A stretch of 32,000 nt of DNA, taken from Vibrio alginolyticus NBRC 15630 = ATCC 17749. Its GTDB lineage: Bacteria; Pseudomonadota; Gammaproteobacteria; Enterobacterales; Vibrionaceae. Numbering within the stretch: the stretch's first letter is position 1; each line of letters opens with the position of its first letter. The notes beneath the pieces are model-generated. The model saw nothing but the letters and a program-made list of their open reading frames with translations, did no database searches and was not told the origin of the DNA. The DNA lies in assembly GCF_000354175.2 (NCBI RefSeq), contig NC_022359.1, positions 270,001 through 302,000 on the forward strand, given 5' to 3'. The position numbers were made by a program, and so were the translations under genes. Below, one piece after another: positions 1 through 32,000 of this stretch.

Positions 1-273
1 ATCGGTAAAACCGACGCCAGCTAGTACGTCTGGCACCATATCTGTTGGTAGGACGAAGTAAGCCAGCGCGCCACCTAAAATAGCCTTGTGGCGAACAGAG
101 GTGTTGGAATCTGCCATCGCGAGCCATGATTTTATGCCCATTACGGCAATTTCTTCACCCGCTTTCTTAACCGACCCTTTCATTTTTCGCCAGAATGTTT
201 TCTCATCTGGCGCTTGCATCGTTTGGTCTAAGACGTCATCGGACGCCGAATTTACAGACATGCTTGTGGTCAT
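1..273 (-). CDS. DUF1232/YkvA-family small membrane protein; C-terminal end cut by window edge
   Basis: The minus-strand frame is open to position 1, so it is absent from the ORF track. ATG at 273-271 is preceded by AGGAGG at 283-278. The translation is MTTSMSVNSASDDVLDQTMQAPDEKTFWRKMKGS...AILGGALAYFVLPTDMVPDVLAGVGFTD. It ends in the ALAYFxxPxDxxPD...G pattern typical of DUF1232 (recalled, not searched). Confidence 0.6.
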   Translation of the reverse strand, partial: MTTSMSVNSASDDVLDQTMQAPDEKTFWRKMKGSVKKAGEEIAVMGIKSWLAMADSNTSVRHKAILGGALAYFVLPTDMVPDVLAGVGFTD

Positions 274-379
274 CGTGCCTCCTAAATTTATGACTGTGGC
301 AAAGATATTAAGACGATGAACCTGAACGTAGGATTAATAGCGAGTAATGATAATGAAGAAAGGAAACAAAATGGCTAGA

Positions 380-410
380 TAAAAAATCCCCAAACCGAAG
401 TCCGGGGATT
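380..410 (-). terminator. Rho-independent terminator of the yjiH-yjiG-peptidase operon
   Basis: The minus-strand RNA reads AAUCCCCGGAC-UUCG-GUUUGGGGAUU followed by UUUU. This gives an ~11-bp stem (two G-U pairs), a UUCG tetraloop and a U-run, about 100 nt downstream of the peptidase stop at 511. Confidence 0.75.
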
Positions 411-415
411 ATTGC

Positions 416-510
416 CTTGGAAACAAAAAGTTTTGGAAATCAAATGTCTTGGAAGCCAAATGGTTTTGAAACCAAAAACTTTGGGAACCAAGCTTTAGAA
501 GCAGAATGCC
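416..510. repeat. Six degenerate tandem copies of a ~16-bp unit (TTGGAAnCCAAAnnnn), each an imperfect mini-palindrome
   Basis: Copies start at 416, 432, 448, 465, 480 and 494. They read cttggaaacaaaaagt / tttggaaatcaaatgt / cttggaagccaaatggt / tttgaaaccaaaaac / tttgggaaccaagc / tttagaagcagaatgcc. The array lies between the peptidase stop codon and its terminator. Confidence 0.7.
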
Positions 511-1635
511 TTATTGAGCAATCTTCTCCAATACACGCATAAGCATTTTGATACGTGGTTCGATAGACTCAAGCAACAAGTACTCTTGGTCACTGTGGAA
601 ACCTGCACCGATAGGTCCTAGACCATCCAAAGTTGGAACTCCAAGAATTGCCGTATTGTTTGCATCAGAGCCGCCACCCACTTCTTTCCAGTTGATGTCG
701 ATAGCCAGTTCACTTGCTGCTTCTTCAACTAATGCCATCAAGCTTTCAGTTTGCGTGCTTGGCACCATAGAGGGTTTGTAAGCTTCACGAACCAACTCGA
801 TGCTAACGCCATCAACGAATGGTGTTTCCAGCATGCCGTTTAGCTTGCTATCGACATCATCGTATTCTTCATTACTCCAGAAACGCACATCCACGATCGC
901 TTCAGCGTGCTCAGGGACGATGTTTGCGCCGTTACCGCCAGACACAATACCCACGTTTAATGTGGTGCCAGATTCGAAGTTCGTCATGGCATTGATTGCG
1001 AGAATCCAGTTCGCCATCTCGGTAATTGCACTGCGGCCATTTTCTGGCTCGTTGCCAGCGTGGGCTGCAATGCCATTAAACGTGATTTTGTAACGCGCCA
1101 TGCCTTTGCGCGCTTTGACTAAACCTCCGTCTGCGCGTGCTGCTTCTGCCACCAATACGTTTTTCGCGTTTTTTGCAACAGATTGAATCCAGTCGACCGA
1201 ATCTAACGATCCGGTTTCTTCGTCTGGGTTCATGCAGATACAAATCGACAGTTTATCCAACACCGCTTGGTCGAGGTTACGCATCGCGTACACAATATTC
1301 AGCAAGCCAGATTTCATGTCCGAGACACCCGGACCGTACGCTTTGTCAGCGTCTTGAGACATAGGACGTAATCCAGCGGTGCCGACAGGGAACACTGTAT
1401 CCATGTGACCAATCAGCATCACGTCAACTTGCTCAGCCTCAGGCTTGTTTCGAACTTCAAGACCGATGCCCGCTCTGCCACAGTCGATGCGTTTTACGCT
1501 CCAACCTGACATCGCTTGGTACTTCTCTTCAAATTGAGAAGCGATAAACTCAATGCCATCAGTGGTGTACGTGCCACAATCGACATTGATGAGAGGACGA
1601 AGTTCTTCGAGATATTCATTGAGAGAAAACTGCAT
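511..1635 (-). CDS. M20-family metallopeptidase (carboxypeptidase G2 / ArgE-DapE-like amidohydrolase)
   Basis: 374-aa ORF with metal-ligand-type motifs LIGHMDTVFP and GPGVSDMKSG and an internal dimerisation-domain-like segment. SD AGGGGG lies 5 nt upstream of the ATG at 1635. The gap to the upstream gene is 9 nt. Confidence 0.85.
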   Translation of the reverse strand: MQFSLNEYLEELRPLINVDCGTYTTDGIEFIASQFEEKYQAMSGWSVKRIDCGRAGIGLEVRNKPEAEQVDVMLIGHMDTVFPVGTAGLRPMSQDADKAYGPGVSDMKSGLLNIVYAMRNLDQAVLDKLSICICMNPDEETGSLDSVDWIQSVAKNAKNVLVAEAARADGGLVKARKGMARYKITFNGIAAHAGNEPENGRSAITEMANWILAINAMTNFESGTTLNVGIVSGGNGANIVPEHAEAIVDVRFWSNEEYDDVDSKLNGMLETPFVDGVSIELVREAYKPSMVPSTQTESLMALVEEAASELAIDINWKEVGGGSDANNTAILGVPTLDGLGPIGAGFHSDQEYLLLESIEPRIKMLMRVLEKIAQ

Positions 1636-1644
1636 GATTGCCCC

Positions 1645-2112
1645 CTAAACAAACAAGTTCATGACTAGCATTGCGCCAAATGCGTTCAATACGGAAATCG
1701 CAATCATAATTGGGATGTAACGACCTTCAGTACCGATAGGTCCCATAATTCGACCCATGTACTGAACCTGTGAGCCCATTAGGTAAATTGCAGGTGCAAG
1801 AATCGCGATGTGCGTACCGTTCAAGATGCCTTGGTCAAACAATGTGATAACCACGCCAACTGCCCCGCCCATCGACATCCAAGCACCAATCAGCACCGCA
1901 GCCGCTTCACCTGGCAAACCAAAAACCGCCATTACTGGAGAAAATACCGAGCCCATCAAATCCAACGCGCCAGTAATCTGCAACGCCTTAATGATGACAA
2001 ACGCCATAAGAACGTTAGGCACGGTTGATGTTGTCGCAATAACCCAGCCTTTTTTAGCGCCTTCAACGAAAATATCCGTCACCATCGGCTTACTTACTTT
2101 TACGTCACTCAT
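1645..2112 (-). CDS. yjiG: YjiG/SpmB-like nucleoside-recognition-domain inner membrane protein
   Basis: 155-aa polytopic hydrophobic ORF. It pairs with a YjiH-like gene through a TAATG stop/start overlap at 2112, the same pairing as E. coli yjiH-yjiG (recalled). Confidence 0.7.
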   Translation of the reverse strand: MSDVKVSKPMVTDIFVEGAKKGWVIATTSTVPNVLMAFVIIKALQITGALDLMGSVFSPVMAVFGLPGEAAAVLIGAWMSMGGAVGVVITLFDQGILNGTHIAILAPAIYLMGSQVQYMGRIMGPIGTEGRYIPIMIAISVLNAFGAMLVMNLFV

Positions 2113-2849
2113 TACGCCGTCTCCTCTTTTAAGTTCTCAGATTTGCTTTGCTCTTGCTTGTCTTCTTTACCTTCTGTGATGTTTAGGTAGATACGGAATA
2201 AGTTCGCACCCACGATTTTAAACAAGAACATCACCACAACCGCCAAACCAATAGAAGACGTTACGGCAAGCGAGCCATCCGCCATCGTCAACGTAAACAG
2301 CACCGCCCCTGAGGAGAAAAAGTTAACAATGGTGGCACCAGCGGTGAACTGGAACATAGTGAACACATCGGTTTCGCGTTTGGTAAGATGGCCTTCATCT
2401 TTAAGCTGACGAGTCATCGCAGCGCCCGCGTCGGTACTTTGCAGCGAAGCGATAAGAGCCAAACCAGAGTTACCCGGAATACCCATAATTGGACGAAGAA
2501 GCGGCGTTAACAGTTTGCGTGCCGCTTCTAGTGCGCCATAGTGCTCAAGTACATTGATCATACCCAGTGCGAACATAACGGTAGGAATCAAAGTAAGTGC
2601 AAAAATGAAACCGTCACGTGCACCGCTACCACCAGTACCACGAAGCGACGTTGTTGCAACTTGCACACCGTCAGCCGTTTCGGTGACACCATAAGCCACC
2701 TTGCCAAAAGAGCCATTCAACGTGGTGAAATCAAATACGCCATACCATTCGTTCGATTGCATGAGACCAGAAAAGAAGACGACCGCAAACGCCAGTACAA
2801 AGTAGCACCCCAGCGTAACCTTGCGCTCGGTTTGAACAGGATTTTTCAT
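2112..2849 (-). CDS. yjiH: YjiH/SpmA-like nucleoside-recognition-domain inner membrane protein
   Basis: Track ORF is 2112..2879. I prefer the internal ATG at 2849 (MKNPVQTERKVTLGCYFVLAF...) because the upstream extension MSCPTCVGNV has no SD. Multi-TM protein. Its stop overlaps the yjiG start by 1 nt. Confidence 0.7.
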   Translation of the reverse strand: MKNPVQTERKVTLGCYFVLAFAVVFFSGLMQSNEWYGVFDFTTLNGSFGKVAYGVTETADGVQVATTSLRGTGGSGARDGFIFALTLIPTVMFALGMINVLEHYGALEAARKLLTPLLRPIMGIPGNSGLALIASLQSTDAGAAMTRQLKDEGHLTKRETDVFTMFQFTAGATIVNFFSSGAVLFTLTMADGSLAVTSSIGLAVVVMFLFKIVGANLFRIYLNITEGKEDKQEQSKSENLKEETA

Positions 2850-2968
2850 AACATTACCTACACATGTGGGACAGGACACATATGCTCACCCGAATAATGT
2901 GCTAGAGAGATGATCAAAATCAATCCGCCTGCCGAACATTCTGGCGACTCAGTTATGAAGTTTTGTTT

Positions 2969-2984
2969 TATGATTTTAATCACA
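2969..2984. promoter_or_regulatory. CRP-like site TATGA-TTTTAA-TCACA
   Basis: Matches 9/10 of the TGTGA-N6-TCACA core. It lies about 120 bp upstream of the yjiH start in an AT-rich divergent intergenic region. Sequence match only. Confidence 0.3.
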
Positions 2985-3237
2985 TTTGAAAGATAATAAA
3001 AATTTGTGCTAACAATTAGGTATATTAATCTATATCGATACCTCAGGACTTCTTCATTAATCCGACCAATGATTCCAACGAATATTGCTTTCTACAACAT
3101 TCATGACGTACTTCATACTTTGGCATTGAGGCGATATCGATTAACTCGAAAGTAACATTCCATAATGAAATTTAGGTTAGGATTGTCCGGTCATATGCAA
3201 ACGGATTAAACCAGAATCAACAGGACTAGGCAGCCCA

Positions 3238-3585
3238 TTGTTACGCTCACAACCTAAAATAGCCAAGTGGACACTCGCCCTCGTGTTTTGGGTGGTGATG
3301 GTATGTTTAAGCCAAAACTCCGGCTTCTCGAAAAGCTGCCCTAAGGCTCACCAAATACAGAGTCAGCAAAATGAAAGCGTGAATTTATCACCATCTTGCG
3401 ACCTTTCAGAGAAGCTGGTTCAAGCGTACCAACACCAGTTTGATCATATTCTTATTCCATTTTTTCTGTTTGCTTTGATTGTGGCGCTGCCGATGGCATC
3501 CACAGCAATTCGTTATCTGGAATACACAGAACCGATACGGGAAAAGTATCGGGTTCACCTAAAACTTTGCGTGTTTAGAGAATAA
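3238..3585 (+). CDS. Hypothetical small 2-TM membrane protein with periplasmic cysteines
   Basis: 115-aa ORF with a TTG start in the track, so the start is uncertain. There are two hydrophobic segments (WTLALVFWVVMVCL and ILIPFFLFALIVALPMASTAI), with Cys residues in between (SCPKAH, SPSCD). A terminator-like hairpin follows at 3594-3621, which supports transcription. I recognise no family. Confidence 0.4.
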   Translation: MLRSQPKIAKWTLALVFWVVMVCLSQNSGFSKSCPKAHQIQSQQNESVNLSPSCDLSEKLVQAYQHQFDHILIPFFLFALIVALPMASTAIRYLEYTEPIREKYRVHLKLCVFRE

Positions 3586-3593
3586 ACCCAGCA

Positions 3594-3621
3594 AGGCGAG
3601 AAACCCGCTCGCCTGACTTTT
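3594..3621 (+). terminator. Rho-independent terminator-like hairpin
   Basis: AGGCGAG-aaacccg-CTCGCCT followed by GACTTTTG. Confidence 0.5.
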
Positions 3622-3681
3622 GTACGTATTTTATTCACTTCACACAACAAACAACGAAATCTAAAAGTTTTAGGAAATATT

Positions 3682-4398
3682 ATGACATTCACTCGTACAC
3701 TTTTGGCGTTAACGATGGCTATCGTACCTGCCGTATCTTTCGCATCAGAAAAGACCTCAGAACAAAAGCTAGAGGAAATTACTCAGATACTAAAAGAGAA
3801 CCCTCAAATTCTTGATTCATTGCACCAAAACCTGCAAGAGTACATTGCGTATCAGCAGTCATTTGGCGACACCTTGAAGGAGGTTCGTCAATATCTAAAT
3901 GATGGCAAACATTCCTCTTTTGGTGCTGAAACCCCTGAGTTAACCATTATTAACGTAACGGACTACAGTTGCCCTTTTTGTAAACGTTTAGAAGGAGAAC
4001 TGGTCAAAGTTGGTAAGGAATATCCGCAGATAAAAGTGCTTAACCTCAATGTTTCTTTTAAAGAACAATACGAGAAAAACGGCTACAACTCGGCAAGTTA
4101 CGCATTAAATGTTTGGCAAAACCAGCGAGATAAGTACGAACAAGTGCATGAGTTATTGGTGAAAAAACCGGGCGCACATGATGTACGTTCGTTAAAACAG
4201 ATCGCGAAGAAAACGGGGACAGAAGCGCAGCTTGTCGACGACAAAGAGACCAAAGCGCTGCTTGATAAAAACTATCAGTATTTCACGCAACTTGGTTTAC
4301 GCGGCACGCCCGCGTTGATCATTAATGATCAGATCATTCCTGGTTATGTGCCGTTTGACGAGCTAGAAAAAGTCATCGACCAAGAACTGGCGAACTAA
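3682..4398 (+). CDS. Secreted DsbA-family thiol:disulfide oxidoreductase (CPFC active site)
   Basis: 238 aa. Signal peptide MTFTRTLLALTMAIVPAVSFA-SE. Thioredoxin-fold motif VTDYSCPFCKRLE and a cis-Pro-type GTPALII near the C-terminus. SD AGGA lies 6 nt upstream. Confidence 0.85.
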   Translation: MTFTRTLLALTMAIVPAVSFASEKTSEQKLEEITQILKENPQILDSLHQNLQEYIAYQQSFGDTLKEVRQYLNDGKHSSFGAETPELTIINVTDYSCPFCKRLEGELVKVGKEYPQIKVLNLNVSFKEQYEKNGYNSASYALNVWQNQRDKYEQVHELLVKKPGAHDVRSLKQIAKKTGTEAQLVDDKETKALLDKNYQYFTQLGLRGTPALIINDQIIPGYVPFDELEKVIDQELAN

Positions 4399-4404
4399 AA
4401 CAAC

Positions 4405-4438
4405 AAAGCCCTTCCCTGATAACTCAAGGAAGGGCTTT
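4405..4438. terminator. Bidirectional terminator between the dsbA-like and amylase genes
   Basis: AAAGCCCTTCC-12 nt loop-GGAAGGGCTTT, with A-run/T-run flanks. It sits between convergent genes ending at 4398 and 4466. Confidence 0.7.
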
Positions 4439-4465
4439 ATATTTACCGACATAAAGAGCGTTTAG

Positions 4466-6526
4466 TTACTTATCACGTCCAACAAACGCCACGACGACTT
4501 TGTCATTGCCAAGCGAACGAGAGAAAACGTACGCGCCTTCCTGTGCAATCACTCGATGCTGACCTGCGCCAATGGCAGGGTGTGCTTGACGGAACTGACC
4601 AAGGATTTGCCAATGTTTCAGCAAAGCTTGTTTATCATCAGATAGCTTCCAAACCATGTCTGAACGTGTGCCTTGGTGGAAATCATCCGCGTAAGGGCCA
4701 ATGTTACGGCCTACTTCATCGCCATAATAAACCTGAACCGCTCCTGGGCTAAGGAGCAATGCGTTCGCGGCGTTACGTTGCATGCCGTAATCTTTAAAAC
4801 GTGAGAAAAACAACTCCGTATCGTGAGAAGACATGTAACTGACTGGGTTGAAGTCTTTCTCGTTCGCGATAGTGTCCGCATAGCTTTGGTAAGTGTCTGC
4901 CATTTGGCTAAAGCACGCCGCGCCTTTGTCTAGCTTCTTCTGCATATCGAAGTTGATCAACGCGTCAAAACCATCATCGAAATAAGGGCTACGATACGCA
5001 GTGTGTCCCCAGACTTCGCCCATCATCCAGAACGGCTGACCTGACTTACCATTCTCTTTACGCCACTGCTCAAGACTGCTTGAAGCCTCTTCTTTCAAGC
5101 GTTTCCACACATCGCCTTCAACGTGCTTCACCGTATCGACACGGTAACCATCAATGCCAAAGCGTTTCACCCAATCAGTTTGCCACTCAATCAAGTAATC
5201 CGCCACGGTGTAGTTGTCACGAGCTTCTACGCGAGTGCCAGGGTTATCCAATAGCCACTGCGCGGGCTTCACTGCTTTGTCTGATTCAGTGATGAAATCT
5301 GGCAAGCCAGCAAGAGACATCGTAATGTCGCTACTGCCCGGAGCTGGGTAACCCGGCAAGCCGGTTCTTACCCAATCGCCGCCCCACCACTTCGCCCAGT
5401 TCGGACTCTGATAATCAATGTTCTGGTGGTAGCTATGCCAATTTTCGCCTGCTTTTGGTTGCCAGTCGCCCCATTTCTTGGGCAGTTCGGCATTAGGCTT
5501 TAACACATCGATACCGTCGAACTGTAGATCTGCCAATGTTGAGTAACCAGAATGGTTGATAACCGCATCCATCAAGACTTTGAGGCCACGCTTGTGCGCC
5601 TCTTCCACCAGCGTTTTTAAATCTTCTTCGTTACCGAAGTTCTCATCAATCTTGGTGAAATCGCGCGTCCAGTAGCCGTGGTATGCATAAAACGGGAATG
5701 AGCCACTATCGCCACCACCGACAAAGCCGTGCACTTGTTCAACGATTGGCGACAACCAAATCGCGTCTGTACCTAGGCTCTTGATGTAATCCAGTTTCTC
5801 AATTACACCTTTAAGGTCACCGCCGTGGAACGTGCCAACTTCATCTTTGCCGTCTTTTTTACGCCCATAACTGTTGTCGTTACTTGCGTCTGCGTTGTTG
5901 AAACGATCAACCATCACGAAGTAAATGTTCGCGTTTCGGTAATCAAATAGCACCGCCTCTTTGGTTTTCTGCACAGGCTCTAGCAGCACTAGGCCACCAG
6001 AGTCTTTACTTGGCGTCAGCGATACTTTCTGCTCTTTCACTTCAACCATTTGACCTGAATAAGCATCGCGTAACTTGGTGCCTTCAGGAAAGCTATCCCC
6101 CACAGCGATCGTCACTTCACCGCCTTGGTAGACTTCACATTGTACTTGCGGGATCGGGCGTTTAAATTCGGTTTTTGCTGCTTTTTTCGGCTCTCGCTTA
6201 AACAGCAACGTCTTAGCCGCGTCGTCATAAGCGAAGGAATAGTCGCCAGTAAAGCGAACTTTGAGTGGCAGTTCGGTCGGCTTGCCACAATTTAGCGCGA
6301 TAGGTTTGTTGAATTTGACCTTCTGGCCATCAGGCGCGACACAGTCGCCTTCAACACCCGTGATTTTGAGCGTGTATCCGTCTTTGGTTAAGGGCACAAC
6401 CAAAGGCTGCTCTGCACTTAACGGAAAGTCACGGCTGTTGGTCGTGGTAGAAATGGTGATGTTAGGCTCGGCGATGGCACTTGCCGACGCAAGCAGTAAA
6501 GTAGTGGTAATCAGGTTCAGTTTCAT
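4466..6526 (-). CDS. malS: Periplasmic alpha-amylase, GH13, MalS-like
   Basis: 686 aa. Signal peptide MKLNLITTTLLLASASAIA-EP. GH13 conserved regions DAVINHSG, GYRVDTVKHV, MMGEVWGH and YMSSHDT. A long N-terminal extension resembles E. coli MalS. The gene symbol is by analogy only. Confidence 0.9.
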   Translation of the reverse strand: MKLNLITTTLLLASASAIAEPNITISTTTNSRDFPLSAEQPLVVPLTKDGYTLKITGVEGDCVAPDGQKVKFNKPIALNCGKPTELPLKVRFTGDYSFAYDDAAKTLLFKREPKKAAKTEFKRPIPQVQCEVYQGGEVTIAVGDSFPEGTKLRDAYSGQMVEVKEQKVSLTPSKDSGGLVLLEPVQKTKEAVLFDYRNANIYFVMVDRFNNADASNDNSYGRKKDGKDEVGTFHGGDLKGVIEKLDYIKSLGTDAIWLSPIVEQVHGFVGGGDSGSFPFYAYHGYWTRDFTKIDENFGNEEDLKTLVEEAHKRGLKVLMDAVINHSGYSTLADLQFDGIDVLKPNAELPKKWGDWQPKAGENWHSYHQNIDYQSPNWAKWWGGDWVRTGLPGYPAPGSSDITMSLAGLPDFITESDKAVKPAQWLLDNPGTRVEARDNYTVADYLIEWQTDWVKRFGIDGYRVDTVKHVEGDVWKRLKEEASSSLEQWRKENGKSGQPFWMMGEVWGHTAYRSPYFDDGFDALINFDMQKKLDKGAACFSQMADTYQSYADTIANEKDFNPVSYMSSHDTELFFSRFKDYGMQRNAANALLLSPGAVQVYYGDEVGRNIGPYADDFHQGTRSDMVWKLSDDKQALLKHWQILGQFRQAHPAIGAGQHRVIAQEGAYVFSRSLGNDKVVVAFVGRDK

Positions 6527-6619
6527 CGTTCAGTCCATTGGTTGCGCATAGGCGCAGTATTCGTGTTGTAGTTTTATTCACACTAATAGTAAATGGATGA
6601 AAAACTGAGCACATCATTC

Positions 6620-6677
6620 TGAAAAGCTACGCCCTAAAGCTTGTGACGCTTCACATTTTGCTTTTATGGGGGCGTAG
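6620..6677 (-). terminator. Possible compound terminator after mtgA
   Basis: On the minus strand an outer stem CTACGCCC/GGGCGTAG encloses an inner TGTGA-agcg-TCACA hairpin, followed by CTTTTC. The loop is long and the U-run is weak. Confidence 0.35.
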
Positions 6678-6706
6678 TTCTACTTATGAGCAGGGTAAAA
6701 AGGAGT

Positions 6707-7381
6707 TTAAAGCTGAACGCTACCAAGGTTACGCATTTGTCTCATCGCCCAATTGACGCGGCTGATGGTGTAAGAAGTCTGAGGGTAAACTTTGATGCGA
6801 TACGGATTTGGCAGCACCACCGCAAGCCTTGCTGCTTGGCGTGTTGAAAGTTGTTTAGCAGGAATACCAAAGTAGTTTTGCGCAGCGGCTTCCGCGCCAT
6901 AAATACCTGGACCAAACTCCACCACATTCAAATACACTTCAAGAATGCGTTTTTTACTCCACATTGCTTCCATCAGCAGAGCAAAATAAAGCTCATACGC
7001 TTTGCGCACATAAGAGTGTGAAGGAAACAGAAACACGTTCTTTGCAGTTTGCTGAGTAATCGTGCTCGCACCGCGAGAGGGACCGCTCTCGCCAGACTCT
7101 GAGATCACTTTAAACAAGGAATCAAAATCCACTCCGTAATGGGTCGGGAACTTTTGATCTTCTGTCGCAATCACGGCCAGTTGAATGTGTTTAGAAATAT
7201 CACTCAAAGGCACCCATTCATTTTGACTCTCTTCAGGAAATCCTTCAGGAGGAGAAATCATGCGGCTGATCTTCCATCCCCAAATTGGTGGATCGATGTA
7301 TTTCACTATGCCAACGAGCATCACTGGTAAAAGCAAAAGCACCAATAAGATATTGAACAGAAGGGATTTAATCTTTCTCAA
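6707..7381 (-). CDS. mtgA: Monofunctional biosynthetic peptidoglycan transglycosylase (GT51)
   Basis: 224 aa with a TTG start. N-terminal TM segment LLFNILLVLLLLPVMLVGIV. GT51 motifs ATEDQKFPTHYGVD and GASTITQQTAKN, plus RKxxE (RKAYELYFALLME). Confidence 0.9.
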   Translation of the reverse strand: MRKIKSLLFNILLVLLLLPVMLVGIVKYIDPPIWGWKISRMISPPEGFPEESQNEWVPLSDISKHIQLAVIATEDQKFPTHYGVDFDSLFKVISESGESGPSRGASTITQQTAKNVFLFPSHSYVRKAYELYFALLMEAMWSKKRILEVYLNVVEFGPGIYGAEAAAQNYFGIPAKQLSTRQAARLAVVLPNPYRIKVYPQTSYTISRVNWAMRQMRNLGSVQL

Positions 7382-7464
7382 AGTCCGACCTAGCCTGATT
7401 TAATAAAACAATATGATGCAAGTATAGAGTATGCAGTCTGTTTATCGTTAGTGAAAACTTGGTC

Positions 7465-7498
7465 AAAAAAAGCCCGATTTACAATGTAAAACGGGCTT
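7465..7498 (-). terminator. Rho-independent terminator of glgB
   Basis: Minus strand reads AAGCCCG-t-TTTAC-att-GTAAA-t-CGGGCTT followed by TTTTT. Confidence 0.75.
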
Positions 7499-7517
7499 AG
7501 AATTTGATTAGACTAAA

Positions 7518-9713
7518 TTATTTGTGCAGCTTGTAGAACACGGTTGAAAGTGGAGGCAAACGAAGCTCAAGTGATTGAGGCAGTGATTCACTTTCAACTT
7601 TTTCCGTTTTCACACTGGTCAGCACTTTAAAATCGCTGCCGCCGTATTTGCTGTCGTCTGTATTCAGTAGCAGTTCGTATTGACCTGCATTTGGAACGCC
7701 TAAACGAAAGCGCTCGTGTGGTACGGGCGTAAAGTTGGTGATGATCAGAATACGCTCACCTTCTTTACTAATACGCTCGTGCGCTAGGATGCTCGCATCC
7801 GCTTCGTCTTGTAGACGCCACTCAAAACCAGCAGGAACACAATCTTGATCGTGCATCGCCGCTTCATTTCGGTACAAGTGGTTCAAATCTCGCATCAGCT
7901 TTTGGACACCTTGATGACGCTCATATTCCAGCAAGAACCATTGCAACTGATCATCGTGGTTCCACTCCGCCGTTTGGCCGATTTCCGCGCCCATGAAGTT
8001 CAGCTTTTTGCCCGGTTGACCATACATGTAACCGTAGTATGCACGTAGGTTTGCGGTTTGCTGCCATTCATCACCCGGCATCTTGTTATGGATAGAGCCT
8101 TTGCCGTACACCACCTCATCGTGAGAGAGAGACAAGACGTAGTTCTCGCTGTGCGCATAAACCAGCGGGAATGTGATGGTATTGTGGTGGTATTTGCGGT
8201 GAACAGGATCTTCTTTGATGTATGAAAGACTGTCGTGCATCCACCCCATATTCCACTTGAAGCCAAAACCTAAACCACCCATAAAGGTTGGCGCAGACAC
8301 CCCAGGAAACGCCGTTGACTCTTCCGCAATCGTCATCGCATTCGGGAAGTGCTTGTACACTTCTTCGTTCATCCATTTTAAGGTTGCGATTGCGTCGTAG
8401 TTTTCATTGCCACCGTCGACGTTCGGTACCCACTGATCGTGGCTACGTGAGTAGTCGAGGTAAAGCATCGATGCGACTGCGTCCACGCGAATGCCATCAA
8501 TATGGAATTGTTCAAACCAGTACAGCGCATTCGATACAAGGAAGCGACGCACATGTTCACGGCCTAAATCATAGATGTATGAGTTCCAATCTTGGTGCCA
8601 ACCGCGACGCGGGTCCGGGTCGTGGAACAACGGTGTGCCGTCAAAGTTTGCTAAACCGTGGTCATCCGATGGGAAGTGCGCCGGAACCCAATCCAGCACC
8701 ACACCGATACCAGCTTGGTGACACGCATCCACGAAGAATTTGAAATCATCAGGAGAGCCGTAACGGCTGGTTGGCGCAAATAAGCCAACGGGTTGATAGC
8801 CCCATGAACCATAGAATGGATGCTCAGACACAGGCATCAGCTCAACGTGGGTGTAGCCCATATCCACAAGGTATGGCACCAACTGCTCCGCGAGTTCGCG
8901 GTAGTTGAGGAAATCACCTTTCTCGTCGCGTTTCCATGATCCAGCATGCAGCTCATAAAACGATAGCGCTTCATCACGCTTTTGTGTCACTGCGCGGTTT
9001 TGCCACTTCGCATCTTGCCATTGGTAACGCTTGTGATCGTAAGTAATGGATGCGAACGATGGGTATTGCTCAGAGTAGAAACCCCAAGGGTCTTGTTTGT
9101 GTGGCAGCCCTTCCCCATTTGGCCCTTTGAGCTCAAATTTGTACTGAACGCCTTCTTCTAAACCAGGAATGAACAAACCCCAAATGCCATAATCTAAACG
9201 TTGCATTGGGTGACGACGACCATCCCATTGGTTAAAGCAACCCACAAGGCTAACAGCCGATGCATGTGGAGCGTAGACAAGGAAACGAACACCGGAAATG
9301 TTTTCACCGCCACGTTCTAGCGTGACAAAGTGCGCGCCCATGTAGTGATACATGTCTTTTGGCGTATGCAGATGCTCGTACTCTTGGTAGATATTGTGGT
9401 ACTGGTACGGGTCATCAATAATTTGTTCAACACCATTCCAATCGACCGCTAAACGGTAGTGGGTCAGGTGTAAGTCGCGTTGCTCTTTTAAGATAAAACC
9501 GCTGTCGCCATCGCGTTCAAGCGCCACGCGAGGTTCACCATTAACAAGCAGTTCAACCTTGTTTGCGCCTGGCATCCACACTCGCAGCGAACCTTCGCCG
9601 TCATCAATGAATGGGCCCAACGCCGCAAATGGATCTGAGTAAGCCGCCTCAGCAAGCAGTTCGTACGCGCGTTCGTGTTTTTTCTTTATTTTCTTTGTTT
9701 TGGTGATTTTCAA
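7518..9713 (-). CDS. glgB: 1,4-alpha-glucan branching enzyme GlgB (GH13, CBM48)
   Basis: Track ORF is 7518..9785 with a GTG start. Motifs [28 protein letters not shown] and LSHDEVV are present. I place the start at TTG 9713 because GGGAGAAAGAT precedes it (GGAG 6 nt upstream), giving [20 protein letters not shown]. The 9785 start has no SD. The start remains uncertain; the stop is secure. Confidence 0.9.
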
Positions 9714-9825
9714 ATCTTTCTCCCTAGAGCCAATATTCGTTTGAACCGAATGTTGGTTTCTCCACAGCCAACGTTGTGAACTCACAAAAGACTCCGCTTC
9801 TCACGTTCGTCGCGTAAACGGCGTC

Positions 9826-9859
9826 AAAATACAAAAATGCCCGCTATTGTCGCGGGCAT
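9826..9859 (-). terminator. Rho-independent terminator of malQ
   Basis: Minus strand reads ATGCCCGC-gacaata-GCGGGCAT followed by TTTTGTATTTT. It lies about 120 nt after the malQ stop. Confidence 0.8.
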
Positions 9860-9980
9860 AATAACGGTACTTCATCCTAACGGATTGTGTGGGTTGAATG
9901 AGTGACCTAGACGGAACTTTCGTACCTCTGAGCTAACAAAATTAGTAATCCGCTCATTCTTCTACGTCACTCTACGCATC

Positions 9981-12161
9981 TTATTTGCTCGCCTGTGCGC
10001 GAACTTCTGTAAGGCGTTTAGAAATGCGATTCACGTCTTCACGACTGAAGATTTCATCTAGGTTCATCGACAGCTTACGACGCCAGTTTGGATACTCATC
10101 AACCGTGCCAGGAATGTTGACCGGTTGATCCATTTCTAGCCAGTCTTCAAGCTGAACGCTAAGCAGTGCAGAATCACCCGCCGCAACGTGCAATTGAAGC
10201 GCTTCGCTTAGGTATGAATCCATTGGTACGAACTGCGCATCATGGCCAATACCTTCTGGCAAGTAACCGTGCCAACGAACACTGTCTAGGATACCTTGTT
10301 TGCACTTCAAGCGGTCAGCGAATAAGCCTTCCAACTGTTTTTCATCTGGGTACAGACCAATCTCACGACCCATTTTCAAGTCATCGCAGTGCCAGAAACC
10401 GCGTAGGGTTGGCATGTCGTGTGTACACAATGCCGCCATAGACTGCTCTGCGTAATGCTTCGGAGAAATAAAGCCGCCGTCCTCTTTTGAGGTTTCGAAG
10501 AAGAAGACTTTGTACGAATGCACGCCCGCATCACGTAGGATATCAACGATTTCATCTGGTACAGTACCTAAGTCTTCACCAATCACAGAGCACTGATGAC
10601 GGTGCGACTCAAGCGCTAGGATTGCGAGCATGTCTTCCACTGGGTAGTACAAGTACGCGCCTTCTGTCGCTTTCTCGCCTTTTGGAATCCACCATAGACG
10701 CAATAGGCCAAGTACGTGGTCGATACGCAGTGCGCCACAATGCTTCATGTTGGCACGTAGCAACTTGATATACGCATCGTAGCCTGTCGCTTCCAACACT
10801 TGAGGGTTAAGCGGTGGCAGACCCCAGTTTTGACCTAGAGGGCCAAGAATATCTGGTGGCGCACCGATGCTTGCATCCAGCACTAGGTTGCCTTCATCCG
10901 CCCATGTTTCACTGCCAGAATCTGCAACACCTACAGCAAGGTCGCGGTACAGACCAACCGCCATGCCTTTTTCTTCTGCTAGAGCTTGCGCTTCTTTGAT
11001 TTGATCGTCTGCGATCCATTGTAGGTACATGTACAAGTGAACGCGATCTTGGTTGTCCTTGATGTACTTCTGAGTACCAGCTGCGTCGAATGTGCGGTAT
11101 TTCTCAGGGAATACTGGCCAGCCCCACATGTTTGCATCTTCTGCATGTAAATCAGCATGAAGTGCATCGAATGCAGCTTGGTGTAGCAAGCTGTCGCCGC
11201 CTTTTTCAACAAAGTCCAAGAAGGCACGAGCGCGATCGGTGTTCTTGTCTAAATGGCGAGCTTTAAACTCACTGAATAGCAGCGGAAGAACACTCATTTT
11301 TAGTTGCGAAACTTCGGTGTAATTCACCCAATGAGAGTCTCGCGCTTTTTGTAGACGTTGTTGGAACTCTGCGCTACCAACACGTTGTTGTGCTTCTGCA
11401 CTTAGCGCGAACTCAGGTACAGAGCTTACATCGATGTACATGATGTTCAACCAACGACGAGAAGACGGGCTGTATGGGCTTGCCCCTTCTGGATTCGCAG
11501 GGAACAGCGAGTGAATAGGGTTCAAGCCAATGAAGTCACCGCCACGAGAGGCAATATCACTCACCAGTTGTTTTAGGTCGCCAAAATCACCGATGCCCCA
11601 GTTATGCTGAGTACGCAGTGTGTAAAGCTGGATACTAGGACCCCATAGCTTTTTGTGTTGGTTTAGATCGTCTTGTTTGAAACACGCTTTCGGCGTAATG
11701 ATCAATGACATCTCGTAAGGTGTTTTACGACGCTTACGACTGATGATCAGTTTGTGATAACCCCAAGCCAAGTTCTTTGGCAATGCAAACACTAGAGGGC
11801 CACCCTCAGCACGCTCATCACGAACAATTTGGGACTGAAGATAGCCTTCAAGTACCTCTCCTTGTTCTGTTTCTAAACGCCAGCTGAATTCACTCTCACG
11901 AGCACTCGTACCTAGGTTTAGTTCCACTTCGACTGGTTCGCCGTCGCGTAAAACAAGAACAGGGGCTAGTACGTCTTTTTTATGTTTCTTTTCAGCAGAA
12001 GCCAGTAGTTTTTCATCACTGCTAGTATCGTAGCCAAGCGAAGCGAGCAAGCGGCGTAGCGTCTCCTCAGACACTTTCGCCTCATCTCCCCAAGCACTGA
12101 CATAGCTATCAGCCAATCTCGCCATTTCCGCGACTTTCTTTAATGCTGTTTGTTCTTTCAT
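9981..12161 (-). CDS. malQ: 4-alpha-glucanotransferase (amylomaltase, GH77)
   Basis: Track ORF is 9981..12188. I prefer the ATG at 12161 (MKEQTALKKVAEM...) with GGAG 7 nt upstream. GH77 motifs LRIDHVLGL, IGEDLGTVP and THDMPTL are present. It lies immediately downstream of malP. Confidence 0.92.
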   Translation of the reverse strand: MKEQTALKKVAEMARLADSYVSAWGDEAKVSEETLRRLLASLGYDTSSDEKLLASAEKKHKKDVLAPVLVLRDGEPVEVELNLGTSARESEFSWRLETEQGEVLEGYLQSQIVRDERAEGGPLVFALPKNLAWGYHKLIISRKRRKTPYEMSLIITPKACFKQDDLNQHKKLWGPSIQLYTLRTQHNWGIGDFGDLKQLVSDIASRGGDFIGLNPIHSLFPANPEGASPYSPSSRRWLNIMYIDVSSVPEFALSAEAQQRVGSAEFQQRLQKARDSHWVNYTEVSQLKMSVLPLLFSEFKARHLDKNTDRARAFLDFVEKGGDSLLHQAAFDALHADLHAEDANMWGWPVFPEKYRTFDAAGTQKYIKDNQDRVHLYMYLQWIADDQIKEAQALAEEKGMAVGLYRDLAVGVADSGSETWADEGNLVLDASIGAPPDILGPLGQNWGLPPLNPQVLEATGYDAYIKLLRANMKHCGALRIDHVLGLLRLWWIPKGEKATEGAYLYYPVEDMLAILALESHRHQCSVIGEDLGTVPDEIVDILRDAGVHSYKVFFFETSKEDGGFISPKHYAEQSMAALCTHDMPTLRGFWHCDDLKMGREIGLYPDEKQLEGLFADRLKCKQGILDSVRWHGYLPEGIGHDAQFVPMDSYLSEALQLHVAAGDSALLSVQLEDWLEMDQPVNIPGTVDEYPNWRRKLSMNLDEIFSREDVNRISKRLTEVRAQASK

Positions 12162-12234
12162 CGCTTTCTCCGAAGGTAATACCAACACCTTCCATGTAGG
12201 GTTTTATTGTTATCAATAACTTCTTTTGGAAAAT

Positions 12235-12264
12235 GACCAAAGGTAGCGCTTGGCTACCTTGGTC
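12235..12264 (-). other. Strong intercistronic hairpin between malP and malQ
   Basis: GACCAA(A)GGTAGC-gcttg-GCTACCTTGGTC forms a 12-bp stem with one bulge. On the minus strand only a weak ATTTTCC follows. It is more likely an mRNA-stabilising or attenuating element than a full terminator. Confidence 0.5.
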
Positions 12265-12278
12265 TTAACTAGGTTCTA

Positions 12279-14732
12279 TTAGCGTTTCACCGCTTCAAGT
12301 TTCCAGATATTGTTCACGTAGTCGCGGATTGAGCGGTCTGACGTGAACTTGCCAACAAGGGCGGTATTAAGAATGGCCTTCTTCGCCCAGCCAGCTTGAT
12401 CTTTATATTGTTCGCTCATGTCTTCGTGCGCTTTCACGTAAGATGCAAAGTCCGCAAGACATAAGTACGGGTCACCGCCGTCTAGTAGGCTGTCATACGT
12501 TGCACGCAGTAAGCCTGGTTGACCTGGTGTGAACTCTTCACCCAATAGCAAGTCCATTGACGCTTTGAGTAGGTGATCCGCATTGTAGTAATCAAATGGG
12601 TTGTAACCTTGAGCTTTCAGCGCTTTCACACCTTCAACATCTAGACCGAAGATGTAGATGTTCTCATCGCCTACTTCCTCACGAATCTCAACGTTTGCAC
12701 CATCCATTGTACCGATAGTTAGCGCACCGTTTAGCGCCATCTTCATGTTACCTGTACCTGATGCTTCTTTACCCGCTAGCGAGATTTGTTGAGAAACGTC
12801 AGCCGCAGGGATAATGATTTCAGCCATGCTCACGCGGTAGTCAGGGATGAATACCACTTTCAGCTTGTTACCGATGCGAGGATCGTTGTTCACCTTGTCT
12901 GCAATCTTGTTGATTGCGAAGATGATTTCTTTCGCTAGGTGGTAACCCGGTGCTGCTTTTGCTGCGAAGAACACAACGCGTGGCGTACACTCAAAACCTG
13001 GTTCATTAAGAATACGGTGGTACAGAGACAGTACGTGTAGCAAGTCTAGATGCTGACGTTTGTACTCGTGCAGACGCTTGATTTGGACATCGAAGATTGC
13101 ATTAGTATCGAGCTCGATACCCATGTTCTCTTTCACCCAAGTTGCTAGGCGTTCTTTGTTCTCTTTCTTCACTGCCATGAATTCTTTTTGGAATGTCGCG
13201 TCAGTAGAGTACTTCGCAATACCTTCAAGTTGCTCTAGTTTCGCTGGCCATTCTGGGCCGACTTTCTCAGTGATAAGCTGAGACAGACCTGGGTTACAGA
13301 ACTTCAACCAGCGACGTGGCGTAATACCGTTCGTTACGTTGTGTAGACGTGTCGGGTACATTTCGTGGAACTCTGGGAATAGGTCTTTCTTAACCAATTC
13401 AGAATGAAGTGCTGCTACACCGTTTACTGCGTAAGAGCCGATTACACATAGGTTTGCCATGCGAACCATGCGGTGGAAACCTTCTTCGATGATAGAAAGC
13501 TTCTGTTGCTTCGCGACATCACCCGGCCACATTGCACGTACGTCTTGTAGGAAGCGGTGGTTGATCTCGTAAATGATCTCCATATGACGTGGTAGCAGGT
13601 GCTGGATTAGCGACTCTGGCCATGTCTCTAGTGCTTCTGGAAGTAGCGTGTGGTTGGTGTACGCAAATGTCTTAGAGCTGATTTCCCAAGCCGCTTCCCA
13701 AGCTAAACCTTTTTCATCCATCAGGATGCGCATTAGTTCAGGAATCGCAATCGTTGGGTGCGTATCGTTAAGCTGGATAGTCTCTTGCTTAGGTAGATCC
13801 GCTAGCGAGTAGCCCGCAGCTTCGTGGCGACGTAGGATGTCACGTACAGACGCTGCTGAGTGGAAGTACTGCTGCATTAGACGCAGTGTTTTACCTTTCT
13901 CGTGGTTGTCGTTCGGGTAAAGCACTTTAGTGATGTTACCTGCGTCGATCAGTGCGTGCTGAGCTTCGAAGTAATCACCATTGTTAAAGCTTGCTAGTGA
14001 GAATGGTGCAATCGCCTGACATTCCCAAAGACGTAGCGGGTAAACCGTGTCTGATTCGTAACCCACAATTGGAAGATCCCAAGGCATTGCTCTTACTGTC
14101 ATGCCTGGTACCCATTTGCGAACTTCTTTACCGTTCTCGTTAATCACTTCAACGTGACCGTAGAAACCGATCTCTTGCGCAAGTTCTGGACGCGCAATTT
14201 CCCAAGGGTAGCCTTCTACACCGCGCCAAGCGTCAGGTGCTTCTTGCTGGCGACCATCTTTGAATGACTGTTTAAATAGACCGTATTCGTAATGTAAACC
14301 ATAGCCGACAGTTGGGAATTCTTGTGCCGCACATGAATCCATGAAACACGCAGCCAGACGACCAAGGCCACCATTACCCAATGATGGGTCGCGCTCTTCT
14401 TCTAGCAGATCAGTTAGGTTGTAACCCAGTTCAGCCATTGCTTCTGTTACTTGTTCATACAGACCCATGCTGATTAGGTTGTTACCAGTCAAACGACCGA
14501 TAAGGAATTCTAGCGAAAGGTAGTTAACGCTCTTCGCACTTTTAATGCGTGGATCTTCTTCTGTCGCAAGCAAATCTAGAGTAGTAAATTCAGCCAGAGC
14601 ATGCCCCATTGCTAGGTACCATGCGCGGCTGTCTGCGTTTTCAATCGTATGAGCGTAAGTTACAGATAGGTGTTTCTTTACGCTTTCTTGGAACGACTTC
14701 TTGTCAAATTGTTTTTGTTGAGTAGGTTTCAT
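12279..14732 (-). CDS. malP: Maltodextrin phosphorylase (GT35 alpha-glucan phosphorylase)
   Basis: 817 aa. Pyridoxal-phosphate lysine motif EASGTGNMKMALNGALTIGTMDGANVE. Synteny is malP-malQ divergent from malT, as in E. coli. Confidence 0.93.
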   Translation of the reverse strand: MKPTQQKQFDKKSFQESVKKHLSVTYAHTIENADSRAWYLAMGHALAEFTTLDLLATEEDPRIKSAKSVNYLSLEFLIGRLTGNNLISMGLYEQVTEAMAELGYNLTDLLEEERDPSLGNGGLGRLAACFMDSCAAQEFPTVGYGLHYEYGLFKQSFKDGRQQEAPDAWRGVEGYPWEIARPELAQEIGFYGHVEVINENGKEVRKWVPGMTVRAMPWDLPIVGYESDTVYPLRLWECQAIAPFSLASFNNGDYFEAQHALIDAGNITKVLYPNDNHEKGKTLRLMQQYFHSAASVRDILRRHEAAGYSLADLPKQETIQLNDTHPTIAIPELMRILMDEKGLAWEAAWEISSKTFAYTNHTLLPEALETWPESLIQHLLPRHMEIIYEINHRFLQDVRAMWPGDVAKQQKLSIIEEGFHRMVRMANLCVIGSYAVNGVAALHSELVKKDLFPEFHEMYPTRLHNVTNGITPRRWLKFCNPGLSQLITEKVGPEWPAKLEQLEGIAKYSTDATFQKEFMAVKKENKERLATWVKENMGIELDTNAIFDVQIKRLHEYKRQHLDLLHVLSLYHRILNEPGFECTPRVVFFAAKAAPGYHLAKEIIFAINKIADKVNNDPRIGNKLKVVFIPDYRVSMAEIIIPAADVSQQISLAGKEASGTGNMKMALNGALTIGTMDGANVEIREEVGDENIYIFGLDVEGVKALKAQGYNPFDYYNADHLLKASMDLLLGEEFTPGQPGLLRATYDSLLDGGDPYLCLADFASYVKAHEDMSEQYKDQAGWAKKAILNTALVGKFTSDRSIRDYVNNIWKLEAVKR

Positions 14733-14798
14733 TACGAAATTCTCACGTCTTTTGGTAATTCATCTGCCATACATCGTGCATTTACCTCTGTGAATAAA

Positions 14799-14840
14799 CA
14801 TCCTCCTAATTCTCATCCTTTGAAGGAGGAGGGCTGAGGG
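14799..14840 (-). promoter_or_regulatory. MalT-box cluster of the malPQ promoter
   Basis: In gene (minus) orientation there is AAGGATGAGA (14820-14811) and TAGGAGGATG (14808-14799). In the opposite orientation there is AAGGAGGAGG (14823-14832), followed by GGGCTGAGGG (14831-14840). The cores match the E. coli MalT box GGGGA(T/G)GAGG. The cluster lies 70-110 bp upstream of the malP ATG. Confidence 0.7.
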
Positions 14841-14908
14841 CGTAGAGGGGGTACCATTGCTAGGTTAGTGATCCAAATCTCAACAAAGTGAACTTTGCAC
14901 CAGTTCTT

Positions 14909-14924
14909 AGTGATTTTGATCACA
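14909..14924. promoter_or_regulatory. CRP-like site AGTGA-TTTTGA-TCACA
   Basis: Matches 9/10 of the TGTGA-N6-TCACA core, inside the 734-bp malP-malT intergenic region. The target promoter cannot be assigned from sequence. Confidence 0.4.
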
Positions 14925-15466
14925 ATGGAATGTGAGAAAGGTTAAAACCCGTTCATGACGCTTTTTATAGTCCACTCATCTGATGATGTGAAAATTGTAA
15001 TATCGGTCACATTAACTCGGTCAGCGTAGAAGAACTTTTCGTAATCTATGTGCAACGCGATCTTAACGCTAACGAAACAAACGATATTTAAGTGACGACA
15101 ATCACAAATAAAGGGCGTAGTTGATGGTAAATCCATCAACCCTTGAGAATTAGGAAGTGGATCAAAGTAACGAACATTTCTGATGTCGTAACATCCCACT
15201 CAGCTCACAGGATTGTACGCTTTTTATACAAACTAGAATTAGGCGATGTGAGTTATTTCTAGTTTTCGCTAGCTTTTATATCTAAGTGACCGTATGGAAT
15301 GGTTTTTCAGACGGACGCAAGCCCCAACAGTAGCGACATTATCCGGCATTCAAACAGTGTTTTTGATGCTGATGACATCATTCAGTAAGACGGCTTTCAA
15401 GGGGGCTTTACTAGAATGATCACGTTGCAGTCATTTGGGTATACATAAATAAGGACATAACTACTA

Positions 15467-18175
15467 ATGTGGATTCCATCTAAGCTTACTCGACCAGGAC
15501 GCCTGCACAATGCCATCGTGCGCCCACGAGTGTTGGACTTACTACAGCAAGCGCCTTACTACAAATTGGTTTTATTCCGATCCCCAGCAGGTTACGGAAA
15601 AACGACAATGGCAGCGCAGTGGCTATCCGATAAGCCAAACGTCGGTTGGTACAGCATTGATGACAGCGATAACGACGGCTTTCGCTTTGTAAACTATCTG
15701 CTTCAAGCATTAAACAAAGCCACCAACTTCAGTTGCGCTAACGCACAAAAACTGGCGGAAAAACGTCAGATCTCGTCTTTACGCTCCCTATTTAGCGAAG
15801 TGTTCGCTGAAATGGCTGACTTTCATCAAGAGTGCTACGTGGTGCTTGATGACTACCATTTAATCACGAATGATGAAATCCATGAATCCATGCGTTTCTT
15901 CTTAAAGCACATGCCAGACAACCTCACCGTTGTGGTAACCAGTCGTGCAGCGCCGCCTCTGGGCACTGCAAACTTACGTGTTCGTGATTTAATGATCGAA
16001 ATCGGCAACGAGATGTTGGCGTTTGATACCGAAGAAACCACTCGCTTCTTTAACCAGCGTATCGCCGATGGTATCGATGAAGACATGGCGAACAGCCTAA
16101 GAACCTATGTTGAAGGTTGGCCATCGGCGATGCAGTTGATCGCATTACAAGCCCAACATCAAAACCGCACATTGGCACAAACTGTAGAGTCGGTATCGCA
16201 GTTCAATCACGCGCACTTGTGGGATTACTTGGTCGAAGAAGTGTTTGACTTACTCGATCACGAAACTCGTCACTTTTTAATGCAAGTATCCGTGCTTGAC
16301 CACTTCAATGATGAGTTAGTGTTTGCCCTTACCCAACGCGAAGATGCACTGGGAATGATTGAATCGCTTAACCGTTACGGCTTATTCATTTACCCGCTCG
16401 AAGGGGAACAGAACTGGTTCCGGTTCCATAACTTATTTGGCGAGTTTTTATCTCATGAGCGCCAAGCTCGTATTCCTCAGCAAGAAAAAGATCTCCACCG
16501 CAATGCTGCTATCGCTTGGTTACAACAAAAAGCACCACACCAAGCGATTCATCATGCACAAAAATCGAATGATAAGGACTTAGTGGTAGAGATCCTAAAC
16601 GAATTCGGCTGGAAGATGTTTAACCAAGGCGAACTCAGCACACTGGAAAGCTCAATTAACAAGTTGGACGATGATCTGTTGTTCAGCCACCCAAAACTTA
16701 CGATGCTCCGAGCATGGTTGGCTCAAAGTCAGCATCGTTATAACCAAGTGGGCCACCTGCTTGAAGAAGCGGAAGAGGAACACAAAAAGCGTAACATTGC
16801 GTTAGATATTCATTATCAAGGTCAAGCAAACGCGTTGCTTGCTCAAGTGGCTATCAACAGTAACCAACCAGAAAAAGCTCTCGAATTAGCGGAGCTAGCG
16901 CTTAGCCAACTTGATAACACTATTTACCGTAGCCGAATTGTGGCGACTTCGGTTGTTGGTGAAGTTAACCACGTGCTAGGTAAACTAGACCGTGCTTTGC
17001 CGATGATGCAACAAACTGAAAAGCTAGCTCGTCAGTATCAGGTATATCACCAAGCGTTATGGGCAATATTGCAGCAAAGCGAGATTTTAATTGCACAAGG
17101 TTACGTGCAAGCTGCCTTTGAACTACAAGATTCCGCATTTCGTCTGATTGAAGATCAGCAGCTTCAGCATGTTCCTCTTCATGAATTTTTGCTGCGTATT
17201 CGCGCGCAAGTACTTTGGTGCTGGAACCGACTTGATGAAGCGGAAGAATGCGCGTACAAAGGTCTGCAAATTCTCGAAAACCATTCACCAAGCAAGCACT
17301 TACATAGCTATTCGATGTTGGCGCGTATTGCGATTGGACGCGGTGAATTAGACAAAGCCGGTAAATTCATTGAGCACATCCAACACTTGATGAAACAGTC
17401 GACTTACCACGTAGATTGGACTGCAAACGCTTCACTATCGTTGATTCTATTTTGGCAAGCGCGCGGGAATACCGATGCAATGCAAGAATGGCTCAACACT
17501 GCGGTTCGTCCTGAATCGGCATGCAACCACTTTTCTCAATTGCAATGGCGTAACATTGCTCGCGCCCACATTAACTTAGGCCAATATACCGACGCTCGTG
17601 CTGCGTTAGATTTTCTCCAAGGTGAAGCTCGTCGCACTAACCTAATCACAGATACTAATCGCAACTTAGTGGTTGAAGCGGTCCTTTCTGCTCGCCAAAA
17701 AGATGAGGAGCAAGCCAAGGCACTGTTAAAAGAAGCATTAGTAATGACGAACCAAACTGGCATGGTCGGAAACTTCCTGATTGATGGTGCAACCATTGGC
17801 GGTCTGCTGGAGAAGTTGAGCCTCCGCCATGAACTGGGCGATCTTGAGCGTCACCGTGCTCAACAGTTAATGAAGGACATTTCATCGAATCAACGTAGCC
17901 GGTCAATTCACTTTGATGAAGACTTTATTGAAAAGTTGGTGAATCACCCTAATGTGCCAGAGCTAGTACGTACCAGCCCATTAACACAACGCGAATGGCA
18001 GGTTCTGGGACTGATTTATTCAGGCTTTAGTAACGAGCAAATCGCACAAGAGCTGGATGTGGCAGGTACGACAATTAAAACCCACATTCGCAACCTGTAC
18101 CAAAAGCTTAATATTGCTAATCGTAAAGAAGCCATTGTGACAGCTGAAAATTTGCTGCAGTTGATGGGATACTGA
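15467..18175 (+). CDS. malT: Maltose regulon activator MalT (STAND ATPase with LuxR-type HTH)
   Basis: 902 aa. The N-terminus [21 protein letters not shown]...[16 protein letters not shown] parallels E. coli MalT (MLIPSKLSRP...SPAGYGKTT). C-terminal LuxR HTH is [43 protein letters not shown]. Confidence 0.97.
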
Positions 18176-18215
18176 ACTGCTCGATAAACGGGTTAAAACG
18201 TAAAGTAAAACACAA

Positions 18216-18244
18216 GGGTTGGCGTAACACGTCAGCCCTTTTTT
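18216..18244 (+). terminator. Rho-independent terminator of malT
   Basis: GGGTTGGCG-taaca-CGTCAGCCC (9 bp, two G-U pairs) followed by TTTTTT. Confidence 0.7.
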
Positions 18245-18301
18245 ATGACTGACAGTAAGAGAAGTGCAATTTGCAAAGCACGTAAGTAACGTTGTTCATA
18301 T

Positions 18302-18410
18302 AAAAAAATAGCCAACCGCAATAATCGCAATTGGCTTATATTTAGTGTGAACAAATTGTATTCACTAACAACGTCAGTTGGCTAGGTGACCCTCGGCTTA
18401 AGAAGGGTCG
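18302..18410 (-). ncRNA. qrr: Qrr quorum-regulatory sRNA (Hfq-dependent; Qrr2-5-like with full stem-loop 1)
   Basis: Minus-strand sequence is CGACCCTTCTTAAGCCGAGGGTCACCTAGCCAACTGACGTTGTTAGTGAATACAATTTGTTCACACTAAATATAAGCCAATTGCGATTATTGCGGTTGGCTATTTTTTT. It contains the invariant Vibrio Qrr core GGGUCACCUAGCCAACUGACGUUGUUAGUGAA as I recall it. A 5' stem-loop (GACCCU...AGGGUC) is present. The terminator is a 10-bp stem with G-U pairs that form only on this strand, followed by U7. The predicted length of ~108 nt fits Qrr sRNAs. The 5' end is inferred from promoter geometry (+/- 2 nt). Confidence 0.9.
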
Positions 18411-18420
18411 AGCAGTATTA

Positions 18421-18437
18421 TGCATTAATCATGCCAA
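18421..18437 (-). promoter_or_regulatory. Sigma-54 (-24/-12) promoter of qrr
   Basis: Minus strand reads TTGGCATGATTAATGCA, compared with the consensus TGGCACG-N4-TTGCW. GG and GC are correctly spaced (12 nt apart). This places +1 at about 18410, at the start of the Qrr stem-loop 1. Confidence 0.85.
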
Positions 18438-18507
18438 AATGCAAAGACTTATTTTTGGGCACAAGATCTCATATAAGCTGGATTTATTCACGCGCAAATT
18501 ATCAAAA

Positions 18508-18547
18508 TGCAATTTGACAATGCAAATTGCAATTGCACAATGCAACC
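18508..18547. promoter_or_regulatory. LuxO-type enhancer (UAS) array for qrr
   Basis: TGCAATT-TGACAA-TGCAAAT-TGCAAT-TGCACAA-TGCAACC. It contains TTGCA-CAA-TGCAA at 18533-18545, a full match to both half-sites of the published LuxO consensus TTGCA-W3-TGCAA. There are weaker overlapping sites at 18527-18539 and 18513-18525. The array is centred about -100 to -135 from the predicted qrr start. Confidence 0.7.
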
Positions 18548-18753
18548 AAGATTGATAATTGATAGTAGAGTTAATCATCTCAAAAATGTAAACCAAGCAT
18601 TAAAAGCTCGTTACGGCGGCATTGTCTCTTGGCGGGTAATAAAGATAGGCAATAGATTGGATATAAAACCAAGTAGTTACAGCACTATTTCATACTTTTT
18701 TCATCGCAATGTTTGTATACTCTCTGCCATCGAAACGACTTAGCATTAGAGCA

Positions 18754-19671
18754 ATGAACTACTTAATTACTTTCTTCAAGGGAATCGCCATGGGTGCAGC
18801 AGATGTTGTACCTGGTGTATCTGGCGGCACCATCGCGTTTATCACTGGTATTTACGATACGCTGCTTGAAAGCATTCGACGCATTAACCCCTCACTTTTC
18901 TCTATCTGGCGAAAAGAAGGGTTTAAAGCCGCGTTTAATCACATCAACGGATTCTTCCTAATCGCTCTGTTTGCCGGCATTTTCACCAGTATTGCAACGC
19001 TAGCAAAGTTGATTACTTGGCTTCTTGACACACACCCGATCCCACTTTGGTCATTTTTCTTTGGTCTAATTTTGGTCTCTGTGTATCACATTATTCGTCA
19101 GGTTGAGCAACGCGATCTTGTCCGCTTTGTCATTCTGCTCGTTGGTGTCGGGTTTGCTTATAGTATTACTGTGCTCAAACCTTTACACATGGAACCAACG
19201 GCCATTAACACCTTATTCGCTGGAGCTATCGCGATTTGTGCGATGATCTTGCCGGGTATCTCTGGCAGTTTTATTTTGCTGCTGATTGGCATGTATGCTC
19301 CTGTATTAGCCGCAGTGAAAGGTTTTCAAGTCGATACATTAGCGCTATTTTTGTCTGGCTGCGTGATCGGTTTACTGTCCTTCTCTCACTTATTGTCGTG
19401 GTTACTACGCAAGTTCCGTGATTTCACCCTGATGTTTTTGACTGGATTAATGATTGGTACGTTGCCAAAGATTTGGCCATGGAAAGAAACCATCACTTGG
19501 CGCACCAATTCGAAGGGCGAACAAGTGCCATTGCTACAGCACAACCTATCACCATTTGAATTTGAACACGTGACATCACAACCTTCTCAGTTAGTACTTG
19601 CTGTCGTAATGATGCTTGCAGCCATTGCTCTGGTTTTGGGTCTAGAGAAATTCGCAGATTCAGATAAATAA
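18754..19671 (+). CDS. DUF368 family membrane protein (PopT-type polyprenyl-phosphate transporter family)
   Basis: Track ORF is 18709..19671. I prefer the ATG at 18754, giving MNYLITFFKGIAMGAADVVPGVSGGTIAFITGIYD. A second GISGS repeat (ILPGISGSFILLLIGMY) fits the internally duplicated DUF368 architecture. The protein is polytopic. Confidence 0.85.
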   Translation: MNYLITFFKGIAMGAADVVPGVSGGTIAFITGIYDTLLESIRRINPSLFSIWRKEGFKAAFNHINGFFLIALFAGIFTSIATLAKLITWLLDTHPIPLWSFFFGLILVSVYHIIRQVEQRDLVRFVILLVGVGFAYSITVLKPLHMEPTAINTLFAGAIAICAMILPGISGSFILLLIGMYAPVLAAVKGFQVDTLALFLSGCVIGLLSFSHLLSWLLRKFRDFTLMFLTGLMIGTLPKIWPWKETITWRTNSKGEQVPLLQHNLSPFEFEHVTSQPSQLVLAVVMMLAAIALVLGLEKFADSDK

Positions 19672-19701
19672 CTTTGGTATCAAACACATACTGAACCAAA
19701 T

Positions 19702-19729
19702 AAAAACGGAGCCAATTGGCTCCGTTTTT
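19702..19729. terminator. Terminator after the DUF368 gene (perfect palindrome, bidirectional form)
   Basis: AAAAA-CGGAGCC-aatt-GGCTCCG-TTTTT. Confidence 0.85.
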
Positions 19730-19758
19730 ATCTATTGGCTAAGGGCAAAACATCTCAA

Positions 19759-19786
19759 TTGAAAACTCTGCTGTATTTGATGCAAT
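19759..19786 (+). promoter_or_regulatory. Candidate sigma-70 promoter of the YtkA-like/SCO/EIIB operon
   Basis: TTGAAA (-35), a 16-nt spacer ending in TGa (extended -10), then TGCAAT (-10). This would give a ~120-nt leader. Sequence match only. Confidence 0.35.
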
Positions 19787-19914
19787 AAAGTCCGTCGCGT
19801 TACTAGGAAGCTGGTCACCGAGGTATAACGCACAATTTACCGAGGTCACGAGTTGGCGAGCGGCGCATCTGTGCTACGATGCTCGTAATGTTAAGTGATA
19901 AATGCTGAACCTTC

Positions 19915-20340
19915 ATGAAAGTGTTACAAATCGCCGCTGTTTCAGCCGCATTAGTTGCGGGATTTTATGCCCCGACTCTAATAAAAAGCTTTTCTTCTTC
20001 CACTCAAAGCAAGTCAATAGATGAATACTGCTTTCTCTCTACAACCTCTTGCGTCCAAGAAAATGTTACGATGACACTAAACTCAGAAACTGCTCAACCC
20101 TTGGTTCCTACCACTCTAAATGTTGAGTGGCATACAAGCGATGCTAAGCAACTCATCCTAAGTCTTTCAGGAAGAGAAATGGAGATGGGTGAGCCTAAGT
20201 TTTTGCTGAAGCAAATCGCTCCTGGCCAATATCAAGGTGACATCATTCTCCCGGTTTGCACGGAGGATGCGATGACTTGGGTTGGTGAACTCAGTGATGG
20301 AGAGAATACCGTTTACCCTGCTATAAAAATGCAAAGATAA
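19915..20340 (+). CDS. Hypothetical secreted protein, possibly FixH/YtkA-like Ig-fold domain
   Basis: 141 aa. The N-terminal hydrophobic segment MKVLQIAAVSAALVAGFYA looks like a signal sequence. The central pattern ...LSGREMEMGEPKFLLKQIAPGQYQGDIILP...MTWVGEL resembles the MxMG...GxYxG...W pattern of YtkA/FixH-like domains (recalled, weak). There is no obvious SD. It ends 10 nt upstream of the SCO gene. Confidence 0.55.
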   Translation: MKVLQIAAVSAALVAGFYAPTLIKSFSSSTQSKSIDEYCFLSTTSCVQENVTMTLNSETAQPLVPTTLNVEWHTSDAKQLILSLSGREMEMGEPKFLLKQIAPGQYQGDIILPVCTEDAMTWVGELSDGENTVYPAIKMQR

Positions 20341-20349
20341 GGAATCGTT

Positions 20350-20964
20350 ATGAGCCGCAATTGGTCCCTATTTCTCGTAGCTGCTTTCGCACTCGGGTTT
20401 GGCGTAAAGAGCTATTTAGATAATCAGAACACGAAGCCAGAGCTAGTGGACAGTTCCACCTCTCAACAAACGGTATTGTTTGGGGAAAATAACCAAGCCG
20501 TCAATATCTTCGATGTGAATGACCCTCGCATCCGAGTTGTCTATTTTGGCTTTACTCGCTGCCCAGACGTTTGCCCAACTTCTCTTGCAATGCTGGCAGG
20601 GGCACTGAATCAAATTGACGACGCGCAAAAAGCACAACTACGCCCGATGTTCATTTCTTTAGACCCAGAGCGTGATGAGGCCGATGCATCAGCAAAATAT
20701 GCCCATTACTTCCATCCAATGATTGAAGGCCTATCGGCACCACTTGATGTAACGACACCTTTGGCACACAACTATGGTGTCATTTTCCGTAAGACAGAAT
20801 TGGAAGGCTCGGAACTAAAGTACACGCTGGATCATAGCTCTTACTTTTACTTCTTGAAGCCGGATGGCACGTTAATCACTAAAGTACCGCATACACTCTC
20901 ACCGGCACCGATTGTTGAAGCCATTTCAAAACTAACGACCGAAGGCTCTTCAAATGACGGTTAA
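20350..20964 (+). CDS. SCO1/SenC-family copper chaperone / thiol-disulfide oxidoreductase
   Basis: 204 aa. N-terminal TM anchor. Motif FGFTRCPDVCP (CxxxC) plus a downstream conserved His (LDHSSYFYFLKPDG). SD AAGGA lies 6 nt upstream. Confidence 0.9.
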   Translation: MSRNWSLFLVAAFALGFGVKSYLDNQNTKPELVDSSTSQQTVLFGENNQAVNIFDVNDPRIRVVYFGFTRCPDVCPTSLAMLAGALNQIDDAQKAQLRPMFISLDPERDEADASAKYAHYFHPMIEGLSAPLDVTTPLAHNYGVIFRKTELEGSELKYTLDHSSYFYFLKPDGTLITKVPHTLSPAPIVEAISKLTTEGSSNDG

Positions 20965-21262
20965 GTCAGTGCTGAAGCAATTTTTCAATTTCCTAACTCA
21001 TACCAACCCCAATGTCGAACAAGACGTCGATACGATCATTGACGCCATTGGGGGCATAGAGAACCTGCTAGAAACTGGTGCATGTGCGACTCGGCTGCGC
21101 CTTACCCTCAGAGCGACGTCCGTCATCGATAAGAACGCACTCAAAAATCATGGCGCGCATGGCGTCGTGATATTGGATGATCGTCATGTCCAAATCATAT
21201 ACGGCTTAAAAGCCAACACGTATTCGCAGATTATGGAAGAGCGCATCACAAAACAAAGTTAA
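20954..21262 (+). CDS. Stand-alone PTS EIIB (glucose-family) domain protein
   Basis: 102 aa. IIDAIGGIENLLETGACATRLRLTLRATSVIDKNALKNHGAHGVVILDDRHVQIIYG matches the EIIB-Glc fold signature C-x-T-R-L-R-[LF]-x-L, including the phospho-cysteine position. It overlaps the SCO gene by 11 nt. Confidence 0.8.
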   Translation: MTVKSVLKQFFNFLTHTNPNVEQDVDTIIDAIGGIENLLETGACATRLRLTLRATSVIDKNALKNHGAHGVVILDDRHVQIIYGLKANTYSQIMEERITKQS

Positions 21263-21271
21263 TATTTTTGC

Positions 21272-21315
21272 AGTATAGCTACCCTCTTTAAAAAACGGCG
21301 GCTATACTCTTTTGG
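21272..21315 (+). terminator. Terminator-like hairpin after the EIIB gene
   Basis: AGTATAGC...GCTATACT (8-bp stem, long 21-nt loop) followed by CTTTTGG. Confidence 0.45.
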
Positions 21316-21537
21316 CTTAATTAACTCACTTATTTATTAACCAACGAAGAGGACACAAGATGATTGTATTGAATAACACTAACTGGGCATCGCAAGGGTA
21401 ACCCTAACAGCACCAACTCTGTGGCATAGCCACAACTCCCCTTCTCTGCCCGGTCTTCACCGGGGTCAACTCTATCCGAATTAGACCCTAATGCGATTTG
21501 TATTAAGGCGCTTTGTTGCGTCTGGGATAATTCAATA

Positions 21538-22614
21538 ATGAATCAAACACATACTTTTTGTGACACATTAGTTTCAACTTCAAACCCTCTAAAACAATTG
21601 GGTTGGAAACCATTTTTTCAGCAACAACTGACATTAGACGATTACGACAACACTATCTTTGCTCGTGTAATTGCGCATCACCGAAGTGGTTATTTATTGG
21701 CAACAGAAACTGGGCAAGTTCATCTTAATGCCCACCATTCTTTACCCAACATGACCGTCGGAGACTGGGTAATCTTAAATGAAGATCAGCAATTTGTTCG
21801 CTTACTGGATCGCTTGAGCCTCTTTAGCCGCAAAGCCGCTGGCAGCAAAGTGGCAGAGCAACTCATCGCAGCCAATGTGGATACAGTGTTTATCGTCTGT
21901 TCCCTTAACGACGACTTCAATTTAAGTCGTATTGAACGTTATCTTGCCTTGGCTCATGAAGCCGAAGTCGAACCCGTCATCGTGCTTTCCAAAGCCGATT
22001 TGTGTGACAATACTGATGAACTAAAAAGCCAAGTACAGAAGCTCGACCCTCTATTAGCTATAGAAGCAGTCAACGGCTTAGAAATAGAGAGTGCTTCTAA
22101 ACTCATGACCTGGTGCAAAGAAGGACTAACCCTCGCTTTTATCGGTTCTTCAGGCGTTGGCAAATCAACTCTTGTTAATGCATTACTCGGGCAACAAGAA
22201 CAGGCAACTGGGCATATTCGTGAAGACGATAGCAAAGGGCGACATACAACTACATCGCGCTCTATCCATCTATTACCTGATGGCGGCATCTTGATTGATA
22301 CTCCGGGAATGCGCGAGCTTCAACTAGCAGATTGTGAATCGGGGGTCAGTGAGGCATTTTCTGACATTGAGGCTCTCGCTCAGCGTTGTCGCTTTGGTGA
22401 TTGCCAGCATCAAACTGAGCCGGGTTGCGCAATTCAAACTGCGATTGAAAATGGCAAACTGGAAGTTCGTCGTTTCAATAACTATCAAAAACTATTGCGA
22501 GAACAAGCCTTTAACGGTGCGACTTTGGCAGAGCAACGAGCTCAAAGTCGACAGTTCGGGAAACTCACTCGAAATGCCATGAGTGATAAGCGCAGGCGCC
22601 AACAAAGTTATTAA
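21538..22614 (+). CDS. rsgA: RsgA/YjeQ-type ribosome small-subunit-dependent GTPase (paralog-like)
   Basis: 358 aa. The GTPase motifs are circularly permuted: LSKADL (G4), [16 protein letters not shown] (G1) and DTPGMRE (G3). C-terminal zinc knuckle is [16 protein letters not shown]. Confidence 0.9.
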
Positions 22615-22644
22615 TTTGTTGCGTTTGAGTTGTCAATAAAATCA

Positions 22645-22667
22645 AAGGAGACGAAAGTCTCCTTTTT
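22645..22667 (+). terminator. Rho-independent terminator of the rsgA-like gene
   Basis: AAGGAGAC-gaaa-GTCTCCTT followed by TTT. Confidence 0.85.
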
Positions 22668-22970
22668 AACAACTTTATTAAAAACCATTACTCATAACTA
22701 ATGATAATTTTCAACATAAAAATCTTATTTAAATAACATTGAGCAAACATTTAATCCAAAAACAAACTAAAACTAGACACAAAATATTACCAAGCTAAGA
22801 TATGTGATATTCAGCAAGAAAATGGCTGAATTTATAAAAACAGGATAATTGATAATCATGTGTCTTAGTGACCAGAAGCAATGCTCACCCCTTGTAATAT
22901 AAGGGCATTATCGCCGTGTAATGATGGACTATTGCCCTGCCACTCTGGCATAAAATTGCAGGAATGATGT

Positions 22971-24188
22971 ATGCAACACAACAGCCTCGTTGCCCGATAT
23001 GCTCGTGGTAACCTCGTCGTCCAGATCCTTGTCGGTATCGTCTTTGGTATTTTGCTCGCGACAATTTCTCCAAGCCATGCCGAAAGCGCGGGATTAATTG
23101 GTAGCCTTTTTGTCGGTGCGCTTAAAGCGATCGCGCCAATTCTTGTGTTTATTTTGGTTGCCGCTTCAATTGCAAACCAAAAGAAAAACCAACACACTTA
23201 CATGCGCCCAATCGTTGTACTGTACCTGATGGGTACATTCTTCGCGGCGCTATCAGCAGTGGTTCTAAGCTTCCTTTTCCCGACCAATTTAACGCTTGTC
23301 ACCGGCGCTGAAGGTGCAACGCCTCCTCAAGGTATTGCTGAAATTCTACGCACATTGTTGTTTAAACTGGTCGACAACCCAGTAAATGCACTAGTAGAAG
23401 CAAACTACATCGGCATTCTTGCTTGGGGTGTGGGTCTGGGTCTTGCACTACACCACGCATCGGCAACAACGAAGGCCGTATTTGAAGATCTAAGCCACAG
23501 CGTGTCTCACATTGTGCGCTTTATCATTCGTCTTGCACCATTTGGTATCTTTGGCTTGGTTGCTTCAACGTTTGCGACAACGGGCTTTAGCGCGCTAGCA
23601 AGCTACGCACACCTTCTGGCGGTTCTTCTTGGCGCAATGATGATCATCGCACTCATTGTAAACCCGGCGATCGTGTTCGTTAAAACCAAACAAAACCCTT
23701 ACCCACTTGTATTCCGTTGTCTGCGTGAAAGTGGTGTAACAGCGTTCTTCACTCGTTCAAGTGCGGCGAATATTCCAGTAAACATGGCACTATGTGAGAA
23801 GCTAAAACTGGACGAGGATACGTACTCAGTATCTATTCCTCTAGGTGCGACCATCAACATGGCTGGTGCTGCAATCACTATCACAACGCTAACGCTTGCA
23901 GCTGTGCACACTATGGGTATCGAAGTTGATCTACTGACTGCGCTACTTCTAAGTATTGTAGCTGCGGTTTCTGCATGCGGCGCATCAGGTGTTGCAGGTG
24001 GCTCTCTACTACTTATCCCACTTGCGTGTGGCCTGTTTGGTATCTCAAACGACGTAGCAATGCAGGTTGTAGCGGTTGGCTTCATTATCGGTGTGATTCA
24101 AGACTCTGCAGAAACTGCGCTAAACAGCTCAACAGACGTTGTCTTTACGGCAGCAGTTTGTAAATCAGAGCAGCAAAAAGCTCAGTAA
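22971..24188 (+). CDS. sstT: Serine/threonine:sodium symporter SstT (DAACS family)
   Basis: 405 aa. The N-terminus ...[25 protein letters not shown]...[27 protein letters not shown] is collinear with E. coli SstT as recalled. SD AGGAA lies 6 nt upstream. Confidence 0.92.
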
Positions 24189-24206
24189 GACTGACAGAAC
24201 AAATAG

Positions 24207-24237
24207 AAAGGGGAGCCGATGATGGCTCCCCTTTTTT
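24207..24237. terminator. Bidirectional terminator between sstT and pdxY
   Basis: AAA-GGGGAGCC-gatgat-GGCTCCCC-TTTTTT, between convergent genes. Confidence 0.9.
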
Positions 24238-24253
24238 GTTTAATTGCGCTCAA

Positions 24254-25123
24254 TTATGCGGTGACCAGAGCCACTTCTTCAATCGGGAAGTTTTTGCTTG
24301 GCTCAACAAACTCTTGCTGCGCCGCAATAGTTTGCAGCTCCCATTCGCCTGCATGGTACGTTGCACTTAACACCCCGTAGCATGCGTCATGACAATGTTG
24401 GAAAGCTTGCTTAGGAGACCAGCCTTTTAAGAGTCCCGCGGTAAAGATAGCTGAAATAAGATCGCCCACGCCAACAGGTTGTTTAGCAAACTCAAATTGA
24501 GGACGCTTCGCAAGGTAAATACCTTCTTGCGTAGCCAATAGCATGTTGAAGCTGCCATTTTCTAGGCAGTAAAGGTGCTTAACTAGCACCACCTTTGGAC
24601 CTTTCTCTAGCGCACGTTGGCATGCGGTGATCGCATCGTCTAGTGAGTGGATTTCCATCTCAGCAAATTGACTTAGCTCGAATTGGTTCGGAACGATCAC
24701 GTCCGCCATTGGCATCAAACGCGTTAGAAGATTTTCAGCAATGCCCGGAGCCACAATGCAGCCTTTGTCTGGCGCGCCCATCACAGGGTCGCAAACGTAA
24801 AGTGCGTTCGGGTTTGCTTGTTTCACTTTCGTCACGGTATCTTCAACAGCAAGGCACTGCTCTGCGCTACCTTGGTAGCCCGTCAATACCGCTTGGCACT
24901 TTTCCAGCGCGCCGATGTTACCAAGTCCACGAACTAACTCGCTGATGTCTTCAGCCGCAAACGCTCGCCCAGTCCAGCCTTCTTGATACTGCGTGTGGTT
25001 AGAAAATTGAACGGTATGAATCGGCCATACTTCGAAACCCATGCGTTGCATTGGGAAAACGGCACTGCTGTTACCAGCATGACCAAAAGAAACATGAGAT
25101 TGTATAGAGAGGATACCTTGCAT
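24254..25123 (-). CDS. pdxY: Pyridoxal kinase PdxY
   Basis: 289 aa. [46 protein letters not shown] is collinear with E. coli PdxY ([22 protein letters not shown]...[11 protein letters not shown]). SD is GAGGTAAGG. Confidence 0.93.
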
Positions 25124-25224
25124 AGTACCTTACCTCTTATTGTTGTTATCGATAGTTCAAAGACAGCGGCAAGCGCCAGTTTTGCGAAACCAGTAGTGTA
25201 TCCGACAAACCAAGATTCTCTAAC

Positions 25225-25413
25225 TCAATTCTCCTCAATATCTTCAGAGTAAGTTGGAGTGCTGGTTTTCAACACCATCTTCTTAATTTCCATTTTGTCT
25301 TTATTCAGTGCGATTTCTAGGGTATCTCCTTCCCTTATCCCGAGCTGAGCCAGGATTGCGCTTGGAATGACTACGGCGGTATCGTCACCGATTTTAACAG
25401 GTTGACTTATCAT
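25225..25413 (-). CDS. Small SpoVT/AbrB (MazE-like) swapped-hairpin domain protein
   Basis: 62 aa. PVKIGDDTAVVIPSAILAQLGIREGDTLEIALNKDKMEIKK is the classic AbrB/MazE looped-hinge pattern (xGNSxxVxIPxxxxxxLGLxxGDxLE). A strong GGAGGA SD lies 6 nt upstream. The C-terminus is acidic. Confidence 0.75.
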   Translation of the reverse strand: MISQPVKIGDDTAVVIPSAILAQLGIREGDTLEIALNKDKMEIKKMVLKTSTPTYSEDIEEN

Positions 25414-25510
25414 CTTTCGTCCTCCAAATGTCGAAAATGAGTTTTCACGTCATTGGATGTCTAGCCTCAAATACTTTGAGCTGACTTGGATTTGGCGTAA
25501 CATTTTAAAG

Positions 25511-25539
25511 ACAAAAGAAAAGCCTCACTCTTGAGGCTT
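25511..25539 (-). terminator. Rho-independent terminator of the Sel1-repeat gene
   Basis: Minus strand reads AAGCCTCA-agag-TGAGGCTT followed by TTCTTTTGT. Confidence 0.8.
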
Positions 25540-25553
25540 CTGGATAAGATAGG

Positions 25554-26750
25554 TTATGGTTGAAGGAAGTTTTGAGTGAAATCGAGCGCCTCTTTAGAAA
25601 GTTTTTTTTCGTTGGGCGATGTGCTTGCCTGACCTTCTGCTGTTACCGTTGTCATGTTAGGCTGAAAATCTAGTGTTGATGCCTCCTCCCAAGCTTCGGA
25701 GGCGTCTTTATTCTCATCATTCAACACCGCATTGAGCTCCTCTTCCGCAGGAAAATACGCTTCGCGTTTGTACACTTTGTTAAGGGCTCGAATAATAGAG
25801 TGCTTTCTCACCATTCCTGAGGCCAGCTTTCTTTGCAACGGCTTCGCTATGGACTGCAATCCAACGACAACATCAACACCAATATTGGTCGCCACTTCAT
25901 CACGCAACGTACGCGCAGGTTGGTAGCCCATATTGGCCGAAAGAAACAGCCAAACGTAAGCAATTGCATTACCCGTTTTACCTTTATCCTTCCACGCTTC
26001 GCCAGCATGATACATCGCTTTAGCACTGCCACCTTCCGCGGCCCGTTCCAGCCAGTAGCAACCTTTAACCATGCTTTTTTCTGTACCAATGCCATTTAGG
26101 TAACATAAGCCGACTTGGATCTTGCCATCTGCACTGTCTTTTTCCGCCGCTTTCATAAACCAGTAAAGCGCATCTGCACTGCGTCCTGCACTATTGTCTG
26201 GTGAAAGCTGCCATTCCCCCATATAAATCATGGCATCAATGCAGCCTTCTTCGGCGGCAGTTTCAATCAGTTGGTTACCTTTTGGGATATTTTTTTCAGT
26301 TCCTCGACCAAAGACCAAGGCCTTGCCCGTCGAAAATTTCGCTTCGGTATCCCCTTCCATTCCCGCAATTGCGGTACGCCAGAAGTTTGCCTGCTCTTTT
26401 AAAATCACATCTTCGCGCATGCGTTCACTTAAGCGAACAATGCCGTACATCCCCGTCACATTGTCCAATTTAGCTGCTTTATCATACCAATACAGCGCTT
26501 GACGAATGTTGTCCTTTTCGGCTTCTTTCGCTAGAAATAAAATGGTGGGAATATGCCCGGTTTCTGCTTTGAACTCTCGCTCTTTACGCTCTTGCTCTCG
26601 CGCTTTATGCATCGCCTTTCGATAAGCGGCTTCGCGAGCTTTCCTCTCTGCCTCGAGTCTCTGTTTCCGCATCGACAACGAGATCATCCACACAAATATC
26701 AGGACGAGTGAAAGGCCAGTTGCCGCAATGGCAATGCCCATACTACTCAT
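25554..26750 (-). CDS. Membrane-anchored Sel1-repeat (TPR-like) protein
   Basis: 398 aa. N-terminal TM segment (GIAIAATGLSLVLIFVWMISL) is followed by a K/E/R-rich helix. Several Sel1-type repeats follow (ALYWYDKAAKLDN, ETAAEEGCIDAMIYMG, WFMKAAEKDSADGKIQVGLCYLNGIGTEKS, YWLERAAEGGSAKAMYHAG). SD is AGAGG. Confidence 0.8.
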   Translation of the reverse strand: MSSMGIAIAATGLSLVLIFVWMISLSMRKQRLEAERKAREAAYRKAMHKAREQERKEREFKAETGHIPTILFLAKEAEKDNIRQALYWYDKAAKLDNVTGMYGIVRLSERMREDVILKEQANFWRTAIAGMEGDTEAKFSTGKALVFGRGTEKNIPKGNQLIETAAEEGCIDAMIYMGEWQLSPDNSAGRSADALYWFMKAAEKDSADGKIQVGLCYLNGIGTEKSMVKGCYWLERAAEGGSAKAMYHAGEAWKDKGKTGNAIAYVWLFLSANMGYQPARTLRDEVATNIGVDVVVGLQSIAKPLQRKLASGMVRKHSIIRALNKVYKREAYFPAEEELNAVLNDENKDASEAWEEASTLDFQPNMTTVTAEGQASTSPNEKKLSKEALDFTQNFLQP

Positions 26751-26971
26751 AAATAGCCTCTTTTGGTTTCAGGGCCCAATTCAACTCCCTTTCAGGGAAA
26801 TCTTATGATTACGCGCCGACGTAACGCCGACTACCTTCATTATATAACGACCACTTAGCGAAAATCTGAAGCTTGCGAAGACTTAATGGCGGTATTTTAT
26901 TCAACATCACTGCAACTTATTTTTAAAAGAAAAATATAGCCCTCATTTTTATAGAACTTAATCACGGTTTT

Positions 26972-27018
26972 GGGGCTGAGACATTCTCATCCCCTATCAT
27001 CCCCCCTTACTCCTCCCA
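26972..27018. promoter_or_regulatory. MalT-box cluster upstream of the pullulanase gene
   Basis: On the plus strand there is GGGGCTGAGA (26972-26981). On the minus strand there is GGGGATGAGA (26994-26985, 9/10 to GGGGATGAGG), GGGGATGATA (27004-26995) and TGGGAGGAGT (27018-27009, 8/10 to GGGGAGGAGG). TTTAAT/TAATGA -10 candidates lie at 27032-27039. Confidence 0.7.
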
Positions 27019-27296
27019 TAAAAATTCACATTTTAATGATGTGCAGAATCTCTCACTATGCGCCTGTTTTATTATTTAATTTGTGAACAAAATCGACTGT
27101 GACAGAAAATTTGCACCTGTAAAAAACTTAACAGCCTGCTCTCACATTTTGCTGATGATTCAGTGTATTAGCATCTAATTGAACATTTCCTTTTTTGGCA
27201 TCTGCCTTTCTAGCGTGTGCAAAACCTTCTTGATGATTGAGTCAGCGAAGGCAGCGCGCAGCTCAATATCAATTCAATAACAATGGATTTGTAAAC

Positions 27297-30200
27297 GTGG
27301 ACAATAAGACATTTAAATTATCAACAATTGCCAAAACCGTACTGCCTTTGATTTCCGTCGCGGTAATCAGCGGTTGTGGTAGTGATAGCACGAACGAAGA
27401 TACGACGAACCCTGGCTCAGGCTTGTACCCTGCGGGAGAGAACGAAGTCGTCATTTATTACAAACGTGACGTAGCATCAGCTTCAACAGCAAGCGACTAC
27501 GAAGGTTGGGGCTTGCACCTATGGAACGGTGAGGGCTGTACCAGCACAGATTTAGACGCAATGGGCATTCCGGGAACAGGAACGGATTGGTCTGCGCCAC
27601 ACCCATTCGATGGCATCAACGACACCTACGGTGCTTACTACGTACTGAAAATAAACCCTGACGCCTCTGACCCACACGAATGCATGAACTTCATTCTGCA
27701 CAAAGGTGATGAGAAAGCGTTCGGCAGCGCAAACTCAAAAGTAGAGTTGACGAAAATCGGCGAATCGAAAGGTTTGTTTGGCTTCCACGGCAGCAGTGAA
27801 CTTTACTACGAGCCAATAGAAGAGCGCCCTGTTGATATTGATGGTCAAAAAGCCCATTGGTTAGACGCCAACACCATTGCATGGGAAGCGGCGACCAGTG
27901 CGGATTCCATGAAGCTGTTCTACAGCATTAGCAATGACATCAAAATGGATGAAGATAAGCAAATCTCTGGCGGTACAGCAGTTGAGCTGACAAAAGCTGG
28001 TGAGTTGTCTGATGGTCTGAAATCACGCTTCCGTCACCTTGCTAGCCTTCAAGCTGCGGGTATCGATGTCGATGACGCGACCTTGCGTACGATCCTGAAG
28101 TCACAAATCGTTATGGTGGCTTACAACGCAAATGGTGACGTCATTTCTGCAACTGAAGTGCAAAAACCGGGCGTTTTGGATGCGGTGTTTGCCGATTCCA
28201 AGGCAGGTAACGCGATCGGTCAAGAACTCGGTGCGATTGTGGAAGGCGGTGCCGCAACCTTCAAACTATGGGCACCAACTGCCCAAGATGTTGATCTGAT
28301 AATCTACGATGAAAACTTAGCAGAAGAAGCGACCGTTGCCATGACGGAAGACCCAGCAACAGGTATCTGGGTTTCTGAGGCACAAAGCAACGTTGTCAAC
28401 AAATATTATCGCTACCAAGTTAAGGTATACCACCCAACAACTGGCGTCGTTGAAACGCGTTTGGTAACAGACCCATATTCAATGAGCTTGTCTAAGAACT
28501 CACGATACTCGCAAGTGGTTGATTTAGATGATCCAAGCTTAATGCCTCAAGATTGGAAAAACTACGCACGCCCAACGGTTAAAAAAGACGAAGACCACGT
28601 CCTTTACGAGTCACACATTCGTGATTTCAGCTTTAACGACAGCAAAGGCACACCAAGTCTTGATGGCAAATATCTGGCGCTTACAGAACCTGAGCGTGAG
28701 TCTGTATCTCACTTACAAGCTTTAAAAGATGCTGGCCTAACAACGCTACATATCCTGCCTGCGTTTGATATTGCAACCGTGGATGAAGACGCTGACAAGC
28801 GAGTCGATATCACCGACACCGTGGGTAAACTTTGTGGCATCAAGCCAGAAGCCTCCATTTGTGAGACCGAAGATGACGGCAAAGTAATTGAAGAGGTATT
28901 AAATAGCTACGACCCAACAACGGGCAAAGCACAAGCGTTGATGAACGATCTTCGCATGCTAGACAGCTTCAACTGGGGTTATGACCCTTACCACTACACC
29001 GTGCCAGAAGGCAGTTATGCGACCGATCCTAACGGGTCTAAGCGTATTCTTGAGTTCCGCGAAATGGTTCAAGCGACGCATAAAATGGATCTGAAACTGG
29101 TCATGGACGTCGTGTACAACCACACAAATGCATCTGGTGTGAACGAAAAATCAGTACTGGATAAGATTGTCCCTGGGTACTACCACCGCCTAAACGTCAA
29201 CACTGGCGGCGTCGAAAACTCAACCTGTTGTGATAACACCGCAACCGAGAACTTGATGATGGGTAAACTAATGGTTGACTCATTGATGGTATGGGCGGAT
29301 GACTATAAAGTCGATGGTTTCCGTTTTGACCTTATGGGCCACCAGCCGAAAGATGTGATGGTTTACGCACTTGAAAAAGTCCGTGAAATTGACCCGAATA
29401 CCTTGTTCTACGGCGAAGGTTGGGACTTTGGTGAAGTCGCGCAAAACGCTCGCTTCGATCAGGCGACACAAGTCAACATGGCGGGGACAGAAATCGGTAC
29501 TTTCTCTGATCGTCTGCGTGACGCAGTTCGTGGCGGAAGCCCGTTTGATGGCGGTGTAGATTCTGAAGGTAAGCACCCACTTCGCTTTAACCAAGGCTTT
29601 GGTAACGCCGCTTATCCTAACGAAGAAACCAAAACTGACGCAGAGTCGGTGAATGGTCGTTTACACAACCAAGATCTGGTTCGTCTAGGTATGGCTGGTA
29701 ACTTGGCTGATTACATCCTTCTTGATTACAAAGGCGAAACCAAACTGGGTAAGAACGTTGATTACAATGGTGCGCCTGCAGGCTACACAAAAGTGCCATC
29801 AGAGAACATCTCTTACGTGTCTAAGCACGACAACCAAACATTGTGGGATAACAACGCCTACAAGATTGCGACAGGCACTTCATCTGCCGAGCGTGCACGT
29901 ATGCAGTCTGTGTCCCTATCAACGGTGATGCTTGGTCAAGGCATTCCATTTATCCACATGGGTTCTGAGCTATTGCGCTCTAAATCTATGCAGCGCGACT
30001 CGTACGATTCTGGTGACTGGTTCAACCGTGTATTCTTCGACGGAAGCGACAATAACTGGAACGTTGGTCTACCACGTGAAGACAAAGACGGTGCAAACTG
30101 GGAGCTGATCAAAACCATCGTTGGTGACAGCACGGCGAAACCAGATTCAACCGACATCGAGCTGACTAAGCAACAATTCCTAGAGCTACTAAAAATCCGT

Positions 30201-31286
30201 AGCACAAGCGAACTATTCCGCCTAGATACCGCGCAAGAAGTGATGAACCGTGTGGACTTCCGCAACGTAGGGAAAGACCAAGTGGAAGGCTTGATTGTGA
30301 TGTCTATCGACGATGGTACATCAGCGGGTGCCGATTTAGATTCGAACTACGATGCTGTCGTGGCCGTTGTGAACTCAACATCAACTGAGAAATCTTTCAA
30401 AGTTGCTGGCGCAACTGGTTTCGAACTGCATGAAGTTCAACAAAACTCTGCGGATGACATCGTCAAAGGTGCAAGCTTCACCAATGAAACGTTCACAGTA
30501 CCAGCACTGACAACAGCGGTATTCGTGCAGCCACAAAACGGCGCACAAGGTGCTGGCCTACCAGTAAACACGGATAACAAAGACGTATCGAGCATTCCTC
30601 CTTACGGCGAAACCGTTGTTTACGTGAAAGGCACGATGAACGAGTGGTCTGATAGCAGTGATTGGGCGATGACCTTTATTGGCAACGGTATGTACTCTGT
30701 AACTGGCGTTCTTGAAGCTGGTGAACACGAGTTCAAATTCGCGGACTCTGGTTGGGCAAATCCAAACATCGGTTGTGATATTGCGAATATAGCTTCTGGT
30801 TCACTAGAATTAGGTTCAGAAGGTAACTGTAAGCTGTCTGTTGCTGAAACAGGTAAGTACAACTTCACTCTGAACGCGCTACATGTTCAAGATGAAAGCG
30901 TAGAAAAACCGGTCGTGTCAGTGACCAAGTCAGCAGATGCACCAACATTCGGTGAAACAGCACTTTACTTACGTGGCACTATCACTACATGGGATGCTCC
31001 AGCACAAGACTCAACAGCGAAGTTCAGCTATGTTGCAAATGACGTTTATTCGCTAGACATTACCCTAGCGGCGGGCAACTACGAGATGAAAGTTGCGAGC
31101 GCAGACTGGGCAGCAGACACCAACTTCGGTGGTGAAGGCAGTGTTGAGCTTGGTAAAGCGCTGACGATGGAAGCCGGTGGCGGTAGCGCAAACCTAAAAA
31201 TTGCGATTGCAGAAGCAGGAAACTACAACTTCCACTTCAATGCGGCTGACAAGTCGGCGCCAATCGTGACGGTAACGAAAAACTAG
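27297..31286 (+). CDS. pulA: Pullulanase-type alpha-1,6-glucosidase lipoprotein (GH13, PulA-like) with C-terminal tandem binding-module-like repeats
   Basis: Track ORF is 27237..31286 with a TTG start. I prefer GTG at 27297, giving MDNKTFKLSTIAKTVLPLISVAVISG-C, a lipoprotein signal with an ISGC lipobox. The N-terminal YEGWGLHLWN...YGAYYVL module is CBM41-like, as in Klebsiella PulA. GH13 regions present are FNWGYDPYHY, DVVYNHT, GFRFDLMGH, YGEGWDF and YVSKHDN. Confidence 0.93.
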   Translation: MDNKTFKLSTIAKTVLPLISVAVISGCGSDSTNEDTTNPGSGLYPAGENEVVIYYKRDVASASTASDYEGWGLHLWNGEGCTSTDLDAMGIPGTGTDWSAPHPFDGINDTYGAYYVLKINPDASDPHECMNFILHKGDEKAFGSANSKVELTKIGESKGLFGFHGSSELYYEPIEERPVDIDGQKAHWLDANTIAWEAATSADSMKLFYSISNDIKMDEDKQISGGTAVELTKAGELSDGLKSRFRHLASLQAAGIDVDDATLRTILKSQIVMVAYNANGDVISATEVQKPGVLDAVFADSKAGNAIGQELGAIVEGGAATFKLWAPTAQDVDLIIYDENLAEEATVAMTEDPATGIWVSEAQSNVVNKYYRYQVKVYHPTTGVVETRLVTDPYSMSLSKNSRYSQVVDLDDPSLMPQDWKNYARPTVKKDEDHVLYESHIRDFSFNDSKGTPSLDGKYLALTEPERESVSHLQALKDAGLTTLHILPAFDIATVDEDADKRVDITDTVGKLCGIKPEASICETEDDGKVIEEVLNSYDPTTGKAQALMNDLRMLDSFNWGYDPYHYTVPEGSYATDPNGSKRILEFREMVQATHKMDLKLVMDVVYNHTNASGVNEKSVLDKIVPGYYHRLNVNTGGVENSTCCDNTATENLMMGKLMVDSLMVWADDYKVDGFRFDLMGHQPKDVMVYALEKVREIDPNTLFYGEGWDFGEVAQNARFDQATQVNMAGTEIGTFSDRLRDAVRGGSPFDGGVDSEGKHPLRFNQGFGNAAYPNEETKTDAESVNGRLHNQDLVRLGMAGNLADYILLDYKGETKLGKNVDYNGAPAGYTKVPSENISYVSKHDNQTLWDNNAYKIATGTSSAERARMQSVSLSTVMLGQGIPFIHMGSELLRSKSMQRDSYDSGDWFNRVFFDGSDNNWNVGLPREDKDGANWELIKTIVGDSTAKPDSTDIELTKQQFLELLKIRSTSELFRLDTAQEVMNRVDFRNVGKDQVEGLIVMSIDDGTSAGADLDSNYDAVVAVVNSTSTEKSFKVAGATGFELHEVQQNSADDIVKGASFTNETFTVPALTTAVFVQPQNGAQGAGLPVNTDNKDVSSIPPYGETVVYVKGTMNEWSDSSDWAMTFIGNGMYSVTGVLEAGEHEFKFADSGWANPNIGCDIANIASGSLELGSEGNCKLSVAETGKYNFTLNALHVQDESVEKPVVSVTKSADAPTFGETALYLRGTITTWDAPAQDSTAKFSYVANDVYSLDITLAAGNYEMKVASADWAADTNFGGEGSVELGKALTMEAGGGSANLKIAIAEAGNYNFHFNAADKSAPIVTVTKN

Positions 31287-31310
31287 TTTCATTTAAAAAC
31301 ATCCGTAATG

Positions 31311-31344
31311 AAAAAGGGGAAGCATCACGCTTCCCCTTTGTTTT
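31311..31344. terminator. Bidirectional terminator between pulA and the endonuclease gene
   Basis: AAAAA-GGGGAAGC-atcac-GCTTCCCC-TTTGTTTT. Confidence 0.85.
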
Positions 31345-31385
31345 GTTGGCGTCACTAAATGGTGGATACCAAAATCAAAAAGGTG

Positions 31386-32000
31386 TTAGTTTCCCCAAAT
31401 CTGTTCAACAAACTCAGGATGATCAATGAATGGATTACGATTGCCCTGAAAATCAAACACTTGTTGATTGCGGTTTCGTTCTTTTTCACTAACGGGATCA
31501 TTTTTGTGCCAACGTTTCAGCATGTTTAACATCCAAGGTTCAAAAACCGTTGAACTTGAACCATCAAGGACAGCATCCGCATTGCTTGAATTGCCTTCCC
31601 AGTTACCTACAACATTTTCATAGCGGGTTGCCATGTAGAAATAAGCACGGGCGAAGTCGCCCTTAAACTCATCAATCGGCTCAAACACCGTACCGGAGTA
31701 GCCCAGACTAGTGCTTGCTTGTCCAAGTTTAGAGCCATTACTAGACACGTAGGTCGCGGTGCCCACTTCACCAAATGGCCAATTACTGCGCTTCGCGTTT
31801 ACATAACCATCAGTTGCAAACAAGTGATGACCGTCTGAGTTCATCGGCTCAACCTTACCGCCAAACCAGCTTTTCGGAAAAGAGTGCTCACGGTTGTAGC
31901 AATCCCCTTCCGTTTTGTATTGGCCACATTGGTCTGTGACTTTGGTAAAGCTTACTGTATCGCTAGCAGATGGCTTTTCAGAATACATATCGAGAATAGA
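31386..32000 (-). CDS. Endonuclease I family extracellular/periplasmic nuclease; N-terminal end beyond window
   Basis: The frame stays open upstream of the track's Met (31988) to the window edge, and no signal peptide is visible, so the true start is probably outside the window. Endonuclease_1-type motifs present are EHSFPKSWFGG, SDGHHLFATDGYVNAKRSNWPFGEV and NRNPFIDHPEF. Confidence 0.8.
   Translation of the reverse strand, partial: SILDMYSEKPSASDTVSFTKVTDQCGQYKTEGDCYNREHSFPKSWFGGKVEPMNSDGHHLFATDGYVNAKRSNWPFGEVGTATYVSSNGSKLGQASTSLGYSGTVFEPIDEFKGDFARAYFYMATRYENVVGNWEGNSSNADAVLDGSSSTVFEPWMLNMLKRWHKNDPVSEKERNRNQQVFDFQGNRNPFIDHPEFVEQIWGN

Follow-up and report, generated by a model that had tools for sequence, protein, structure and literature searches.

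Qrr sRNAs form the central switch of quorum sensing in Vibrio. The RNA has been characterized in V. harveyi: the stem-loop SL1 stabilizes it, shields it from RNase E and pairs with aphA as well as a small number of other targets, SL2 is the core and main target-pairing region, SL3 is accessory, and SL4 is the terminator (PMC3730234). SL1 of Qrr1 is 9 nt shorter (PMC3730234). In the published layout of qrr control regions, a distance of 30-40 bp separates the LuxO sites from the LuxR site upstream of them (PMC2680268). Fis was found to bind between the LuxO and sigma-54 sites, and also beside the -35 region (PMC2680268; Tague et al., bioRxiv 10.1101/2021.07.01.450815).

The qrr2 locus has already been studied experimentally in detail in V. 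parahaemolyticus and V. harveyi, together with the layout of its promoter and its regulators. In V. parahaemolyticus, qrr2 occupies the intergenic region between VPA1623 and VPA1624 (Zhang et al. 2012, PMC3323551), which code for a LuxR-family regulator (VPA1623; PMC8276238) and a DUF368 protein (VPA1624; PMC9876793). The genes qrr3 and qrr4 are found at VPA1240-1241 and VPA0199-0200, respectively (PMC3323551). The OpaR box of qrr2, GACTAACTCAATTGTTAATA, was mapped by DNase footprinting to -167 to -148 (PMC3323551). The qrr genes of this species possess the -24 element TTGGCA and the -12 element AATGCA, and in qrr2 a sigma-70 promoter with the -35 element TTGAAA and the -10 element ATAATA overlaps the sigma-54 promoter (Tague et al., bioRxiv 10.1101/2021.07.01.450815). 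Mutagenesis showed that an rpoN mutant transcribes qrr2 from this sigma-70 promoter (Tague et al., bioRxiv 10.1101/2021.07.01.450815).

A Qrr RNA Gene between malT and a DUF368 Gene

The window, i.e., the whole stretch of 32 kb of DNA analyzed here, was scanned with 4227 Rfam models at gathering thresholds. The sole match was Qrr (RF00378) at 18302-18410 on the minus strand, with 110.9 bits (E = 7e-21) over model positions 1-108 of 108. A reading of the letters alone, hereafter the sequence-only reading, had claimed an unannotated Qrr locus between malT and the DUF368 gene, not a new family, and had proposed the covariance model as a check. The score is more than two-fold higher than the gathering score of 50 bits, and the full-length RF00378 match bears out the assignment to a known family. 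When the region 18100-18800 was rescanned permissively, only chance-level matches were obtained apart from Qrr. The genes luxO, rpoN and hfq and the Qrr target genes are absent from the window.

The host belongs to the Vibrionaceae, as expected for Qrr: in its part 14711-23659, the window is 91% identical at the nucleotide level to V. diabolicus over 9 kb and 100% identical over 3918 nt to CP014044.1 (GCA_002953975.1), and the exact record of the DUF368 protein is labelled 'Vibrio harveyi group'. The gene, its parts and its neighbors are as follows.

15467-18175, plus strand: malT (902 aa), Pfam TPR_MalT and GerE, convergent with qrr2, with its own terminator at 18214-18240
18302-18410, minus strand: qrr2 sRNA gene, Rfam RF00378, full length
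18388-18409, minus strand: SL1, from the minimum free energy (MFE) fold and the consensus fold of 53 orthologs
18361-18392, minus strand: 32-nt Qrr core GGGTCACCTAGCCAACTGACGTTGTTAGTGAA / GGGUCACCUAGCCAACUGACGUUGUUAGUGAA, invariant in 53 orthologs and in upper case in the Rfam consensus
18347-18365, minus strand: SL3, from the MFE and ortholog folds, with a loop that is the most variable part among orthologs
18302-18336, minus strand: SL4, Rho-independent terminator with a 12-bp stem (18336-18310) followed by A and U7 (18308-18302)
18754-19671, plus strand: DUF368 / VCA0040-like undecaprenyl-phosphate translocase gene, Pfam PF04018 (E = 1.6e-104), divergent from qrr2

Both neighbors named in the sequence-only reading were confirmed by the Pfam matches. 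Its statement that the gap contains no credible ORF also held, with mechanical ORFs of 40-78 aa only, and its gap size of 510 bp did not: by ORF coordinates the gap between malT and the DUF368 gene comprises 533 nt (18176-18708), or 578 nt if translation starts at 18754. The latter start, M16 of the 320-aa ORF, is the likely one, and the start at 18709 is probably wrong, since the 305-aa form is on public record and an exact look-up of the 320-aa form in public protein records found nothing. Most orthologs align only from residue 14-16 onwards.

The malT stop codon lies about 130 nt from the qrr2 terminator. In V. parahaemolyticus, deletion of the malT-like gene vpa1623 lowered a quorum-sensing reporter (PMC8276238). 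It is speculative, and worth considering, that deletions of this type could affect qrr2 or the conserved block downstream of it described below.

Fold and Conservation of the RNA

The predicted transcription start is 18410/18409 and the 3' end falls inside the U-tract 18308-18302, giving a length of roughly 102-109 nt. The MFE fold of the 109-nt RNA consists of four stem-loops with -34.6 kcal/mol (z = -4.66), and none of 200 shuffled sequences folded as well. In comparison, the opposite (plus) strand folded worse, with -27.2 kcal/mol (z = -2.37). The MFE fold matches the SL1-SL4 architecture of PMC3730234, and the consensus fold of the orthologs agrees with it. SL1 aligns without gaps to Rfam positions 1-24 and is of full length; thus, the RNA is not of the Qrr1 type with its 9-nt shorter SL1.

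The 32-mer that the sequence-only reading had named as the invariant Qrr core is present at 18392-18361 and did not vary in any of the 53 aligned orthologs. It covers the 3' side of SL1, the whole of SL2 (18384-18366) and the start of SL3. In the same alignment, the invariant run including this core amounts to about 40 nt, from the loop of SL1 via SL2 to the 5' arm of SL3. Overall, the RNA is 99% identical to that of V. diabolicus and 88-96% identical to more than 60 Vibrio orthologs.

The terminator stem contains the wobble pairs U-G, U-G and G-U. Two such pairs had been noticed before, which is correct for the 9-bp stem of Rfam, and the full 12-bp stem has three. They exist on the minus strand only, as had been claimed, and become A-C mismatches on the plus strand. 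At columns 80/108, 86/102, 87/101 and 89/99 of the ortholog alignment, terminator-stem pairs were changed on both sides such that pairing was kept.

Assignment to qrr2

Four observations identify the paralog, left open in the sequence-only reading, as qrr2: the position corresponding to VPA1623-VPA1624, the identity of VPA1624 as the DUF368 protein, that of VPA1623 as a LuxR-family regulator, and the mapping of qrr2 primers to the window and to an aligned V. parahaemolyticus locus. The order malT-qrr-DUF368 of the window equals VPA1623-qrr2-VPA1624, and the V. parahaemolyticus locus (L085), retrieved via its DUF368 protein, has the same gene order and aligns with the window over the whole gap. 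L085 matches all five published V. parahaemolyticus qrr2 primers and the OpaR box exactly. In the window, three of these five primers match in colinear order with 0, 1 and 3 mismatches, and the EMSA forward primer and the primer-extension primer have no match within 3 mismatches. Since the two non-matching primers lie in the diverged upstream stretch and in the SL3 loop, they reflect species divergence and do not speak against orthology.

As Qrr2-5 are highly alike in sequence, and qrr2 and qrr5 were reported to be divergent among species (Tague et al., bioRxiv 10.1101/2021.07.01.450815), it might be asked if the gene is another paralog (qrr3, qrr4 or qrr5) or a decaying duplicate instead of a functional qrr2. 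This is very improbable: the flanks fit the published position of qrr2 and not those of qrr3 or qrr4, qrr2-specific primers and the OpaR box map to the locus, and decay is at odds with the full-length Rfam score and with an intact promoter, enhancer and terminator. That the conserved sequence is a small protein-coding gene deserves still less credence and can practically be dismissed. A 40-aa ORF (18232-18354, minus strand) and a 55-aa ORF (18429-18596, minus strand) do exist mechanically, but the former spans only the terminator and the latter only the promoter and enhancer, so that neither fits the conserved interval. Moreover, the approximately 40 invariant nt lack third-position variation, which is typical of RNA, and the covariance-model match and the fold account for the sequence fully.

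The locus is almost certainly qrr2 of a Harveyi-group Vibrio, encoding a presumably Hfq-dependent, trans-acting sRNA of about 105 nt. It is real, functional-looking and already known. Judged by its sequence, it has all the features expected of a Qrr gene and of qrr2; the overlapping sigma-70 promoter is a candidate, with a -35 element weaker than that of V. parahaemolyticus. It belongs to the family, adopts the family fold, carries the promoter and enhancer motifs in conserved form and is orthologous to qrr2. From the published work on orthologs we infer that it would depend on LuxO, RpoN, Hfq, Fis and OpaR, and its targets would likewise be those known from orthologs.

Promoter and Upstream Control Elements

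All sequence elements named in the sequence-only reading were found on the minus strand at the coordinates it had given, and together with the core and the four-stem-loop fold, the promoter, enhancer and terminator fit the Qrr family and are kept in dozens of Vibrio species. The control elements upstream of the RNA gene are listed below, with positions relative to the predicted start.

18421-18437, minus strand: sigma-54 promoter TTGGCATGATTAATGCA (TTGGCA-N5-AATGCA), with GG at 18435-18434 (-25/-24) and GC at 18423-18422 (-13/-12)
18416-18444, minus strand: sigma-70-like promoter overlapping the sigma-54 promoter, with the -35-like TTGCAT at 18444-18439, a 17-nt spacer and the -10 ATAATA at 18421-18416
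18449-18476, minus strand: block TTATATGAGATCTTGTGCCCAAAAATAA (-66 to -39), conserved in the Harveyi clade and located between the enhancer and the promoter
18508-18545, minus strand: LuxO-type enhancer, with TTGCATTGTGCAA at 18545-18533 (-135), TTGCAATTTGCAT at 18532-18520 (-122) and a TTGCA half-site at 18512-18508
18557-18576, minus strand: candidate LuxR/OpaR-type box GATTAACTCTACTATCAATT (-166 to -147)

The -24/-12 promoter had been proposed at 18437-18421, where it is indeed present, and it matches the TTGGCA and AATGCA elements of the V. parahaemolyticus qrr genes. Within it, TGGCATGATTAATGCA (18436-18421, TGGCAT-N5-ATGCA) is the only match of the window to TGGCAY-N5-WTGCW. Since about 0.4 chance matches to this pattern are expected in the window, the motif by itself carries little weight. 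More telling is its position, from which +1 is predicted at 18410/18409, where the Rfam alignment begins. The offset is conserved: the T of TGGCA is found at -26 in all 65 aligned sequences (the window and 64 full-length orthologs).

The enhancer-like TTGCA-N3-TGCAA site that had been reported at 18533-18545 is present, and a second site in tandem was found at 18532-18520. Each of the two sites has one mismatch to TTGCA-W3-TGCAA, and the central triplet of TTGCATTGTGCAA is TTG. With six pentamers in 60 nt, as compared to a background of 3.4 per kb, the enhancer is the densest cluster of TTGCA/TGCAA in the window. Between -137 and -100, each of the 65 aligned sequences has one or more LuxO-type sites with one mismatch at most. 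The number and phasing of the LuxO sites differ among clades (-135/-122 versus -113/-100). When 18495-18700 of the window was compared with 3790-4000 of the V. diabolicus locus (L001), the enhancer and the sequence upstream of it were heavily rearranged, with the flanking proteins being 98-99% identical.

Further upstream, the candidate box GATTAACTCTACTATCAATT shares 14 of 20 positions with the aligned OpaR box of V. parahaemolyticus, and the layout of the window matches the published spacing of LuxR and LuxO sites. The LuxR box of V. harveyi qrr2, TGATGATTTATTTATCACTT, occurs at the same upstream position in the orthologs of V. owensii and Vibrio sp. M260121. Conservation of the block TTATATGAGATCTTGTGCCCAAAAATAA between enhancer and promoter extends from the window to V. 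diabolicus, V. parahaemolyticus, V. harveyi, V. owensii, V. jasicida and further species. In view of the Fis binding reported between LuxO and sigma-54 sites, it is probably a site for a DNA-bending protein such as Fis.

The sigma-70-like element raises the question of how strictly the gene is coupled to LuxO and sigma-54. Its -10 ATAATA is identical to that of V. parahaemolyticus qrr2, in which an ATA-to-CCC mutation abolished rpoN-independent expression (Tague et al.), a promoter scan gave a 9/12 match to sigma-70 at 18445-18417, and the element is retained by orthologs of the Harveyi clade and largely missing elsewhere: 20 of the 65 aligned sequences have ATAAT at the -10 position, and with few exceptions they come from this clade. 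Substantial transcription of the Qrr gene from these -35/-10 elements, partly uncoupled from LuxO and sigma-54, would be compatible with this. There is a precedent, cited by Tague et al., for the promoter layout: in a GlrR-activated sRNA gene, a sigma-70 -10 element is likewise superimposed on the sigma-54 -12 region. The analogy is one of layout only, since that RNA is unrelated, is activated by GlrR and not by LuxO, and belongs to a different pathway. Against a substantial contribution, the -35 element TTGCAT agrees with TTGACA at just 3/6 positions, as compared to 5/6 for the TTGAAA of V. parahaemolyticus, and in that species the sigma-70 route was seen mainly without RpoN (Tague et al., bioRxiv 10.1101/2021.07.01.450815). 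Furthermore, ATAAT overlaps the conserved sigma-54 -12 region, so that part of its conservation may stem from sigma-54. On balance, a substantial sigma-70 contribution is possible but somewhat doubtful; it would alter how the gene is controlled and not what the gene is, and sigma-54-dependent qrr2 is the reading followed below.

Conserved Block Downstream of the Terminator and Linkage to the DUF368 Gene

Directly downstream of the terminator, a further conserved sequence was found.

18264-18301, minus strand: 38-nt block ATATGAACAACGTTACTTACGTGCTTTGCAAATTGCAC, directly after the qrr2 terminator, between the convergent terminators of qrr2 and malT

This block is near-invariant in nine Harveyi-clade species including V. 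parahaemolyticus, and its flanks diverge. It contains the putative LuxO-like palindrome TTGCAAATTGCAC (18276-18264), which agrees with the LuxO consensus at 12 of 13 positions. In other species, insertions of 9 to about 300 nt part the block from the terminator. A dispersed repeat was ruled out, since all six metagenome occurrences of the block are in malT-qrr2 context. A sigma-54 promoter was rejected as well: most species have GTGC and not TGGC, and where GG is present, the spacing from GG to GC is 11 instead of 10. The same applies to a sigma-70 promoter, for which neither strand gave a scan match and no spacing is conserved among species. The permissive scan of 18100-18800 revealed no Rfam RNA in the block.

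Some of the insertions between the qrr2 terminator and the block are palindrome-rich and about 30-300 nt long (e.g., GTATACCCAAGTGACTT...). They were observed in V. rotiferianus, V. jasicida, V. harveyi and relatives (loci L003, L004, L006, L007 and L009). Their appearance points to a small mobile or REP-like element that has a TATA-type hot spot for insertion.

The linkage of qrr to the DUF368 gene was followed in a scan for DUF368 proteins with one genome per species, which yielded 80 Vibrio loci (L001-L080); the source species of the window was not among them, and V. cholerae was neither among the retrieved loci nor among the best 120 proteins. In 68 of the 80 loci, qrr lies divergently upstream of the DUF368 gene, about 240-520 bp from the retrieved DUF368 match. 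Since malT is the other neighbor in only 42 of these DUF368 loci, the linkage of qrr and DUF368 is the older and more stable one. A literature search found no paper naming qrr together with VCA0040, and nothing on the V. harveyi neighbors VIBHAR_04845 and VIBHAR_04847.

The 38-nt block could be a functional second operator, in which case LuxO or another regulator would be bound between the convergent terminators and would modulate qrr2 output or read-through. Separately, the linkage of qrr and DUF368 could reflect an input of quorum sensing into the recycling of the cell-wall lipid carrier, with coupling via the shared divergent control region of qrr and the undecaprenyl-phosphate translocase gene. 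Both ideas are unlikely to be right, and in the literature searched, neither a second operator nor a link between quorum sensing and the lipid carrier was found.

Proposed Regulation and Significance of the Locus

The regulatory circuit of qrr2 in this genome would follow the established circuit of Vibrio. At low cell density, phosphorylated LuxO would bind the tandem TTGCA-N3-TGCAA sites about 110-135 bp upstream and, with a DNA-bending protein on the intervening conserved block, would activate sigma-54 RNA polymerase at the -24/-12 promoter. The transcript would extend from 18410/18409 to the SL4 terminator. With Hfq, its invariant SL1/SL2 sequence would pair with target mRNAs, such that luxR/opaR-type mRNA would be repressed and aphA activated. 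The candidate LuxR/OpaR-type box at -166 to -147 may provide the known feedback activation of qrr2-4, and the overlapping sigma-70 -10 element ATAATA may give basal or sigma-54-independent transcription, as in V. parahaemolyticus qrr2.

Nothing here alters what is known of the Qrr family. The practical yield is a precise coordinate map of qrr2 and its control elements in this genome, together with two small leads, namely the conservation of the downstream block and that of the linkage to DUF368. Correct annotation of this qrr2 copy matters to readers of the region, e.g., because deletions of the malT-like gene end about 130 nt from qrr2.

Comparison with Known qrr2 Genes

The RNA of the window has the same stems as Rfam RF00378, which it matches over the full length and well above the gathering score. 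It differs from the RF00378 consensus by a one-base insertion in each of the loops of SL3 and SL4.

Among the closest known counterparts of the locus is qrr2 of V. parahaemolyticus RIMD 2210633. The flanking genes (a MalT-like LuxR-family regulator and DUF368) and their orientation, the sigma-54 -24/-12 elements and the -10 ATAATA are the same, and the block at -66 to -39 is conserved. An OpaR-type box occurs with the same spacing, the two RNAs are almost identical, and the 38-nt block downstream does not differ at all. Differences were seen in the SL3 loop and in a few bases of the terminator, and the two loci are diverged around the LuxO sites and upstream of the OpaR box. In addition, V. 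parahaemolyticus has 9 extra nt between terminator and downstream block, and its sigma-70 -35 element is TTGAAA, whereas that of the window is TTGCAT.

Qrr2 of V. harveyi / V. campbellii BB120 (VIBHAR_04846; Tu and Bassler 2007; Tu et al. 2008, PMC2680268) is an ortholog by synteny, and the V. harveyi ortholog among the retrieved loci (L007) is located on chromosome 2. The window follows the architecture described in PMC2680268, in which a sigma-54 promoter is preceded by LuxO sites and, 30-40 bp upstream of these, by a LuxR site. The V. harveyi gene differs by an RNA identity of about 90%, by another LuxR box sequence and by an insertion of about 100 nt between the terminator and the downstream block.
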